From contig JAMPGX010000008.1 in assembly GCA_023663725.1 (NCBI GenBank), positions 16,477 to 80,476 on the forward strand: a stretch of 64,000 nt of DNA, written 5' to 3'. Below are positions 1-64,000 of this stretch, one piece after another; positions within the stretch are counted from its first letter, which is position 1, and each line of letters opens with the position of its first letter. The notes under the pieces are model-generated. The model did not search any database. It had not been told where the DNA came from and saw only the letters and a list, made by a program, of their open reading frames with translations. Made by a program: the position numbers and the translations under genes. Source of the DNA: a bacterium (lineage in GTDB: Bacteria; Bacillota; Clostridia; Lachnospirales; Lachnospiraceae).

Positions 1-1
1 G

Positions 2-697
2 AAGAAAATATTTGAGACTGGAATCAACAAGACTTATCTGGGGGATCTGTTGTCCGAGTATCTGCTGTCCTCCACGGACTCTGAGGAAGTCAAGACGGCG
101 CTGTCGGGCTATCTGATTGAATGCGGGTTCAAGGTGGATTCCAGTGTGCTGACGCAGTATATCACCTCGAATATCGATCCCGTCGAGGCGAGACTGGAGA
201 AGGCGAAGAAGCTGATTGCCAACGGCACTATGGTCAAGGCGGACTGTCTGGAGAACTATATTTTATCCGTGGAGAAGCCGTCCGACTTCTCGGAGCAGAT
301 CTTCAATCTGCTGGCGGAGGGCTCCTTCACGGTTGGTTTTGCCGCATATGCCAGGTTTCTCCTGGGCTGTCAGGACATTGACAAGGTCCGGCATCATGCC
401 AGAGTCGCAGCCGCCTTCTCCGGCGATTTGAGTCAGACGCAGACGACGGTGGGGCATGGGGGTGACAGCGTCATCTGCAATCTGCTGCAGGCCTATGTAT
501 TGACGGCTGCGGATTCCTACGATGTGGCCGCGGCGATTGTGAAGGACCTGATTGCCTCCAGAGTCAAGCTGAATACGGAGATTACAGTCAATGGCAGCAC
601 GGTGAAATTCAAGAAATATGTCGCGGAGAGAAAGGCGTGTCTCTCGCCGTTATCTCTGCAGCTATGTGAGGAAAACAAAATGTTTTCTCTGTTTTGA
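2..697 (+). CDS. Hypothetical protein, 5'-truncated by the window edge; first visible gene of the AAA/coiled-coil operon
   Basis: Frame is open from base 2 (KKIFETGINK...) into the 50..697 ORF; 45 bp gap to the next gene; no recognisable motif. Confidence 0.75.
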   Translation, partial: KKIFETGINKTYLGDLLSEYLLSSTDSEEVKTALSGYLIECGFKVDSSVLTQYITSNIDPVEARLEKAKKLIANGTMVKADCLENYILSVEKPSDFSEQIFNLLAEGSFTVGFAAYARFLLGCQDIDKVRHHARVAAAFSGDLSQTQTTVGHGGDSVICNLLQAYVLTAADSYDVAAAIVKDLIASRVKLNTEITVNGSTVKFKKYVAERKACLSPLSLQLCEENKMFSLF

Positions 698-742
698 GGC
701 AAGGCGATATCGGGAGTAGAATTGGGATGAGGGGGCGATGGA

Positions 743-2497
743 ATGACTGAAGCAGAAGCGATGGCGGAACGGGCGGAAGCGGAACGGCTTATGGCGGAGA
801 TCAACCGACTTTCGGGCCAGATCGATCGGGCGATTGCCGAGAACAATGAGTTGCAGGTCGAGTTATCGACGCTGATTCGCAATGTGGAGATACTGACGAA
901 AAATACGGCGGCTATGGACGCCGAGGTGAACAGAGCAATGGAGTCCCTGAGGGGCAGAGTTCAGGAGACAGATGTCAGCACCAGCGAGCTGTTCGCGCTG
1001 ATTGACGATCTGGCGAATTCCTACTATATGTTTAAGAACCTGAGCACCGCCTCGAAGAATGTCACGCAGTACACAGACGAATATTTCACCAGATTCCGTT
1101 TCTTTAATGAGTTGCGCAGGATATCGCTGGGCTATGTGATTGGCCTGGATATGCATATCTGTTCGGATGAGACCATGAGGAAAAAGGTGGAGGCCGCATA
1201 TCTTGAGAATACGGGGTATTGGCTTGCCTATGCGATCATGGCCGTGATGCTGTGGGCGAGCGACGAGCGGGAGGCGGCCGCGAGAGCCATGTCCAAGGCT
1301 CTCTCCATGGACTACTACAGTGCCTCGCTGTTCTTTCTGCTGATCAATCTGCGCTTTACCAGGGTGGATATAGCCAGAAAGTGGTATCTGACCTATCTTG
1401 AGCGCGTTGACTATGAGAATCTGGGGGATGAGTGGCAATATCTGCTGCAGGCGTATCTGTCGGGTGTGTTTGGCGTGGACAGGGAGTTCAACCGTCTGGT
1501 ACACGACAGCTTCACCAATATGCTGTTGCAGATGGAGAGTATGCATCCCAATTATGGGAACAAGGTGATCGAGAGGGCGCAGAACTATTCCGAGAGCTAT
1601 ATCCATGTCACCAGGAACGAGTTTGAGACGCTGCGGAGGAACTGCCCTGACTATGGCGAGATGAAAGCGCTGCTCTCGACAGCCGAGAAGAACGAGGTGC
1701 TGGCGGTACATTTGAAGGAGGTCCTGGAGAATGACGGGCAGGTCCCCACGGATATGTTCCAGCGCATAGAGGACATCCTGTATGATCTGATCAACGCCTA
1801 TGACCGGGAAGAATTGAAGGTGGTGAAGAACAGAAGATACAGCGAGATGGTGATCAAGGCGAAGGGCGATCTGGGCATGGCGCAGCAGTTCTACAATACG
1901 GAATTCCCCAGTGAGAACAACGCCAGAGCGCTGGAGGATCTGCTGTTTGAATGGGCATTTGAGGAAGATCCCCGGCGCGTGGATATTACGGTCAAGCAAT
2001 TTGCCCTGTCCCATCTGCACAAATGGCTGTCCAAGGGCTTTGCAGCTTTTGCGGAGAGATACCGCGGGCAGGAGAAGGAGAAGTACCGCATCGCCATCGA
2101 CGGCTGGGAGGGCGAGTGTGACGAGAACTCTTACGAGGAAGCGAAGGAGCGGCTGGAGAAGCATTATAATAAGAATCGGATGTTCAACATCTTGCAGGAT
2201 AAATATGTGCAGGTATTTGTCTGTATGGCGCTGGCGTCGCTGGTGACGCTGGGGATCACGGCGTTTCTGTTCAACAAGATATCGCTCGTGATCGGCATTC
2301 TGCTGGGCGTGGTGAGCGGATTCCTGCTCTGGAGGAGGATCGCTGATCTCCAGGTGATCTTGGCGCTGAAGCGAAAGCGGGGCTGTGAACTGCTGAAAAA
2401 GGCGATAGAGGAGATAAAGCGCTGGAGAGAGCTGTACCGGCTGGAGGACGCCAAGAACGCGGACCTGGTAGCGGTGCTGGACAATGCGGGATTTTGA
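743..2497 (+). CDS. Coiled-coil / helical-repeat protein with C-terminal two-TM hairpin (paralog A)
   Basis: 584 aa; N-terminal heptads; YWLAYA...SLFFLLINLRF...KWYLTY block shared with 2519 and 6382; two hydrophobic helices near the C-terminus; GAGGGG RBS. Confidence 0.85.
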   Translation: MTEAEAMAERAEAERLMAEINRLSGQIDRAIAENNELQVELSTLIRNVEILTKNTAAMDAEVNRAMESLRGRVQETDVSTSELFALIDDLANSYYMFKNLSTASKNVTQYTDEYFTRFRFFNELRRISLGYVIGLDMHICSDETMRKKVEAAYLENTGYWLAYAIMAVMLWASDEREAAARAMSKALSMDYYSASLFFLLINLRFTRVDIARKWYLTYLERVDYENLGDEWQYLLQAYLSGVFGVDREFNRLVHDSFTNMLLQMESMHPNYGNKVIERAQNYSESYIHVTRNEFETLRRNCPDYGEMKALLSTAEKNEVLAVHLKEVLENDGQVPTDMFQRIEDILYDLINAYDREELKVVKNRRYSEMVIKAKGDLGMAQQFYNTEFPSENNARALEDLLFEWAFEEDPRRVDITVKQFALSHLHKWLSKGFAAFAERYRGQEKEKYRIAIDGWEGECDENSYEEAKERLEKHYNKNRMFNILQDKYVQVFVCMALASLVTLGITAFLFNKISLVIGILLGVVSGFLLWRRIADLQVILALKRKRGCELLKKAIEEIKRWRELYRLEDAKNADLVAVLDNAGF

Positions 2498-2518
2498 TCT
2501 ATATAGAAGGAGAGCGAC

Positions 2519-4123
2519 ATGGCAAATTCATCTTATAATGCGGTCAACAGCCTCAACGAGACGATTGACTCTTTTAAATCAAAACTGGATGTAAAGATGG
2601 ACTCGGTCAACACATCTACCGCCAACATGAGGGCAACGACGGACAAGATATACGACAGCGTCAGCAAATTTAAGCAGGGCATGATACAGAATGAGGAGAA
2701 GCAGCTTGCCCATGAGAACATACTGAGAATTGACCAGATATTGAAGGAGCAGTTTGGCGATCACGAGGCCATCCGCAAGACCGTGATGGGCGTCGTGAGG
2801 GACTTTGACATCAACCTGGTGCGCAACAGCACGATACAGGAGATATCGGAGGAGCTGTGGATCACCAGCTCCAGATACTGGCTCTCCTACGCGCTCATCG
2901 CGATCACGGCGTGGATCAACGACTACAGGGAGGTGGCTTCCAATGCCCTGTCGGAATGTGTGCGGAGAGATCCGGTGAAGGCCTCGCTGTTCTTCTGTCT
3001 GTTCAATCTGAGATTCGGCAGGAACGGCATCGCCAGGAAGTGGTTCTTTGAATACTTAAAGACCCTCGATCCCACGAAAGTCCAGCAGGAGTCGGCGATT
3101 CTGCTCCAGGCCTATTTGAACGGCCTGTTCGGGACGGACAAGGAGCTCGAACACGATGTGAACAATGTCATCAAGGGGTGGATATCGGAGTTGAACGCGC
3201 ATCCCGATATCGCGGAGGAACTGACGGAAGCCTACCGCAAATATATTCAACTCCTGCCACCGCTCCGGCAGTGCAGCTATGCGGCGCTGCCGGAAGCCTG
3301 CGGCAATTATGACGCTATACGGCAGGCCTATGCGGATGTGTCCAAATACGAGAAGCTGATTGCCGTGGTGGACGAGATGGATGTGGAACTGGAGGAGCAG
3401 ACGGAGGCTAACTACAAGGGAAGAGTAGACGCCATCCTCACGGCGCTGATCTCCAACTATGATCAGGAGGAACTGGATCTGAAGAATCAGCAGGCGTATT
3501 TCAATTTTGTCATCGACAACAACGGGCAGGTCGAGGCCGCCCAGCAGCAGTACGAGGAATTCCAGGCAGTCCAGAAGGAGAGCTTCAATATCGGCAAGCA
3601 GATGATTAAGTGGGCGGTCTATGACGACAGGGACCAGACGGATGTTCATGTCAGGAAATTCGGCCTGCAGAACACCAGGATATGGCTTAGGGAGGCGATT
3701 GAGAGATGGGCGCTCTCCCTGCAGAAATCGCAGCCCATGGATTTCCCGCTGGCGATTGATTCCTGGAGATCCGTATCCAACGGGGCAGATCAGGCGGACC
3801 AGGTTGAGAACATGAAGCAATATTTCAACAATAACAAGTTCCAGTTTATGTATGTCAATACCTATAATATCGCAGCGCTGATTGTTCTGATCCTGTCGAT
3901 CGGCCTGGCGTTTGTCACGCCGTATGCGCTGATAGCGACGGCGGTTGCCGCGGCGTTCCTGGTATTTCGGATCATCAAGAGCAACCGGGATTATCCGGCG
4001 AGAATCAATGCGGCGCTGGAGAAGCTGAACGCGTGTATGGTGGAGCTGGCTGATTTCCAGCAGTTCTATGCGGAGAGCAGCGCTAAGAAGGACGCACTGC
4101 AGAGCAAGCTGGAATATCTGTAG
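2519..4123 (+). CDS. Coiled-coil / helical-repeat protein with C-terminal two-TM hairpin (paralog B)
   Basis: 534 aa; YWLSYA...SLFFCLFNLRF...KWFFEY; AAGGAG RBS; same architecture as paralog A. Confidence 0.85.
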   Translation: MANSSYNAVNSLNETIDSFKSKLDVKMDSVNTSTANMRATTDKIYDSVSKFKQGMIQNEEKQLAHENILRIDQILKEQFGDHEAIRKTVMGVVRDFDINLVRNSTIQEISEELWITSSRYWLSYALIAITAWINDYREVASNALSECVRRDPVKASLFFCLFNLRFGRNGIARKWFFEYLKTLDPTKVQQESAILLQAYLNGLFGTDKELEHDVNNVIKGWISELNAHPDIAEELTEAYRKYIQLLPPLRQCSYAALPEACGNYDAIRQAYADVSKYEKLIAVVDEMDVELEEQTEANYKGRVDAILTALISNYDQEELDLKNQQAYFNFVIDNNGQVEAAQQQYEEFQAVQKESFNIGKQMIKWAVYDDRDQTDVHVRKFGLQNTRIWLREAIERWALSLQKSQPMDFPLAIDSWRSVSNGADQADQVENMKQYFNNNKFQFMYVNTYNIAALIVLILSIGLAFVTPYALIATAVAAAFLVFRIIKSNRDYPARINAALEKLNACMVELADFQQFYAESSAKKDALQSKLEYL

Positions 4124-4193
4124 GGATACGGAATCTGATAATGGCATCTGTGTGCGAAGGATGCAAAGCTTTTAACAGAAAGGGAGAGATACC

Positions 4194-4364
4194 ATGGATA
4201 ATGAGATGAATCTGGAGTTGGGCGAACTGTTGGAGCAGAGGATACAGGAAAATTTTGGCGCGGGCGACGCGGGCGCCTATGATGTCTCAGACGAGCGGCT
4301 GAAGGAGATGAATAAGAAGCTCCCCAACTGGAGCCTGGAGCCTCCGTTCAGCTTCCTGAAGTAG
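4194..4364 (+). CDS. 56-aa acidic small protein (MDNEMNLELG...LPNWSLEPPFSFLK), not in the ORF track
   Basis: Hand translation; AGGGAGAG RBS upstream; fills the gap and stops 4 nt before the next ATG. Confidence 0.7.
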   Translation: MDNEMNLELGELLEQRIQENFGAGDAGAYDVSDERLKEMNKKLPNWSLEPPFSFLK

Positions 4365-4368
4365 AGCC

Positions 4369-4890
4369 ATGGAGGGAACACAGTACATACCCTATGCCGA
4401 GTGGGTGGCTCTGGCCTCAGCAGTGAGGGAAAAGGGCTTAAGAAGCCAGGAGTTCGAGCGGATGCGGCGCGTGTATCCCCAGTCGGCGGGGCCGGCCTAT
4501 GACCCTCTGGTGTATCGTGAGCTGGCTAAGTTGGAAGAGCACTTGCTGGGGCATGTCTTTCGAAGATTTCAGAGGGAGATCAACAGATGCCTGGAGGAAG
4601 CGGATATCGAGATCGCGGAGACCGCCATCGGGAATCTGAAGAGAGGTATAAGCTCGTGCCTGTTTTTCTGCCAGATACCGGAGTATCCAGAGGAGGTTCG
4701 AAAGGGCATGGAGCAGGAGATCAGACGTTATGCGCAGGACTTCCGGCGGGAATGCCTGGAGTACATGCGCCGTCTGGAGCGCAGCGACAGCAGCGACTTT
4801 ATCCAGGAGCTCGCCTATCTGTGTAGGAAGAGGATGGCAGGCTTGGTAGCGTCTGGCAGGGGAGAATACGCGGATGTCCAATTACGCTGA
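4369..4890 (+). CDS. Hypothetical helical protein, 173 aa
   Basis: ORF tightly coupled on both sides; overlaps the ATPase start. Confidence 0.75.
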   Translation: MEGTQYIPYAEWVALASAVREKGLRSQEFERMRRVYPQSAGPAYDPLVYRELAKLEEHLLGHVFRRFQREINRCLEEADIEIAETAIGNLKRGISSCLFFCQIPEYPEEVRKGMEQEIRRYAQDFRRECLEYMRRLERSDSSDFIQELAYLCRKRMAGLVASGRGEYADVQLR

Positions 4891-6373
4891 GACAAAACAG
4901 GAGATCAAGAACTATCTATATGCCCGCACGCCGTTGGTGATCGTCCATACGGACGAGCGGGAGAGAGTGGAGCGAATGCTGCACGAGATCGCGTCGGAGG
5001 GACAGATCAATTTCCTGTACTATACAGACGCGAAGCAGGTGAGAAGCATTGGCGGAAAAGCGGAGAGTATGGACACCCAGGAGGACCCGCTGGGATTCTT
5101 TCTGGGGCAGTTGAAGCGGCAGCGCAGCCTCAACATCGTGCTGGGGGATGTGCGGCGAATTGCGGATGACAATGCATATTCCCGCGAGCTGATGAATATA
5201 TTGTATATTGCGAAAGAGAACAACGGCGTCGTGGTTCTGGTCACGTCTGATCGGGCCTGGAGCCGGATATCCTCGTTTGGAATGGTGGTCACGCTGGACT
5301 TGCCGGATACCAGAGAGAGGATGCTGCAGATCGCCAGATTCGTGAAGACATATTCCGGCAGATTCTCGATCGACTGGGATGAGTCCGACGTGCTGCACGC
5401 GGCGGCACTGCTGCGGGGATTTTCCGAGATACAGATCGACAATCTGCTGTCGGCGGAGATCATCGGCAGCAACGGGCTGAGGAAGGACAAGCTCTACAGG
5501 CTCGCGTCACAGAAGCAGAGGCTTTACCCCAAGACGGGTATTGTCCAGCACATCGAGATCAGCCGCGCTTACAGGGCGGCGGGAATGGACAGGCTCAAGG
5601 CGTGGCTCGCGGACAAGAAGAAGATATTCTTTCTGCCGGAGGAGAAGCTCTCCGAGTATGAGTTGAAGGCTCCCAAGGGAATCCTGCTGGTGGGCGTGCC
5701 CGGCTGTGGAAAGTCGCTGACGGCCAAGCTGGTAGCGCAGGAGTGGGAGCTTCCCCTCTTTCGGTTTGACATTGGCTCCGTGTTCGACAAATGGGTCGGC
5801 GAGAGCGAGAAGAAGATGCGGGAGGCCCTGCATTTCATCGAGAACGTTTCGCCCTGTGTGCTGTGGATTGACGAGATAGAGAAGGTGCTGGCCACCTCGG
5901 ATGCCGGCAATGAGACCGGCAAGAGAGTGCTGGGCGAATTCCTGTTCTGGATTCAGGAGTCCTCCAGCAAGGTTTTCATGGTGGCAACGGCCAACAATGT
6001 CAAGGTATTGCCCTATGAATTGTACCGGAAGGGGAGATTCTCAGAGGTGTTCTACGCGGGACTTCCCAATCCGCGGGAGAGGCGGGCAGCGATTGCGCAC
6101 TATATGCGCGTCTCGCTGAAAATAGAAGAACCGGCCCCTGATTTTCTGGAGGAATTGGTTCAGATGACTGACCGGTATTCCTACGCGGATATCGAGACGG
6201 CCATCAAGGAAGTGGCACAACAGCTGCTGATATCCAATCAGACCGAGGTCGGCAGGTCGATGATCATAGCGTCCATACGATCCATTATCCCTATTTCCAC
6301 GATCAATCAGGAGTTGGTCGAGGAGATCGAACAGTGGGGAAGAGAGAGAGCTGTGGATGTGTCCGATAATTAA
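4874..6373 (+). CDS. AAA+ ATPase, Ycf46-like architecture (degenerate N-terminal domain plus one active AAA domain)
   Basis: Walker A GVPGCGKS, Walker B VLWIDEIEK, sensor-1/SRH TANN...RKGRF. Confidence 0.9.
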   Translation: MSNYAETKQEIKNYLYARTPLVIVHTDERERVERMLHEIASEGQINFLYYTDAKQVRSIGGKAESMDTQEDPLGFFLGQLKRQRSLNIVLGDVRRIADDNAYSRELMNILYIAKENNGVVVLVTSDRAWSRISSFGMVVTLDLPDTRERMLQIARFVKTYSGRFSIDWDESDVLHAAALLRGFSEIQIDNLLSAEIIGSNGLRKDKLYRLASQKQRLYPKTGIVQHIEISRAYRAAGMDRLKAWLADKKKIFFLPEEKLSEYELKAPKGILLVGVPGCGKSLTAKLVAQEWELPLFRFDIGSVFDKWVGESEKKMREALHFIENVSPCVLWIDEIEKVLATSDAGNETGKRVLGEFLFWIQESSSKVFMVATANNVKVLPYELYRKGRFSEVFYAGLPNPRERRAAIAHYMRVSLKIEEPAPDFLEELVQMTDRYSYADIETAIKEVAQQLLISNQTEVGRSMIIASIRSIIPISTINQELVEEIEQWGRERAVDVSDN

Positions 6374-6381
6374 GGGGGGTA

Positions 6382-8103
6382 ATGCAATTGAGCAACTATA
6401 GTTTGAAAGCGGAAGTCAGCAGGCTGCAGTCCAGGCTTCGGGATATCGAGAACGAGAACAGAAAATTGCGCTCCGAGATTAACGCCACTGTCAGAAGCGT
6501 GAACGAGGCGGAGCGGAATCTGTCGGACTACAATCAGCAGGTCAGAAACGCGCTGGAGAGCGCCAACGGGAGCATCAAGAGCTCTATAGACCATGCGCTG
6601 AGCGCCTATGAGCTGCAGGGGCAGATAGACCAGTTATATACGAGATTCAAGAGCGTAGAGCTGGCCAACAAGAAGATTCGGACCCTGAATAATAAGAAGT
6701 ACTATGACTTCAACAATTACAGGACAGTCAGGAAGATTGTCCAGGGCTTGATGGACAACCTCGACCTGAGCCTGGTGAGCGACCAGGTGATCTATAAGTC
6801 CATAGAACGCCAGCATCTACAGACGCCGGACTTCTGGCTTACCCCTGTATTGATCAGCATTATGGCCTGGAAGAACGACGACAAGCAGTTGGCGGACAGG
6901 GCTATGGAGACAGCCTGCAGGCTGGATATGAAGAACAGCAGCATCTTCTATATGATATTCAACATGCGCATGGAGCGGGATGAGGCGGCGGTCAAATGGT
7001 TTCTGGAGTACCAGAAGTGCAGCCTCAAGGGAAGCGATGAGAATACCTTCCTGATGTTGTTCTCCCTGATCAGCCGGACGCTCTCCGACAATGTCGATGA
7101 GGAGACCTCCAGAATGATCTCCGATTATATCCACAGAATTATCGTCGAATGCGCCGAGCAAGCGGGATACAGCGAGAGCGACGTGATCGGAATCATCCAG
7201 GGCAAGATGCTGGCGCTGCTCAAGGCAATGCCGCAGGAATTGCCGGCGCTTGCCAAATATTGCAGCGACTACGGCACGATCGCGACGATGCTCAACCTGG
7301 CCGGCAACAATTACAATATTCTGGAGTTCATCCTGAGAGTGGTCAACGTTCCCGTAGCGGAGCGCAACACCTATCTGAAGGAATATCTGAATGAGCTGCT
7401 GGCCAAGCCCAACGAGGTGGAGATAGAGACCTATGACGAGATCGAATACAATGAGCTGGTCATCCGTCTGAGCGGCGACGTGGAGCAGGCCAGGGAGCTC
7501 TATGATCGGGAACAGCTCAGGCGCAGGTCCGATTTTAATATCATATCCAGCATGGTACAATGGATCTATGATTTCGGCAATGATGATGTGAACGGGCAGA
7601 TGCGACTCAATATGTTCACTCTGATCAAGACATTGCAGGAGAAGGCGGCGGAAGCCTATTTTGCCAAGTACCGGTCGATGTATCGGGAGGTGCATCCGGT
7701 GCAGATCTTGGATTATCAGACGGATGTGGATTTCACGCAGGAAGCGGGAGAGCTCGGCAAGGCGGAGAGCTTTTATCAGGATCAGCAGAAGCAGGAGCTG
7801 TCCGCGGTCAAAAATACCATGGCTTTCGTGGCCTTTGGTCTGGGAATTGCCTGCGGGGTGGCGGCGCCGTTCGTGCATCTGGCGCTGTTTGCCGGACTGG
7901 GCATAGGGGCGGCGGTCGGGATCGGGATACTGATCTCCAACCGGTACAAGCGCAGGAACATTATGCTGCGTATTCAGAAACAAAAGGAGAATGTGCTGGA
8001 GATCCTGCGCAGGCTCTTTGCCGATTTCGCGAAGTTGAGGGCGATTTATCAGGAGTACGATGGGATATCGGCAAGAATCATGGAGGAATACGCGAAGCTG
8101 TAA
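6382..8103 (+). CDS. Coiled-coil / helical-repeat protein with C-terminal two-TM hairpin (paralog C)
   Basis: 573 aa; FWLTPV...SIFYMIFNMRM...KWFLEY; same layout as A and B. Confidence 0.85.
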   Translation: MQLSNYSLKAEVSRLQSRLRDIENENRKLRSEINATVRSVNEAERNLSDYNQQVRNALESANGSIKSSIDHALSAYELQGQIDQLYTRFKSVELANKKIRTLNNKKYYDFNNYRTVRKIVQGLMDNLDLSLVSDQVIYKSIERQHLQTPDFWLTPVLISIMAWKNDDKQLADRAMETACRLDMKNSSIFYMIFNMRMERDEAAVKWFLEYQKCSLKGSDENTFLMLFSLISRTLSDNVDEETSRMISDYIHRIIVECAEQAGYSESDVIGIIQGKMLALLKAMPQELPALAKYCSDYGTIATMLNLAGNNYNILEFILRVVNVPVAERNTYLKEYLNELLAKPNEVEIETYDEIEYNELVIRLSGDVEQARELYDREQLRRRSDFNIISSMVQWIYDFGNDDVNGQMRLNMFTLIKTLQEKAAEAYFAKYRSMYREVHPVQILDYQTDVDFTQEAGELGKAESFYQDQQKQELSAVKNTMAFVAFGLGIACGVAAPFVHLALFAGLGIGAAVGIGILISNRYKRRNIMLRIQKQKENVLEILRRLFADFAKLRAIYQEYDGISARIMEEYAKL

Positions 8104-8114
8104 GGCATGAAAAA

Positions 8115-8157
8115 ATGCTCCCAGTCGCCGGTTGAGATACCGAGCGGCTGGGAGCAT
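8115..8157 (+). terminator. Hairpin ending the AAA operon
   Basis: ATGCTCCCAG...CTGGGAGCAT perfect arms with inner TCGC/CGGT pairing, just after the stop at 8103. Confidence 0.7.
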
Positions 8158-8229
8158 AATCATTAAAAACCCAATCAATAAAAAGAGAAAAAGGCGTAAT
8201 TCTCCATAGATAATATATGAGAGTTGTGG

Positions 8230-8354
8230 TATAATTATTACTCCAATATGCAGTATCTTAATTGCGGATGATTGCGCAGCGGCCTGCACCAATGCCGGAC
8301 TCGTCCAAGGTTCGTGGTCTGCGCAATCAAAGCGATGCGGTACTGGCGAGGAGG
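8230..8354 (+). promoter_or_regulatory. Extended -10 promoter and structured 5' leader of the MATE gene
   Basis: TGTGG-TATAAT at 8230; nested pairings 8251-8257/8339-8345 and 8269-8279/8319-8329 (11 bp perfect), ending beside the SD. Confidence 0.5.
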
Positions 8355-8359
8355 CAATT

Positions 8360-9781
8360 ATGTCAGACGATAAAATTACATGGCCCTCTTTTTTAAAGCT
8401 GATGATGGCTATTGCATTCCCTGTTGCGCTTCAGAATCTGCTGTCCACCACCGCCAGCATGGTGGATACCATCATGATTGGCAGCCAGGGAGAGCTGTCC
8501 GTGGCCGCGGTGGGGATATGCTCCCAGATCAGCTCGCTGTTCTTCTCCTGTTATTGGGGATTCGCGGGAGGCGCCATGCTGTTCTTTTCCCAGTATTGGG
8601 GAGCCCGCAACGAGAGGGGAATCAGCCAGACCTTTGGCGTGACCTTCATCTTTATGGTCATTGTGGGCGGACTGTTTGCTGTGACAGCGATCACGAATCC
8701 GGAGTTCATGCTGGGAATATACACCGACAAGGTGAAAATTATCCAGATGGGCGTACCCTATATCCGCATCGTGGGATGGGCCTATCCGCTGCAGGTGTTG
8801 GCCGTGCTGGTCAGCTTCTTTATGAGGGCTACGGAGCGGGTAAAAGCGCCGCTGTTCTGCTCGATTGTCTCGCTGGCAGTCAATTTTGTATTGAACTGGA
8901 TATTGATCTATGGGCATTACGGCGCTCCCAAGATGGGAGTGGCCGGAGCAGCGGTAGGCACGCTGGCCTCGGGAGCTGTCAATCTGCTTCTGCTGGTGGT
9001 GTTTCTGCTGACCTCCAAGTGCGAGATCCGTCTGCGGCTGCGGGACATGTTTGGACTGCGAAGAGAATTTCTGGGCGCGTATCTGTCAAAATGTCTGCCC
9101 ATTCTGGCCAATGAGATGCTCTATGGAGTGGGGCAGATGATTATCAATATTGTCATAGGGCATCAGGACGAGTCCGCGATTGCGGCTATGGCGGCATTCC
9201 GCGTCTGCGAGGGTTTCGTGTATGCATTCTTCGGCGGACTGTCCAATGCCGCCAGCGTGATCATCGGCAAGGAGGCAGGCGCCGGCCATTTGCCCAGAGC
9301 GTATAACTATTGCCGCAAATCTTCGCTGTTCTGTCCGATGGTCACTTTTGCGGTGGTCGCGTTTATGACATTATTGAACAGGCCGATTCTGGGGCTGTTT
9401 GGCCTGGGGGCAGCCGCAATGTCCTATGGGAAATATATGCTGCTGATCTATCTGTTGTTCGGCACGATACGCACCTGCAACTATATTATGAACGAGTCCT
9501 ATCGGGCAGGCGGAGAGGCTGTGTTCGGCACAGTGCTGGAGGTGAGCTGTCTCTTTGTGATCAGCGTGCCTGCCACATGGGTCGCAGGCATGGTGTTAAA
9601 GCTGCCATTTCTGGCGGTGTTCGCTTTTGTATATACGGACGAGATCATCCGGCTGCTGGTGGAGAGCAGATACACAGCGTCCGGAAGATGGCTTAAGCCT
9701 GTGACAGAGCAGGGTATCCGCGCGCTGCCGGAATTTCGTGAGTGGCTGGGAGAACGCCGCGGGAGGGGAAGGAATCTGTAA
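8360..9781 (+). CDS. MATE family efflux transporter
   Basis: 473 aa; two-fold repeated MATE pattern ([11 protein letters not shown]...VDTIMIG; GVAGAAVGT); many TM helices. Confidence 0.92.
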
Positions 9782-9800
9782 ACGAGAGGAGAAATACGTC

Positions 9801-11780
9801 ATGAAGAAGAAATTGGGGATACGCACTAAGCTGATTATCGTGATTATTCCGGTGGTACTGGCGCTGATCGCCTGCTTTTTTCTGATCAGCCGCCGTCTGA
9901 TTATCGAGCAGGCCCAGGAGAAGCTGGAAGCACAGTCCGCCGTATATGCGGAGGACGCCTCCGGCTGGGTCGAGCAGATACTGGGGGAGCTGAGAGTATA
10001 TCAGGACGCCATCAATAAGGGAACCTTTGACAATGATCGGGAGATATTGGCGTTCATGGAGATCTCGACGACAATCAATGAAGCTTATCCGGTGGGACTG
10101 TACATGGGGGATGACAGCGGCATATATCTGGACGCCTCCGGCTGGGTGCCGGGTGATGACTGGGTACTGACGGAGCGGGACTGGTATGTGGAGGGACGAG
10201 ACCATACAGAATTCGCCTTTGGCGAGCCCTATTATGACTCTCAGACGGGACAGGTCTGTGTCAGCGCCTCGGTGCGCATGGATTATGACAAAGCGGTCCG
10301 CGTGATGGCGGTAGATGTATATCTGGACTATGTGGCCAATATGATGAAAGAGATCAGGCTGGGGGAAAGCGGGAGAGCTTTTCTGGTGACTGGCAGTCAG
10401 GTGGTGATCGCTCACCCTGAGGAAGCGATGATGGAGGCCAATCTGCGCCAGGAGGGACTGGATGCACTCTACGGCAATATCAGCGGGGCGCTTGATGAGG
10501 GGCTCACCGGTCTGATCCGCATACAGGGCGATGACGGCGGCTATCTGAGCCATATCAGTCCGATTTCAGGCACGGACTGGCGGCTGGTGACTTTTATCTC
10601 GGAGAATGAGGTCCTTGCGGACCTGCATCTGCTGGAGCTGTATATGTTGGCGGTGGCTGTGGTGGCAGCGGCAGTGTTGGTGCTTCTGATTCTGAGGATG
10701 ATGAACCGGATTGTGAAGCCGGTGCAGGCGGTGACCGATACGCTGGCGGCGGTGGCAGCAGGCGATTTTACCCGCAATCTGGAGGTGAAGGGCCATGACG
10801 AGATCGCTATGATGAGCGGCAACATGCAGATGTTTCTGGAGAAGATGCGCGGCATGATCGCACAGATCAGCGATACCGCCAATTGGCTCAGCAAGCAGTC
10901 TCAGGACAACGGTGTGGTGTCAGGTACGTTGAACAGGTCTGCGGGATGTCAGCAAAAGGCCATGGAGGAGCTGCAGCTGATGGTAGAAAAGCTGTCGAAA
11001 ACAGTGGACAGCTTCAGTAATCAGATGGAGCAGCTGACGGCGGATATCCGCACTGCCCACAAGGAGGGAACACAGGCGGGAAATATCATGCAAGAGGCGG
11101 CGGCAGTGTCAAGGGATGGGCAGCAGGCCATGGCGCAGATCGGACAGGGTATGGATATGATCGAGCAGACCATCACCTCCCTGGCGGAGCAGGTCGGTCA
11201 TACCCGAGACACCATCGGGCGGATCAATGAGATGGTGGGCATGATCATGGATATTTCGGAGGAGACCAATCTGCTGGCGCTAAACGCCTCCATCGAGGCG
11301 GCCAGAGCGGGAGAGGCAGGGAAAGGCTTTGCTGTGGTGGCGGAGCAGATCGGTAAGCTGGCCGCCAACAGCAATGAGGCGGCGGATGATATCTCCAGAC
11401 TGACGCAGGATATCAGTGAGGCGGTATCCAAGGCTGTGGCACATACTGATACCAGCGTGGGCAAGGTCAAGGAGAGCGCTGCAATGATCGAGTCCGCCAG
11501 CCAGACCTTTAGCGGTGTGTTTGACCAGGTGGAGGAGACAGGCGGTATCGTAGCACATATGGTAGAGCTGATCGGCCAGGTGGATCAGGCGGCTCTGCAA
11601 ATGGCTGAACTCATGGAGGATCAGCTGCATGTGTCACAGGATATCTCCAGATCGGCTGCGGAGATGAGAGAGCAGACGGAGGTAGTGACCCTGCAGAGCG
11701 AGAAAGCGGCGGACAGCGCTCAGGCGTTGGAGCAGCAGTCAGGCAAGCTGCTGGCGGATATGAAGCAGTTTAAGATATAG
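9801..11780 (+). CDS. Methyl-accepting chemotaxis protein (Cache sensor, HAMP, MCP signal domain)
   Basis: TM-Cache (RDWY...GEPYYD)-TM-HAMP; signal motif [30 protein letters not shown]; start moved to ATG 9801 behind GAGGAG. Confidence 0.95.
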
Positions 11781-11806
11781 AGCCTGATTACATAACATTG
11801 TACACA

Positions 11807-11852
11807 GAAAAACAGACAGTTTGGAAAACTCCTGACTGTCTGTTTCTTTTTT
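11807..11852. terminator. Bidirectional intrinsic terminator between convergent genes
   Basis: AAACAGACAGT...ACTGTCTGTTT flanked by A and T runs. Confidence 0.75.
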
Positions 11853-11880
11853 CACATTGTGTTTCTAATTTTTCCAGCTC

Positions 11881-12591
11881 TTATTTCACGGTGATGGAGG
11901 TGATGTGAGGATTCACACCGTTGTACCAGTACAGGAAGCCTTCCATGTCTACGGTCTGGCCGATCTCCAGAGCCTTGACAGCCTTGTACACCTCGGTGTC
12001 AGCACCGCACAGATAGGACTCCACGGTAAAGGTGTATGTATTGCCGTTCAGGGATACATTGAAATACAGATCGCTTCCCTCCTCGCCGGAGCCGTCCCAG
12101 TTGTACAGGAAAGCGCTGCCGTCGCCGGCATCCTCAACGGTCATGCCCTTGAAGCTCACAAACTGGTTCTGATGCTTGATCAGGTCGTCCGTGCCCAGCA
12201 GGGAGGTCACGTCCTGAGCGGGGGCAATATAATTGCCGCTCATGATCTCGAAGGTGCCATCGATGATTTCGACTTCGCCAGACCACTCCGCCTTATAGCC
12301 GGTCACTTTGATCTTGGTACCGGGGGTCAGCTTGGCGTAATCCGCCTCAGAGCAGGCCATGTTGTACAGGAAGTACGCGCCATCCTTATCCTGGGCATAC
12401 ACAGTAGCCTTGTCCTCCCACCAATCCTGCTTGGCCTGCACATAGGCCTCGATCACGACCTGCGTGTCCAGAGCGGCGGCGTCATACTCGGCATAGGTCA
12501 TCACGCCCTCGGACTTCTTGTCCGTGTCGCCACAGCCAGCCAGTGCCAGCACCAGAGTGAGTGCCAGAGTTACAATAATACATTTTTTCAT
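11881..12591 (-). CDS. Lipoprotein with two probable OB-fold-like beta domains
   Basis: MKKCII...LAGC lipobox; two similar beta-rich halves (KIKVTG..EWSGEVEI / TVDMEG..WYNGVNPHI); RBS GAGGAG; fold call is inference. Confidence 0.7.
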   Translation of the reverse strand: MKKCIIVTLALTLVLALAGCGDTDKKSEGVMTYAEYDAAALDTQVVIEAYVQAKQDWWEDKATVYAQDKDGAYFLYNMACSEADYAKLTPGTKIKVTGYKAEWSGEVEIIDGTFEIMSGNYIAPAQDVTSLLGTDDLIKHQNQFVSFKGMTVEDAGDGSAFLYNWDGSGEEGSDLYFNVSLNGNTYTFTVESYLCGADTEVYKAVKALEIGQTVDMEGFLYWYNGVNPHITSITVK

Positions 12592-12665
12592 AAGTCTCTC
12601 CTCTTTTCTGATTTCGTTCACGGTTTTCAGTAACCAATGATATTATACCGCAATACGCCGATAAA

Positions 12666-14288
12666 TCAATGGTGAATCTGCCTTTTTTTCCGGTTCTTAA
12701 ACGCTCCATGTGCTACATATGCACCAATCAGCGCCCAGGCGACCGCCAGGCCGGATATCAGAGCGACTGCCATGGGAGGCAGTGGCCCCAGCTCCTGACG
12801 GCCTCCTGAGGCAGTATTGATATTGTCCAGGCGGTACAGGCTTGTGACATTCTCACAGAGCTTGTCCAGATAAGCGTCGTCGATAGTCTCCCTGCGGTTG
12901 ACAGACTTGGTAACCTCCTCAATCATCTGTCCGGCGGCGTCCCGCAGGGAGGCGGAGCCGTTGAATACAGGGGTAACGAAGGTGTCGCCAACATGGGAGA
13001 GCAGCAGGCGGGATGCCTTGATCTTGACGTCATAGTAGGTGCTGTTGTCCTGTCCGCAGCGGTCCAGATAGTCCTGATATTCGGCGCTGCTCTGCGCCTT
13101 GGAGGTGACTGGCACATAGCCCTCTGTCTCCGCGTAAGCGATCTGGACGTCATTGGTGAGCAGATACTGGGCAAAGAGCCAGGAAGCCAGCACCTCCTGG
13201 TCATCCGGCTTGTTGAACACACACACGGAAGGTCCCTGGGAGATCATCTGCGGATGCTTTGGGTCATACTGAGGGATGGGATACACCTCCGTCTCAAACT
13301 CCACCAGAGCCTCCTCGCTGATGTCTGACAGAGGGGCGTCGGTGCCCATCCAGGTGGCTCCCGCGGTGGAGTCAATGGCGAATACGCATTGGCCCGCATT
13401 CAGGAAATTGGCCGGATAGCTGGATATCTTGAAGGTGGAAAAAGCACCTGTGCGCGCGTGCTCTGCGACCGTGTACAACAGCTCGCGGGTGGTATCGTTG
13501 AAGATCTGGATATCTCCGCTGTCGGTGGAGTAGCCGGCGTCTCTCTGCCGCAGCAGTTGGATCATCATATTGTCCGTGGACTTGTAGATGAAGGGGATCA
13601 TGACCTTCTGACCGTTGACCAAATAGGTTCCGCCTTCGTCCTTGGCGGTGGCCGCCTCCGCCACCTCCCAGATAAAGTCCCAGGTCAGCGTCTCCGGCAG
13701 AGTGTAGCCGAGCGCTTCCACATAGGTCTTGTTCACATAGCAGGCCTCCGTGGAGCGCATAAAGGGAATCGCGTAATAGTGTTCGTCAATGGTACACTCA
13801 GTCTGGAACTGTGGAATGATCTCCTCCTGAGTGGGGCCGTCAAAGCGAAGCTCGCTTCCCCCCAGTCCATAGCGACTGTCCGCCATCAGCTCCTCCAGCG
13901 GCACCACAATATTTACGCCAGTCAGATAGGTGGCGATATGATCGGGGTAGGTGATGCACACATTGGGCGTGGTGCCCGTGGAGATATTGGTGATCACATC
14001 GCTGTAGATGCGGCCATAGTCCGTGTATAGCCGCAGATTTACCGTGATATTGGGATAGAGCTCCTGGAAATCGGCGATGGCTTTCTTATAGATGTCGGTC
14101 TGGGTCTTGTTGGTGTCGTTCTTGGCCCAGAAGGTAATCTCATACTCCTGAGAAGTGTCAAATTCCTCTGGAATCTGAAATGCCTCAAGTCCTCTGCTGC
14201 CATGGCATCCTGTGAGCATAAGAATCATTATCAGCGCAGCAAATAGGCCTGGCCGCTTTGTAATCAATTTAGACTTTCTATTGTTCAT
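12666..14288 (-). CDS. Carbohydrate ABC extracellular solute-binding lipoprotein with an extra C-terminal TM helix
   Basis: Start MNNRKSK behind AGGAGGG; LTGC lipobox; family-1 SBP motifs (YYAIPFMRSTE..YVNKT); hydrophobic C-terminus then KNRKKR. Confidence 0.85.
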   Translation of the reverse strand: MNNRKSKLITKRPGLFAALIMILMLTGCHGSRGLEAFQIPEEFDTSQEYEITFWAKNDTNKTQTDIYKKAIADFQELYPNITVNLRLYTDYGRIYSDVITNISTGTTPNVCITYPDHIATYLTGVNIVVPLEELMADSRYGLGGSELRFDGPTQEEIIPQFQTECTIDEHYYAIPFMRSTEACYVNKTYVEALGYTLPETLTWDFIWEVAEAATAKDEGGTYLVNGQKVMIPFIYKSTDNMMIQLLRQRDAGYSTDSGDIQIFNDTTRELLYTVAEHARTGAFSTFKISSYPANFLNAGQCVFAIDSTAGATWMGTDAPLSDISEEALVEFETEVYPIPQYDPKHPQMISQGPSVCVFNKPDDQEVLASWLFAQYLLTNDVQIAYAETEGYVPVTSKAQSSAEYQDYLDRCGQDNSTYYDVKIKASRLLLSHVGDTFVTPVFNGSASLRDAAGQMIEEVTKSVNRRETIDDAYLDKLCENVTSLYRLDNINTASGGRQELGPLPPMAVALISGLAVAWALIGAYVAHGAFKNRKKRQIHH

Positions 14289-14314
14289 GCAAGCCCTCCT
14301 TGTTGTCAATCTGT

Positions 14315-14546
14315 TTACTTTGCTAGTGTCATTGTGTACATTGTATATTCCAACGCGGGCACGCTCTCGCTTCGTTCTCGCCGTAGCGGTACATAAGATG
14401 CTATAATACAGCATCGAGGGTTGCTAGCAACCCTAGGTACCGACGGCTCGTGGTGTTACGGTTGCAAACCGTAACACGAAGCCCGCTTATGGAATATACA
14501 ATATACACAATTCGGTACTGGCAGTAATGGGTTTCGCAATTGTTTA
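14315..14546 (-). mobile_element. MITE-like structured element, copy A (one TIR lost)
   Basis: Reverse complement aligns to 49995..50204; TIR TTTCGCAATTGTTTA at 14532-14546; two extra hairpin inserts. Confidence 0.85.
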
Positions 14547-14558
14547 AATATGTTTTAT

Positions 14559-14710
14559 TAGGCATTTGTAAAACTTAGTTACTTTGCTAGTGTCATTGCG
14601 AACATTGTATACTTCAATGAAGGCACGCTCTCGCTTCGTTCTCGCCGTAGCGGTACATAGGATGCCAAAAAATGGCATCGAGGTTTGTTAGTAACCTTGG
14701 TACTGACGGT
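14559..14710 (-). mobile_element. MITE-like element, partial copy B, tandem to copy A
   Basis: Near-identical core GGCACGCTCTCGCTTCGTTCTCGCCGTAGCGGTACATA; degenerate TIR TAGGCATTTGTAAAA at 14559; 12 nt from copy A. Confidence 0.75.
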
Positions 14711-14753
14711 GTCACATGATCTGCAATAATTTAATGGCTCTATAAATTGAAAG

Positions 14754-15002
14754 CTATAGTTGCTTAAAATATGCTTTCAACTCTGCTTTGCATTTAGCGT
14801 CAAGCTGTTTCATCTCAACACCGCGAATGGCAGCTTCTAAATGATAGAGGATAACTACACAAGTATTGGGGTATAATTCCCTGAGTCGAAAAACTGCTTG
14901 TTTACTGCCAAGTTTCATTAATTCCTCTGCTGAATGAATACCAACCATATGGAGTTTCTTTTCCATTGTTTTACCTAATCCTAATGATGTGACTGCTGAC
15001 AT
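14754..15002 (-). CDS. TfoX/Sxy C-terminal domain protein (stand-alone)
   Basis: 82 aa; LGKTMEKKLHMVGIHSAEELMKLGS...LYHLEAAIRG matches the TfoX_C pattern; AT-rich. Confidence 0.8.
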   Translation of the reverse strand: MSAVTSLGLGKTMEKKLHMVGIHSAEELMKLGSKQAVFRLRELYPNTCVVILYHLEAAIRGVEMKQLDAKCKAELKAYFKQL

Positions 15003-15069
15003 TTTTTCTCCTTTTTATTCGCCACCGCTAATTGATACAATATCAATTTATTTTCAAAAAAGAGGTTTT

Positions 15070-15464
15070 TTACTCTTCCAGTATAATGTTTAGTTCACCC
15101 ATAGATACTCTGATTTCGTCTATGTCTCCATACAATGCATCGGTCTTTTTCAAAATGACAGGCGTAGAAAAGTCCGTCTGAAAGCGCCGTTTTTCATAAG
15201 CTCATCATATTCGAGTGTGCTGTATAATTCATCCCAGGTCCCCCAAAATGCCGCTGTAATATAGGGTTTTGGTTCCTCATCGATATCTTCCAGAACATAT
15301 TGGAGAGCTTCCGCTTTCGCAAGCTCCACGATAGCATCCGGTGCGCCCATAAAGTAGTTCATTGCATCTTGATATGGCGTTTTTGCCAATATATCTTGAA
15401 ATACAGCAATGATATACTTTTTACCAAAAGTAATTGTGCCGCGACATCCCTGGCTGTTATTCAT
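15070..15464 (-). pseudogene. AT-rich gene fragment with an apparent frameshift near 15170
   Basis: 104-aa ORF with no RBS; a second frame (DFSTPVILKK...ILEE*) continues to TAA at 15070. Confidence 0.4.
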
Positions 15465-15491
15465 GCAGTAATTTATGCCATCCCAACCTTT

Positions 15492-16367
15492 TTACCCCTT
15501 GGTGCCACCTCTGGCGACGCCCGCCATGACCTTCTGGCGGAAGATCAAAAACAGCACGATCAGCGGGACGGAGATCACCACCACAGCGGCCATCATAGCG
15601 GGGATATTCTCCCGTCCAAAGCCGTTCTCCCGAATCTCCTGGATGCCGTTCGACACCAGATAGTAGTCCGGGTCGTCGGTGATCAGGCGGGGCCATACAT
15701 AGGAGTTCCAGCACTCGATGACCTTGAGGATGATAATGGTGATCAGCGTGGGGCGGCAGATCGGGATCATGACCCGACGCAGATAGCGCAGATCAGAGGT
15801 GCCATCGACCTTGGCCGCGTAGTACAGTTCATCCGGTATCTGGGCAAAATTCTCCTTCAGCAGATAGATGTAGAACACGGATGTCACCGAGGGCAGAATC
15901 AGCCCGATAAAGGTATTGCGCAGCCCCAGATTGGTGACTGTAGTGAAATTGGTGATGACCACCAGCTCGTTGGGAATCATCATCAGGGACAAAAACAGAG
16001 TGAACGCCAGATCTTTTCCTCTGAAATCCAGGCGGGCAAAGGCAAAGGCCGCCAGCGTGATGACCACCAGCATGATGGCCGTGGTGATCAGCGTGAAGAT
16101 CAGGGTGTTCAGCAGATAGCGGCCCAGATTCACTGTGGTGAAGGCGTCCACATAGTTCTGCAGGGTGGGAGACAGCGTGAAGAAGGAGGGCACATGCTCC
16201 GCGTTGTAGGAGCCATAGCTCTTCACCGATGTTAGCAGCATCCAGTAAAAGGGGAACAGGACGATCAGGCCCCACAGTGCCAGCAGGGTGTAGATGACGG
16301 TGTTGGTAAGGAGCCGCACGGTCCTGGCGCGGCGTTCTATTGTCTGGTAACCAATGTTTTTGCTCAT
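15492..16367 (-). CDS. Carbohydrate ABC transporter permease (MalG-like)
   Basis: EAA-type loop YYAAKVDGTSDLRYLRRVMIP; TM helices. Confidence 0.92.
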   Translation of the reverse strand: MSKNIGYQTIERRARTVRLLTNTVIYTLLALWGLIVLFPFYWMLLTSVKSYGSYNAEHVPSFFTLSPTLQNYVDAFTTVNLGRYLLNTLIFTLITTAIMLVVITLAAFAFARLDFRGKDLAFTLFLSLMMIPNELVVITNFTTVTNLGLRNTFIGLILPSVTSVFYIYLLKENFAQIPDELYYAAKVDGTSDLRYLRRVMIPICRPTLITIIILKVIECWNSYVWPRLITDDPDYYLVSNGIQEIRENGFGRENIPAMMAAVVVISVPLIVLFLIFRQKVMAGVARGGTKG

Positions 16368-16402
16368 GAAAGGAATCTCCTCAAATATCAGGCGGAAAAA
16401 TG

Positions 16403-17293
16403 TCAGTAGTGTACATGCTTTTTGCTGACCAGCAGATTGATACAGGTGATGGTCAGCACGATGGCGAACAGAATGATGGCCGCCGCCGACGCATACGAGG
16501 GATAGCCGCCGCTGTCCCCGTAGAGCATGTCATAGACATAGCCCACGATGGTGTTCATCTCCGCCGCGTTTAAGTTCGTGCCAAACAGGGCTACCGCGTC
16601 GCTGTAGGCCTTGAATGCACCGATAAAACCGGTGATGACCAGGTAGAAGACCATGGGCGAGATCATCGGCAGCGTGATCTTGGTAAAAATGCGCCACCTC
16701 GGAGTGCCGTCCACCCGGGCCGCATTGTAGTAGACCTGGTTCACCGAGGCCAGAGCGCTGGTCAGGATCAGGATCTTGAAGGGCATGACTACCCATATGG
16801 TGTAAAAGCACAGCACGAACATTTTGGCCCAGTAGGGACCGTCGATAAAGTCCACGGAGCTGCCTCCGAAGCTCTGAATCAGCAGATTTACCAGGCCGTC
16901 GGAGTAGGCGGTCTTTTTAAAGAGGATCATGAATACCAGGCCCACCGCCAGAGTGTTGGTCACATAGGGCAGGAAATACACGGTCTGGAACAGGTTCCGC
17001 AGGGGCTTTATGGAGCTCAGGGCCGCGGAGATCAGCAGCGCGAGGCCCGTGGACAGAGGCACTGTGATTACGACCAGGATCAGCGTGTTTTTCACCGCCT
17101 GTAAAAAGTACGGGTCGTGCAGCACATAGGAGTAGTTGTACAGCCCTGTGCCGGAAAAGGTCTGGGAGGCGGAATTATACCCCTCCTCAAAGGAGTATAT
17201 GAATACGTCTATCAGCGGATAGATCATGAACGCGCCCAGAAACAGGAAGGCGGGCAGCAGATAGAGCCAGCCCTTTGCATTTTTATTGTCCAT
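16403..17293 (-). CDS. Carbohydrate ABC transporter permease (MalF-like)
   Basis: YYNAARVDGTPRWRIFTKITLP loop; TM helices. Confidence 0.92.
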   Translation of the reverse strand: MDNKNAKGWLYLLPAFLFLGAFMIYPLIDVFIYSFEEGYNSASQTFSGTGLYNYSYVLHDPYFLQAVKNTLILVVITVPLSTGLALLISAALSSIKPLRNLFQTVYFLPYVTNTLAVGLVFMILFKKTAYSDGLVNLLIQSFGGSSVDFIDGPYWAKMFVLCFYTIWVVMPFKILILTSALASVNQVYYNAARVDGTPRWRIFTKITLPMISPMVFYLVITGFIGAFKAYSDAVALFGTNLNAAEMNTIVGYVYDMLYGDSGGYPSYASAAAIILFAIVLTITCINLLVSKKHVHY

Positions 17294-17310
17294 GGCGAGT
17301 CTCCTTTGCG

Positions 17311-18414
17311 TCAGTCGGCGGTGAACGGAATTCTCTCTCCAGTCTGTGGGTCAAACAGGTAGAGCTTGTGGGGCTTGAGGGCAAAACGCACTGTCTTCGC
17401 ATCCGGTTCCACTTGATTCTCCGCGTTGATGATGGAGCGGATGGCCGTATTCTCACAGCAGGCGTGGGTGGACACGACACTGATGTCCCGCCCCATGACC
17501 TCCACTCGGTTCAGATCGCAGGTCAGAGGCCCGTCATCCCGAAGGATGAAGCCCTCGGGACGGATGCCAACGGTGACTTCCCGGTCAGGCACGTCCCGCA
17601 GGGCGAGAACCGCCTCCTGGCCGATATGGAGCTGTCCGCCGGACACCCTGGCGTGGAAGATATTGATGGGCGGAGTGCCCAGGAACTTGGCCACAAACAG
17701 GTTGACCGGATCGTCATAGACCTGCTGGGGCTTGCCTGTCTGCTGTACCACGCCCTCTTTCATGACTACGATCAGATCGGAGATGCTCATGGCCTCCTCC
17801 TGATCGTGGGTCACAAATATGGTGGTGACACCGGTCTGACGCTGGATGCGGCGTATTTCCTCACGGGTCTGCAGGCGCAGACGGGCGTCCAGATTGGACA
17901 GAGGCTCGTCCAGCAGCAGCACGCGGGGCGTTTTTACCAGCGCACGGGCGATGGCCACGCGCTGCTGTTGCCCACCGGACAGTTCGCTGGGCTTCCTGTC
18001 CATCAGACCTTCGAGCTGTACCAGCCGTGCCGCCTCCATAGCCCTCTTTTCCATCTCTTCCCGGGAGAGCTTGTCCGCTCCGCGAAGATTTTCCAGCGGG
18101 AAAGTGATGTTTCTCAGCACTGTCAGGTGGGGATAGAGGGCGTAGCTCTGGAACACCAGCCCCACTCCCCGGTGCTCCGGGGGCAGATCGGTCACGTCAT
18201 CCTCGCCGAAGAAGATCCTGCCGGCGGTGGGCTTTAACAGGCCGCAGATCAGGTTGAGAGCCGTACTCTTGCCACAGCCGGAAGGCCCCAGCAGGCCCAC
18301 CAGCTTGCCATCGGGGATCTCGAAGGTGAAATCATTGACCGCGATCACCTCCCCAGGGGATTTCTTGTTGCGGCTGGGGAATTTCTTTGTCAGATTTTGC
18401 AATACGATTTTCAT
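17311..18414 (-). CDS. Carbohydrate ABC transporter ATP-binding protein (MalK-like)
   Basis: GPSGCGKS, LSGGQQQR, LLLDEP, C-terminal TOBE-type tail. Confidence 0.95.
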   Translation of the reverse strand: MKIVLQNLTKKFPSRNKKSPGEVIAVNDFTFEIPDGKLVGLLGPSGCGKSTALNLICGLLKPTAGRIFFGEDDVTDLPPEHRGVGLVFQSYALYPHLTVLRNITFPLENLRGADKLSREEMEKRAMEAARLVQLEGLMDRKPSELSGGQQQRVAIARALVKTPRVLLLDEPLSNLDARLRLQTREEIRRIQRQTGVTTIFVTHDQEEAMSISDLIVVMKEGVVQQTGKPQQVYDDPVNLFVAKFLGTPPINIFHARVSGGQLHIGQEAVLALRDVPDREVTVGIRPEGFILRDDGPLTCDLNRVEVMGRDISVVSTHACCENTAIRSIINAENQVEPDAKTVRFALKPHKLYLFDPQTGERIPFTAD

Positions 18415-18444
18415 GTTGTACTACCTCTCTGTCTATCTGATGAT

Positions 18445-18587
18445 TAGGTAATTGCGAAACGACTCTTTTCTGGAACAGGGAATGGGCAATATATACAAAA
18501 TAAGGGCGACTTGCCACTGCATCGGAGCCCGTTTTTGTATATATTGACCAGTCCCGTCACTTGCGGAGAGAGTTTCGCAATTGACTA
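18445..18587. mobile_element. 143-bp MITE-like element, copy C (same TIR family, different internal palindrome)
   Basis: TIRs TAGGTAATTGCGAAAC / GTTTCGCAATTGACTA; 11-bp direct repeat TATCTGATGAT at 18434-18444 and 18588-18598. Confidence 0.88.
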
Positions 18588-18620
18588 TATCTGATGATGT
18601 AAAAGGCGATGTCCGGAGGC

Positions 18621-19796
18621 TCAGTCCGTAGTCGCAAGCATGTCCGCTATGGCCCAGTGGGGATTGTCCACACCGTCGTCGGAGTCATCATAGTATACGA
18701 AGTAAAAGGTGGAGTCAATGGTATTGGTCCTGCGGCTCCCCGAGTTCAATAGCATCGTCTTCTTAAAATAGATGTGACAGGAGTAACAGTCCTCCCCGTA
18801 GGGGATGTAATCCGTCACTGCAATATCTGAGTAGGGGGAGGCGGGCAGTGTGTGGGAGCTGATAAAGGTGATATCTACGCCGCGCGCATAGCTCTCCGCG
18901 ATATCCCAGTAATAGGAATCCCTGATCAAGTACTTCTGTATGGTGTCCAGGCCGTTGAGGGGCCCTGCCAGATCCCGCGTCATAAAGTTTTCCCAGGTCT
19001 GTGCCATCTTCAGGGCTTCCCGCTCGTACTCCTCGGGCATCTGCTGTTTTTCTTTGTGATAGTCCACGTAGATATTGCCCTGTTCGTCCGGCGAAAACGC
19101 AACCGCCTGCCCCGCCGCGTCGAGAATCTCGATGGAGGGCTCCGCCAACAGCCCACTCACCTGGTATTCCACGAGCACGGGCATCTTGACATACGGGGAT
19201 ACATTGGCGAATGCAGGGTACGGCGTCTCTTTGCCGGTGAGACTTTCACTGCCTAAGAGTATGCCGTTGACGGAGACCTGATAGCAGTCGGGAATGCAGA
19301 GCGTATAGTCCCGCGGCTTCTGCGTTAGGATTGGCGATACTTCGCGGATATCCCAGTCCATTATGGTAAGGATGCCGAAGATCACATGGGCGTCTGAGGC
19401 GGAGAGCGTTACCCGCGCAACAGGGACACTGTCCGCGGCGACTGTATAGACCGGCTCCTCCGCCAGATAACTTTCCGGATCCTTTTCATAGGTGTAGTCC
19501 TCCGTGCCGTCGAGCTGCGCAGCATACAGATCGCCGTACATTTCCGCTGTCTCAAATGCATTCTGCGGCTTTGGCATGGATATGTGCTGTGTAAGGCTAC
19601 CCTCGGAAGCCATCTGGCGGAGCTCAGCGATATAGTCCTCCATCTTTTTCCCCGGCTGGGAAGCTTCATACTGCATCAGGGACTTGTCTGTGTAGATGAG
19701 AAAGCTCCAGCATAAAACCAGAAGCGCCGCGGTATAGAGACCGAGCATAACCCAGTAGAGGGACCTTTTTTTTCTTTGTTTTTTCTTAGTACGCAT
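18621..19796 (-). CDS. Single-TM extracellular protein of unknown function
   Basis: Basic N-terminus, one TM helix, large acidic ectodomain; last gene of the envelope operon. Confidence 0.75.
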   Translation of the reverse strand: MRTKKKQRKKRSLYWVMLGLYTAALLVLCWSFLIYTDKSLMQYEASQPGKKMEDYIAELRQMASEGSLTQHISMPKPQNAFETAEMYGDLYAAQLDGTEDYTYEKDPESYLAEEPVYTVAADSVPVARVTLSASDAHVIFGILTIMDWDIREVSPILTQKPRDYTLCIPDCYQVSVNGILLGSESLTGKETPYPAFANVSPYVKMPVLVEYQVSGLLAEPSIEILDAAGQAVAFSPDEQGNIYVDYHKEKQQMPEEYEREALKMAQTWENFMTRDLAGPLNGLDTIQKYLIRDSYYWDIAESYARGVDITFISSHTLPASPYSDIAVTDYIPYGEDCYSCHIYFKKTMLLNSGSRRTNTIDSTFYFVYYDDSDDGVDNPHWAIADMLATTD

Positions 19797-19807
19797 ATCC
19801 ATCCCCC

Positions 19808-20905
19808 TCATTGTGGCGATTTGACGACAAAGGCGGTAGGCAGCCGCCAGGACGAGTTCTGATAATAGAAGGTGACGCTTGCCATCTCATAGGCGTCGTT
19901 GTACACCATCGTGGAAGAGCTGCCGCCATCGAGATTGGCCGCGTTTACCGCGCCATATTGCTGCATGATACCGATCAGGTCGGAGGCGGTTGCCCCCAGA
20001 TGTCCGGAGGAACCCCGCCCGTCCGTGACAAGCATCAGGACGGCTCCGTCGGCGCGCTGGCCGATGGCGGTGCGCGGATTGGCGCCGCTTCCCTGTCCGT
20101 CTGTCTTGCGGGCCTCGCCGTTCACAATCAGCTGTACGAAATGGTTGTTTTTGTCGGAGCTTTCCTCCTGAAAAGCCACAGCGTCGCGAATATGCTCGTC
20201 CGCGACATATGCTTCAAAGTCGCTGCGGGTCATGCCGGCAAGGTCCTGAATGATCAGGATATTGTCCGCGTTGAAGCCGATCATATAGGTTCCGGTCTGT
20301 CCGGAAGGATCGTTGTAGGTGATTTCCCCCTCCTGGACGACGACGCCCAGCGGCTTGCCCCCCTTATTTTCCGCCGACACATAGATACCGCCGTTTATTC
20401 CGGCGACAGCGTTCGCGCCGGATACGATCTTGTCCAGCTCCTTGCCGTATTCCGACCAGGGATAGGTGCTGCCTACGCACACCTGCGAGGGGTCCTTGAC
20501 GATCATCATCTTGGCATAGAAAGAGCGTCCGGATATCTCTTCTATCCGAATTCCGTTCTCGTCAAATTCCTCCTGCGGGTCAGAGGATTCTTCCCCGGCG
20601 CTATTGGGATCGGAATCATCCGTCTCCTCAATCTGAATCAGGGAGGTGTCAACCTGCGCGGACAACGCCTGCATGGAATTGCGGTTCACGATCTCCTGAA
20701 TCTCCTCCTCGCTGCAGACCAGGGACGCCAGGAATTTGAGCTGTCCGGTCTCAAGCAGGGTTGGGATCAACAGATCGCGCGCGGCCATGGAAGGTCCGTT
20801 ACAGCATTTTTGCAGCACCAGGTATAATGTGCCGGCGAATAAAAATAATGTGATGAACACAGGCAGCAGTATTTTACCGATCACGGAAGCGACTTTTCTA
20901 CCCAT
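19808..20905 (-). CDS. Phosphodiester glycosidase (NAGPA/DUF2233-like) family protein
   Basis: AGINGG, NPRTAIGQRADG, VTDGRG, AANLDGGSSSTM motifs. Confidence 0.88.
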   Translation of the reverse strand: MGRKVASVIGKILLPVFITLFLFAGTLYLVLQKCCNGPSMAARDLLIPTLLETGQLKFLASLVCSEEEIQEIVNRNSMQALSAQVDTSLIQIEETDDSDPNSAGEESSDPQEEFDENGIRIEEISGRSFYAKMMIVKDPSQVCVGSTYPWSEYGKELDKIVSGANAVAGINGGIYVSAENKGGKPLGVVVQEGEITYNDPSGQTGTYMIGFNADNILIIQDLAGMTRSDFEAYVADEHIRDAVAFQEESSDKNNHFVQLIVNGEARKTDGQGSGANPRTAIGQRADGAVLMLVTDGRGSSGHLGATASDLIGIMQQYGAVNAANLDGGSSSTMVYNDAYEMASVTFYYQNSSWRLPTAFVVKSPQ

Positions 20906-20920
20906 TGCAGGTATCCTCCC

Positions 20921-21982
20921 TTACCTCTTAAAAATCCATTTTTGCTGAATCTGGAAGCTCGCAAAAAACAGCCCCAGATCGATGATCATTTTTACTACGG
21001 TCTCCCATATGTCACCGTCTAAGCGCATCAGGACGGCAGCCAGATAGACCAGTCCGTAGGATGCAGCCGTCTGGCAGACGCACAGCAGATAGTATTTCGG
21101 CAGAGTGCTCCTGGCGGACTCTCTGGAACGGAAGACAATTCCCTTATTCATGAGGTAATTGCAGAGGGAACTGATCATCCGCGCGCTCGCTGTCGCAAGG
21201 AAAAGCCGCATTGCCGGCTCGATTTCCGCACCTGTCAGCAGCAGGTTGAGAAGGGTGAATATCAGGATATCCACCACAAAAGAGCTCAGAGAGCTGGCGA
21301 TGAACTTAAAGATCACCTCGTATATCTTCAGCGAATCCCGTATGGGATGAAAGTGGGATGATGCGTTGTTGTCCAGGTATACCGTCTCGATGACGAGCTC
21401 CGCCAGTTCGATGCCAAGGCGCTTGAGGTACAGGAGCTGGTTGGTCTCATATTCATACCGCTCTCCCGGGATCTCAAGCATCTGCGGCAGGTGCTGCGCC
21501 GGTATCGCCCGCAGCCCCGTCTGCGTATCGCTGATTGTGATGCCGCAGGCAAGACGGAATACTGTCCTTGTCAGCTTGTTGCCCAGTCTGCTCTTGAGGG
21601 GGACCTTCGGGCTGGAAAAATCTCTGACGCCCAGGACGACCTTGTCCTGCAGCTCTTCCATCAGCGAGACGCAGCGCCGGATATCCTGCGGAAGATGCTG
21701 GCCGTCCCCGTCGACGGTCACAACGCCGCTTATGTCGCGGCGGCTGCGCAAAATGTGAGCAAAGGCAGTCTTCATCGCGCTGCCCTTGCCCCGGTTCACC
21801 TCATGAGTCAGTATCTCGACGCCGTCAAGAGTCCCTGCCTCCTCAAAATATTTCTTATGTTCTACGGAGCTGCCGTCGTCGACGATGACAATGTCCGTAA
21901 AGCCCTCTTCCAGCAGTCCCTTCACGGTGCGGAGCATTTTCCCGTCAGGGTTGAGAGAGGGCAGAACGACTACAGTATTCAT
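20921..21982 (-). CDS. GT2 glycosyltransferase fused to a GtrA-like flippase domain
   Basis: IVIVDDGS, NRGKG, TVDGDGQH, DTQTGLR; C-terminal four-TM GtrA pattern. Confidence 0.9.
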   Translation of the reverse strand: MNTVVVLPSLNPDGKMLRTVKGLLEEGFTDIVIVDDGSSVEHKKYFEEAGTLDGVEILTHEVNRGKGSAMKTAFAHILRSRRDISGVVTVDGDGQHLPQDIRRCVSLMEELQDKVVLGVRDFSSPKVPLKSRLGNKLTRTVFRLACGITISDTQTGLRAIPAQHLPQMLEIPGERYEYETNQLLYLKRLGIELAELVIETVYLDNNASSHFHPIRDSLKIYEVIFKFIASSLSSFVVDILIFTLLNLLLTGAEIEPAMRLFLATASARMISSLCNYLMNKGIVFRSRESARSTLPKYYLLCVCQTAASYGLVYLAAVLMRLDGDIWETVVKMIIDLGLFFASFQIQQKWIFKR

Positions 21983-22519
21983 CTATTCCTCCTTTTGCGC
22001 CAGGATGCGGCGGCCGACGATGTTGACGCACAGCCCTATGGCAATACCCGTGATGAGGCCAGCGAGCACGTCGGTCGGATAGTGGATGCCCACATACAGT
22101 CTGGAGAGAGCGATGAGCGACGCCAGAACGAGCAGGAGCACGCCATATCTGCGCGGAAGATGGGGAAACAGCGCAACCGCGGAGGAAAAGCTGGCCCCCG
22201 TATGCCCTGACGGGAAAGAGGCGTCGTGAGCGGGGGAGACAATGCAGCGCAGGCCCTCCACGACCTCATAGGGACGGACTCTTCCGACCAGGTTTTTCAG
22301 AATCATATTGTTGACCACCAGTGAGCCGATCAGGGCGCAGGCTGAGAAAATGCCCGCTTTTCTGGTCTGCTTGAAGCACAGGAGGGCAATCGTCAGCAGG
22401 ATCCAGAAGATTCCCGCGTCCCCCAGGTGGGTGATTCCGCCAAAAAAGATATCGCATACCGTATTTCTGAGATGCTCCTGAATAAAGAGCAGAATTTCTC
22501 CGTCAACTGTCGTAATCAT
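21983..22519 (-). CDS. PAP2 family phosphatase (undecaprenyl-PP phosphatase-like)
   Basis: K-x6-RP, SFPSGH, SRLYVGIHYPTD motifs. Confidence 0.92.
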   Translation of the reverse strand: MITTVDGEILLFIQEHLRNTVCDIFFGGITHLGDAGIFWILLTIALLCFKQTRKAGIFSACALIGSLVVNNMILKNLVGRVRPYEVVEGLRCIVSPAHDASFPSGHTGASFSSAVALFPHLPRRYGVLLLVLASLIALSRLYVGIHYPTDVLAGLITGIAIGLCVNIVGRRILAQKEE

Positions 22520-22861
22520 TTGAATCCCCTCGCGTATCTCTCAAATGTAATGGGACACCCTTATGCCGTAGATCAACCCGACATGGCGTCCTACCTCATC
22601 ATACCACAACCGTTTAGCGGAAGCAATGTTTTTTCATCGCCTGGTGTGGGTGGGGCTTTTGGGGTGGTACTTTTTAAGGGGTTGTCTGCAAGGGACGCTC
22701 CAGAGGGATAATCGTTTGTGGCTTAGGGCTAAAAATCAGCAGGGATGAAATTCATAATATTTGGCTGATGATGTAAAGTTTACTACAAGCATAAAAGAAA
22801 AATAGGTTGTTTTCTAGCTAGAATTTGCATATAATATAAGTGGAAGAGAGGTGCATTTAAA

Positions 22862-23104
22862 ATGACAATTGATACAAACACAATGATTTCAATTACAGAA
22901 GCAAATCAAAATTTTTCAAAAGTAGCCAAAGTAGTTGACAAACATGGAACGGCGGTTATTCTGAAAAATAATGTACCCAGATATCTGGTCATTGATTTCA
23001 GTAAAGCGGAAAAAGAAAAAGTAGCTGATAGCGAGGATGTTTTTGCAATATCTGAACGGTTAATAAAGCAGAATATGGAAGCATATGAGGTTCTTGCAAA
23101 ATGA
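22862..23104 (+). CDS. phd: Phd/YefM family antitoxin
   Basis: ISITEANQNFSKVAKVVD...VILKNNVP; ATGA overlap with doc. Confidence 0.88.
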   Translation: MTIDTNTMISITEANQNFSKVAKVVDKHGTAVILKNNVPRYLVIDFSKAEKEKVADSEDVFAISERLIKQNMEAYEVLAK

Positions 23105-23478
23105 TTATTTTAAGCAAAGAGCAGGTACTAAAACTCCATGCAAGATTAATAAAAGCCACTGGAGGAAGTGACGGTATTCGTGATGAAGGAATGCTGGATA
23201 TGGCATTAAATAATCCGTTTCAATCATTTGACGGAAAAGAGCTTTATCCAAGCATTCAGGCAAAGGCGGCACGGCTTTGTTTTGGATTGGTAAAAAACCA
23301 TGCTATGCTGGACGGAAACAAAAGACTTGGTGCGCATGTTATGTTGATTTTTCTAGCATTAAACGGATATGAATTGTATTACAGCCAAAAGGAGTTAAGC
23401 GATGTAATTCTTGCGCTGGCATCCGGTGATATTGGCGAAAATGAAATCTTACAATGGATTATTAAACATCAAGAATGA
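23101..23478 (+). CDS. doc: Death-on-curing (Fic/Doc) toxin
   Basis: GIRDEGML, HAMLDGNKR Fic/Doc motif. Confidence 0.9.
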   Translation: MIILSKEQVLKLHARLIKATGGSDGIRDEGMLDMALNNPFQSFDGKELYPSIQAKAARLCFGLVKNHAMLDGNKRLGAHVMLIFLALNGYELYYSQKELSDVILALASGDIGENEILQWIIKHQE

Positions 23479-23547
23479 GCTCTACACATATGAGAGCGAA
23501 ACGAACCCTTTGCACAAACTTGTTTCTTGTATAAAGGGTGTTGAGGA

Positions 23548-24027
23548 ATGAGTATTATGAAGTATTCGGAGAAACAAGTACAAATTGGAGGCTTGGAAAC
23601 TTACATTTTTACTACCCAAAATGCGAAACTGCTTATGAGCGATACGACACTGTTAGAGGAGCTTAATCTACGGATTACTTGCCTGGAAGAACTGCGGAGC
23701 AACATCAAAGTGGCAGAGAGTCATTTCGATAACCAATTATTTATATCTGTTTTCCAGCGATATGATCGCTGGTTTACATCTCTATATATCAAGATTAGTG
23801 AAAACTATATCGATGTAAAATATCACGAAAAATGGTTTTGCCGTCGGTGCCTTGAAACAATAGCAGAAAGTGTTTTAATCCCTGAAGAGGACAATGGCAT
23901 TTTCTTCCCAATAGAGTGGCGCTATAAATACCCATCTGTCTTTCATTTTATGCGATGTAAAAAATGCGGTAACAGAACGGATAGAGATTTGCTGCCCGAA
24001 AAAGAGTTTTTGGAGGGACACTTCTGA
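23548..24027 (+). CDS. AT-rich hypothetical protein with two CxxC motifs
   Basis: 159 aa; CRRC and CKKC; GAGG RBS. Confidence 0.65.
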   Translation: MSIMKYSEKQVQIGGLETYIFTTQNAKLLMSDTTLLEELNLRITCLEELRSNIKVAESHFDNQLFISVFQRYDRWFTSLYIKISENYIDVKYHEKWFCRRCLETIAESVLIPEEDNGIFFPIEWRYKYPSVFHFMRCKKCGNRTDRDLLPEKEFLEGHF

Positions 24028-24149
24028 GAAAAGGGATTAAGATATTGCGGACAGGCCCGCAGGCATGGTATCCTGTATACGGAGATTTCTGCATGACAGA
24101 GGAATTGCAATTGCCTGATTGATGAGAAAAAGGGAAAGGGATGAAATAG

Positions 24150-27100
24150 ATGAACGACTGCCTGCAATTATTTACCCGTCCGACGGCGGACTGGTTTCAG
24201 GAAAAGCTGGGAAGGCCGACTCAGGTACAGGAGGCGGCATGGCCTGCGATTGCCGCGGGCGGTCATGTGCTGGTCTCTGCCCCCACCGGGACGGGCAAGA
24301 CGCTCTCGGCCTTTCTGGTGTTCCTGGACAGACTGAGGGCGCAGGCCCAGGAGGGAAGCCTGAAGCGGGAGCTGCAGCTCATCTATGTGTCGCCGCTGAA
24401 ATCCCTGGCGGCGGACATTCGGGAGAATCTGCGCAGGCCCCTGGAGGGTATCGGCGGCCAGGAGTTGGTCTCCGTTGCCATTCGCACCGGAGACACGACC
24501 GCGCGGGAGCGGCAGCAGATGGTGAGAAAGCCGCCCCATATCCTGATCATCACTCCGGAATCTCTCTATCTGATGCTGACCAGCAAGACGGGGCAGAATG
24601 TGCTCTGCACCGCCAGGGCTGTCATCATAGATGAACTGCACGCGCTGATCGACACCAAGAGGGGGGCGCATCTGATGTTATCCCTGGCCAGGCTGGACGC
24701 TCTGTGCGGCAGGCCGCTGCAGCGCATTGGTCTGTCCGCCACTATCGCTCCGTTGGACCGGGCAGCCCAATACCTGGCCCCGGAGCCGGTGACAGTGGCG
24801 GCTCCCGCCATGGAAAAGGGAGTGCAGCTCCAGATATTGGGCCCCTACGCGGATGCGCGCAGGAAGCGCAAGGACCCGATATGGCAGGAGCTGGCGGAGC
24901 TGGTCTACCGGTACTGTGAAAACAGCCGCAGTGTCATCGCCTTTGTGGAGGGCAGGCGGTATGCGGAAAAGCTGGCCTACTATGTGAACCTGCTGGGCGG
25001 GGAGGAGTTCGCGCGGGTACATCACGGGAGTCTGGCCAAGGAACAGCGCCAGGAGACGGAGGCAGCCCTGCGGGATGGGCGGCTGCGGCTTCTGTGCGCG
25101 ACCTCCTCCATGGAGCTGGGTATCGACGTGGGAGAGATCGATCAGGTGTTGCAGGTGGGATGTCCCCGCACAGTCTCCAGCACCCTGCAGAGACTGGGTC
25201 GGGCCGGACACAATCCCTCCCGCACCAGCGTCATGTATCTGTTCCCCAGGACAGCGGCGGAATGCGTGCTCTGCGGCATGACGGCCCAGCTCGCAAGGGA
25301 GAACAGAGTGGAGAAGCTGAATCCCCCTGAGGGCTGTCTGGATATCCTGGCTCAGCATCTGGTCTCCATGGCGGCCTTCAAGCCCTATCAGGTGGACGAG
25401 GTCATGGAGCTGCTGCCCAGGGCATGGCCATTCCGCCATGTGACCAGGGAGGATGTGCAGTCGGTGCTGGAGATGCTGGCCGGAGACTATGAGCACAGTC
25501 GGGAGATCCCAGTTCGCCCGCGCATCCTGTACGACCGCATTCACGGCAGAGTGGAGGGGGATGGCTACAGCAGGATGCTGGCTGTCTCCGCCGGAGGGAC
25601 TATTCCCGACAGAGGTCTGTACACGGTGCGCACGCAGGACGGCGTCAAGGTGGGCGAGGCGGATGAGGAGTTTGTCTATGAGACGCAGAAGGGGGACCGT
25701 TTTATTCTGGGGGCTTTCGCGTGGCGGGTGACAGAGATCAGCAGGGATACGGTGACGGTAGTGCAGGCCCCTGTGGAGGGGGCAAGGCTCCCTTTTTGGC
25801 ACGGGGACCTGAAGGGGCGGAGCCTGGAGACGGGGGTGGCCTTTGGCGTTATGCTTCGGGCTCTCTCGGAGGCGGAGGAGCAGGGCAGGCTGAGGCAGGC
25901 CTTGGGAGAGCTGGGCCTGGATGAACCGGCGGCTCGGCTGGCAGAGGGATATCTGCAGCGCCAGATTGCCGCCACGGGAGGGCTGCCCGACGACAGGACG
26001 ATCCTGGTGGAGCATTTCCGAGATCAGTCCGGCCACAGCCAGATGATGATCCATTCTATCTTCGGGCGGCAGATCAACAGCCCCCTGGCTCTGCTGGCGG
26101 CGAGGCAGACCGGAGAAGAGATGGGGGAAAATGTGGGCAGCGTGGACGAGGAGGACGGCTTCCTGCTGTATTCCTACGGGGAAAATGAGATGCCGGAGGG
26201 CGTGCTCTACAGAGTGGACGCGGAGACGGCTGAGGCTGTGCTGGCGGCGCTACTGCCCTCTACGCCTCTCTTTAACATTGCCTTTCGCTACAACTGCGGC
26301 AGGGCGCTGATGATGGGGGTGCGGGGAAAGGGACGGCAGCCCCTGTGGATGCAGCGGCTTCGCAGCGCGGAGATGCTTGATCAGGTGGTGCGCGAGAAGG
26401 AGCACCCGCTGATGCGGGAGACCTGGCGGGAGTGTATGCGCCAGCTGTGGGACGTGGCGGGAGTGCGGGATATTTTGGAAAAAATCCAGGCCGGAGAGAT
26501 TCAGGTGCGGGAGATTTACACCGACACGGCCTCCCCCATGTCCCTGCCTCTGCAGTGGAGTCAGGAAGCCGCCATGATGTACGACTATGCGCCGACGCCT
26601 CGGGGCATCCAGAGGGCGGTGGAGGAGGCGCTCAGGGATGAAAAGGAGCTGGTGCGTCCCGGCAGTCAGGAGCTGGCTCAGGCACAGGAGCGAGGGAGAC
26701 TGCCGGAGAATGCGGAGCAGCTTCACACGCTGTTGATGACGGAGGGAGACCTGGCGGCGGGAGAGTTGGAGCTTCCGGTGGAGTGGCTGGAGGAGCTGGC
26801 GGAGGAGGAGCGCGCCCTGTATCTGGAGCAGGGACTCTGGATCGCCGCGGAGCAGCGGGAACAGTATGAGGGAGCCCTCGGCGGAGACGGGAGCAAAGCC
26901 GCGGATGTGGTACGGCGGATGCTGCGCTATCGGGGTGGGGCTACCGCCGGTCAGGTGGCGCTGCGATACGGTTGGAGACCGGAGGAGGCCCGTCTGGTGC
27001 TGGAGGAGCTGTGTCATAAGGGCGAGGCGGTGAGCCAGGAGGAGCTGCGGCGTGAAGAGGAAACGCAGTGTGCGGAGGGCAGCGCAGGCACGGCTGATAC

Positions 27101-28409
27101 CGCGCAGCATCCGCAGACCGTGTATTATCATGCTCAGCTATATCAGCGTGCAAGGATACGCACTCTGAAAAATCGCCGGGAGGAGATCGCCACCTGTCCG
27201 CCTGAGAGCTATGCGGCGTTGCTCCTGTCCCGCATACAGCGCCAGGCTCCGCCGCAGGAGGCCCTGCGGGAGACAGTCAGGTCCTTTGCGGGAATGTCCC
27301 TGCCCGCGGCGCTCTGGGAGGAGCTGGTTCTGCCCGCCAGAGTGCGGGGATATCGGGAGGCTCTTCTGGACGCGTTTCTCGCCCAGGGAGAGTATTTCTG
27401 GCATATGGAGGACAATGGCAGACTGCGCTTCGACTCCGCGGAGGAGCTTGACTGGGAGCGGGAGGCGCAGGTGCCGTGGGAAGAGTTGACAGACAGGGAG
27501 AAGAGGGTGGCGGAGGCGCTGATGCGGCGGGGCGCCAGCTTCCCCCTGTCTCTCAGCCATGTGTTGGACGGGGAATCGCCCTATGACACGCTGCTCTCCC
27601 TGATCGAGAAAGGATTGGTATGCGCGGACAGCTTTGTGCCGGTGCGACAGTGGCAGAACAGGGAGAAAACGCAGAAAGCTGCGGCCAGGCAGAGAGTGGG
27701 AGCCAGGGTTAAGGTGCTGCAGGCAGGACGGTTTGACCTGGTGAGGCCGCTGCGTACGCTGACCGTCCAGGAGCAGATGGAGAGATGCTTTGACCGCTAC
27801 CTGATTCTGTGTCGGGAGACGGCGGCCGCGTGGGGTTTGCCCTGGCAGGAGGCGCTGAGGCTCCTGCGGGTATGGGAATATACGGGGCAGGTACGGCGGG
27901 GTTATTTTGTGAGAGGGCTGTCGGGGGCGCAGTTTATCCGCAGGCAGGATTTCGAGAGCGTCACGGCCCGTCTGATGCACCCGCAGGCGCAGCTTGTCTG
28001 GCTGAATGCCGCCGACCCCATGCAGCCCTGGGGGAAGGTGCTGGCCCATGAGCCGGAGCGGAGCTTCATCAATGTGCCGGGTACTGCGGTGGCTTTCCGA
28101 GACGGTCTGCCTGTGGCGGTGTTTGAGCGGCAGGGCAAGACGCTGCGCTGTCTGGAGCCCGGATGGGAGGGGCAGCAGGGCGTCGCAGGCCGGGACAGCG
28201 CAGATCGGGGCGGTGTAGTCTGGGATAGCATGGCCCTGCGGGAAAGCCTGACGGAGCTTCTGGGCCTGTTTGTCCGAGAATTCCAGGGCGGCAGGATTTT
28301 TCCGGGCAGAAAACGCATCTCTGTAAAGGAATATCCGTCCTGGGCGGTCGAGGCTCTGGCGGAGAGCGGTTTTTTGCATGAGATACAGGACTATGTGCTG
28401 TACCGCTAG
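24150..28409 (+). CDS. lhr: Long Lhr-family SF2 helicase
   Basis: APTGTGKT, SPLKSL, DELH, SAT, HHGSL, QRLGRAGH, GGTIPD; extended Lhr-type C-terminal region. Confidence 0.88.
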   Translation: MNDCLQLFTRPTADWFQEKLGRPTQVQEAAWPAIAAGGHVLVSAPTGTGKTLSAFLVFLDRLRAQAQEGSLKRELQLIYVSPLKSLAADIRENLRRPLEGIGGQELVSVAIRTGDTTARERQQMVRKPPHILIITPESLYLMLTSKTGQNVLCTARAVIIDELHALIDTKRGAHLMLSLARLDALCGRPLQRIGLSATIAPLDRAAQYLAPEPVTVAAPAMEKGVQLQILGPYADARRKRKDPIWQELAELVYRYCENSRSVIAFVEGRRYAEKLAYYVNLLGGEEFARVHHGSLAKEQRQETEAALRDGRLRLLCATSSMELGIDVGEIDQVLQVGCPRTVSSTLQRLGRAGHNPSRTSVMYLFPRTAAECVLCGMTAQLARENRVEKLNPPEGCLDILAQHLVSMAAFKPYQVDEVMELLPRAWPFRHVTREDVQSVLEMLAGDYEHSREIPVRPRILYDRIHGRVEGDGYSRMLAVSAGGTIPDRGLYTVRTQDGVKVGEADEEFVYETQKGDRFILGAFAWRVTEISRDTVTVVQAPVEGARLPFWHGDLKGRSLETGVAFGVMLRALSEAEEQGRLRQALGELGLDEPAARLAEGYLQRQIAATGGLPDDRTILVEHFRDQSGHSQMMIHSIFGRQINSPLALLAARQTGEEMGENVGSVDEEDGFLLYSYGENEMPEGVLYRVDAETAEAVLAALLPSTPLFNIAFRYNCGRALMMGVRGKGRQPLWMQRLRSAEMLDQVVREKEHPLMRETWRECMRQLWDVAGVRDILEKIQAGEIQVREIYTDTASPMSLPLQWSQEAAMMYDYAPTPRGIQRAVEEALRDEKELVRPGSQELAQAQERGRLPENAEQLHTLLMTEGDLAAGELELPVEWLEELAEEERALYLEQGLWIAAEQREQYEGALGGDGSKAADVVRRMLRYRGGATAGQVALRYGWRPEEARLVLEELCHKGEAVSQEELRREEETQCAEGSAGTADTAQHPQTVYYHAQLYQRARIRTLKNRREEIATCPPESYAALLLSRIQRQAPPQEALRETVRSFAGMSLPAALWEELVLPARVRGYREALLDAFLAQGEYFWHMEDNGRLRFDSAEELDWEREAQVPWEELTDREKRVAEALMRRGASFPLSLSHVLDGESPYDTLLSLIEKGLVCADSFVPVRQWQNREKTQKAAARQRVGARVKVLQAGRFDLVRPLRTLTVQEQMERCFDRYLILCRETAAAWGLPWQEALRLLRVWEYTGQVRRGYFVRGLSGAQFIRRQDFESVTARLMHPQAQLVWLNAADPMQPWGKVLAHEPERSFINVPGTAVAFRDGLPVAVFERQGKTLRCLEPGWEGQQGVAGRDSADRGGVVWDSMALRESLTELLGLFVREFQGGRIFPGRKRISVKEYPSWAVEALAESGFLHEIQDYVLYR

Positions 28410-28535
28410 TGTGCTGCAACTGATGGCGTCGCTGACTGACGGCGCTGTGTGTCGGTGCATATGTCCGGCGTGGATGGAAGCCGCGTGCAGACATATGCGG
28501 TGCGGTGAATGGGAATATAGATTTGCATATGGAGG

Positions 28536-29417
28536 ATGTGGAACTTGTCAGGATACACAAGAGCAAAATATGTAATCAGGGGATTGATCTGCGTGGGGGT
28601 GCTGCTTCTGACATCCTGCGGCCAGGCAGAGAGGGAGTCCGCATCGGATGTGCCGGAAGCTTCGGTCAGCACGCAGGTATGTCCGGCAGATATGGATATC
28701 CCCTCATTATATGCGTTCTTTTCGCAAAATGTAGTCCTCGCGGCCGCTGAACGCCCCGGGGGAAGGCCCGCGCCGGACATGCAGGAATCTCAGGTCGATA
28801 GATGGGTATGGCTGGCGGATATGAATATTCATCCACTGTATGCCGCTTTTCTGCGGGGTGAAATCCGTGTAGCCAATCCCTTTGCGGAGGAGGATGAGCT
28901 GTCTTTTTTTGATGAGAGGGATTATGAACCCGAGCAGACATTCACGATGGCGAGCAAGAGTTTTTCGCTGGTGGACGTCAATGGGGATGGCGAGCCGGAA
29001 TTGATTTTCCGGATGGAGGATTCGCCGAGTGAGCTGGTCTATATTTTGGGGGTTCTGGGAGATGAGCTAACCTGCTTTGATGTATTTGAGACCCATACGA
29101 CGCATATGTCAGTCACCGTATATGACAATGGCATCGTCTGCTGGGGGCAGAATTATGACGGCAGCGAAGACATCTATTATAGTTATGACAGCGATGGCAA
29201 ATCCCGTGAACTGCTCCATTTTGTGGGGACGGAGGATGACCTTGCCTCAGAGCTGGAGTACGAGTATTATTACCTTGACGGAGACGGGGCTGCCAGGTTT
29301 TCTCTGGATAGTGTGGAGGAATATGAACGTCTGATCGCTCCCTATGAGGGGGAATACCTGGAATGGTTTCGCTGTGATGCCTTTGCGGACATACCTCGTG
29401 CGGAGAGCATTCCCTGA
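28536..29417 (+). CDS. Acidic lipoprotein of unknown function
   Basis: LTSC lipobox; DVNGDGEPEL Ca-binding-like loop. Confidence 0.7.
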   Translation: MWNLSGYTRAKYVIRGLICVGVLLLTSCGQAERESASDVPEASVSTQVCPADMDIPSLYAFFSQNVVLAAAERPGGRPAPDMQESQVDRWVWLADMNIHPLYAAFLRGEIRVANPFAEEDELSFFDERDYEPEQTFTMASKSFSLVDVNGDGEPELIFRMEDSPSELVYILGVLGDELTCFDVFETHTTHMSVTVYDNGIVCWGQNYDGSEDIYYSYDSDGKSRELLHFVGTEDDLASELEYEYYYLDGDGAARFSLDSVEEYERLIAPYEGEYLEWFRCDAFADIPRAESIP

Positions 29418-29534
29418 TGGGTATGCGGGCTTGCCGGAGCGCACATCTGCAGGTGAGTCCGCTGCCTTGCCTGCTGACGGCGCTTTGCGTATGAAGCCAG
29501 ACTTTGTGAGATAGAGGGGTAGGAGAGAAAGAAG

Positions 29535-31706
29535 ATGACAAATTACACGAGACCGGACAGGGCGTCCCTGAGAGCGGTGATTGCCTCCGCAGAGCGGGCG
29601 GATGGACAGTATCAATATGTGATGAATGTGGCTGGAGACTGCCGGAAGCAGATCCTGCACAACTATCAGGCGGAAAAAAAGGAGGCTGCAAATGAGCTGC
29701 TCAGGCAGATAGACGTGGAGGATTTGAACCGTCAAAAACAGGGCATCAGGGTGTCCCTGCTGCGGAGCGCTCATCTGGAGAATATCTATCAGGTATTGTG
29801 CGCGGGTCCGCGTCGTCTGATAAACATTAACGGCATCGGGGAGGCCGGGGCGGACAAAATCATGAGGATCGCTCGGATGTATCAGCAGGAGGCACAGAAA
29901 AAGGCCCGCATTCGGCTGGACGACGTGGAGAGGAATCCACGCCAGGCGGCCATTCTGCAAGGACTCTATCTGCTGCTGGAATTGCAGCAGGACTTCAAGC
30001 TGGCGGGCAGCGTCCAGGAGAAATGTCATCTTTCCGTGCAGGACAAGCTCCAGGGCACCCGACAACTACAGAGTAGTCTGGGATGGATCTTTAAGAGCGC
30101 CCGACAGAAGCAACAGGCGTTGGATGCCTATGTGCAACTGAGAACGCTGACTGGACAGGGTTATGTCAATATGGCGGCGAAGCTTCAGGGACACACCTGG
30201 CAGACGCTGGCACAGGATACGGGCGCTCTGAGCCGTCAGGCGTTTGCGCGCAACACCGCTCCTTTTTATGCCGCGCTGGAGGAGGTTACAGGAGAGAGAC
30301 TGGAGGAGAAGGCTTACTCCGGCGGTCTGTCCGAGGAATATGTGCAGAGCATCGAGACGCTGGATCTGGACCTGTCCCTGATGCGCTCCACCCTGCGACA
30401 GTATCAGCTTTTCGGCGTCAAATATATCCTGCAGAACCGACGGGTGCTGCTGGGGGACGAGATGGGACTGGGCAAGACCATCCAGGCCATCGCTTGCATG
30501 GCGCATCTGAAAGCGCAGGGCAAGACACATTTCCTGGTGGTTTGTCCCGTGAGTGTTATGGTCAACTGGAGCCGTGAGGTCAGCAATCACAGCACTCAGC
30601 AGGCACTGGAGATCCACGGGCTTGACCGCGGGGAGGAGTACGACCAGTGGGGACAGGAAGGCGGTGTCGGTATCACTACCTATGAGACGATCACGCGGCT
30701 GGAGCTGGGCGAGGAGCAGATTGATCTGCTGGTGGTGGACGAGGCTCACTATGTCAAGAACCCCAAGGCCCAGAGGACGCAGGCGTTGCAGCGACTGGCG
30801 CAGATTGCGGAGTACGTGCTGTTTATGACCGGCACCCCGCTGGAGAACCGGGTGGAGGAGATGATCTTCCTGGTGAGTATGTTAAACGGGGAAGTGGCGC
30901 GGAACCTGGAGCGGGTGGCCGCGATCTCCACGGCTGACAGTTTTCGAGAGGCGGCCAGCGAGGTATATCTGCGCCGCATCCGCGAGGATGTGCTGACAGA
31001 GCTGCCGGAGAAGGAGGAGAAACAGGAATGGTGCGCCATGAACCGCCAGGAGAGGGAGGCGTATTATCATTCCCTGCTGGAGGGCAACTATATGGCGGTG
31101 CGCCAGGTGTCCTGGAATGTGGAGGATATCAAAGATTCCTCTAAGGCGGCGCGTCTGCTGGAGCTCTGTGAGACTGCCAGGGAGAACGGCAGGCGGGTTA
31201 TCATTTTTTCCTTTTTCCTGCATACTATCCAGACTGTGATGCAGCTCCTGGGCGATCGGTGCTACGGCCCGATCAGCGGCGGCGTGTCGGGGGCAAAGCG
31301 GCAGGAGATATTGGACGCGTTTGGAGAGAGCGCGCCGGGCAGCGTACTGGTGAGTCAGATCATCGCCGGAGGCACTGGCATCAATGTGCAGGCGGCCAGC
31401 GTCGTGATCCTCTGCGAGCCGCAGTGGAAGCCCTCCACGGAGGAGCAGGCCATCTCCAGAGCCTATCGCATGGGACAGCAGCAGAAGGTCATGGTACACA
31501 GGCTTCTCTCGCAGAACAGCATCGACGAGAGGATGCTGGAGATCCTGCAGGGAAAGGCGGATATCTTCGAGCGTTTCGCCCAGGAATCCGTGGCTGGCGA
31601 GCGGATGAAGGAGATGAGCGAGGAGACCGCCATGAAGCTGATCATTCGGGCGGAGCTGGAGCGGCTGCAGGCCCAGGAGAACTTGGGAGAGGCAGCCACG
31701 GAATAG
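29535..31706 (+). CDS. SNF2-family helicase/ATPase with N-terminal helix-hairpin-helix
   Basis: LGDEMGLGKT, DEAH, TGTPLEN, GGTGINVQAA, QAISRAYRMGQ; INGIGEAGA HhH-like motif. Confidence 0.9.
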   Translation: MTNYTRPDRASLRAVIASAERADGQYQYVMNVAGDCRKQILHNYQAEKKEAANELLRQIDVEDLNRQKQGIRVSLLRSAHLENIYQVLCAGPRRLININGIGEAGADKIMRIARMYQQEAQKKARIRLDDVERNPRQAAILQGLYLLLELQQDFKLAGSVQEKCHLSVQDKLQGTRQLQSSLGWIFKSARQKQQALDAYVQLRTLTGQGYVNMAAKLQGHTWQTLAQDTGALSRQAFARNTAPFYAALEEVTGERLEEKAYSGGLSEEYVQSIETLDLDLSLMRSTLRQYQLFGVKYILQNRRVLLGDEMGLGKTIQAIACMAHLKAQGKTHFLVVCPVSVMVNWSREVSNHSTQQALEIHGLDRGEEYDQWGQEGGVGITTYETITRLELGEEQIDLLVVDEAHYVKNPKAQRTQALQRLAQIAEYVLFMTGTPLENRVEEMIFLVSMLNGEVARNLERVAAISTADSFREAASEVYLRRIREDVLTELPEKEEKQEWCAMNRQEREAYYHSLLEGNYMAVRQVSWNVEDIKDSSKAARLLELCETARENGRRVIIFSFFLHTIQTVMQLLGDRCYGPISGGVSGAKRQEILDAFGESAPGSVLVSQIIAGGTGINVQAASVVILCEPQWKPSTEEQAISRAYRMGQQQKVMVHRLLSQNSIDERMLEILQGKADIFERFAQESVAGERMKEMSEETAMKLIIRAELERLQAQENLGEAATE

Positions 31707-31736
31707 CTGCAAAAGGATAGCGGTAAAAAAGAGTGT

Positions 31737-31769
31737 AAAGCCATTGACAATTAAACAGACTTTGCACTC
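31737..31769. repeat. Left arm of a ~34-bp inverted repeat pair; overlaps hairpin 31727-31773
   Basis: AAAGCCATTGACAATTAAACAGACTTTGCACTC matches the reverse complement of 32205-32238 with 3 mismatches and 1 gap. Confidence 0.8.
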
Positions 31770-31805
31770 TTTTGGTCGGTATATTCGGCTATGTGGCTTC
31801 TGCAG

Positions 31806-32165
31806 TTACCTTGGTATCAGATCATTCATCTTGAGTATTTCTTCTATTGTATCCATGCCGTCCTGCAATCTTGCGAGTTTCTTGTTGGTTTCTTTTTCAA
31901 AAAGCTTTTGCGAAAGCTGTAATTCGTTCAACTGTTCCTGCATTTTGTCCTGCTTGACTTCCATTGCATCCATGCGATTTTCCATCCTATCAAGCCTGGA
32001 ATCCACTTTGTCAAGCCTGGAGTCCACTTTGTCAAGCCTGGAGTCCACTTTGTCAAGCCTGGAGTCCACTTTGTCAAGCCTGAAATCCACTTTATCAAGT
32101 CTGGAATTCACTTTATCAAGCTGACCGATAATTTCCTGAAACATTTCTTTGGTTTCCTTGTCCAT
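31806..32165 (-). CDS. 119-aa coiled-coil protein with (LDKVDSR)n heptad repeat
   Basis: GGGAGG RBS; in-frame 21-bp repeats. Confidence 0.85.
   Translation of the reverse strand: MDKETKEMFQEIIGQLDKVNSRLDKVDFRLDKVDSRLDKVDSRLDKVDSRLDKVDSRLDRMENRMDAMEVKQDKMQEQLNELQLSQKLFEKETNKKLARLQDGMDTIEEILKMNDLIPR
31990..32121. repeat. 21-bp tandem repeat, 6 copies plus a partial
   Basis: Unit TCAAGCCTGGAGTCCACTTTG, head-to-tail with no spacers. Confidence 0.95.
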
Positions 32166-32204
32166 TTGTTTATACCTCCCGTATGAAGAAGTATACCACC
32201 TCCG

Positions 32205-32238
32205 GAGTGTAAAGTCTATTTAATTGTCAAAGGGCTTT
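32205..32238. repeat. Right arm of the inverted repeat; carries the likely -35 of the heptad gene promoter
   Basis: On the minus strand TAGACT-17-TATACT with TG extension reads into the gene. Confidence 0.7.
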
Positions 32239-32401
32239 CAGTTTTCTATGCAGACTGCTCCAATTTTTACTGTGTTTGTGATTCCTGTCGGGGTCGTTTT
32301 TTATATTTTCCAGGAATTTCGAGGCGTGAAGAGGGCGTGTAAGTGACATACCGTAGGCAACGGCTTACAATAACTCCAAACAGCGAAAGGGAGGTAAGTC
32401 C

Positions 32402-32995
32402 ATGGAATACGGTTACGCGCGGGTTTCTACGAAGGAGCAGAATGAGAGGAGACAGTTTGCCGCTCTACAGGAATTTGGAATTGAAAAAGGCAGGATATAT
32501 GTGGATAAGCAGTCCGGGAAAAATTTTGAGCGTTCAGAGTATCAGCGGCTGCTGGGCAGATTGCGGCAGGGGGATACGCTTGTCATTCAGAGCATCGATC
32601 GCCTGGGGAGGAACTACGAGGAAATCCTGGAACAGTGGAGGATCATCACCAAGGAGAAACAGGTGAGCATCGTGGTACTGGATATGCCATTGCTGGACAC
32701 CCGCCAAAGCAGAGATCTGACAGGGACGCTGATTGTCGATATTGTCCTGCAGCTTCTCTCCTATGTGGCCCAGACGGAGCGGGAGTTCATTCGTCAGCGG
32801 CAGGCGGAGGGAATCGCCATAGCAAAACAGCAGGGTGTGAAATTCGGACGCAGACCCATGGAGCGCCCACAGGAATACGAGCTACTGAAAAAACAATGGC
32901 AACAGGGAAAAATCTCCGCCAGAAACGCCGCCAGGCAGTTGGTAGTCACACATCGGACATTCCTGCTCTGGGCTAATGAGAGTGCGGATGGATAA
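32402..32995 (+). CDS. Serine recombinase (resolvase/invertase family)
   Basis: YGYARVSTKEQNERRQ, DKQSGK, SIDRLGRN, ER..IRQRQAEGI..AK..GVKFGR; upstream dyad TGTAAG-N20-CTTACA at 32338-32369. Confidence 0.95.
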   Translation: MEYGYARVSTKEQNERRQFAALQEFGIEKGRIYVDKQSGKNFERSEYQRLLGRLRQGDTLVIQSIDRLGRNYEEILEQWRIITKEKQVSIVVLDMPLLDTRQSRDLTGTLIVDIVLQLLSYVAQTEREFIRQRQAEGIAIAKQQGVKFGRRPMERPQEYELLKKQWQQGKISARNAARQLVVTHRTFLLWANESADG

Positions 32996-33161
32996 AGAAA
33001 TACAATTTGGTATCCAGATCGAAATCTGCCAAATATCCTATTTTTATGAAAAGAAGTATATCACATAGGGAATGTTTTTACAAGTCTGAAATGGAAAATA
33101 GTGAGTGCGTGGAGGCTTTTAAGACGCGGGTCTTTATATATGATCCTTGTGAATTGAAGAC

Positions 33162-33253
33162 TTGACAAATGTCATGACTCATATATGATAAGAGATACAA
33201 CAGCAGAAAAAATAACGCTTCCGCGTTTTGTGGACGTTATTTTTTCTGCTGTT
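33162..33253 (+). promoter_or_regulatory. Promoter and long leader hairpin of Rpn copy 1
   Basis: TTGACA-16-TATGAT; hairpin AACAGCAGAAAAAATAACG/CGTTATTTTTTCTGCTGTT followed by Ts. Confidence 0.75.
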
Positions 33254-33288
33254 TTAATATTTTTTGAAAAAAGAGGAGGAGCTTACGA

Positions 33289-33966
33289 ATGGTAAAAGAG
33301 GATGGAAAAGGGATTACCAACAGGGCGGTAAAGGACAGCGCCTTCACAGCGTACTTTGGCGAACCCGAAAACGCCTGCAAGCTGTATGCGGCGCTGGGAG
33401 ACGGGGAGGTATCCCCAGAGGATATCACCTATGTGACGCTGGACGGGGTGTTGTTTATAGCCAGAAAGAACGACCTTGCTTTCACGGTAAAGAACCGTGT
33501 GCTGGTGATCAGTGAACATCAATCCACACTCAACGAAAATATGCCCTTGCGGGATTTGCTTTACCTGGGCCGCACACTGGAAAAATTGCTGGACGAGAGG
33601 ATGATCTACCGACGCAAGCTGTTCCAGATTCCTACGTCGGAGTTCTATGTCTTTTACAATGGTGATGAGCCGTGTCCACCGGAGAAAATTTTGCGGCTTT
33701 CCGATGCTTTTCTTGATAAAACGGAGCATCCTATGGTAGAATTGGAAGTGAAAGTAATCAATATCAATCTGCCGTCGGGACACAGGTTGCTGAAGGAATG
33801 CCGCCCGATGTACGAGTACTCCTGGTTCATCCAGCGGATTAAGGATTACCTGGGAGCTGGATGGATTCGGGACGAGGCATATGAGGCCGGTCTGGGCAAG
33901 GACAGGGCAGCCCAGGCCCGACGGGTCATATACACTTTTCTGGAGCAATTGAAAGAGAGCCCCTAG
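33289..33966 (+). pseudogene. Rpn-family PD-(D/E)XK nuclease, copy 1, with internal deletion and amber stop
   Basis: Close paralog of 35405; jumps from RDEA to EAYE; GAG->TAG at 33964; homology continues to ~34010. Confidence 0.75.
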
Positions 33967-34023
33967 GATATCCGCCGCCATATTAAGGGAGAGCAGGACG
34001 GTAAGCCCTCGAAAGATCAGCGA

Positions 34024-34815
34024 TCAGTTCTGCTGCTTCCAGCATCGAAACAAGCAGAGCCACTGGATATATAAGGTCACGCCGTCTTCATGGGCATGGG
34101 GTAGCCCTGCCTGTTTTAACGCTGTGGACACCTGTCTCTTTGTGAGAAGGCTGTTCCTGCCCCAGATTCCGTATTTGAAGGAATGCTCAACAAAACGCCT
34201 AAAGTCCTTCAGATCACTCTTGCATAAATCCGGCGCTGCTTTCCTGGAAAAATGCACCAGCACGGAATTTACAGAGGGCATGGGGTGAAAATCCTCCCTG
34301 TGGAAATGATAGAGGATCTTCATATCCCAGTTTACCTTAAGCAGCAGGGACTGCTTTGTCTCCTTTCCCGCCCCTGTGAATCTTTTGGCAGCGCCTTTTT
34401 CCATGATTAACCAAATATCCTTCGGCGGATTGGGAGCGCCCGTCAGCTTATCCAGAATTTGCGTGGTAATGCAATAAGGAATATTGGAAAAGACCTTGTA
34501 ATCCCCCTCTGTTGGGAGGGAATATTTTAAAAAGTCTTCGTGGACCAGGCGCAGATTGGAATATTTGGCCAGTTTATGCTTAGAGCCTTCATATAATTTT
34601 CGGTCAAGCTCTGCGGAATACACCTGTCCGCTTTTCCTGCACAATGCCTCTGTCAGATGTCCCTTCCCCGTTCCGATCTCAATGACTGTGTCATTTTGAT
34701 GAATATCGGTGAGGTGAAGAAGCCTTTGAATCAGGGCGCTGCTTGTGATAAAGTTTTGGGAATCTGATAATTTTACACTGTGATTGAGAGTGGACTGTCT
34801 CCTGCTTTTTTTCAT
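34024..34815 (-). CDS. erm: Erm-family 23S rRNA adenine N6-methyltransferase, ErmQ-like (putative MLSB resistance)
   Basis: SQNF, VIEIGTGKG, ELD, FSNIPY, EKGAAKRF, FHPMPSV; start reset to ATG 34815 behind AGGAGG (263 aa). Confidence 0.85.
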   Translation of the reverse strand: MKKSRRQSTLNHSVKLSDSQNFITSSALIQRLLHLTDIHQNDTVIEIGTGKGHLTEALCRKSGQVYSAELDRKLYEGSKHKLAKYSNLRLVHEDFLKYSLPTEGDYKVFSNIPYCITTQILDKLTGAPNPPKDIWLIMEKGAAKRFTGAGKETKQSLLLKVNWDMKILYHFHREDFHPMPSVNSVLVHFSRKAAPDLCKSDLKDFRRFVEHSFKYGIWGRNSLLTKRQVSTALKQAGLPHAHEDGVTLYIQWLCLFRCWKQQN

Positions 34816-34854
34816 GATATGCCTCCTTTTTGTCTTATTGGCCAGAGCAACAAA

Positions 34855-35135
34855 AAAGGCAATAAAAAAGCAGGATATTCTCCTGAAACGGAAATTCCCT
34901 GCAAAACTCATACAAGCCGGCCATTCAACAGTAGAACAGCCGAACACGGTGTCGGTCAAACATTTGTGTGTTGGTTTGTATTGCACGCAAAAAAATCCCA
35001 TTTACATGAGACGATATATCTGCTTTTTTACTGCCCCTGAATACGGGACTTTCTGCAATTACAAACACCCACTGTACGAAACCGCCTTTCGTTTGTTATC
35101 TCTGTTAATATACTATATTTATGCCAGGTTGTCAA
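34855..35135 (-). promoter_or_regulatory. erm promoter and candidate attenuator leader
   Basis: TTGACA(35135)-17-TATATT; GCAGG...CCTGC hairpin plus T6 at ~34864-34902; complementary AAAAAAGCAGATAT segment at 35016-35029. Confidence 0.6.
35028..35072 (-). CDS. Putative erm leader peptide MGVCNCRKSRIQGQ
   Basis: GTG start 9 nt after AAAGGCGG; contains K-S-R (+X+) motif; stop overlaps the antiterminator strand. Confidence 0.5.
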   Translation of the reverse strand: MGVCNCRKSRIQGQ

Positions 35136-35276
35136 TTCCCTGAGCTTTTTTCTACAGTATATAGTAGCCGATTTTGTATGCGGTAATCTCTGTTACCATT
35201 GATAAAAATGGTATACTGCCGTACCCAGTGTAAAAATTTTGAAGAATTCAGAAAGTTATTTTTGTGAATCGAAGGC

Positions 35277-35369
35277 TTGACAAATGCTCTGCCCCTTGTA
35301 TAATAAGAGATACAACAGCAGAAAGAATAACGGTTCCGCATTTTTGTGGACGTTATTCTTTCTGCTGTT
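35277..35369 (+). promoter_or_regulatory. Promoter and long leader hairpin of Rpn copy 2
   Basis: TTGACA-16-TATAAT; hairpin AACAGCAGAAAGAATAACG/CGTTATTCTTTCTGCTGTT followed by Ts. Confidence 0.78.
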
Positions 35370-35404
35370 TTATATTTAATTGAAAAAAGAGGAGGAGTTT
35401 ACGA

Positions 35405-36649
35405 ATGGCAAAAGTGGATGGAAAAGGGATTACCAATCGGGCGGTAAAGGACAGCGCTTTCACGGCGTACTTTGGCGAACCCGAAAACGCGTGCAAGCTG
35501 TATGCAGCGCTGGGGGATGGGGAGGTGTCTCCAGAGGATATTGCTTATGTGACTTTGGACGGAGTGTTGTTTATCGCCAGGAAGAATGATCTGGCGTTCA
35601 CGGTAAAGAACCGTGTGCTGGTCATCAGTGAGCATCAGTCTACAATCAACGAGAACATGCCCCTGAGGGATCTGCTCTATTTGGGGCGTACACTGGAGAA
35701 ACTGCTGAATAAAAGGTTGATCTACCGACGTAAGCTGTTTCAGATCCCTACGCCGGAGTTCTATGTCTTTTACAATGGAGACGAGCCATGTCCGCCGGAA
35801 AAAATTTTGCGGCTTTCCGATGCTTTCCTTGATCAAACAGAGCATCCTATGGTAGAATTGGAAGTGAAAGTAATCAACATTAATCTGCCGTCAGGACATA
35901 AGCTGCTGCAGGACTGTCGTCCGATGTACGAGTATTCCTGGTTTATCCAGAGGATCAAGGATTATCTGGGGGCTGGATGGGGCAGGGATGAAGCGATCAC
36001 TCAGGCGGTTAAAGACTGTATGGAAGAGGGAATCCTGACGGGGTTCATAAGAGAACATGGTTCGGAGGTGGTAAATATGCTGTATACACAGTGGAATTAC
36101 GATGATGCGGTTGCGGTGGAGAGGGAAGAGGCATATGAGGATGGGAGACTTGCGGAGAGCCGTCAAGTCATATATTCTTTTCTGAAACAGTTGGGAGAGA
36201 TTCCCGAGGATATTCGCAGCAGTATCGAGAGAGAGCAGGATAGTGAGGTGTTGAAAAAGTGGTATATGACCGCGCCCCGTATAAAAAGCTTTGAAGAATT
36301 CAGAATATTTATAGGCGGACAGAAGCAGAACACCTCGGAGGTGGTAAATATGCTGTATACACAGTGGAATTACGATGATGCGGTTGCGGTGGAGAGGGAG
36401 GAGGCATATGAAGACGGATTGAGCAAGGGCAGGAAAGAGGGGCTGACGAGAGGTAGAATAGTCGAAGCCCGACGGGTCATATACACTTTTCTGGAGCAAT
36501 TGGGAGAGATTCCCGAGGATATCCGCCACCATATTGAGGACGAGCAGGACAGTGAGGTTCTGAAAAAGTGGTACACCGCCGCGCCTCTGGTGAAAAGCTT
36601 TGCGGAATTCCGTGAAAATATGTACGATAGGGATAATATTGGGGATTGA
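35405..36649 (+). CDS. Rpn-family PD-(D/E)XK nuclease, copy 2, with duplicated C-terminal domain
   Basis: KDSAF..YF, RKNDLAF, SEHQST.NENMPLR motifs; C-terminal EREEAYEDG repeats. Confidence 0.85.
   Translation: MAKVDGKGITNRAVKDSAFTAYFGEPENACKLYAALGDGEVSPEDIAYVTLDGVLFIARKNDLAFTVKNRVLVISEHQSTINENMPLRDLLYLGRTLEKLLNKRLIYRRKLFQIPTPEFYVFYNGDEPCPPEKILRLSDAFLDQTEHPMVELEVKVININLPSGHKLLQDCRPMYEYSWFIQRIKDYLGAGWGRDEAITQAVKDCMEEGILTGFIREHGSEVVNMLYTQWNYDDAVAVEREEAYEDGRLAESRQVIYSFLKQLGEIPEDIRSSIEREQDSEVLKKWYMTAPRIKSFEEFRIFIGGQKQNTSEVVNMLYTQWNYDDAVAVEREEAYEDGLSKGRKEGLTRGRIVEARRVIYTFLEQLGEIPEDIRHHIEDEQDSEVLKKWYTAAPLVKSFAEFRENMYDRDNIGD
36062..36600 (+). repeat. 273-bp-period intragenic tandem duplication; each unit starts with GGAGGTG-N6-ATG
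   Basis: TCGGAGGTGGTAAATATGCTGTATACACAGTGG... at 36062 and 36335; in-frame ATGs at 36077 and 36350. Confidence 0.92.
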
Positions 36650-36766
36650 CAAGCATTGGCGTGTTTGATATGATATAATTCCTGCGTCTGTAGAGGGCGA
36701 GCAGGAAAAAACAAAATCCAGACTACTTGGAAAGATGCATGGACATAACTACCAGGAGGAAGCAAT

Positions 36767-37555
36767 ATGATTGCGATGGAAAACGTGTGCAAGTCGTACA
36801 GGATTGCAAAGCGCAGCGGCGGCTTTCACGAGGCCGTAAAAGCCCTGTTTCACAGGGAGTATGAAGTGATTCATGCCCTCAGCGATGTGAGCTTTACTAT
36901 CTCGGACGGAGAGATGGTAGGTTACATCGGCCCCAACGGAGCGGGAAAAAGCTCCACGATCAAAATTCTCAGCGGAATATTGACACCTGACAGTGGCAGC
37001 TGTCTGATAGACGGCAGGGTGCCCTGGAAAGATCGAATCGAGCATGTGCGTCAGATCGGCGTGGTATTCGGGCAGCGCTCACAGCTGTGGTGGGATGTTC
37101 CGGTCATAGATTCCTTTGAGCTCCTCAAGGATATCTATACGATTCCAGATCAGATCTATCGATCCAATCTCGACGAATTAACGGAATTATTGAATCTGGG
37201 AGAGCTGCTGCGCACTCCGGCCAGGCAGTTGTCCCTGGGTCAGCGTATGCGCTGTGAGATCGCGGGTTCCCTCCTGCACAGTCCCAGGATATTATTCCTG
37301 GACGAGCCCACCATCGGCCTGGATGCGGTGTCCAAGCTGGCGGTGCGGGATTTTATCAAAAAGCAGAATGAGATCCATGGCACCACGGTGATCCTGACCA
37401 CCCATGATATGCAGGATATCGAGGCGCTGACGAAACGGATTATCTTGATTGGCAAGGGCCGCATCCTGATGGATGGCACATTGGAGGATATCCGGCGTGG
37501 CGGGGAAAATATAGACGAGGAGGTTGCGGAGCTGTACCGCAGTTATGAGATATGA
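36767..37555 (+). CDS. ABC exporter ATP-binding protein
   Basis: GPNGAGKS, LSLGQRMR, LFLDEP, TTH. Confidence 0.93.
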   Translation: MIAMENVCKSYRIAKRSGGFHEAVKALFHREYEVIHALSDVSFTISDGEMVGYIGPNGAGKSSTIKILSGILTPDSGSCLIDGRVPWKDRIEHVRQIGVVFGQRSQLWWDVPVIDSFELLKDIYTIPDQIYRSNLDELTELLNLGELLRTPARQLSLGQRMRCEIAGSLLHSPRILFLDEPTIGLDAVSKLAVRDFIKKQNEIHGTTVILTTHDMQDIEALTKRIILIGKGRILMDGTLEDIRRGGENIDEEVAELYRSYEI

Positions 37556-38355
37556 GAAAATATCTTTCTTTTTTCCGGCTGCGGTTTTCCATGGGACTGC
37601 AGTACCGGACGGCGGCAGCGGCGGGCATTGTGACCCAGTTCTTCTGGGGAGCCATGGAAATATTGGTGTACAGGGCCTTCTATGAGGCGGATGCTGCGGC
37701 TTTTCCGATGAGCTTTGAGGCTGTGGTGACCTATATCTGGCTGCAACAGGCATTTCTGGCGGTGTTTGGGGCCTGGATTATCGAGGGTGAAATCTTTGAT
37801 TCCATCAGGAACGGCAACATCGCCTATGAACTGTGCCGTCCGATCAGGATCTATCACATGTGGTTTTCCAGATCGGTGGCCAACCGTGTCTCCAAGGCGC
37901 TGCTGCGCTGTGTTCCCATTCTGGCGGTGGCGGCGCTGTTGCCCGCGCCGTATGGACTGCGGCTGCCCGCGAGCTGGCTGCACGGCGGACTGTTCCTGCT
38001 GACGCTTCTGCTGGGACTGTTGGTGATCGTGGCGTTTACCATGTTGGTCTATATCACGACCTTTTACACGCTGTCCCCTGACGGAGTCAGGATATTCTCT
38101 GTCTCGGCGGTAGAGTTTTTTTCGGGGGCTGTGATTCCGCTGCCCTTTTTCCCGGAGAAGCTGCGCTTTGTCCTGGAATTGCTTCCCTTTGCCGCCATGC
38201 AGAATGTGCCTCTGCGAATCTACAGCGGCAGTATGACGGGGGAGGAGATGCTGCGGGCGGTCTGCCTGCAGGCATTCTGGCTGGCGGTGCTGGTGGGAGC
38301 GGGCTACAGGCTGTGCCGGAGGGCGGAGCGGAAGGTGCTGGTGCAGGGTGGATAG
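37552..38355 (+). CDS. ABC-2 family permease
   Basis: Six-TM pattern; IRNGNIAYELCRP motif; ATGA overlap. Confidence 0.88.
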   Translation: MRKYLSFFRLRFSMGLQYRTAAAAGIVTQFFWGAMEILVYRAFYEADAAAFPMSFEAVVTYIWLQQAFLAVFGAWIIEGEIFDSIRNGNIAYELCRPIRIYHMWFSRSVANRVSKALLRCVPILAVAALLPAPYGLRLPASWLHGGLFLLTLLLGLLVIVAFTMLVYITTFYTLSPDGVRIFSVSAVEFFSGAVIPLPFFPEKLRFVLELLPFAAMQNVPLRIYSGSMTGEEMLRAVCLQAFWLAVLVGAGYRLCRRAERKVLVQGG

Positions 38356-38397
38356 CAGGATACGGTACTGCTGGAGAAACCGGCAGCGGGAGACGGA

Positions 38398-39198
38398 ATG
38401 GAGCTTGATATGACAAAAAAATTAAGGCTATACAGACATTATATATCTATCGTGGTGCGGGGGATGATGCAGTACAAGGTCTCCTTTTTCCTGACTTCCC
38501 TGGGACAGTTTCTGGTGTCCTTCAACGTATTTTTAGGCATCTATTTCCTGTTTCAGAGGTTTCATCAGGTCAGGGGATACAGCTACAGCGAGGTGCTGCT
38601 CTGCTATGCGATCGTGCTGATGGAGTTCTCTCTGGCAGAGATGTGGGCCAGAGGGTTTGATTCCTTTGCCAGCTTGGTGAAGAGCGGGGAGTTTGACCGG
38701 GTGCTGGTGCGACCTCAGGGGGAGATCCTGCAGGTGCTGGGCAGCAAGTTCGAGCTGACCAGGCTGGGCCGGATGTTCCAGGCTTTGGTCATGTTTGTCT
38801 ACGCAGTCTGCACGGTGGAGGTCGAGTGGACGGCGGGGAGAGTGTGGACGGTGCTGTTTATGCTGGTGGGCGGCATGGCAGTGTTCTCCGGACTGTTTCT
38901 CATCTATGCGGCGCTGTGCTTTTTCACGCTGGACGGACTCGAATTCATGAATGTGCTCACGGACGGCGCCAGGGAGTACGGCAAATATCCGCTGGACATC
39001 TACGGGAAGCGGGTTCTGCGGATTGCCACGGTGCTGGTGCCCTATTCGCTGATCCAGTATTATCCGATGCAATATATTTTGGGCAGGGTTGACAGCCCGG
39101 TCTACATCTTCCTGCCACTGCTGGCTGTCCTGTTTCTGCTGCCATGCTACGGTCTGTGGCGGTTCGGGGTGAGGCATTACAAGTCCAGCGGCTCATGA
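38398..39198 (+). CDS. ABC-2 family permease
   Basis: GEFDRVLVRP, YPLDIY motifs. Confidence 0.88.
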   Translation: MELDMTKKLRLYRHYISIVVRGMMQYKVSFFLTSLGQFLVSFNVFLGIYFLFQRFHQVRGYSYSEVLLCYAIVLMEFSLAEMWARGFDSFASLVKSGEFDRVLVRPQGEILQVLGSKFELTRLGRMFQALVMFVYAVCTVEVEWTAGRVWTVLFMLVGGMAVFSGLFLIYAALCFFTLDGLEFMNVLTDGAREYGKYPLDIYGKRVLRIATVLVPYSLIQYYPMQYILGRVDSPVYIFLPLLAVLFLLPCYGLWRFGVRHYKSSGS

Positions 39199-39311
39199 GG
39201 CTTCCGGGGACATCCGACCTGACTTCCACATTTGTTAAACTCGTGCTTACGCGCTCTTTGCATCCGTGTTTTGCTCATTTGGGAGTGGGATGCAGCCGCA
39301 TGAAAATAATT

Positions 39312-39340
39312 TGTAACGGAATCGCAGGGTCATCCGTCTA
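39312..39340 (+). promoter_or_regulatory. ECF-type autoregulatory promoter
   Basis: TGTAAC-17-CGTCTA just upstream of the sigma gene. Confidence 0.65.
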
Positions 39341-39374
39341 ACCCATGAAGCAACCAAGGAAGAGGTGATGACGC

Positions 39375-39875
39375 GTGGAAAAGGGCACGTTCCAAAAACT
39401 GTATGAAACGCACTATATGCGGGTCTATTCCTATGTCATGACGCTTGCCGGAAAGCAGTGTCTGGCGGAAGAGCTCACGCAGGAGACTTTTTACAGGGCG
39501 TTTACTGCCCGAAGTGGGTTTCGCAGGGAGGCGAGCGAGGCGACCTGGCTCTGCGCCATAGCCAGGAATCTGTTTTATGACGAGATGCGTCGGCAGTCGA
39601 AATGCTCGCAGGAGGCCCCCGACCTGAACGCAGACAGCGGGATTGACGTCGAGGGGGAGGCGGAGAAGCGCGATGCCTCCTGCCGGATTCATCGGGCGCT
39701 GCAGGAGCTGGAGGAGCCGTACCGCAAGGTGTTTGAGCTGCGGATCTTTGGCGACCTGTCCTTTCGGGAAGTCGGCGCCATCTGCGGTAAGACAGAAAAC
39801 TGGGCGAGAGTCACCTATCATCGGGCCAAACTGAAGCTTCAGGAAAGGATGGGTATTCATGGGACTGAACTGTAA
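39375..39875 (+). CDS. ECF RNA polymerase sigma factor
   Basis: AEELTQETF, WLCAIARN, sigma4 region ending WARVTYHRAK. Confidence 0.92.
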   Translation: MEKGTFQKLYETHYMRVYSYVMTLAGKQCLAEELTQETFYRAFTARSGFRREASEATWLCAIARNLFYDEMRRQSKCSQEAPDLNADSGIDVEGEAEKRDASCRIHRALQELEEPYRKVFELRIFGDLSFREVGAICGKTENWARVTYHRAKLKLQERMGIHGTEL

Positions 39876-40827
39876 TGTGATTCGAGATCTGCTGCCGCTC
39901 TATGCGGACCAAATCTGCAGTGTGGAGAGCCGGAAGCTTGTTGACGAGCATTTGACGGAGTGCGGTGATTGCTCTGCGCTCCTGCGGCAGATGCGCAGCA
40001 TGGAGGTGGAGGACGGACTGAAAGCGGAATCGGAGGAGGTCCTGCGCCGTCAGGCAGGCTTTTTCCGGCGAAAGTCTGCTCTCATCGGAACTGTCATCGC
40101 CGGAATATTTATGATTCCAGTGCTGGTCTGCCTGATCGTGAATCTGGCTTGTGGGGCGGCTCTGGACTGGTTTTTCATCGTGCTGGCCTCTCTGGTCACG
40201 GCGGCCTCCCTGATTGTGGTGCCGCTGGTCATGCCGGAAAACAAGCTGCTCTGGACGCTGGGGACCTTCACTGTCAGCCTGTTGCTGCTCCTGGGAGTGA
40301 TCTGCCTGTATGTGCAGGGGCGCTGGTTCTTCCTCGTGGCGTCGTCAACTTTGTTTGGATTTTCTGTATGCCTGTTGCCGCTTGCGGTGTACGCGGAACC
40401 GGTTAAGACCCTGCTGGGCCGGCGAAAGGGCCTGACGGTGATGCTAGTCGCCACTCTGCTCTTTGGGCCGATGATGCTCAGCATCGGACTGTATGTGAAA
40501 TCCGCCGGATACTGGAGGATTGCGCCTGCCGTTTCCCTGCCGATTCTGGCGCTGGTGTGGGTTCTGTTTCTGTTTATCCGCTATGCGAGGCTGGACGGCT
40601 TGTTCAAGGCCGGGGCAAGCACGGCGCTGGTCGGCATTTTCAGCTTTTTTGCTGATTGCTATATCAATATGTGTATAGGCATTCACAAACCGATGCCGGA
40701 GTTCAGGCCGTTTGTCTGGAAGCTGAGCACGGTTGACGGCAATGTGAAGTGGCTGGCACTGCTGAGCTGCGTTGCCGTGGGCGCCGTCCTGATGGCACTG
40801 GGATGCGCCAGGAGGAAAAAGGGATAA
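39859..40827 (+). CDS. Zinc-finger (ZAS) membrane anti-sigma factor
   Basis: CNVIRDLLPLY...HLTECGDC (HxxxCxxC); multiple TM helices; overlaps the sigma stop. Confidence 0.88.
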   Translation: MGLNCNVIRDLLPLYADQICSVESRKLVDEHLTECGDCSALLRQMRSMEVEDGLKAESEEVLRRQAGFFRRKSALIGTVIAGIFMIPVLVCLIVNLACGAALDWFFIVLASLVTAASLIVVPLVMPENKLLWTLGTFTVSLLLLLGVICLYVQGRWFFLVASSTLFGFSVCLLPLAVYAEPVKTLLGRRKGLTVMLVATLLFGPMMLSIGLYVKSAGYWRIAPAVSLPILALVWVLFLFIRYARLDGLFKAGASTALVGIFSFFADCYINMCIGIHKPMPEFRPFVWKLSTVDGNVKWLALLSCVAVGAVLMALGCARRKKG

Positions 40828-40838
40828 CGTTGAGGCAT

Positions 40839-41231
40839 ATGATGAAAAAAATGGGTGATATCGATTATCATATCGTGGATTATGAGGCGCGCCGCGGACA
40901 TGGGAAAATATCTACAGATGTATTTAAACGGCGGCATGGATATCGTCAGTCAGGCCAGCCTCTGCTTGGTGAGGAGAGAGTAGCGCTGTCGGAACACGCG
41001 TATCTGCTGTTTCATATCCTGATAGACCTGGTCTATCTTGCGCTTGACACCGTGCGGCACATGGTATTCCCTGCCGTCCTTCTCGCCCTGCCCTCTATTT
41101 TGGGTTCTCCCCTCTGGCTGGTACGGTATTTCGTCAAAGACCTGTTTCTGGTACTGATCTTGGCCTGCGTCGTATCGTTCGGCACGGGGATCTATAAGGC
41201 TGTGGTGATCAGAAAACAGCTACGCGTTTAA
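40839..41231 (+). CDS. Small membrane protein of unknown function
   Basis: ATG 40839 after GAGG; hydrophobic C-terminal half. Confidence 0.55.
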   Translation: MMKKMGDIDYHIVDYEARRGHGKISTDVFKRRHGYRQSGQPLLGEERVALSEHAYLLFHILIDLVYLALDTVRHMVFPAVLLALPSILGSPLWLVRYFVKDLFLVLILACVVSFGTGIYKAVVIRKQLRV

Positions 41232-41236
41232 AGAAT

Positions 41237-41521
41237 TTATTGCTCCGGATGTCTGGCTGCAGTGATATAGGTATGGCGGTAAAATGGCATTTTCCAGTCC
41301 GCGGTATTCCACAGCCCTTTAAACTCTTTTACCGTTACCTTTCTGTTATAAGACGCTTCGTCACAGTTCACCAGATCGCGAAAGGACTCCGCGATAAAAA
41401 GGTGTTTTTTGTCAAACCCGATTACCGGAACATAGTGCAGCCAGCTTTTGCCCGCTTAGGTTCGCAGCATGACAATGGTATTGATCAGATAGATAAGCGC
41501 TGTCAGTAAAAATATTTTCAT
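41237..41521 (-). pseudogene. Decayed gene with C39-peptidase-like C-terminal remnant
   Basis: AAGGAG-ATG, in-frame TAA, LHYVPVIGFDKKHLFIAES, then frameshift into YNRKVTVKEFKGLWNT. Confidence 0.5.
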
Positions 41522-41831
41522 ATATCAATACTCTCCTTCCGGCTGTCGGAACTAAAATCTCTGGAATTATTGTACAATGATATCCTTTTTTATGCAAATA
41601 GAATTGGGTTCTAACAAACGGTTCACCAGATTCATTTCCAGCTTTATACCACCATTTTTCCCCATAAAAGATTAAATTAGAAAATGCTCAGGAGGGACTA
41701 AAGTAGCCGCTCGTTCTTTGGACATTATTTTTTTTGCACATATTTATGAAAAAATGTATTGACAAAAATGTAGCCAGCACGTACAATAAAATAAATTATC
41801 TTAACTAAAAAAAGAATGAGAGGGAATTTAT

Positions 41832-42290
41832 ATGATAAGAAGCACTTCCGTAATGAGGGATATTCCAGAGGTGTGTTCCGCGTTGCGCAAGAAATTTTTC
41901 GGAGAGGCCGCATCTCCGAAAGACTACAAAGACTCATATATTGTGAATGAAGCGATAGATTCTTTTAAAGGATCGCCGGAAGACCTGATGACCCCATCCA
42001 TTTCTCAAAAGGATCAGAATGAAATAAAGGTAAGCAAGAGTATAAATTTTCGATCAAATTCTCACGAGAAACTATCGGCTATAGCCACAGTACTTCAGAT
42101 TTCAGAATCCGAAGTGTGCAGACGAATTATCTACTATTCGCTCGAAGAGCATCATGAAAGTAAGGCCCTGATAGAGGCTTCTATTTTAAAAGAGAAGGTT
42201 ATTCTTCTGAAGAGACAAATGGAAGAAAGCATGAAAGCGTTAAATGAAGTAATGCTTGCGATTACTCTGTTAGAAAACGAGGAGAAATGA
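41832..42290 (+). CDS. AT-rich putative ribbon-helix-helix DNA-binding protein with C-terminal coiled coil
   Basis: KSINFR..HEKLSAIA..LQISESEVCRRII pattern; fold call is inference. Confidence 0.55.
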   Translation: MIRSTSVMRDIPEVCSALRKKFFGEAASPKDYKDSYIVNEAIDSFKGSPEDLMTPSISQKDQNEIKVSKSINFRSNSHEKLSAIATVLQISESEVCRRIIYYSLEEHHESKALIEASILKEKVILLKRQMEESMKALNEVMLAITLLENEEK

Positions 42291-42296
42291 GGGCAT

Positions 42297-42452
42297 ATGA
42301 AAGACAAAGCACATAGTAAATACGTTGTGATTCCTAAGATTCTGAAGGAATATGCCAGCAGGGAGAGTCCTGTTAGTATTACTGAGATTGTCAGAAGGGC
42401 AAAAGAAATGGGATATAAAGGAGGAGGTAAATATGAGCATAATACCATATGA
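42297..42452 (+). pseudogene. 51-aa winged-helix-like fragment resembling WYL-regulator N-termini
   Basis: Hand translation: ILKEYASRESPVSITEIVRRAKEMGY; truncated by overlap with the next gene. Confidence 0.4.
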
Positions 42453-43035
42453 AAATAGGAAAATGAAAGCAAATAGGGCTATGTCGGATTTCTCAACATA
42501 TCTGAAATCACATAACATATTTTTCAAAACAGATATAGCAGAGGAAGAGATACCAAGGATCACGATGGTTTTCAAAAATTGTGAGAGCTGTCCAGGACAT
42601 ATAACCGAGGGGTGTATCTATTTCTTTGATGATGAAATGGAAATCAGGGTGTATTATTCTGAAGATGGATCTGAGATATGTAGAAACTCGAATAATATGA
42701 CAGACCTGTATAGACTGATGAATTTCCTGAATGCAAGGCTGTGGCCGCGTGGTATGGATGGGATGGGAGGTGTGCTATATAGATCGCAATGTTTGTTTTA
42801 TCCCAGGTTTCATGTCACAGAAGACGGTATGAAGGATATAACAGCCAAAATGATTGTTCCATATACTCACTATGAGATGGATAAGTTAGAAACAGAGGAC
42901 TTTATTACAGCGGCACTGCCGGATTTGCTGGACAGCTTAAGTGTACCGATATTTCTTTTGCTTCTGAGTAAGATAAGTGTTGAGGAGGCAATATCTATGA
43001 TAGAGACAAGGATTTTAGGAGTGTTAATGTCTTGA
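42433..43035 (+). CDS. AT-rich hypothetical protein
   Basis: GGAGGT-ATG start; 200 aa. Confidence 0.7.
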   Translation: MSIIPYENRKMKANRAMSDFSTYLKSHNIFFKTDIAEEEIPRITMVFKNCESCPGHITEGCIYFFDDEMEIRVYYSEDGSEICRNSNNMTDLYRLMNFLNARLWPRGMDGMGGVLYRSQCLFYPRFHVTEDGMKDITAKMIVPYTHYEMDKLETEDFITAALPDLLDSLSVPIFLLLLSKISVEEAISMIETRILGVLMS

Positions 43036-43481
43036 ATCAGGAAATATCATATATATGAGGAGGGGGCAGGGAGAGTCTGTATGATAAGTTTAAAACTCTG
43101 TGCAAAGCAGAGAAAAGACGCCAGCAATGGTGATAACAGGATTTATAAAAAATATGTTGATGATAGAAATGAGGAAAAAGATGATGATTTGAAGAGCGGC
43201 TGGCGCAGTTCAAGGAAGAACATGAGTTTACGCCAGTCAATATGATATAGATGCGGGGGGAGGTTTGAGGGATATATGAGATTACCGCCTATGGTGGGAA
43301 TCTATATGGCGGGAAGAGTCTTCGTGGAATCTCTCGGATGATGAAAAGCCTTGGAAAAAGTATTACAGAAGAAAATAAATAAGGCGATGGATTGGGGATG
43401 TAAAAATATCGTATTTGTATAGATAATTTACTGAAAGAGATCGAAAGAAAAGAGCTTTGAAAAGCTGGAGGGTGAGGAAGA

Positions 43482-44177
43482 ATGGGATTTGTAATAGCAG
43501 GAGATACGCACGGGACGCTTGATATCGGAAAAGTGACAGCATATTTTGCCGGACGGGAAGAGGAATATACGAAAGAGGATTATCTGATTATATGCGGCGA
43601 TGTAGGTGTCTGCGGTTTTTCAGCGTCAGAGGAAGCGCAAACCCGAAACATATTGCGCGGGTTGCCGGTCACCACTCTTTTCATAGATGGGAACCATGAA
43701 AATTTTGAACTGTTAAATTCATATGGCGTGGATATGTGGAATGGCGGCAAGGTACATTTTATTGAGGACGATATAATCCATCTGATGAGGGGTCAGGTGT
43801 TTTGCATCGACGGAATAAAATTCTTTACCTTTGGCGGGGCCTACAGTATTGACAAGATGTATAGAAGCGAAGGGATTTCGTGGTTTCCGGAGGAAACTCC
43901 CTCCAGAGCAGAATATGAGGAGGGCTGGAGCAATCTGGAAAAGTCGGGCTTTCAGGTTGACTATATCCTAACGCACACCGGGCCGAGAGAGATTGTCGGG
44001 CAGATGGGATATGGAGAATTGTCTGACGAGGAAGTTGAATTGCGACGATTCCTGCAGCGGGTAGCGGATCACACAGAATTTACGGCATGGTACTTTGGGC
44101 ATTTTCATGAGGATACGGCAGTGGAGGAGATATTTTTTTGTCTATATGATGAGTTGGTTGCGATAAATGAACCTTAA
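43482..44177 (+). CDS. Calcineurin-like metallophosphoesterase
   Basis: GDTHG, CGD, DGNHE, THT, GHFH motifs. Confidence 0.92.
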   Translation: MGFVIAGDTHGTLDIGKVTAYFAGREEEYTKEDYLIICGDVGVCGFSASEEAQTRNILRGLPVTTLFIDGNHENFELLNSYGVDMWNGGKVHFIEDDIIHLMRGQVFCIDGIKFFTFGGAYSIDKMYRSEGISWFPEETPSRAEYEEGWSNLEKSGFQVDYILTHTGPREIVGQMGYGELSDEEVELRRFLQRVADHTEFTAWYFGHFHEDTAVEEIFFCLYDELVAINEP

Positions 44178-44195
44178 TGCCACATTCCCCGTCTA
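44168..44195 (+). promoter_or_regulatory. ECF-type promoter overlapping the upstream stop codon
   Basis: TGAACC-16-CGTCTA. Confidence 0.6.
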
Positions 44196-44222
44196 TATAA
44201 ATGAAACCGGTTTTCAGGAAAG

Positions 44223-45512
44223 GTGATGGGAGGTGATGAGACGGTGCGCTTTGAGGAACTGCTGGACAGCAATCGATGCTCAGTGGAGCGGTATGTGCGG
44301 TACAGGCTGCGCACAAAAGCCGATGCGGATGATGTTCTGCAGGACATCTATCTGGCGGCCTATGAGAAGTTTGGACAGCTGAAGAACGAGGAGGCATTCA
44401 GGAGTTGGATCATCAGCATCGCGCGTAACAAGTGCAATGACTTTTTCCGCAGGCAGGCCGCCCGGCTGGAGATTCCGCTGGACGCGTTGACGGAAAAAGA
44501 ATGGTCCTGCGGCAGACAGGGCATAGCAGAGATATCCGTTGTAAGGGAAACCCTAGGGCTGTTGGGAGACAGGGACAGGCAGATTCTCTACCTGTACTTC
44601 TGGAAAGAGATGCCGCAGGCGGAGATCGCGAAGGTCCTGCGCATTCCTCTGGGAACGGTCAAGAGCCGCCTCCACACCGCCAGACGCAACTTTAAAGACA
44701 GATTTCCGTATCAGATGAACCCCCTGAAAGGAGAAAAAAGTATGAAAAAATTACCGGAATTTTTACCTGAATATATGATAGAGGAGAGCGATAAACCGCC
44801 TTTTTCCGTCAAATGCGAGGAGCTGATGGGATGGTTCCTTGTGCCAAGGCTTGGGGAGAAGCTGTCCTGGGGGATGTATGACATCCCGTCGCGAAAGCGC
44901 AGTCACGTCTATGAGATGAAAGTGGTGGGCAAGGCGGCAGTTCACGGAATTGAGGGCGTGGAACTGACTGCCAGAGAAGCGGCATATTCAGACAGGGAGG
45001 AGGCGACAGAGCGAACCTTCGTCGCCCAACTGACAGACACCCACTGTCGGTATCTTGCAGCGGTGAGAAACGACGGAAACGTGAGGAACTATCTTACCTT
45101 TCTGGACGGAGACGCATTTATGCCAGTCTGGGGATTTGGCGAGGACAACTGTGGAAATGAGATTTATATATCCCCCAGGGGGAATATCAGGAGGGAGGGT
45201 AAAACGGTCACCAGCTCCGGCGGTGAGTACCTGCAGGATATTGTCGGCCGCTACACGGTCACGCTCAACGGCAGACGTTTTGACACCGTATGCGTCATGG
45301 TCATCGCATCCTGCAATTGCGGCGTCGTCTCCGAGCAGTTCCTGGACAGAGACGGAAAGACCGTTCTCTGGCGCAGATTTAACCGTGACGACTGGGCAAT
45401 AGACCGCTATGGGGAAAAATGGAGCGTACTCCTGCCCGAAAATGAACGGCTTACCGTGGACGGCATGACATATGTGCAGTGGTACGACTGCATAACGGAC
45501 TATGTCCTTTGA
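44223..45512 (+). CDS. ECF sigma factor with ~256-aa C-terminal extension
   Basis: ADDVLQDIY, WIISIARN, GTVKSRLHTAR; internal AAAGGAG-ATG at 44742. Confidence 0.85.
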   Translation: MMGGDETVRFEELLDSNRCSVERYVRYRLRTKADADDVLQDIYLAAYEKFGQLKNEEAFRSWIISIARNKCNDFFRRQAARLEIPLDALTEKEWSCGRQGIAEISVVRETLGLLGDRDRQILYLYFWKEMPQAEIAKVLRIPLGTVKSRLHTARRNFKDRFPYQMNPLKGEKSMKKLPEFLPEYMIEESDKPPFSVKCEELMGWFLVPRLGEKLSWGMYDIPSRKRSHVYEMKVVGKAAVHGIEGVELTAREAAYSDREEATERTFVAQLTDTHCRYLAAVRNDGNVRNYLTFLDGDAFMPVWGFGEDNCGNEIYISPRGNIRREGKTVTSSGGEYLQDIVGRYTVTLNGRRFDTVCVMVIASCNCGVVSEQFLDRDGKTVLWRRFNRDDWAIDRYGEKWSVLLPENERLTVDGMTYVQWYDCITDYVL

Positions 45513-45571
45513 TCGGAAAAATCCGTCTTCAGACAGCCCGAAAAGTCCCGAAAAGAAACATGCAATATGAG

Positions 45572-45856
45572 TTGACAAATCCTCCCTGATGCGATAGAAT
45601 GATGAAAACGTTGAAAGAGGCAAGTAGCATATACGCGGAATTTACAGAGAGCTGGGGGAGCTGAGAGCCGGCAAGGAAGGTATCATGCGAAAATCACTCT
45701 GGAGTTGCAGGCTGAAAGCGCAGGAGTCAGGGACAGCGAGTAAGTCGGGCCGGTTTTCCACCGTTATCTGGGAGGCATATGATGGTATGTTCATGCAGGT
45801 GGTGTAAAAAGTGAGAAGCGCAGAGCCCTCATCCTGGAATGGGATGGGGGCTTTTT
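45572..45856 (+). promoter_or_regulatory. Promoter and T-box riboswitch (Ile specifier AUC) with terminator
   Basis: TTGACA-17-TAGAAT; AGAGAG, GCTGAGAG, GAAAATC (ATC 45693), CCGTTA, AGGTGGT (45797); terminator 45824-45856. Confidence 0.85.
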
Positions 45857-45904
45857 GTTTGCCTGTAGCGAATGTACACTATATTATCGCAGGAGGGATA
45901 TGAG

Positions 45905-48900
45905 ATGAAGTACGAGGAACTTACAGGCAAGCCGGATCTGGCCCTCATTCAGAAGGAGGTGCTGGAGTTCTGGAACAGGGAGCGGGTCTTTGAAAAATCT
46001 GTGGAGCAGCGCACAGGGCAGGAGGTGGTCTTCTATGACGGGCCGCCTTTCCCCACCGGAAAGCCTCATCACGGAACAGTCCTGGTGTCTTTTATCAAGG
46101 ACATGATCGCCAGGTATTGGACCATGCGGGGATATCGGGTTCCGCGGGTTTGGGGCTGGGACTGTCACGGTCTGCCCATCGAAAATCAGGCGGAGACGCT
46201 GCTGGGCATCCATGACAAGAACGAGATTGAAAGGAGTCTCGGTATCGACCGCTTTAACGAGAAATGCTACGAGATCGTCTCCGGCAACAACGAGGCCTGG
46301 CGGGAGTATGTGGAGCAGATGGCGCGCTGGGTGGACTATGACGGAGCCTACAAGACCATGGACACGGATTTCATGGAGAGCGTTATGTGGGCGTTTAAGC
46401 GCTGTTATGAGAAGGGGTATATCTACAGGGACTATCGGGTCACGCCCTACTGTATGCACTGTGAGACCTCCCTCTCCATCTCCGACACCAGAGAGTCAGA
46501 CTCCACAAGGCCCAGGCAGGATCGCTGGATCATCGTCAGATTTAAGACGCCGGAGCTCGTCCAGGGCAGGCAGGTGTACCTGCTGGCCTGGACGACGACT
46601 CCCTGGACTCTGCCCTCCAATATGTGTCTGGCCGTGGGAGAGCAGTTGGACTACGCCTATGTGGAGGTGGGGGACGCCGTCTATGTGGCCTGCAAAAATA
46701 CATTGGCAGGCTATGAGAAGGTCTTTGGCGCGGACCCAGTGATCCTGAAGGAGTGCAAGGGGCGAGAACTGCTGGGCATGACCTATGAGCCGTTGTTTGA
46801 CTACTTTGCGGACAAAAAGGAGCAGGGGGCGTTCCGCGTGGTCGCCGCCGGATATGTGGGCTCCGAGGAGGGCGTGGGAATCGTCCACACGGCGCCGGCT
46901 TTTGGCGAGGACGATTACTGGACCTGCAAGGAAAACGGGATTCCGCTGGTGAATCCGGTGGATGAACAGGGGCATTTCACGGAGGAGGTCAGGGATTTCT
47001 ACGATCCGTCTCAGGAGAAGAACGTGATCGAGATGAATCCGGCGGTCATCCGGTTCCTGTATGAGAGCGGCAAGGCCGTGGCCGACGGAACCATAGAGCA
47101 CAATTATCCCCATTGCTGGCGCTGTAAGAGGCCGCTGATCTACAAGGCCATGGACGCCTGGTATTTCGACGTAGGTAAACTCAAGGACCGTTTGATAGAG
47201 TTGAACGAGCAGATCAACTGGGTGCCGGAGACCGTCAAGCACGGGCGATTTGGCAATTGGCTGGCGGGCGCCAGGGACTGGAATATCTCCAGAAACAGAT
47301 ATTGGAGCACGCCCATCCCCATCTGGGAGTGCGAGAGCTGCGGTCATCGGGTGGTGCTCGGCAGCATCGAGGAGATCTATGAAGCCAGCGGCGTTCGTCT
47401 GAGCAATCTTCACAGACAGTATATGGACCGGATCACATTCCGCTGTGAATGCTGCCAGGGGACGATGCGACGGGTGCCGGAGGTCCTGGATTGCTGGTTT
47501 GAGAGCGGCTCTGTGCCGTTTGCCCAGAAGCATTATCCCTTTGAGAACAGGGAGTGGTTCGAGTCGCATTTTCCCAGCGATTTCATCGTGGAATACACGG
47601 GGCAGATCCGCTGCTGGTTCTATTACCTGCATGTGCTGTCGGTGGCGCTGTTCGACAGGCCCGCGTTTCAGAACTGCGTGGTTCATGGCACAGTGCTGGC
47701 AAAGGACGGGAAGAAGCTGGCCAAATCCTCCAGGAATTACACAGATCCGATGGAGCTGATGAAGAAGCAGGGGACGGATGCGTTCCGGCTCTATCTGTAT
47801 CAGACGAATGCCATGCTGATCGGCGATCTGCTGTTTGACGAGGCGGGCATATCTGACGCGTATCAGCAGATCATCCTGCCTTACTGGAACGCCTGCAATT
47901 TCTATATCTCCTATGCCAATATAGACGGCTTCAAACCGGGGGAGCTGGAGGAGCCGGCGAGCGGGAATCAGCTGGACAGCTGGATGTTGGCCAAACTGTA
48001 CGAGACCTGGCAGGCCATCACCGGCCATATGGACGCTTACTGCGTAAACCGATATGTGGAGTATCTGGCTTCCCTGGTGGACGGGCTGACCAACTGGTAT
48101 ATCAGGCGTTCCAGGAGGCGTTTCTGGGACAGCGGTATGTCGGCGGATAAGCTGAGCGCATACCGGACCCTGTACTATGTGCTGGTGTGTACGACCAAGC
48201 TCTTTGCTCCGGTGGCGCCCATTCTCTCGGAAAAAATGTATCAGGTGCTGACGGGGGAATTCTCCGTACACCTGGCGTTGTGGCCACAGCTTCCGCAGAA
48301 GTTTGCTGATCAGAGGCTCCTTGACGATGTGGCGCTGGCGCAGGAGGTGATCTACCTGGCCCGTTCCATCCGCAACAAAAACAGGGTGAAGAACCGCCAG
48401 CCCCTGCGCAGTCTTAAGGTAGCGCTGTCGGAGCCTTCCCAGAGCGCTGTCCTTGCACAGTTCTCGGAGATTGTCGCGGAGGAACTCAATGTGAAGGAGG
48501 TAGAGATTCTGAATGATGTGGGCAGCATTGCGAAGGTGCAGTACGCGCCCAATTACAGTGAGATTCGCAGCAGATACCCAGACCGGATCGGAGAGCTTGT
48601 CAAGGCGGTCAGGAGCGGGAAGCTCCGGATGGAGGACGGCTCAGTATGGCTATGCATGGACAGTGGCGAGGAGCGCTTTGAGGAGGAGATCATTCTGGTG
48701 ACCTACCAGGCCAAAGATGGCCAACACGTAGCCAGCAGTCGTGGCATCGTGGTGTCGCTGGACCTCAATCTGACGCAGGAGCTGAGAGACGAGGGCCTGG
48801 CCAGAGATATAGTCAGGAACATCCAGGATGCCAGAAAGCAGATGGGCTGTGAGATCACGGATACGGTCCTGCTGACCTTTGAGGGAGATGTGCCTGGACA

Positions 48901-49027
48901 GTGGATAGACTATATCTGTCAGGAAACGCTGGGCCAACTGAGTGAGATCGCCGCTGCGGAGAGTGTCCTTGAACTCGACACAGACAGAGGCGCAATCAAA
49001 ATTTTTATGAGCAAAAATGAAAAGTGA
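45905..49027 (+). CDS. ileS: Isoleucyl-tRNA synthetase, type 2
   Basis: GWDCHGLPIE, WTTTPWTLP, DWNISRNRYW; type-2 C-terminus GLARDIVRNIQDARK; HIGH site reads HHGT and KMSKS site reads KLAKS. Confidence 0.93.
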   Translation: MKYEELTGKPDLALIQKEVLEFWNRERVFEKSVEQRTGQEVVFYDGPPFPTGKPHHGTVLVSFIKDMIARYWTMRGYRVPRVWGWDCHGLPIENQAETLLGIHDKNEIERSLGIDRFNEKCYEIVSGNNEAWREYVEQMARWVDYDGAYKTMDTDFMESVMWAFKRCYEKGYIYRDYRVTPYCMHCETSLSISDTRESDSTRPRQDRWIIVRFKTPELVQGRQVYLLAWTTTPWTLPSNMCLAVGEQLDYAYVEVGDAVYVACKNTLAGYEKVFGADPVILKECKGRELLGMTYEPLFDYFADKKEQGAFRVVAAGYVGSEEGVGIVHTAPAFGEDDYWTCKENGIPLVNPVDEQGHFTEEVRDFYDPSQEKNVIEMNPAVIRFLYESGKAVADGTIEHNYPHCWRCKRPLIYKAMDAWYFDVGKLKDRLIELNEQINWVPETVKHGRFGNWLAGARDWNISRNRYWSTPIPIWECESCGHRVVLGSIEEIYEASGVRLSNLHRQYMDRITFRCECCQGTMRRVPEVLDCWFESGSVPFAQKHYPFENREWFESHFPSDFIVEYTGQIRCWFYYLHVLSVALFDRPAFQNCVVHGTVLAKDGKKLAKSSRNYTDPMELMKKQGTDAFRLYLYQTNAMLIGDLLFDEAGISDAYQQIILPYWNACNFYISYANIDGFKPGELEEPASGNQLDSWMLAKLYETWQAITGHMDAYCVNRYVEYLASLVDGLTNWYIRRSRRRFWDSGMSADKLSAYRTLYYVLVCTTKLFAPVAPILSEKMYQVLTGEFSVHLALWPQLPQKFADQRLLDDVALAQEVIYLARSIRNKNRVKNRQPLRSLKVALSEPSQSAVLAQFSEIVAEELNVKEVEILNDVGSIAKVQYAPNYSEIRSRYPDRIGELVKAVRSGKLRMEDGSVWLCMDSGEERFEEEIILVTYQAKDGQHVASSRGIVVSLDLNLTQELRDEGLARDIVRNIQDARKQMGCEITDTVLLTFEGDVPGQWIDYICQETLGQLSEIAAAESVLELDTDRGAIKIFMSKNEK

Positions 49028-49092
49028 GTTTTGCCTGATCTGCTTTGCATAATTTTTCCGATTATATGCACACTAACAAATAAACGATTCTG

Positions 49093-49408
49093 TAGGCGAT
49101 TGTGAAACTGTTTATTCCCGCGAGCAATGAGGAAAATAGCCATGCTCGCATGGATATTTGACGAATATCACGAGGTTCAAATCCCCTGTTACTTGTAGTG
49201 GGGTCTTTGATTGCCAGTACCGAATTGGACATAGTGTATTTTCCATAAGCGGACTCTTTCGAGCTGTCGGTACTTAGCGAGGTTTGCCGAATTCATTCGG
49301 CACGAGCTTAGTACCGTTACAGTGAGAACGAAGCGAAAGCGTGTCCGCGTTGGAATATACACTATGTCCAATGACACTCGCAAAGTAACCAAATTTCGCA
49401 AACGTCTA
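49093..49408 (+). mobile_element. MITE-like element, copy D (older, with ~100-bp hairpin insert)
   Basis: Degenerate TIRs TAGGCGATTGTGAAA / TTTCGCAAACGTCTA; flanks TAAACGATTCTG and TAAACAAGTCTG match 10/12. Confidence 0.8.
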
Positions 49409-49457
49409 TAAACAAGTCTGTCCCCCAAGGAGACATAACCTGATAACAGATAAAGGA

Positions 49458-49901
49458 GTGTGCAAGACAATGGAAGACGATACAATCAAACTGCTGAGGG
49501 AGTGCAACGCAGGGGTGAAAATGGGAATCACCTCATTGGATGATGTGATGGAGCATGTGAAGGACGAGCATCTGAAGGAGCTGCTGATTCAGAGTAAGGA
49601 GACTCATTCCCAGCTGGGCAGCGAGACACATGAATATCTGACAAGATGCCACGACGAGGGCAAGGAGCCCGCGGCCATGGCAAAAATGATGTCCTGGATG
49701 AAGACCAATATGAAGCTGGGCGGCGAGGACTCCGATCGGGTGGTGGCTGACCTGGTGACTGACGGCTGCAACATGGGGGTCAAGTCCCTGTACAAATATC
49801 TGCATCAATACCAGGCGGCCGACCAGGACAGCAAGAAGCTGACGGAAAAGATCATCCAGGCCGAGGAGACTCTGATCAAAGATCTGCGGGAGTATCTTTA
49901 G
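49458..49901 (+). CDS. Ferritin-like four-helix protein (DUF2383-like)
   Basis: Two helix-pair repeats (ECNAGVKMG / DGCNMGVKS); family call is tentative. Confidence 0.65.
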   Translation: MCKTMEDDTIKLLRECNAGVKMGITSLDDVMEHVKDEHLKELLIQSKETHSQLGSETHEYLTRCHDEGKEPAAMAKMMSWMKTNMKLGGEDSDRVVADLVTDGCNMGVKSLYKYLHQYQAADQDSKKLTEKIIQAEETLIKDLREYL

Positions 49902-49947
49902 GGAAACATTTATCTGGATGCATACCTCGACAGCCGCCATCTGCCTG

Positions 49948-49976
49948 TTGACAGCTGGAAAAAATTTGCTTATACT
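49948..49976 (+). promoter_or_regulatory. Sigma70/sigmaA promoter of the downstream gene
   Basis: TTGACA-17-TATACT. Confidence 0.75.
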
Positions 49977-49994
49977 GAGGATAGAGATAATTCA

Positions 49995-50204
49995 TAGACA
50001 ATTGCGAAACTCTTTATTGCCAGTACCGAATTGTGTATATTGTATATTCCATAAGCAATGCCCTTTCGAACCGTCGGTACTTAGATGCTGTATTTAGGCA
50101 TCTTATGTACCGCTACGGTGAGAACGGAGCGAGAGCGTGCTTGCGTTGGAATGTACAATGTGCACAATGACACTCGCAAAATAACTGGCTTTCGCAATTG
50201 TCTA
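49995..50204 (+). mobile_element. 210-bp MITE-like element, copy E (intact)
   Basis: Perfect 15-bp TIR TAGACAATTGCGAAA / TTTCGCAATTGTCTA; perfect 12-bp direct repeat AGAGATAATTCA at 49983-49994 and 50205-50216. Confidence 0.93.
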
Positions 50205-50238
50205 AGAGATAATTCAGTTGGAAAGGAAGTGGATTTTG

Positions 50239-50781
50239 ATGGGACTGAGCGTGATGGGGATCGGCAGTATGCCTGATAATGCAAGCTACGGCTTATACGG
50301 TTCTGTCAGCGGCGCAGCGGGTACAGGAGCGGCGAAGCGGATGCTTCCAGTTGGCGCGGCGGACGCTGTCGGGGCAGCGGGCGGCTCCAGAGGAGTGGAG
50401 GACAGCCGTGCGGCCAAGCGCGTAGGCAAAGCGGAGTGCCAGACCTGCAAGTCGAGAAAATATAAGGATGGTTCCGATGAGATGGTCAGCTTCAAGTCGG
50501 CGACGCACCTTTCTCCCCAGGCGGCGGGGTCGGCGGTGATGGCCCACGAGCAGGAACATGTCTCTAACGCATACAAAAAGGCTGCGCTGAATGACGGCAA
50601 GGTGTTACAGGCCAGTGTGCAGCTGCATATGGGTGTGTGTCCGGAGTGCGGGCGCAGCTATGTGGCGGGCGGAACCACCAGTACCAAGATTCAGTACAAC
50701 GAGGACAATCCATATGAGAAGAATGCCAAGTCCCTTCAGGCGGAGGCGTTCAAGGGCAACAATGTGGATGTGGCCGTATAG
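50239..50781 (+). CDS. SprA-related putative zinc protein
   Basis: CQTC, AHEQEH (HExxH), CPEC; GAAAGGA RBS; family call is tentative. Confidence 0.65.
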   Translation: MGLSVMGIGSMPDNASYGLYGSVSGAAGTGAAKRMLPVGAADAVGAAGGSRGVEDSRAAKRVGKAECQTCKSRKYKDGSDEMVSFKSATHLSPQAAGSAVMAHEQEHVSNAYKKAALNDGKVLQASVQLHMGVCPECGRSYVAGGTTSTKIQYNEDNPYEKNAKSLQAEAFKGNNVDVAV

Positions 50782-50965
50782 TGCGATTGCGTTATGATGT
50801 ATAAGCTGAGGAGGGCTTATATGTGACAGAAATGTTGCATATAGGCCCTATTTGTTAAAATGCATGAACAATTTCTAAATTTTCATTAAGATTTCCGTGA
50901 ATTGCTTGTGGCAAAAAATGGAATGTGATAAAATGCGCATAGTAAATGAAATTGGAGGAATGTCA

Positions 50966-52117
50966 ATGAAAAACAGAATGTATTATTTATTGTTTTTGGT
51001 TTACTTGTTTGTAGTCGGCTTTGTGCTGGTGGTGAACGGGGTATTTACCGGACAGGTCTCGTCCATGAGCAACCTGGTGATCAACATGATTTTCCTGTTG
51101 CTGATCGGCATCATGTTCCTGATCTCCTTTGTCAGCTTTTCCAGACTCAACCGTATGACGGACAGGCTGACGGCTGTGGCGGATCAGATTTACAAGGCGT
51201 ATGATGACGGAGACCACAAGCTGTGGGAGACTTATCGCACGAAGAGCAAGGTGTTTGGGGATGATATACTGGACGAGGCTTTTTACCGTTATCAGAAAAA
51301 GATGAACAGCTTTCAGACCAAGCATGGACTGATTGGGAGCTGCGATATCGAGGACTATATCCACGAGGAGCTCTTGAATCAGGCTGGCATGAATTATTAC
51401 AATTCCGCTATTTCGGGAACTATGACAGGTCTGGGAATCCTGGGTACGTTTATCGGACTGTCCATCGGCCTGGGATCTTTTAATGGCAATGACATCTACA
51501 CGATCTCAGATAATGTGGGACCTCTGCTCAGCGGCATGAAGGTGGCTTTCCACACCTCTGTATATGGTATCTTGTTCTCCCTGGTATTCCAGTTTGCCCA
51601 CCGCGGCGTGATGGCGGACGCATATGACAAGCTGCAGGACTTTCTGGCGGCCTACCGCGAATGCGTGGAGCCAGTGGTCAACAACACGGATGACAATACC
51701 AAGGCAATGCTGGTCTATCAGGCGAATATGGCCAACTCCATGAAGCAGATGACGGAGCTGCTGAAGGGTGAAGCGAGGCAGCAGGCGGAAAGTCTGGACA
51801 GGATGGTACAGCAATTTACCGAGAAGCTGCAGCAGGCGCTGGGAACCGATTTCGACCGGCTGGGCGCATCCTTACAGAGAGCGTACAGTGCCCAGGAGGT
51901 CTATGCCGACAACTACCGCACGATGGCGGACACCACGCAGGCTTTGCTACAGTCCAGCCTCTCTCTGCAAAAGACATTGGAGGAGACGATGGGGCGGCAG
52001 GAGGCTATGGCCAGACAGCTCAAAGAGCAGTCCGAGAGGATTGACGCCACCTGCAATACGATTAACGAGGAGATCAGCAACCAGCTCTACACCTATGCGC
52101 AGACGCATGAGCTGTAG
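50966..52117 (+). CDS. MotA/TolQ/ExbB-fold protein with helical tail, ZorA-like
   Basis: TGLGILGTFIGL...GMKVAFHTS..GILFS channel motif followed by a long amphipathic tail. Confidence 0.8.
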   Translation: MKNRMYYLLFLVYLFVVGFVLVVNGVFTGQVSSMSNLVINMIFLLLIGIMFLISFVSFSRLNRMTDRLTAVADQIYKAYDDGDHKLWETYRTKSKVFGDDILDEAFYRYQKKMNSFQTKHGLIGSCDIEDYIHEELLNQAGMNYYNSAISGTMTGLGILGTFIGLSIGLGSFNGNDIYTISDNVGPLLSGMKVAFHTSVYGILFSLVFQFAHRGVMADAYDKLQDFLAAYRECVEPVVNNTDDNTKAMLVYQANMANSMKQMTELLKGEARQQAESLDRMVQQFTEKLQQALGTDFDRLGASLQRAYSAQEVYADNYRTMADTTQALLQSSLSLQKTLEETMGRQEAMARQLKEQSERIDATCNTINEEISNQLYTYAQTHEL

Positions 52118-52196
52118 AATATAAATGGCGTTCTCCTGCGTAGAAGGTCGTGCGATTGCAGACAGGCTATTATAGAGAGAGGAAGTGAAGTGAGAC

Positions 52197-53147
52197 TTGA
52201 CAGGTAAGAGACAAAAAGGAGAAAGATTTTCGGAGCCGAGCTACTGGCAATCCTATTCGGATATGATGGCTGCCCTTCTGTTGATCTTTGTTTTGATCAT
52301 TGCTATTACGCTGGCAATCTATAAACAGAAGACGACAGATCTGGAAAAGACACAGATGGAGCTGAATGCGGCCAAGCAGAAGCTCGACCTGGCCTCGGAG
52401 GAGCTGGATTTGGCCAGGATCGACCTGGAAAACTACAGGAATGAGATAGAGGCATCCAAGCATGATCTGGAGGATTCGCTGCTGAAGCTGCAGGAGGCCT
52501 ATGATGCCGCAGCTTTGACCAAGGAGGAGTTGGCGGCGGCCTATCTGGAGATTGATGAGGCGAGAGGGGAACTGGAATCCACGCGGAGCCAGCTGCAGGA
52601 TATCGTGGGCGTCAGGACAGATATCATAGGGGAGCTGCAATCCAAATTTAACAATTCCAATATGAAGGTTGACGCACAGAACGGTTCTATCAGCTTTTCC
52701 TCGGATGTACTGTTCCAGTTTGGCAGCGCCAACCTGACAAATGCAAGCAAGGCTACGCTGACAGAGATCATTCCCATGTATCTGGACGTACTTTTGCAGG
52801 ATCAGTACCGCGGTTATATTGCGGAGATCATAATCGAGGGACACACGGATACAGATGGCAGCTACAAGCACAATATGGATCTGTCCTCGGAACGCGCCAG
52901 CTCTGTCGCCAGATATATTTTAGATTCGGACAACGGACTGAGCCCGCAGAAGATCGAACAGCTACAATCCATGTTGACGATCAACGGACGTTCTTACAGC
53001 AGTCCGATCTATGTGGCAGGTACCGGAGAGATCGATATGGCGGCATCCAGGCGAGTGGAGATCAAATTCCGTCTCAAGGAGGATGAGCTGATTCAGAAGA
53101 TTACCGAGATACTTGGACAGTCAGGCGGTGCAGCTCAGAGTCCGTAG
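52197..53147 (+). CDS. MotB/OmpA-family protein with coiled-coil stalk, ZorB-like
   Basis: YWQSYSDMMAALLLIF TM with conserved Asp; EGHTD, N..LS..RA..V, SRRVEIK. Confidence 0.82.
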   Translation: MTGKRQKGERFSEPSYWQSYSDMMAALLLIFVLIIAITLAIYKQKTTDLEKTQMELNAAKQKLDLASEELDLARIDLENYRNEIEASKHDLEDSLLKLQEAYDAAALTKEELAAAYLEIDEARGELESTRSQLQDIVGVRTDIIGELQSKFNNSNMKVDAQNGSISFSSDVLFQFGSANLTNASKATLTEIIPMYLDVLLQDQYRGYIAEIIIEGHTDTDGSYKHNMDLSSERASSVARYILDSDNGLSPQKIEQLQSMLTINGRSYSSPIYVAGTGEIDMAASRRVEIKFRLKEDELIQKITEILGQSGGAAQSP

Positions 53148-53479
53148 TATAGACGGTTCTTTTCCATCCGCACAGGGATGCCGATAGGCCTGATGGCAAT
53201 GATACCAGATAAGACATACTTGTCACAAAGTAAATATGACAGGTAAAGATACACAGAATATGACAGTTAAATCATAAAATACAAAGAAAATTAAAGGACT
53301 ATAGAGGTTTGGAAAACTGACAGTAATTTATAGCTATTGGTGTCATAATGTTCTGGCGGGAACGTTTACAGGAGTCTTTTAAGGGGCCTTTAATTTTCTT
53401 AATAAATTCTTTTGTTTTTCCCGCAGTAGGCCTTTAGAAAGGGCTGGTATGCTAATGGCCTATGAAAGGAGAATAAACG

Positions 53480-54601
53480 ATGAATGTCTTGATATTGACA
53501 GGTAAATTTGGCATGGGACATTGGAGTGCGGCCCAGTCCTTGCGACAGGAGCTACTGGGCAACCATCCGGATGCGGCGGTGGAGGTGGTGGACTTTCTCT
53601 CCTATGCCATGCCTAATTTTTCAGGAATCCTCTATAAAAGCTTCAACCTGATGGTCACTCATGGACGGCATCTTTTCAATATGTATTATCGCGCTACAGG
53701 AAAGGGACATCCGGATGCCCACCCGCTCTTTGCGGGAATGCTTCTGGACCATCTGGCGATGCTTCTGCGCCGGAAGCGTCCCGATGTGGTGATAGCCACG
53801 CATCCTCTGTGCGCGCAGCTCATGTCTCTGCTTAAGGAGAAAGTTGCAGGCGTTGAGGCGGTCTGTGCAGAGGAACAGGATATGTTGAGACTGCCTTTGA
53901 TAACATGTGTTACTGATGTGAGCTCCCATCCGGAGTGGATTAATCGCAATACAAACTGCTATCTGGTGCCCAGTGAGGAAATCCGCAGAAGTCTGGCGGA
54001 AAAGGGTGTCAATCCCGCTTTAATCTGCGTCACTGGCATTCCGGTCAGAGAGGAATTTCGTCATCTGTCCCGCTGCGGAGAGGAGAAGGAGAGGGAGCTG
54101 TTAATCATGGGAGGCGGCCTTGGTCTGTTGCCGGCAGGTACTGCTTTTTATGAGGCGTTAAATGGGATTCCTCATACACATATAACTATTATCACGGGCT
54201 GCAACAGGCGTTTGTATCAGCGCCTACATGGGAAATGGGATAATATTCAAGTGGAAGGGTATGTCAACCAGGTCTGGGACTATATGGCCAGGGCGGATCT
54301 GATTGTCTCCAAGCCGGGCGGAATCACTCTGTTTGAGGCTATTTTTGCCAGAGTGCCTATTCTTTCCTGGCCGCCGACCCTGCAGAATGAGCGCAGCAAC
54401 GCCAGATGGATGGTTGAAAAGGGGATTGGCTGGGTGGCAGGGCGGAAGAATTGTGTCGAGGAAATACAGGAGATATTGTTGGATCAGAAGCGATTGGCTG
54501 AGGCGTCATATCGCATGGAGTGTCTCAGAAGACAGCTGCAGGAGGTAGCTTTGGACCGCAAGATGGGCGAAGTGCTCAGGGAGGGGAGGCCTGCCGTATG
54601 A
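53480..54601 (+). CDS. MGDG-synthase/UgtP-like glycosyltransferase (GT28)
   Basis: GMGH, VIATHP, TGIPVR, MGGGLG, KPGGIT..EA. Confidence 0.88.
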   Translation: MNVLILTGKFGMGHWSAAQSLRQELLGNHPDAAVEVVDFLSYAMPNFSGILYKSFNLMVTHGRHLFNMYYRATGKGHPDAHPLFAGMLLDHLAMLLRRKRPDVVIATHPLCAQLMSLLKEKVAGVEAVCAEEQDMLRLPLITCVTDVSSHPEWINRNTNCYLVPSEEIRRSLAEKGVNPALICVTGIPVREEFRHLSRCGEEKERELLIMGGGLGLLPAGTAFYEALNGIPHTHITIITGCNRRLYQRLHGKWDNIQVEGYVNQVWDYMARADLIVSKPGGITLFEAIFARVPILSWPPTLQNERSNARWMVEKGIGWVAGRKNCVEEIQEILLDQKRLAEASYRMECLRRQLQEVALDRKMGEVLREGRPAV

Positions 54602-55716
54602 TGGAGGGAAAGAAGAAATATCTGGGCGGGCTGCTCCTGGCGTTGCTGATGGCGGTAACAGGAGGTGTGTTGCTCAGAGGGCAGTCTTTTGGTCTGCTGT
54701 GGGAGAGCCTGAGACGGATAAAGCCGCTTTTTGTGATGGGCGGTCTGGCCCTCATGCTGGGGTATGTGGGCTGCGAGGCTATGTGTACTCATCAGATTTT
54801 GAGGCGGCTGGGACATCAGGTTCCTTATATGCGTTGTCTGGGCTATTCCTTTGTGGGATTTTATGTGAGCTCCATCACCCCCTCTGCCACAGGGGGACAG
54901 CCGGCTCAGGTCTATTGCATGAGCCGAGATCGGATCCCAGCGGCTCATGGGACGCTGAATATGATGCTGATTGCCGCCTGCTACCAGGTGGCAGCTCTGG
55001 TCTGGGGCGGCGGAGTCTGGCTGTTATGTCCCCGGATGGAGGCGTTTGAAGGCGGGATGGGAATATTGCTCCTCTATGGGGCCGGAATAATGCTTCTGCT
55101 TACGGCAGGTATGACCATGCTCATGTTTCTGCCCGGTTTGTCCCGACGCATTGGCGAGGGTATTCTGAGGTTGTTGACGGCTATGCGGATACTGCGCAGC
55201 CCTGACCTGGCCCGCAGAAAGCTGGAGCGTCAACTGGAGGAATACGCGAAAGGAGCGGCGTGCGTGAGGAGCAATCCAGGGCTGACCTTACAGGTGTTCC
55301 TACTGTGTCTGGTTCAGCAGGGGATGCTGTTTTCCGTGCCCTGGACCGTCTATCTGGCCTTCGGGCTGCGAGGCTGTAGCTGGATACAGCTTGCAGGGCT
55401 CCAGGCGCTTCTCACTCTGGCTGTCTGTAATCTGCCCTTGCCCGGAGCGGTGGGACCCGCGGAGGGTGGGTTTGTGGCGGCGTTTACCGCAGTATTTGGA
55501 GCGGGGACAGTGACGCCCGCCATGCTGGTATCCAGAGGAATCAGTTTCTATGCGTTTCTGCTGGTCAGCTTTATAGTCTCCATCTTCGTGCATCTGCGCA
55601 TCCGGCGTCAGGACAGGGAACACATGTTGAGGGAGAAGACAGTTTCCCGCAAAGATGAACGGGTGAGGGCGCTGCCAGGTCAGTTGCGAACAGTTGGAAG
55701 CCAGAAGGTATGCTAA
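54598..55716 (+). CDS. Lysylphosphatidylglycerol-synthase TM / UPF0104 flippase-like protein
   Basis: ITPSATGGQP, PLPGAVGPAE, SRGISFY motifs. Confidence 0.85.
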   Translation: MMEGKKKYLGGLLLALLMAVTGGVLLRGQSFGLLWESLRRIKPLFVMGGLALMLGYVGCEAMCTHQILRRLGHQVPYMRCLGYSFVGFYVSSITPSATGGQPAQVYCMSRDRIPAAHGTLNMMLIAACYQVAALVWGGGVWLLCPRMEAFEGGMGILLLYGAGIMLLLTAGMTMLMFLPGLSRRIGEGILRLLTAMRILRSPDLARRKLERQLEEYAKGAACVRSNPGLTLQVFLLCLVQQGMLFSVPWTVYLAFGLRGCSWIQLAGLQALLTLAVCNLPLPGAVGPAEGGFVAAFTAVFGAGTVTPAMLVSRGISFYAFLLVSFIVSIFVHLRIRRQDREHMLREKTVSRKDERVRALPGQLRTVGSQKVC

Positions 55717-55799
55717 GGATAAACTTGAGACGGATATTTGAGACATATTTTGAAGCTGTTTCGCGGGCTGATCCGCGATAGGCAGAAATTGAGGAGAGT

Positions 55800-56564
55800 A
55801 TGGATAAAAGGATAGGTGCGCAGTATTATACCCTGAGAGATTATGCGACAACGCTGGAGGACTTTGAGGAGACCTGCAGAAAGGTGAGCGAGATAGGTTA
55901 TAAAATCGTACAGATATCAGGGACTCCGCTGGGGGCGGCTGAGATGAAAACGGTGCTTGACCGCTATGGTCTGGAGGTGGTCACTACCCACAGGAGCTTT
56001 GAAGATTTCCAGAAGGATCTGAGGGAAATTATGGATTACAACCGAACGCTGGGCTGCAAGCTCTGCGGCATTGGTTCCATGCCGGCATGGGCGAGGGAAA
56101 GTGAGGAGAAGCTAAGCCGCTTTATCCATGAGGCAAATGAGATGGCTGTGCAGTTGGAGAAGGAAGGGTTCTATTTTGGATATCACAATCATGCCTTCGA
56201 GTTTGCCAAAATTGACGGAATATTTATTATGGACCGTCTGATAGAAGAGACGAATCCCCATTCCTTCCGCTTTATTGTGGATACCTATTGGCTTCAGGTG
56301 GGCGGTATGGATCCCGTATCGTTTATTGGCAAGCTGGGCGAGAGAGCCATGGCGATTCATTTCAAGGACCTGAAGGCCAATATAGACAACACAACGGAGA
56401 TGGCAGAGATCGGGGAAGGGAATCTCAATTGGGATGGAATCATTGAGGCCTGTGAGAAGGCGGGGGTCGAGTGGGCGCTTGTGGAACAGGACGTCTGCAG
56501 GCGCAGCCCTTTTGAAGCGTTGAAGATTAGCTATGACTATCTGACGGGAAAGGGATTTATCTGA
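55800..56564 (+). CDS. Sugar phosphate isomerase/epimerase (TIM barrel)
   Basis: YHNHAFEF, DTYW, HFKD, VEQD. Confidence 0.88.
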   Translation: MDKRIGAQYYTLRDYATTLEDFEETCRKVSEIGYKIVQISGTPLGAAEMKTVLDRYGLEVVTTHRSFEDFQKDLREIMDYNRTLGCKLCGIGSMPAWARESEEKLSRFIHEANEMAVQLEKEGFYFGYHNHAFEFAKIDGIFIMDRLIEETNPHSFRFIVDTYWLQVGGMDPVSFIGKLGERAMAIHFKDLKANIDNTTEMAEIGEGNLNWDGIIEACEKAGVEWALVEQDVCRRSPFEALKISYDYLTGKGFI

Positions 56565-56748
56565 CCAGAGAGCTATTCATGATGCATATCGGCCTCGGCG
56601 GAGAGGAAAACAGCGTATGCAATAAGGGCTGTTTTCCTTTTTTTGTCTGTACAGGGACTCTTTTTTCCTGTAAAATAATATGACAGGAAATGAATGACAG
56701 AGTTTGGAGGGAAAGAGGCAAGAGGTGAGCAGAGAAGAGCAGGCGGAG

Positions 56749-59502
56749 ATGAATACCAGGTTGGTTGTGGGTATTCTGGCCCATGTGGATGCGGGCAAAA
56801 CTACATTGGCGGAGGGTATACTGTATCTGACAGGGGAGATTCGCAGGCTTGGCCGAGTGGATCACGGTGATACTTTTCTGGATACCCATGCACTGGAGAA
56901 AGCCAGGGGTATCACTATATTCTCCAAACAGGCGCAAATCAGTGTTGACTGTATGGGTCAAACACGAGAGATTACTCTGTTGGACACGCCGGGGCATGTG
57001 GATTTTTCCGCTGAGACAGAGCGCGCCCTGCGGGTGTTGGATGCAGCTATTCTGGTGATCAGCGGGGCCGACGGGGTACAGGGGCATGTGGAGACTCTTT
57101 GGAGCTTGCTGAAGCGCTATGGCATTCCCACTTATCTGTTTGTCAATAAAATGGATCAGCCGGGCGTAGAGCCACAGGCGTTATTAAATCGGCTGCAGGA
57201 AGAGCTGGATGAGAACTGCGTGGATTTCACGGATGCCGACAGCTATGTGGGAGTGGAGGACGCAGATGATGTCGTCCGCAGCCAGCCGCGGTATGCCGGA
57301 TGTCTTACGCGGGAGCAGTGGATGGAGAAGGTGTCTCTGTGCAGTGAGGAAATGCTGGAAGCATATCTGGAGCGGGGAGAGATCACGGTGCGGCAAATTC
57401 GTGAAGCCGTCCGCAGGCGACAGCTGTTTCCCTGCTATTTTGGTTCCGCTCTGAAGCAGCAGGGGATAGTGGAGCTGTTGCAGGGAATTGCCCGATATAC
57501 CTATGAGCCTGTCTATGGTTCAGAGCTGGCTGTACGGGTGTACAAGATAGAGCGGGATTCAGGCGGTAATCGTCTCACCAATCTGAAGGTTACCGGCGGG
57601 AGTTTGAGGGTGAAGGGATTGCTGGGTGGGGAGAAGATCGACCAGATCCGTATTTATTCAGGGGCCGGATATCGGCTGGTGGATGAGGTGAAGGCTGGGA
57701 CAGTCTGTGCTGTCACGGGTCTTACCAAAACATACAGCGGTCAGGGGCTTGGAGCCGAGCCTGACGGAGAAAAGCCAAGTTTGGCGCCAGTGCTGAGCTA
57801 TCGCTTGGAATTGCCTGAGGGAGCGGACGTTCATAGCATGCTGAGGAACCTTCGCCAGATGGAGGAGGAGATACCGGAGTTGCACATTTTGTGGCAGGAG
57901 AGCAGCGGGGAGATACACGCACAGGTCATGGGGCAGGTGCAGACGGAAATATTGCAGGAGTTGATTGCTGAGAGATTTGGCGTACAGGTTTCCTTTGGGG
58001 AAGGTAGCATCGTATATCAGGAGACAATACTGGAGCCGGTGGAGGGGGTAGGACATTTTGAACCGTTGCGTCATTATGCCGAGGTACATCTGCTTCTTGA
58101 GCCGGGAGAGGCGGGCAGTGGAATCGCACTGCGGGCCGACTGCATTGAAGACGAGCTTGACAGGAACTGGCAGAGATTGATTCTGACGCATCTGGAGGAA
58201 AAGCAGCACACAGGGGTATTGACCGGATCAGCCATAACGGATATGCGGATTACCCTGATTGCCGGAAAAGCGCATCAGAAACACACGGAAGGCGGAGATT
58301 TCCGGCAGGCCACCTATCGGGCGCTTCGCCAGGGGCTGATGAAGGCCAGGAGCCGTCTGCTGGAGCCGATGTATGCCTATACACTGGAGCTGCCCACAGA
58401 GAATCTGGGGCGGGCCATGAGTGATATTCAATTGAAAAGTGGCAGCTTTGAAGCTCCAGAGACGCAGGGGGATCGAAGTATTCTGCGGGGGATAGCTCCA
58501 GTGGCGACTCTGAATGGTTACCAGATGGAGGTGAGCGCTTACACCAGAGGCAGAGGGAGACTTTCCTGTCGCTTCCACGGTTATGCGCCTTGTCACAATG
58601 AGCAGGAGATAATTGACAGTCGGGGTTATGATCCGGAGTGCGACACGGACAATCCGGCGGCATCGGTTTTCTGTGCCCATGGCGCTGGATTTGTTGTGCC
58701 GTGGAATCAAGTGGAAAGCTATGCCCATGTTGATGCAGGAGACAGGCTGCGTCAACTGCTGCCGGAAGTATTTGGGCAGTCTGGCGGGGAGCGGGACAAT
58801 CCGATGGGACAGGGCACGATAAAAGCTCTGCAGAACAGTGCCAGGGAAAGGGAGGAGCGGTTCATCAGTCAGGAGGAGATAGAGGAGATATTTCTGCGCA
58901 CTTACAGAACGAAGGCGTTGGATAGAAATCCGTGGAATCGTCCCGCGTCCTCCGGAAAAGCACATGTGGTTTCCCGAGAACCGGTCTATAAGGGTACAAC
59001 GGAGCGACAGGAGAGGTATCTTCTGGTGGATGGCTACAATATCATTTTTGCCTGGGAAGAGCTGCGGGAGATAGCCAGAGACAATGTGGAAGGCGCTCGC
59101 GGCAGGCTGATGGATATCCTGTGCAACTATCAGGGTTATATTCAGGATACTCTGATTCTGGTGTTTGATGCCTATAAGGTAAAGGGCAATCCTGGCACAG
59201 TGCAGAGATATCACAATATCCATGTAGTCTACACGCGAGAGGCTGAGACCGCCGACCAGTATATAGAGAAGACAGTGCATGTAATCGGCAGGAAATATCA
59301 GGTGACGGTGGCGACCTCTGATGCGCTGGAACAGGTGATTATCTGGGGGCAGGGGGCATCCCGCATGTCGGCCGAGGAGCTGCGTCGGGAAGTGGACAGC
59401 TGTGCGCGGCAGCGCATGGAAGAATGGCGGGAACGACAGGCGGGCGGGCGCTTTTTCACTATGGAGGAGAAGCTGCAGCAGATGGAATTGCCTGAGCGCT
59501 AA
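56749..59502 (+). CDS. TetM/EF-G-like translational GTPase fused to a YacP/Rae1-type NYN ribonuclease
   Basis: AHVDAGKTT, RGITI, DTPGHVDF, NKMD; from 59011 YLLVDGYN...LVFDA...ETADQYIE...ATSD..EQ. Confidence 0.88.
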   Translation: MNTRLVVGILAHVDAGKTTLAEGILYLTGEIRRLGRVDHGDTFLDTHALEKARGITIFSKQAQISVDCMGQTREITLLDTPGHVDFSAETERALRVLDAAILVISGADGVQGHVETLWSLLKRYGIPTYLFVNKMDQPGVEPQALLNRLQEELDENCVDFTDADSYVGVEDADDVVRSQPRYAGCLTREQWMEKVSLCSEEMLEAYLERGEITVRQIREAVRRRQLFPCYFGSALKQQGIVELLQGIARYTYEPVYGSELAVRVYKIERDSGGNRLTNLKVTGGSLRVKGLLGGEKIDQIRIYSGAGYRLVDEVKAGTVCAVTGLTKTYSGQGLGAEPDGEKPSLAPVLSYRLELPEGADVHSMLRNLRQMEEEIPELHILWQESSGEIHAQVMGQVQTEILQELIAERFGVQVSFGEGSIVYQETILEPVEGVGHFEPLRHYAEVHLLLEPGEAGSGIALRADCIEDELDRNWQRLILTHLEEKQHTGVLTGSAITDMRITLIAGKAHQKHTEGGDFRQATYRALRQGLMKARSRLLEPMYAYTLELPTENLGRAMSDIQLKSGSFEAPETQGDRSILRGIAPVATLNGYQMEVSAYTRGRGRLSCRFHGYAPCHNEQEIIDSRGYDPECDTDNPAASVFCAHGAGFVVPWNQVESYAHVDAGDRLRQLLPEVFGQSGGERDNPMGQGTIKALQNSAREREERFISQEEIEEIFLRTYRTKALDRNPWNRPASSGKAHVVSREPVYKGTTERQERYLLVDGYNIIFAWEELREIARDNVEGARGRLMDILCNYQGYIQDTLILVFDAYKVKGNPGTVQRYHNIHVVYTREAETADQYIEKTVHVIGRKYQVTVATSDALEQVIIWGQGASRMSAEELRREVDSCARQRMEEWRERQAGGRFFTMEEKLQQMELPER

Positions 59503-59664
59503 TAATGCAGGCTTGCGGTATGCGGAAAGAGGAAATGAGAATATGTCGGATTAAGTCATATAAGAGTAGGATTTGTGCATTGTGTCCAAAGTCGGGAGAG
59601 TATATACTTATCATAAGTGTCTCCGCGGTCCGAATATGGGCGGTGGGAGTGTGGGAGGAATCCT

Positions 59665-60693
59665 ATGAAAAAAAGAGTGGCTATCGTGGGATGTGGGCAA
59701 ATTTCACAGGTACATGCCCAGGTTCTTGACGCGATGGAGGAAGTCGAGCTGTGTGCTTTTGTTGACAGCAGACCGGAGCACGCGCAGAAGCTTGCGGAGC
59801 GGTATGGCAGGGACAGGGCGGGAGTATATATGAGACTGGAGGATATGCTAAAAGCCGAGCATCCTCAGGTGGTACATATCTGCACGCCTCATTATCTTCA
59901 TGTGCCTATGGCCGTCGAGGTGCTGGACGGCGGTGGGTCGGTATTTATGGAGAAACCACAGGCGATCTCAGAGCGGCAACTCGCATGTCTGGAGCAGGCG
60001 GCGGAGGAAAGCGCCGGAACTCTGGGAATCTGTTTCCAGAACAGATATAATGCGTCGACCCACAAGGTTGATGAGCTTCTTCGGGAGGGCAGTCTGGGAA
60101 AAATACAGGGGGCCAGAGCCTTTGTCACATGGAACAGGGACGCGGCTTACTATCAGAACAGTGAGTGGAGAGGAAGCTGGACCACGGAGGGCGGCGGCGC
60201 GCTGATTAATCAGTCGATACATACTCTGGACCTATTGCTGCGATGGCTGGGGGAACCGGATTATGTGGAAGCGTCGATGAAAAATCATCATTTAAAAGGG
60301 ATAATAGAGGTGGAGGACACGGTGGAGGCTTTTCTGGGATTTCCCGACGGCGAGAGAGTCTGTTTTTACGCTACTACTGCCTATGTGTCAGACGCGCCTG
60401 TGCTGATTGAGCTTGCCTGTGAAAACGGCAGCGTCCGATTGGAGGGAGAAAGGGTAACGGTCAAATACCTGCGGGGAGAGGAGACGGTATATCTGCTAAA
60501 ATCGGGAGATGTTGCGGGTAAGGCATATTGGGGAAGCGGCCATGCCGCCTGTATCAAAGATTTCTACCGCAGTCTTGACGGGAAAGCGGAGTTTGGTAGC
60601 AGTCTTGCAGCGACAGCCAGCACTCTGCGAGTCATGATGAAAATGTATCAAAGCGCCGGAGTGTGTCGGCAGGAGGAAGAGAAACAGGTTTGA
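59665..60693 (+). CDS. Gfo/Idh/MocA oxidoreductase
   Basis: IVGCGQI, CTPHYLH, EKP, GGGALINQSIHTLD. Confidence 0.92.
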   Translation: MKKRVAIVGCGQISQVHAQVLDAMEEVELCAFVDSRPEHAQKLAERYGRDRAGVYMRLEDMLKAEHPQVVHICTPHYLHVPMAVEVLDGGGSVFMEKPQAISERQLACLEQAAEESAGTLGICFQNRYNASTHKVDELLREGSLGKIQGARAFVTWNRDAAYYQNSEWRGSWTTEGGGALINQSIHTLDLLLRWLGEPDYVEASMKNHHLKGIIEVEDTVEAFLGFPDGERVCFYATTAYVSDAPVLIELACENGSVRLEGERVTVKYLRGEETVYLLKSGDVAGKAYWGSGHAACIKDFYRSLDGKAEFGSSLAATASTLRVMMKMYQSAGVCRQEEEKQV

Positions 60694-60734
60694 TTCGGTG
60701 TCGCATAAAGAGCGGTATGCGGGAAAGGAGAGAG

Positions 60735-61889
60735 ATGGAACAGGTTAGGCTGGGAATCATTGGGATCGGCGGCATGGGCAGCAATCATGCCAGAAGTATT
60801 GTGGAGGGCAAAGTGCCGGAGATCAAGCTGTCGGCAGTAGCCGACATCAGAGACGCGCGGAGAGATTGGGCGGAGAAGGAGCTCCCGTCAGAGGTGGCTG
60901 TCTACGGTGACGGAAAAGAGCTTATTGAGAGCGGGAGCTGTGACGCGGTGCTGATTGCCACCCCCCACTATCTGCATCCGGAGCTTGTGATCTATGCTCT
61001 GGAGCACGGGCTCCATGCGATCAGCGAGAAGCCCGCGGGGGTCTATACCAAACAGGTGCGGGAGATGAACGAGGTGGCAGAGAAATCTGATAAGGTCTTT
61101 GCCATCATGCTGAATCAGAGGACAAACTGCGTTTACCGCAAGATGCATGAAATGATCTCCAGCGGTGAACTGGGACAGATCAAGCGGGTGAACTGGATTA
61201 TCACGGATTGGTATCGCACGCAGAGCTATTATGATGCCGCCGATTGGAAAGCTACATGGGACGGAGAGGGCGGCGGTGTGTTGCTGAATCAGTGTCCTCA
61301 TCAGCTGGATCTGATGCAGTGGCTGTGCGGAATGCCTGTTCGAGTTCGCGCTTTTTGCCATGAGGCAAAGTGGCACGACATCGAGGTGGAGGATGATGTG
61401 ACAGCTTATATGGAATATGCGAACGGAGCTACGGGCGTCTTTGTCACCACCACAGCCGATGCTCCCGGCACCAATCGGCTGGAAATTACGCTGGAGATGG
61501 GCAAGCTCGTATGCGAGGGAGGCAAGCTTCTCCTGTATCGTCTGAGTGAGAATGAGAGAACTTTCTGCAGGACCTCCAAGGAGGGGTTTGCACAGCCGAA
61601 GTGCGAGCTGGAAGAGGTGGAGACGGACGGACAGAACGAGCAGCATGTGGGTGTGCTGAAAGCCTTTGCAGCCAGAATTCTTCACGGCGCCGAGCTGGTG
61701 GCGGAGGGGACCGAGGGGATCAGAGGCCTCACTCTGTCCAATGCCATGCACCTCTCCAGCTGGCTGGACCGTATGGTGGAGCTTCCCTTTGACGAGGAAC
61801 TGTTTTTGCGGGAGCTGAATAAAAAGCGGGCTACTTCCAAGAAAAAGACAGGGAGCGGCGCGGTGTTCGATACCACGGGAACCTATTGA
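60735..61889 (+). CDS. Gfo/Idh/MocA oxidoreductase
   Basis: IGIGGMG, ATPHYLH, EKP, GGGVLLNQCPHQLD. Confidence 0.92.
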   Translation: MEQVRLGIIGIGGMGSNHARSIVEGKVPEIKLSAVADIRDARRDWAEKELPSEVAVYGDGKELIESGSCDAVLIATPHYLHPELVIYALEHGLHAISEKPAGVYTKQVREMNEVAEKSDKVFAIMLNQRTNCVYRKMHEMISSGELGQIKRVNWIITDWYRTQSYYDAADWKATWDGEGGGVLLNQCPHQLDLMQWLCGMPVRVRAFCHEAKWHDIEVEDDVTAYMEYANGATGVFVTTTADAPGTNRLEITLEMGKLVCEGGKLLLYRLSENERTFCRTSKEGFAQPKCELEEVETDGQNEQHVGVLKAFAARILHGAELVAEGTEGIRGLTLSNAMHLSSWLDRMVELPFDEELFLRELNKKRATSKKKTGSGAVFDTTGTY

Positions 61890-61956
61890 TATCGGGTAGA
61901 GGGAACTTTTAATCATAGGCAATTCACTGATTATAACATTTTGAAAGGGGAAAAAC

Positions 61957-62808
61957 ATGTTTAAGAATATTACTTTGACGGGATTTGCGGATGAGATCGC
62001 AGCGTCTCTCGACACCCAGATGCAGGTGCTGGACAAATTACAGATGAAGCATATTGAGATGCGCGGAGTGGATGGCAGGAATTTTGTGGAATATTCAGAA
62101 GGCGAGGCTCGGCAGATCAAAAAGCGTCTGGAGGACAGGGGATTCTCCCTCTCCGCTGTGGGCTCTCCCATCGGAAAGATCAGGATTACCGATGATTTTG
62201 CCCCTCATATGGAATTGTTCAGGCACACGGTGGAGCTGGCCCACATCATGAATACCCCCAATATTCGGATGTTCAGCTTCTATGGCCCAGAGGGAGAGTC
62301 CGATTCCTCGTCCTGGCGGGCGGAGGTGATGGAGCGGCTGGGGCAGTTTGTGGATTATGCGGCTGCCAACGGGATTGTTCTGCTCCATGAGAATGAGAAG
62401 GGAATTTATGGGGAGATGGCCCAGGGCTGTCTGGACATTTTAAAGCAGTTTTCGGGGGAGCATTTCAAAGCGGTGTTTGACTTTGCCAATTTTGTTCAGG
62501 CCGGGCAGGATACCCTGGAGGCTTTTGAGATGCTGAAGCCCTATATCGCCTACATCCATGTAAAGGACGCGCTGGGTAAAGATGGAAGCGTGGTCCCCGC
62601 AGGCTATGGGGACGGCAATGTGAAGGAGATACTGGGTCGTCTGAAAGCTGACGGTTACAGCGGTTATCTGTCTCTGGAGCCTCATCTGTCAGATTTTACC
62701 GGCTTTTCCGCTCTGGAGAAGGACGGCAGGATAGGAAAGAAGCTGTCCGGAGAGGAGGCATTCACGCTGGCCCATGACGCGCTGGTGAAAATTCTCGAAC
62801 AGCTTTAA
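61957..62808 (+). CDS. Sugar phosphate isomerase/epimerase (TIM barrel)
   Basis: GFADEI, HENE, FDFANF, HVKD, LEPH. Confidence 0.9.
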   Translation: MFKNITLTGFADEIAASLDTQMQVLDKLQMKHIEMRGVDGRNFVEYSEGEARQIKKRLEDRGFSLSAVGSPIGKIRITDDFAPHMELFRHTVELAHIMNTPNIRMFSFYGPEGESDSSSWRAEVMERLGQFVDYAAANGIVLLHENEKGIYGEMAQGCLDILKQFSGEHFKAVFDFANFVQAGQDTLEAFEMLKPYIAYIHVKDALGKDGSVVPAGYGDGNVKEILGRLKADGYSGYLSLEPHLSDFTGFSALEKDGRIGKKLSGEEAFTLAHDALVKILEQL

Positions 62809-62852
62809 GCAGACTGACAGCGAGCGTTTGCCGCTTGCAAGGAAAGGTAACG

Positions 62853-62883
62853 CAAAGGGGTGATGCCAGACATCACCCCTTTG
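62853..62883. terminator. Hairpin between convergent genes
   Basis: CAAAGGGGTGATG / CATCACCCCTTTG, 13-bp perfect stem. Confidence 0.8.
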
Positions 62884-62892
62884 ATTCATGTG

Positions 62893-63879
62893 TTACAGCT
62901 TCTTCACGGGCCTGACGTATTTCCAGAACCGTTCAGGGTCGTGATACAGGTAGCCGATCCTGCCAGGAGTAGTGTCCAGACAGTAACCGGAAGCCTGATA
63001 ATCAAAAGTATTCATTGCCTCCTCTATCCTGTCCTCGACGCTGCGGTTCTCATGCTCATAGTCAAACGGGCCGTGTTCGAAGACGATATACTCGCCCTCC
63101 GGCACATCCATCATGAGCATCTGCGACGGCATCTCTCCGCTGTAGTCCGCAGGCAGGCGAACCCCATAGCATTCCGCCAGAGGGATGCCCCAGGAACAGA
63201 TTCGTCCCTTCGGGTCATTGAGATAACCTACAAGCTGGCCGCTGCCACTGTTCTCCTCGCTGCTGCCCTCGTCGTCGAGCTTGCCCTTGATGCTGGACAG
63301 CAGGCCGCAGATTGTCTCACAGTCCTGTCCGGGAATCTGACTCTGCTTCTGCCAGAAATCCCAGTAGCCAATGCTCTCGTAGTTCCTGATATGCAGGAAT
63401 TTGTGCGCGGGGACGGTTACAAAATAAATCTTGATCTCATCTGTGGATTGTATCATGCCTATTTCTCCCATTCCAAAAAAGTAGCGGTCGAAGGTGTGTA
63501 TCTTGGTGCGTAGCGTCACGGGAACAGGGTTTTTGCGGTACTCGCTGGGCGTGATCCCATAAGCTGTCTTAAAAGCTCTCGTGAAAGCCTCATGGGAGGA
63601 AAAGCCGTAGTCTACAGCGATATCCAGGAATCCGCGGCCTTTGTCCCGCACCTCCCAGAGAGCGAATGCCAGCCTGCGAAGCCGCAGATACTCACGAAAC
63701 TGCATTCCTGAAATCTCCCGAAATTTCCTGGTGACATAAAACTCAGAATATCCCAGCCGGTCGGAGAGAGAACGCAGTGTCAGAGCATCATCCTGACGCC
63801 TTCGGATGCATTCATCAATTTCATCAATAATGATCTGAATCTGTTGTTGCCACTCGTACATGTACCTGTCTGCCTCCAC
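62893..63879 (-). CDS. AraC family regulator with C-terminal effector-binding domain
   Basis: LGYSEFYVTRKF, IAVDYGFSSHEAFTRAFK. Confidence 0.92.
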   Translation of the reverse strand: MEADRYMYEWQQQIQIIIDEIDECIRRRQDDALTLRSLSDRLGYSEFYVTRKFREISGMQFREYLRLRRLAFALWEVRDKGRGFLDIAVDYGFSSHEAFTRAFKTAYGITPSEYRKNPVPVTLRTKIHTFDRYFFGMGEIGMIQSTDEIKIYFVTVPAHKFLHIRNYESIGYWDFWQKQSQIPGQDCETICGLLSSIKGKLDDEGSSEENSGSGQLVGYLNDPKGRICSWGIPLAECYGVRLPADYSGEMPSQMLMMDVPEGEYIVFEHGPFDYEHENRSVEDRIEEAMNTFDYQASGYCLDTTPGRIGYLYHDPERFWKYVRPVKKL

Positions 63880-64000
63880 ACCATATTTTACAGATATCTG
63901 TCTACATCATTTCAACCACCCTGAGATCAGTATAGCTGAGTGGAGAGGTAAATGCTTGATTTTACTTGCTATTATAGCAAGGGCAGAACGATATGTAAAT

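Follow-up and report, generated by a model that had tools for sequence, protein, structure and literature searches.

The window, a stretch of 64,000 nucleotides of DNA from a gut Lachnospiraceae bacterium, carries two adjacent genes, A and B, that form a ZorA/ZorB-type pair. The ZorAB motor type is already known; this pair belongs to a lineage that has no effectors and whose B subunit bears a stalk. We judge it about evenly balanced whether this pair is a proton-driven ZorAB-type motor of an effector-less lineage, mainly of Lachnospiraceae, with a surveillance or coupling role between wall and membrane. Surveillance or mechanical coupling at the wall-membrane interface is the most likely role, and we think that the pair does not serve the classical nuclease-based defence of Zorya. 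A literature search on ZorA-like/ZorAB-like proteins and orphan Zorya returned no description of the lineage and no phenotype.

The two open reading frames lie at the positions given for them in the earlier note, and a terminator-like hairpin downstream of the preceding gene probably sets them apart as a separate transcription unit. The transcription and translation features of the locus are as follows.

50812..50849, + strand: terminator-like hairpin of 17 pairs with a T-rich tail, 3' of the upstream 187-aa ORF (consensus scan only)
50926-50934, + strand: putative extended -10-like element, TGATAAAAT (read by eye from the sequence)
50966..52117, + strand: gene A, ZorA-type channel/rotor subunit, 383 aa (PADLOC ZorA2, solved structures, AF2/Foldseek, Pfam label)
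52176..52186, + strand: purine-rich ribosome-binding stretch, GAGAGAGGAAG, before the TTG of B (sequence inspection)
52197..53147, + strand: gene B, ZorB-type stator subunit, 316 aa, TTG start (PADLOC ZorB1, Pfam OmpA, 8qyd_F, Foldseek)

The ATG of gene A follows GGAGGA (50954-50959) after 6 nt, and its orthologues likewise start MKN. The TTG of gene B is the first start downstream of an in-frame stop, and the conserved motif SYWQSYSD, which holds Asp22, is confined to the N-terminal extension opened by this start.

Subunit A matched the PADLOC ZorA2 model at 4e-20 and, when compared by sequence with solved structures, returned only ZorA chains at E <= 1, with 8vvn and 8qyd as the best. Foldseek ranking of its AF2 model (pLDDT 73) placed ZorA first (E 2e-6), followed by ExbB/TolQ (~1e-2) and MotA (0.13), and the orthologues carry the precomputed Pfam label PF28082 ZorA-like_t1. 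The best NCBIfam ZorA model scored 63.8 bits against a curated cut-off of 100, and Pfam PF01618 MotA_ExbB, with a cut-off of 22.9 bits, gave 22.7 for the protein itself and 23.6 when the genome was searched in six frames. The fold matches to ZorA, ExbB and TolQ speak for a place of A in the superfamily of 5:2 ion-driven rotary motors (MotAB, ExbBD, TolQR, ZorAB, GldLM), and the subunit divides into three parts.

50972..51151, + strand: two N-terminal hydrophobic helices (residues ~3-62) with a conserved NGVFTG loop between them (hydropathy, AF2 helices 5-23 and 34-80, conservation)
51392..51586, + strand: pore helices (residues 143-207), the best-conserved region, containing I158, T161 and S198 (alignment to 8qyh)
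51671..52114, + strand: short cytoplasmic helical tail (residues 236-383; AF2 helices 241-267 and 271-382, hydrophobic period 3.57-3.60)

I158, T161 and S198 are invariant across the ortholog alignment and align, on 8qyh, with I144 and the ion-filter residues T147 and S184 of EcZorA, the roles of which are described in PMC11946911. The tail is 145 residues long in 63 of 80 orthologues and has a dN/dS of ~0.1; no partner for it was found.

For subunit B, the PADLOC ZorB1 match reached 2e-67 as against 1e-11 or weaker for the flagellar MotB/MotS/MotD models, and the best solved-structure match by sequence was EcZorB (8qyd_F, 1.4e-17), with the ZorB chains 8vvi, 8vvn and 8qyd leading the Foldseek results. 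On the NCBIfam ZorB models the best score was 93.8 bits against a curated cut-off of 400. Zor models thus score far above Mot models for both subunits, in agreement with the earlier note, which had taken the pair as ZorAB-like rather than flagellar MotAB; sequence, Foldseek and trees agree in giving no grouping with flagellar stators or with Tol/Exb, and the genome's own flagellar MotA and MotB fall on very long separate branches. When a plasmid collection was searched by tblastn, A gave no match and B retrieved only ZorB1, ZorB2 or generic OmpA proteins. The expected Asp-bearing transmembrane helix and OmpA domain are both present in B, separated by a long stalk.

52245..52328, + strand: transmembrane helix (residues 17-44) with Asp22, codon 52260-52262 (alignment to EcZorB)
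52329..52613, + strand: stalk (residues 45-139), a continuous heptad coiled coil (AF2 helix, hydrophobic periodicity, heptad-only length changes)
52614..53096, + strand: OmpA-type domain (residues 140-300), predicted to bind peptidoglycan (Pfam, EcZorB alignment, Foldseek)

Asp22 is kept in at least 90% of aligned orthologues and aligns with Asp26 of EcZorB, which is essential (PMC11946911). In the OmpA domain (Pfam OmpA match 7e-15), three of the four wall-binding residues whose roles are given for EcZorB in PMC11946911 are conserved: N226, L229 and R233 are invariant and correspond to N152, L155 and R159, and Tyr151 is replaced by His225.

The coiled coil of some 100 aa that the earlier note had seen as an addition to B is present as an AF2 helix over residues 45-139, where canonical ZorB has only 11-29 residues; the corresponding columns hold 11-29 residues in the ZorB1/ZorB2 of effector-linked systems versus 81-130 in all effector-less pairs. 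The stalk measures 95 residues, or ~14 nm if straight, and its hydrophobic period of 3.49 is maintained in phase over residues 45-140. Measured from the Asp, the wall-binding domain stands at a distance of 101, 108, 115, 122, 129 or 136 residues, which equals 3 modulo 7 in 78/78 orthologues (76/76 in a motif-based recount); tandem ELNAAQL heptads are discernible. The AF2 model of B has a low-confidence break at residues 105-108, so that the model alone also allows a helical hairpin. We conclude that the stalk is rigid and that its length is quantised in whole heptads; it could plausibly span a thick wall.

None of zorC, zorD, zorE, zorF or zorG lies beside the pair, consistent with the earlier note, and the neighbours match no effector model. 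A search of the window genome found no ZorC, ZorE, ZorF or ZorG, and the ZorD models met generic SNF2 helicases only; as the NCBIfam ZorC model was weak on Bacillota ZorC, used as a positive control, PADLOC PDLC00622 was employed, which found the control at 230 bits. The pair sits among ordinary chromosomal genes, namely IleRS, a DUF2383-like ORF, the 187-aa ORF, an MGDG synthase, an LPG_synthase_TM protein and an EF-G/NYN fusion. The 187-aa ORF that had been called 'SprA-like' in the earlier note matches no Pfam or NCBIfam model. Related loci show no conserved effector either: the 80 that belong to the same clade share only A and B, and the same holds for six more distant stalked pairs (L010-L013, L139, L140). 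The recurrent neighbours across related loci include copA/csoR, clpB, a LUD-domain gene and BMC/EutP genes.

Two genes encoded elsewhere in the genome were considered as functional partners and rejected. The SNF2 helicase on contig C2, the best match to a ZorD model (326 bits, helicase core only), was considered as an unlinked effector; it occurs in 12 of 101 genus genomes, nine of them pair-positive and three pair-negative, and is therefore missing in 39 of the 48 pair carriers (window genome included). An HTH_3 + FliG_C fusion (G000:C14:3709-4662), considered as a partner for the A tail, was set aside as shared ancestry within the genus: 20 of the 23 genus genomes that have a second, weaker FliG_C match also carry the pair, the true homologues of the fusion in the family sample (G100, G105, G132, G148) are all in pair-negative genomes, and the pair-carrying G026 has no homologue.

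Canonical loci in the phylum and class samples, eight zorABCD and one zorABE, all encode a B of 228-246 aa with no stalk. Among the Lachnospiraceae pairs, every stalked one is without effectors and every effector-less one has a stalked B; stalk and effector loss go together. In the trees, the effector-less Lachnospiraceae pairs probably form one clade apart from the sampled effector-linked ZorAB, and support for it is moderate: 96/90 in the A tree with proximal tail columns, 70/77 on motor columns only, and a weak 18/64 in the B tree. In another ZorAB-like clade of Clostridia a third gene, of ~324 aa, is conserved; no homologue of it was found in the window genome. The pair is an accessory one, present in 47 of 100 sampled species of the genus, in 5 of 150 other genera of the family and, within the class sample, in 1 of the 12 members of the family; a cultured carrier is Acetatifactor muris DSM 23669 (locus L060). 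Distributions this patchy are characteristic of defence genes, and they speak against a housekeeping function of a general kind. Both genes are under strong purifying selection (dN/dS 0.04-0.11, tail included) and native in base composition (GC and GC3). A search for the empty site in pair-negative species of the genus, made via the upstream 187-aa gene, gave no clean insertion or deletion site, since synteny is not kept.

By homology, we propose a 5:2 motor with a parallel dimeric stalk, wall binding and rotation. The stoichiometry would presumably be A5B2, and a parallel coiled coil ~14 nm long, built from two B chains, would keep the wall-binding domains within the peptidoglycan, in fixed angular register to the transmembrane Asp. 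A stator held in this way would be tethered to the wall permanently, and not only upon envelope damage. Proton flow would then rotate the A ring together with its cytoplasmic helical bundle of 17-20 nm, the A tail serving as the motor output, and the motor may, for example, sense a change in wall-membrane spacing or wall damage and act via unlinked host partners. For canonical Zorya, activation has been proposed to occur when the ZorB wall-binding domain reaches the wall, which it does only after damage. This published damage-triggered model cannot apply unchanged to the stalked lineage, and the pair therefore amounts to a natural experiment on motor gating and tail function.

The closest characterised relatives of the pair are all anti-phage systems, an observation that we count against our main reading. 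It is possible, though on our assessment unlikely, that the pair is a minimal anti-phage system, which protects alone (e.g., by draining the proton gradient upon wall breach, as abortive infection) or via an effector that is encoded elsewhere or uncatalogued. The relatedness to Zorya systems and the patchy distribution, as seen with defence genes, would fit such a function, as would Wadjet genes 5 kb from one related locus and the few neighbour families that match mad2, mad3, DolB or PDC-M37B models. These defence-like matches (PADLOC at 1e-10) are, however, confined to ~5 of 75 recurrent neighbour families, leaving ~70 that are not defence-like, and the base composition of the pair is native. 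In canonical systems ZorAB without effectors is not protective and tail truncations abolish defence (PMC11946911, PMC8565338), and neither Zorya I nor Zorya II depolarised cells (PMC11890865), which speaks against this reading. As for an unlinked effector, the genome offers no ZorC/D/E/F/G beyond generic SNF2 helicases that match ZorD, and the best candidate among these, the one on contig C2, occurs in no more than 9 of the 48 pair-positive genus genomes.

Long, rigid extracytoplasmic stalks recall the force transducers of other 5:2 motors, and B might on this ground belong to a Ton/Tol-like energiser that pushes force outward through its stalk to a machine at the wall or surface (secretion, pili, S-layer). 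Some related loci adjoin an M23 peptidase, a LysM protein, a polysaccharide deacetylase or LytR_cpsA_psr, as such a machine might lead one to expect. We nevertheless consider this improbable: the stalk ends in a peptidoglycan-binding OmpA domain and not in a TolR/ExbD-type or partner-binding head, no neighbour and no third gene is conserved, and ExbB and TolQ are far weaker fold matches than ZorA.

There are bacteria with more than one stator set, and most of the genus is flagellated, with a FliG_C match in 86 of 101 genomes; the pair might thus be envisaged as a second stator that replaces or assists the one of the flagellar motor. This is very improbable, since canonical motA/motB already lie on contig C12, ~9 kb from fliG, A has a ZorA fold with a C-terminal tail and ranks MotA far down, and the MotB-type models fare as poorly on B as noted above; moreover, six genomes have the pair without a FliG match and 44 have a FliG match without the pair. 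Least credible of all is the reading that a type I Zorya operon lost zorCD and that the pair is what is left of it, in decay: canonical zorABCD does occur in the same phylum, but purifying selection acts on both genes and on the tail, the ion-path and wall-binding residues are conserved, and at least 80 species-level loci have in common the lack of effectors, the stalk and the length of the tail, which are derived features of a clade.

To return to a motor at the wall-membrane interface as the preferred reading, the phylum holds both ordinary zorABCD/zorABE loci with unstalked ZorB and a well-conserved lineage in which effectors were dropped, the tail was shortened and a rigid stalk was gained. 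Zorya has been reported as under-represented in single-membrane bacteria (PMC11946911). The heptad-only length rule offers a simple, falsifiable handle on stalk function. Zorya is, to our knowledge, the only 5:2 motor family linked to immunity. We tentatively suggest, as a conjecture that may well prove wrong, that ZorAB-type motors have a second, defence-independent function, in which a two-gene, permanently wall-tethered proton motor of single-membrane gut Clostridia would gauge or sense the gap between wall and membrane mechanically, its stalk being tuned in heptads and its short rotating tail signalling to factors of the host. On that view, canonical Zorya might represent one specialised form within a wider family of envelope-monitoring motors.

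Among known systems, ExbBD/TolQR shares with the pair a distantly similar membrane core in A (Foldseek E ~1e-2), but ExbD and TolR have no OmpA-type domain such as the one in which B ends, the pair has no TonB- or TolA-like partner, and the host is single-membrane by taxonomy. Flagellar MotAB/MotPS belong to the same superfamily and likewise combine a channel subunit with an Asp-bearing, OmpA-anchored subunit, and in MotB, too, a linker separates the domain from the membrane helix; they differ in their cytoplasmic architecture, which has no tail. Type II Zorya (ZorA2-ZorB2-ZorE; Sulfuricurvum kujiense, 8VVI; E. coli plasmid pQnrS1_005237, locus L125) is where A finds its best PADLOC model (ZorA2) and B its best Foldseek match (8vvi), but its ZorB2 is 235 aa with no stalk, its ZorA2 falls outside the orphan clade in the A tree, and ZorE is absent from the window genome. 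The type I Zorya core (EcZorAB, PDB 8QYD; Shewanella sp. ANA-3, 8VVN; Hu et al. 2024, PMC11946911; Mariano et al. 2025, PMC11890865) is the best match in sequence and fold for both subunits, sharing the Asp of B (D22/D26), the ion filter of A (T161/S198 for T147/S184), an OmpA-type domain whose binding site keeps N, L and R, and an A subunit that ends in a helical tail. The pair departs from type I in having neither zorC nor zorD and in not conserving the periplasmic lock residues (ZorA P163/E164, ZorB R49/R52). Its A tail is ~150 residues as against ~500 in E. coli ZorA, a long ZorA tail being reported for all subtypes, and A measures 383 aa versus 446-729 aa for the effector-linked ZorA sampled here. 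Finally, canonical ZorB has no linker between its membrane helix and its wall-binding domain (PMC11946911), whereas in B the two are joined by the 95-residue coiled-coil stalk.

The ZorA-type gene A and the ZorB-type gene B are adjacent reading frames on the same strand, located exactly where the earlier note had placed them, and a terminator-like hairpin divides the pair from an upstream reading frame of 187 aa:

50812-50849, terminator-like hairpin between the 187-aa reading frame and the pair
50966-52117, plus strand, gene A, ZorA-type, 383 aa
51671-52114, tail of A (its cytoplasmic C-terminal helices), compared across 80 orthologues
52197-53147, plus strand, gene B, ZorB-type, 316 aa, TTG start

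GGAGGA stands 6 nt ahead of the ATG of A, whose MKN start is common to A and its orthologues. Judged from the sequence, translation of B must begin at the TTG, since this is the first start codon past an in-frame stop and a purine-rich stretch precedes it; the conserved SYWQSYSD motif, which holds the key Asp, is found only in the N-terminal extension that the TTG opens. The public call for the closest B orthologue (L019:2282-3148 in GCA_014804645.1; 288 aa) begins downstream of the conserved Asp-bearing N-terminus and is probably mis-annotated, the true start being a codon other than ATG. Around the pair lie a sigma factor, IleRS, a DUF2383-like reading frame, the 187-aa reading frame, an MGDG synthase, an LPG_synthase_TM protein, a sugar-phosphate-isomerase-like protein and an EF-G/NYN fusion. 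The SprA-like label of the earlier note was not supported for the 187-aa reading frame (50218-50781), which matched no family among the Pfam and NCBIfam models. That reading frame carries an HEQEH motif and CxxC pairs. In 11 of 76 loci it is conserved as the gene immediately preceding the pair, whereas in pair-negative species it lies in a different context, with synteny not preserved and no clean empty site for comparison. Farther upstream, a 231-aa reading frame (43482-44177) without a Pfam match resembles the PADLOC candidate family PDC-S10 (E 1.7e-8). GC and GC3 of the pair are in line with those of the genome and of the adjoining genes. Among public genomes, the closest loci bear the labels Acetatifactor or Lachnospiraceae, so that, on taxonomy, the host would be a single-membrane organism.

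The family assignment was consistent across methods. A matched a total of 19 ZorA models (PADLOC ZorA2 at 4e-20) and scored only 22.7 bits on Pfam MotA_ExbB, and B matched PADLOC ZorB1 at 2e-67, with the flagellar MotB, MotS and MotD models at 1e-11 or weaker; all scores of the pair on the NCBIfam Zor models fell far under the curated cut-offs. Searched by sequence against all solved structures, A returned ZorA chains only (8vvn, 8qyd with its variants, and 8vvi) and B returned EcZorB on top (1.4e-17). Foldseek searches of the PDB with AlphaFold models (pLDDT 73 for A, 77 for B) ranked ZorA first for A (E 2e-6), followed by ExbB/TolQ at ~1e-2 and flagellar MotA at 0.13, and placed ZorB chains on top for B. 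Orthologues of A bear the precomputed Pfam label PF28082 ZorA-like_t1, and each match to B in a plasmid collection at E <= 1e-8 was ZorB1, ZorB2 or a generic OmpA protein. The one other MotA_ExbB gene in the genome belongs to a canonical motA/motB pair that lies on contig C12, ~9 kb away from fliG. HMM scores, solved-structure matches and Foldseek ranking therefore bear out the proposal that the pair is of ZorAB rather than flagellar MotAB type.

The search for Zorya effectors covered the whole window genome, which is 96% complete. ZorC was not found there by Pfam EH_Signature, NCBIfam ZorC or PADLOC ZorC1 (PDLC00622, which picked up its ZorC positive control at 230 bits), nor were ZorE, DUF3348 (ZorF) or DUF2894 (ZorG). 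The only ZorD-model matches were to generic SNF2 proteins and were confined to the helicase core; such matches also arose in 10-11 of 14 control genomes, and tblastn of the genome with Bacillota ZorC, ZorD and ZorE proteins agreed in revealing no effector. A 727-aa SNF2-type helicase ~20 kb upstream of the pair (window about 30340-31630; G000:C48:46812-48104) matched the ZorD-model helicase core weakly, at 52-74 bits, and was rejected as ZorD, being a generic SNF2 protein. Two candidates for an unlinked partner, an SNF2 helicase on contig C2 and an HTH_3 plus FliG_C protein on contig C14, were likewise tested and rejected. The latter (C14:3709-4662, minus strand, locus L128, 317 aa, outside the window) has an unusual architecture, in which a DNA-binding domain (N-terminal XRE-type HTH_3) is joined to a rotor/stator-contact domain (C-terminal, FliG_C-like, E 1e-10). 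Of 101 genomes of the genus, 23 carry a second FliG_C match of this kind. On the same contig, a 490-aa TIR_2 plus DUF6273 protein (L128:6888-8360) adjoins a Sel1-repeat protein, and the two may form a defence-type pair.

A locus scan that took a single genome for each species recovered 80 loci, all with full-length short-tail forms of A (47-83% identity), and B followed A directly in 78 of the 79 with a readable following gene. No third gene was conserved beside the pair across these loci. Recurrent neighbours (a copper ATPase with CsoR, ClpB, a LUD-domain protein, a LysM protein, BMC shell proteins with EutP, MgsA, a thiolase, an M23 peptidase, ABC and MATE transporters) are ordinary genes whose recurrence mirrors local synteny, and only ~5 of the 75 families recurring within three genes of the pair had a PADLOC match at 1e-10. 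The absence of a Zorya effector beside the pair, claimed in the earlier note, thus extends to the whole genome and the 80-locus survey. Within the genus the pair was present, as a single copy, in 47 of 100 other sampled species, and in 29 of 53 high-quality genomes when the window genome is counted; a single-sequence search (E <= 1e-10) found it in 5 of 150 other genera of the family (one short-tail form, four long-tail), and a class sample in 1 of 12 Lachnospiraceae. On these counts the pair is accessory, not core. When 1.8 billion cluster representatives were searched with a profile, 460 relatives emerged at E <= 1e-30, and among the best 150 of these only ~10 were short (~370-400 aa), most having 450-860 aa.

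Residues were compared with the roles described for EcZorAB by Hu et al. (PMC11946911). Asp22 of B aligns with EcZorB Asp26; T161 and S198 of A align with the ion-filter residues Thr147 and Ser184 of EcZorA, and I158 with Ile144, all three being invariant across 33 aligned relatives. H225, N226, L229 and R233 of B align with the wall-binding Tyr151, Asn152, Leu155 and Arg159 of EcZorB, the last three of B being invariant. In contrast, the residues that form the periplasmic lock in E. coli Zorya (ZorA P163/E164, ZorB R49/R52) have no counterpart in the pair. Residues 42-56 of B, just outside the membrane, are strongly conserved and may act as a plug. Against close orthologues dN/dS was 0.04-0.11 for A, tail included, and for B, ratios that are approximate because dS (1.2-1.9) is near saturation.

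In the AlphaFold model of B one helix extends from the membrane segment as far as residue 104, and another covers 109-150, ahead of the OmpA fold. Hydrophobicity of this stalk, averaged over the alignment, has a period of 3.49 residues, and both parts sum with hardly any phase difference, pointing to a single uninterrupted heptad coiled coil ~96 residues long (some 14 nm if straight). Measured from Asp22 to the invariant Gly138 in 78 orthologues, the spacing was 101 residues in 8, 108 in 38, 115 in 19, 122 in 9, 129 in 2 and 136 in 2. Each of these six spacings leaves a remainder of 3 when divided by 7, and an alignment-independent, motif-based recount obtained the same rule in 76/76. The indels occur at several sites, tandem ELNAAQL units among them, and the chance that five length steps are all multiples of seven is ~1/17,000, assuming arbitrary indel lengths and independent events. 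Thus, the membrane Asp and the wall-binding domain keep their angular register to each other while stalk length drifts. The tail of A, unlike the stalk, has a hydrophobic period of 3.57-3.60; in 63 of 80 orthologues it is 145 residues long, and the rare classes of 134 and 156 are 11 residues off, which suggests a non-heptad helix bundle.

We conclude that the pair is an effector-less, short-tailed, stalked ZorAB-type motor. In its proposed working, the B2 coiled coil would fix the complex to peptidoglycan at a set register, proton passage at Asp22 would rotate the ring of A subunits, and their short cytoplasmic bundle would be the output. The evidence leans both ways on a role in classical anti-phage defence: patchy distribution and the family relationship to Zorya favour it, whereas the chromosomal context is ordinary, effectors are lost across the whole clade, ZorAB alone was not protective and truncated tails were inactive in published work (PMC11946911, PMC8565338), and canonical Zorya caused no depolarisation (PMC11890865). 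A flagellar role is unlikely, as six carriers of the pair lack a FliG match and 44 FliG-matching genomes lack the pair.

Canonical Zorya of the same phylum stands in contrast to this stalked motor. A phylum sample of 400 genomes contained nine others with a ZorA-like gene, and eight of these loci (L116-L123) are four-gene type I zorABCD operons, in which ZorC and ZorD follow an A of 446-706 aa and a B of 228-245 aa, five verified with PADLOC (ZorD up to 1864 bits) and three assigned by gene order and sizes; the ZorD reading frame of L122, just 276 aa, may be truncated. The class sample added one type II zorABE operon (L143, B of 246 aa) and two further effector-less stalked pairs, one from outside Lachnospiraceae. 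A separate ZorAB-like clade from other Clostridia families (L144-L149; 6 of 398 sampled Clostridia genomes) combines an A of ~480-515 aa with a stalked B of 310-342 aa and, in five of six loci, a conserved third gene (306-329 aa, ~324) whose N-terminus looks like a TPR type and which has no homologue in the window genome; the sixth locus stops at a contig end. In the A tree, the effector-less Lachnospiraceae sequences, 21 in number, group as a single clade (support 96/90 when proximal tail columns are included, 70/77 on motor columns alone), and the short-tail group (100/100) sits within the long-tail orphans, so that the short tail is derived; the B tree without stalk columns gives the same grouping, weakly supported (18/64). 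This clade and the survey support the earlier reading of an orphan pair. The coiled-coil addition to B that it described is also evident, in the AlphaFold helices and in the distance from membrane helix to wall-binding domain: 81-130 residues in all aligned effector-less Lachnospiraceae B proteins but 11-29 in all aligned effector-linked ones, Klebsiella ZorB1 and E. coli ZorB2 included, those of Bacillota (L116-L123, L143) being unstalked at 228-246 aa. Since canonical ZorB has no linker and, in the published model, its domain touches the wall only after envelope perturbation (PMC11946911), such gating cannot apply in the same form to the stalked B. A literature search found no paper describing an effector-less stalked Lachnospiraceae ZorAB lineage. 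New here are the map of residues, the estimates of selection and the counts that show an accessory distribution, together with the heptad-only stalk rule and the contrast with canonical Zorya operons of the same phylum.

Follow-up and report, generated by a model that had tools for sequence, protein, structure and literature searches.

The locus raises the question of what is achieved by a protein that joins a translational GTPase to a ribosome-associated RNase of the Rae1/YacP type. One gene for such a protein lies in the stretch of DNA analyzed here (64,000 nucleotides, hereafter the window). Fusions of a TetM-like GTPase with NYN_YacP in Clostridia have been noted by Atkinson (2015; BMC Genomics 16:78, PMC4342817) and by Matelska et al. 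(2017; NAR 45:6995, PMC5499597). Both studies left the function open, and the suggestion made was that the fusion adds RNase activity to the resistance mechanism (Atkinson 2015, PMC4342817). The window protein belongs to this group, with identical architecture (G to V, then NYN_YacP) and taxon (Clostridia). The fusion design is common and already in print, and the lead is good but not new. The earlier studies had about ten species at hand and counted the GTPase as 'Tet', whereas the present survey found it in 167 of 399 genomes and places it in a Tet-sister lineage. Beyond those studies, the family is described here with its own domain IV tip, a post-V extension, an unfused sister clade, and the status of the fusion as the sole Rae1 of its carriers. 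No characterization of the family was found in the literature up to November 2026, in agreement with the first-pass annotation, which had been made from the DNA sequence and knew of none. The features of the locus are as follows (window coordinates, strand in brackets).

56605..56644 (+), terminator-like hairpin 3' of the upstream gene, with a 10-bp stem GGAAAACAGC/GCTGTTTTCC, a 13-nt loop and a T7 tail, by direct reading
56648..56676 (+), promoter-like site, TGTACA, 17-nt spacer, TAAAAT, a consensus match only
56749..59502 (+), coding sequence, including the stop codon, of the 917-aa GTPase-NYN fusion protein (P0001), from ORF and Pfam
56749..57498 (+), G domain, residues 1-250, with G1 AHVDAGKTT (11-19), G3 DTPGH (79-83), G4 NKMD (133-136) and G5 GSAL (232-235)
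57499..58002 (+), domains II and III, residues 251-418, from Pfam and AF2
58003..58350 (+), domain IV, residues 419-534, with the highest conservation in the protein
58051..58089 (+), domain IV loop I GHFEPLRHYAEVH, residues 435-447, a family-specific form with two residues fewer than Tet loop I
58270..58305 (+), domain IV loop III AHQKHTEGGDFR, residues 508-519 (Tet: YSPVSTPADFR; EF-G: SYHDVDSxxxAF)
58351..58602 (+), domain V, residues 535-618, from Pfam
58603..58728 (+), post-V extension, residues 619-660, conserved (52% identity) and predicted to fold
58729..59013 (+), flexible tether, residues 661-755, variable, charge-rich and predicted to be disordered
58873..58905 (+), short conserved helix within the tether, EEIEEIFLRTY, residues 709-719, family consensus (D/E)EL..IFE.TYG
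59014..59388 (+), NYN_YacP/Rae1-type nuclease core, residues 756-880, with the GYN motif, Asp761, Asp807, Asp836 and Asp858
59389..59499 (+), C-terminal helical tail, residues 881-917, variable in sequence and length

A single unbroken reading frame spans 56704..59502 (+), and the ATG at 56749, which yields the 917 residues, coincides with the starts of the homologues. Pfam assigned GTP_EFTU to residues 5-250 (E 5e-49), EFG_III to 347-417, EFG_IV to 420-533, EFG_C to 536-618 and NYN_YacP (PF05991) to 758-911 (E 2e-48, 165.1 bits against a gathering cut-off of 24.6 bits). The match to EF-G_D2 at 262-328 was weak and under its cut-off. The order is an EF-G-fold GTPase from G to V, the 42-residue post-V extension, the disordered tether of about 95 residues and NYN_YacP. 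Foldseek returned an EF-G-like fold (E 1e-53, TM up to 0.74 on the target), and AF2 predicted folded domains linked by a low-confidence tether. The same architecture was found at 58-86% identity in more than 120 protein clusters and at 45-54% identity in another 19 taxonomic families; the fused reading frame is therefore no assembly artefact. The first-pass annotation had read a complete G-to-V GTPase, a linker and an intact NYN domain from the DNA, and had supposed that the architecture already existed in databases. Pfam, motif reading and alignments agree with the former, and the clusters and the two earlier papers with the latter. Across 20 families, selection acts on both halves, and conservation is highest in domain IV.

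The GTPase half appears competent for GTP hydrolysis by its motifs. All G motifs, including the catalytic His83 within DTPGH, are unchanged in 21 fusions from 20 families. Across families, mean identity to the window protein was 71% in domain IV versus about 49% in the G domain. HQKHTEGGDFR (residues 509-519) aligns with YSPVSTPADFR of Tet and with HDVDSxxxAFR of EF-G, which upholds the initial remark that this loop is unlike that of Tet. The domain IV tip (GVGHFEPLRHYAEVH; AHxKHTEGGDFR) is strictly conserved and specific to the GTPase family of the fusion. A catalytic role for the conserved H-x-K-H / H..R-H tip is highly improbable. The protein shares with EF-G (fusA) the fold, the intact G motifs and a histidine matching the conserved domain IV histidine of the SYHDVDS loop. 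It differs from EF-G in that loop I (SGGRGQYG) is replaced and shorter, and in that loop III retains only the histidine. The post-V extension follows the pattern ..PC.N..EVI...GY-D.E.D..N...SVFC.HGAGF.V.W..V..Y.H, has a pLDDT of 65-88 in 10-residue blocks, gave no Pfam match and is present in neither Tet nor EF-G. A Zn site in the extension looks unlikely, with just two cysteines invariant across families.

Comparison with curated models and a rooted tree place the GTPase half beside the Tet ribosomal protection proteins, as a sister lineage and not a member. Tet_protect (NF012153) was the best NCBIfam match, with 406.4 bits or about half of the curated cut-off of 775 bits; the window protein fell far under every cut-off of the specific Tet(M/O/Q/W) and Otr(A) models. 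It was also below the cut-offs of the EF-G models (TIGR00484, 277 versus 659 bits; NF009381, 303 versus 583 bits). Identity to Tet(M/O/Q/S/36/B(P)) was 28-31%, the same level as to EF-G. In the tree, whose Tet side comprised five Tet classes only, the fusion and a GTPase-only clade grouped together (100/100) as the sister of the Tet clade (100/99) and were not nested inside it. Rooting with LepA and TypA settled the proximity to Tet versus EF-G, which a three-group tree had left ambiguous.

Tet(M) and Tet(O) (PDB 3J9Y, 4V6V) thus represent the nearest known lineage, being five-domain EF-G-like GTPases of similar length that likewise do without the long G' insert of EF-G. In contrast to these, domain IV loops I-III of the fusion family all differ and are strictly conserved in a form of their own, and the C-terminal helix region of TetM is occupied by the different, conserved 42-residue extension. 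Tet Pro509 in loop III overlaps the tetracycline site at C1054, and this loop is swapped for AHxKHTEGGDFR in the fusion family. As Tet(M) tolerates S508A/P509A/V510A, with triple-alanine mutants remaining active, the loss of the loop III motif alone is not decisive against a Tet role. Further, tet genes spread on transposons, whereas the window gene is chromosomal, single-copy, off mobile elements and distributed by taxonomic family.

The fusion gene is chromosomal and vertically inherited, in a Lachnospiraceae genome whose nearest named relatives are Acetatifactor. In the window, the neighboring genes belong to lipid and sugar metabolism. A conserved operon or neighborhood was not found, the most frequent neighbor occurring in 6 of the 33 loci compared; the neighborhoods of GTPase-only loci were equally uninformative, and no mobile-element context surrounds the fusion gene. 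The terminator-like hairpin upstream suggests that the gene begins its own transcript. This hairpin was passed over by the automatic hairpin scan because its loop exceeds 8 nt. Promoter-like sites numbered 4 in the scan against 2.5 expected by chance. An anti-phage defense module was rejected, as PADLOC gave no match. The host genome encodes tmRNA and a separate fusA.

The NYN half carries the acidic motifs LLVDGYN (758-764), VFDAY (805-809), ETADQ (833-837) and ATSDA (855-859). NYN_YacP is defined by GYN after the first aspartate and four conserved catalytic aspartates (Matelska 2017, PMC5499597). D761-G-Y-N, D807, D836 and D858 were invariant in 61 homologues and in 21 families. The core matched B. 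subtilis YacP (PDB 5MQ8/5MQ9) with an E value of 1e-28, and GYN, the four aspartates and the C-terminal helices of Rae1/YacP are kept in the fused NYN. The B. subtilis protein differs as a single domain of about 170 residues encoded in the gltX-cysS-mrnC-rlmB-yacP operon, versus the C-terminus of a 917-residue GTPase in an unrelated, non-conserved context. In front of the NYN core, the tether shows identities of 0.01-0.15 across families and a pLDDT of 30-45. Its length is 63-77 residues in most other families versus about 95 in the window protein. No remnant of the predicted helix within it was seen in the two NYN proteins of the fused clade that stand alone.

Taken together, motifs and alignments characterize the window protein as a five-domain translational GTPase of a distinct lineage, predicted to be GTPase-competent and tethered to a Rae1/YacP-type NYN with intact catalytic motifs. 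The first-pass annotation had been wary that the fusion might not be conserved or its NYN inactive. The fusion proved to be conserved across families, and the NYN domain is expected to be active from its motifs.

The occurrence of the two halves was surveyed in a sample of 399 (about 400) Clostridia genomes. The 167 genomes with a window-type GTPase (about 40%) mostly carried it fused. NYN_YacP gave 267 matches in 263 of the approximately 400 genomes, about one copy per genome. Of the 150 NYN matches listed, 85 were fused and 63 stood alone, and most families had one form throughout. An NYN homologue was also present in 158 of the 167 GTPase-carrying genomes, and the other nine had none. In fusion carriers, the fusion is the only Rae1 homologue; this holds for the genome of the window too, with its single NYN_YacP match. 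All fused NYN domains fell into one supported clade (96/97) and the fused GTPases into one clade (100/99), in keeping with one ancient fusion event and its retention since.

The unfused sister clade has the same loops and extension, is not linked to rae1 and is the form present in the nine genomes without NYN. In family f38 and in genomes G396 and G240 the unfused GTPase co-occurs with a standalone rae1. A plain gene fission in G240 was rejected, as its GTPase-only gene falls in the unfused sister clade and not in the fusion clade. Genome G286, conversely, has an NYN of fused-clade origin and no window-type GTPase. Since the unfused clade is unlinked to rae1 and nine genomes are without NYN, the GTPase appears to have a nuclease-independent role. 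The coupling of GTPase and Rae1 may be looser than the word 'delivery' implies.

How the two halves work together can be approached from standalone Rae1, for which translation-dependent cleavage 12 nt upstream of stalled ribosomes, stimulated by collisions and followed by tmRNA rescue, has been described (PMC12407103, PMC10351889, bioRxiv 10.64898/2026.10.09.757949, 10.64898/2026.09.23.753862). We lean towards the reading that the GTPase docks on stalled or collided ribosomes and tethers the Rae1-type NYN there for mRNA cutting, so that the fusion would be a Clostridia Rae1 with built-in ribosome targeting and not a tetracycline resistance protein. On a ribosome that has stalled or been caught in a collision, the GTPase would occupy the factor-binding site, and the His/Lys-rich tip of domain IV could sense what state the A site or decoding center is in. 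Docking would keep the NYN close enough, by way of the tether, to reach the mRNA at the boundary of the ribosome, the reported location of the Rae1 cut. The mRNA would then be cut, GTP hydrolysis would free the factor, and upstream ribosomes reaching the new 3' end would be passed to tmRNA rescue. In such a scheme, the nuclease must work at tether distance from the factor site. Speaking against delivery, the standalone Rae1 of B. subtilis functions without such a GTPase; in addition, the cut reported for Rae1 lies where the stalled ribosome ends on its 5' side, a long way from the factor site of that same ribosome. Because of this distance, the model requires either a long tether that spans the gap or docking on the trailing ribosome. 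The GTP-powered delivery of an RNase to stalled ribosomes, as put forward in the first-pass annotation, still appears to be the best reading, with the amendment that the halves are separable and the GTPase has a role of its own.

The job proposed for the fusion, an mRNA cut at the boundary of collided ribosomes, is that of the Smr-domain collision factors (SmrB, Cue2, NONU-1 and MutS2), and the analogy to Rae1 has been drawn in the 2026 preprints (bioRxiv 10.64898/2026.09.23.753862 and 10.64898/2026.10.09.757949). There is no homology between the two groups, and recruitment would differ, with a binder of the disome interface in the Smr factors versus a putative factor-site GTPase in the fusion. 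A replacement of MutS2 or SmrB by the fusion was rejected: in 59 of 60 genomes of the family the fusion coexists with a MutS2-size Smr protein. The Smr domain was not found in the host genome itself, most likely owing to an assembly gap, given its presence in those 59 genomes.

It is unlikely that the halves act independently, with the fusion merely securing co-expression or stoichiometry, the GTPase performing a job of its own (e.g., rescuing or splitting problem ribosomes, or translocation on them) and Rae1 finding collisions alone as in Bacillus. The unlinked separate genes, the nine genomes without NYN, the NYN of G286 and the poorly conserved, disordered tether fit such independence. Against it, at least 20 taxonomic families have kept the single-ORF fusion and lost any separate rae1, most families hold the tether to the narrow range of 63-77 residues and conserve the helix inside it, and both proteins work on the same machine in related situations.

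A cut in rRNA or tRNA instead of mRNA, by which the GTPase would guide ribosome maturation, inactivation or the turnover of damaged or idle ribosomes, is judged to have a low probability. NYN_YacP was first predicted to act in rRNA/tRNA processing from its operon with mrnC and rlmB (PMC4342817, PMC5499597); moreover, an EF-G-like body sets its cargo beside rRNA elements, and the GTPase-only clade would have a ribosome-directed role without any mRNA nuclease. In experiments on Rae1, however, it is mRNA that is cleaved, in a manner dependent on both translation and the reading frame and accompanied by tmRNA rescue; standalone Rae1 proteins share 45-57% identity with the fused NYN, in which all their motifs are kept. 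As the fusion is the only Rae1 homologue of its carriers, retained Rae1 function is the simplest assumption. A tetracycline ribosomal protection protein, possibly with RNase activity added to resistance, is very doubtful: the best-scoring model, the sister position in the tree, the tolerance of Tet(M) to loop III replacements and the 'TetM/TetW/TetO/TetS family' names of homologues, which NCBI gives to many members, are outweighed by the half-cut-off score, the EF-G-level identity, the position outside the Tet clade, the three altered loops and the single-copy, family-wise occurrence without mobile or conserved context.

In extension of the tethering model, the GTPase half could tentatively be regarded as an unrecognized Tet-sister family that senses stalled or collided ribosomes, marked by the His/Lys-rich tip and the private post-V extension, and partnering Rae1 in cis in most Clostridia or in trans in f38, G396 and G240. 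We consider this possible, though on the unlikely side.

Work by two groups in 2025-2026 showed that mRNA is cut by Rae1 on ribosomes that have stalled or collided; no structure is reported. That Rae1 occurs in nature covalently joined to a factor-site GTPase hints strongly, and in a directly testable way, at how it is recruited, and offers a handy handle for cryo-EM. The GTPase itself is a distinct, widespread paralogue in about 40% of the sampled Clostridia, dominant gut taxa among them. Its members are routinely given automatic annotations as TetM/TetW/TetO/TetS-family resistance proteins, a label against which the present scores, tree, loops and context argue, and which inflates tet counts in gut resistome surveys. 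If true, the Tet-sister sensor family would constitute a bacterial GTPase-guided no-go-decay module, functionally like Hbs1-Dom34 with Cue2, and would reveal where on the ribosome Rae1 works.

A single unbroken open reading frame (56704..59502, forward strand) with an ATG start at 56749 encodes the 917-aa protein P0001. Starts of homologues match this one and lie 3-6 residues ahead of the P-loop strand. A Pfam scan of P0001 gave six matches, listed by residue:

GTP_EFTU: residues 5-250
EF-G domain II: weak match, under the cut-off
EFG_III: residues 347-417
EFG_IV: residues 420-533
EFG_C: residues 536-618
NYN_YacP, the Rae1/YacP-type nuclease domain: residues 758-911, 165 bits versus a cut-off of 24.6 bits

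The first-pass annotation had described a translational GTPase fused to a Rae1/YacP RNase at 56749-59502 and quoted a domain IV loop, HQKHTEGGDFR. One reading frame holding the GTPase domains and NYN_YacP bears this out, and the loop was located at residues 509-519. The whole-protein model matched EF-G structures (Foldseek E 1e-53, TM ≤0.74 on the target). The architecture was also expected to exist in databases, and it was indeed present as one reading frame in more than 120 protein clusters (58-86% identity) and, at full length, in one representative each of 19 further taxonomic families (45-54% identity). An assembly artefact as the origin of the fusion is ruled out by this recurrence.

Conservation was analyzed in an alignment of 21 fusions from 20 families, five classes of tetracycline ribosomal protection proteins (Tet), and three EF-G-type proteins. 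The G motifs AHVD(A/S)GKTT, RGITI, DTPGH including the catalytic His, NK.D, and GSAL were invariant in the fusions, and the GTPase should, judging from its sequence, be active. Domain IV was the best-conserved region, with 71% mean identity to P0001 versus ~49% for the G domain. The domain IV tip has a form peculiar to the family, with GVGH(F/Y)EPL(R/K)HYAEVH in loop I and AHxKHTEGGDFR in loop III. The loop III counterparts are YSPVSTPADFR in Tet and SYHDVDSxxxAF in EF-G, the His of EF-G being the one residue shared with the GTPase family. Domain V is followed by a conserved segment of ~42 residues (619-660), the post-V extension, which is absent in Tet and EF-G, is covered by no Pfam model, and is predicted by AF2 to be folded (pLDDT 65-88, 10-residue blocks). 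Cys615 and Cys642 (window 58591-58593 and 58672-58674), in or just before this extension, are invariant in all families and flanked by often-conserved His residues; the ligands are too few for a classical zinc site. The tether (residues 661-755) is variable, charge-rich, and predicted to be disordered (pLDDT 30-45), with one short conserved helix, (D/E)EL..IFE.TYG; it comprises 95 residues in P0001 versus 63-77 in most families. The NYN core matched YacP/Rae1 of B. subtilis (PDB 5MQ8/5MQ9, E 1e-28). The acidic catalytic-type motifs noticed in the first reading proved to be fully kept, since D761, D807, D836, D858, and the GYN motif are invariant in 61 homologues.

The best curated model for P0001 was tet_protect (406 bits, cut-off 775), and scores with EF-G models were far under their cut-offs. 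Sequence identity was 28-31% to Tet(M), Tet(O), Tet(Q), Tet(S), Tet(36), and TetB(P), and 28% to EF-G. In a GTPase tree rooted with LepA and TypA of the window's own genome, Tet and the GTPase family formed a clade against EF-G (100/99), the GTPase family being a separate clade (100/100), sister to Tet and not nested within it. Two further EF-G-type genes are present in the window's genome, namely fusA and a degenerate paralogue resembling EF-G2. The latter (L002, G000:C28:10995-11354), a ~700-aa open frame, shows degenerate versions of the G motifs (GHGGSGKT, DTPGY, and SNMD replacing NKxD) and sits on a very long branch, like an EF-G2-type factor; it may lack normal GTP hydrolysis. The canonical fusA (L003/L005, G000:C48:1-2100), ~15 kb upstream of the window start and cut by the contig start, has a large domain IV insertion compared with other EF-Gs: PLEANCEKFEFDPKANILINEPP.

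Unfused full-length GTPases of 636-660 aa share the loops and the post-V extension, end a few residues beyond the latter, and form a clade (98/93) sister to the fusion clade. One occurs in Neobacillus cucumis, and a relative in Intestinibacter bartlettii is more distant (37% identity) and has the same loops. A further one, with the same loops and extension, was found in the isolate Bifidobacterium avesanii DSM 100685 (L078, NZ_WBSN01000021.1, 54% identity), which suggests either horizontal acquisition from Firmicutes or contamination. Unfused GTPase and standalone rae1 coexist in eight genomes of family f38 and in genomes G396 and G240, while nine genomes hold the unfused GTPase without any NYN. 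The two genes are unlinked, lying >1 Mb apart in G316 and G376. G316 (f38) is the sole two-copy genome of the sample, with unfused paralogues of 655 and 656 aa (L064 and L062, C1:578467-579186 and 1256918-1257637) plus standalone rae1. All fused NYN domains fell into one supported clade (96/97). This clade also takes in a standalone protein from each of G240 and G286, and the AU test did not reject strict monophyly for the fused domains (p = 0.38). In the simplest history, a Tet-sister GTPase with the family's domain IV tip would have existed before the fusion, rae1 would have been joined once to the 3' end of its gene with subsequent loss of the separate rae1, and the NYN would later have been freed again in a few lineages.

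The distribution was surveyed in ~400 genomes of the class with ≥90% completeness. NYN_YacP gave 267 matches in 263 genomes and thus occurs at about one copy per genome. In the window's genome (3.63 Mb, 96% complete), the single match is the fusion. Among 150 listed matches, at least 85 were fused, in reading frames of 734-934 aa, and at least 63 standalone, in frames of <260 aa, most families being wholly fused or wholly standalone. Along the lines of the phyletic profile proposed earlier as a check, the fusion proved to be conserved, with P0001-type architecture across 20 families; the GTPase family (query: domain IV plus post-V extension) is present, as a single copy, in 167 of 399 genomes. 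NYN was present in 158 and absent in nine of the genomes with the GTPase, and present in 105 and absent in 127 of those lacking it; the genomes are related, so these counts describe a pattern and are not independent statistical support. Named records with fusions include Acetatifactor, Blautia, Pseudobutyrivibrio, and Monoglobus, besides genomes labelled no further than Lachnospiraceae, Oscillospiraceae, or Clostridiaceae. A full fusion in a Bacteroidota-labelled bin (L084, CAVJLG010000039.1, Barnesiella intestinihominis, 50% identity) and an unannotated match in a Limosilactobacillus fermentum 'plasmid' (H2, CP033372.1, 48% identity), at 760 kb oddly large for a plasmid, have the look of Clostridia DNA that was binned or assigned wrongly.

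The P0001 gene sits between lipid genes and a sugar/inositol-type cluster. On the lipid side, MGDG-synthase-like glycosyltransferase and lysyl-PG-synthase TM-region genes (53480-55716) overlap by ~80 nt on the same strand and may constitute a gene pair for a glycolipid or aminoacyl-lipid. The fusion gene itself is embedded in an apparent catabolic cluster of sugar or inositol type (55800-62808), with two TIM barrels of the xylose-isomerase-like kind and two Gfo/Idh/MocA oxidoreductases. No functional tie of this cluster to the fusion is apparent, and neighbours differ in other genomes; no gene family is a regular neighbour of the fusion, the commonest one occurring in 6 of 33 loci. Two features precede the gene:

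56605-56644: terminator-like hairpin at the end of the upstream gene, read from sequence
56648-56676: promoter-like site 3' of the hairpin, ahead of the fusion gene

Between 62500 and 64000, GC skew falls from ~+0.2 to -0.08 at the window end, which may reflect a coding-strand change or a replication-related switch. PADLOC gave no match. The genome encodes tmRNA. No Smr-domain (MutS2/SmrB) protein was found in this 96% complete assembly, probably an assembly gap because MutS2 occurs in 59 of 60 genomes of the family; on the same count, the fusion as a MutS2 replacement was rejected.

The fusion was noted in 2015 (Atkinson, PMC4342817) and again in 2017, its role being called 'unclear' in the later paper (Matelska et al., PMC5499597). 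As presumed at first reading, a literature search up to November 2026 found no characterization. Standalone Rae1 cuts in a manner that depends on translation and reading frame, with tmRNA rescue as the result (PMC10351889), the original model being A-site docking (PMC10351889). It cuts 12 nt upstream of the stall, where the tail end of the halted ribosome lies (PMC12407103), and collisions stimulate cleavage (bioRxiv 10.64898/2026.10.09.757949, 10.64898/2026.09.23.753862); A-site docking is therefore superseded in the Rae1 authors' picture. No structure of ribosome-bound Rae1 has been reported in the literature.

The established parts of the fusion are a GTPase-competent EF-G-fold factor, a private conserved domain IV tip, a flexible tether, and an intact Rae1-type active site, and the fusion is the sole Rae1 of its carriers. 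As far as trees and alignments show, it arose once, long ago, and was retained for a long time. On balance, we lean towards reading it, in general terms, as a ribosome-targeted Rae1. The GTPase would occupy the factor site of a ribosome that has stalled or been trapped in a collision, its domain IV tip would read the A site or decoding centre, and the tether would allow the NYN to reach mRNA at the ribosome boundary; GTP hydrolysis would release the factor, and tmRNA would clear upstream ribosomes. Trailing ribosomes of a disome are held in the rotated PRE state, the natural substrate of EF-G, and their mRNA entry abuts the exit of the leading ribosome. Docking on the trailing ribosome would place the nuclease near the reported Rae1 cut site, and docking on the leading one, in the manner of TetM with an empty A site, would call for a tether that winds around the 30S subunit.

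That the two halves are functionally independent appears improbable. A nuclease directed at rRNA or tRNA is, in our estimate, slightly more improbable. A Tet protein is very improbable: the family is Tet-related, yet it fails each tested defining feature of ribosomal protection, with a tet_protect score below the curated cut-off, a position outside the Tet clade, no loop III motif with Pro509, which lies at the tetracycline site, and no mobile-element context, a defining Tet feature, at the P0001 gene; Tet(M) tolerates alanine at 508-510, so the loop sequence alone is unable to exclude drug protection.

The P0001 gene adds one member to a family that had been noted before and is uncharacterized, and it is not a new discovery. 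The present analysis contributes the private domain IV tip as the best-conserved feature of that family, the segment after domain V, the position as sister to Tet in a rooted tree, an unfused, unlinked sister clade with sometimes rae1-less carriers, the one-NYN-per-genome pattern, and the rejection of the MutS2-replacement idea. The fusion is a timely, directly testable lead on how Rae1 is recruited.
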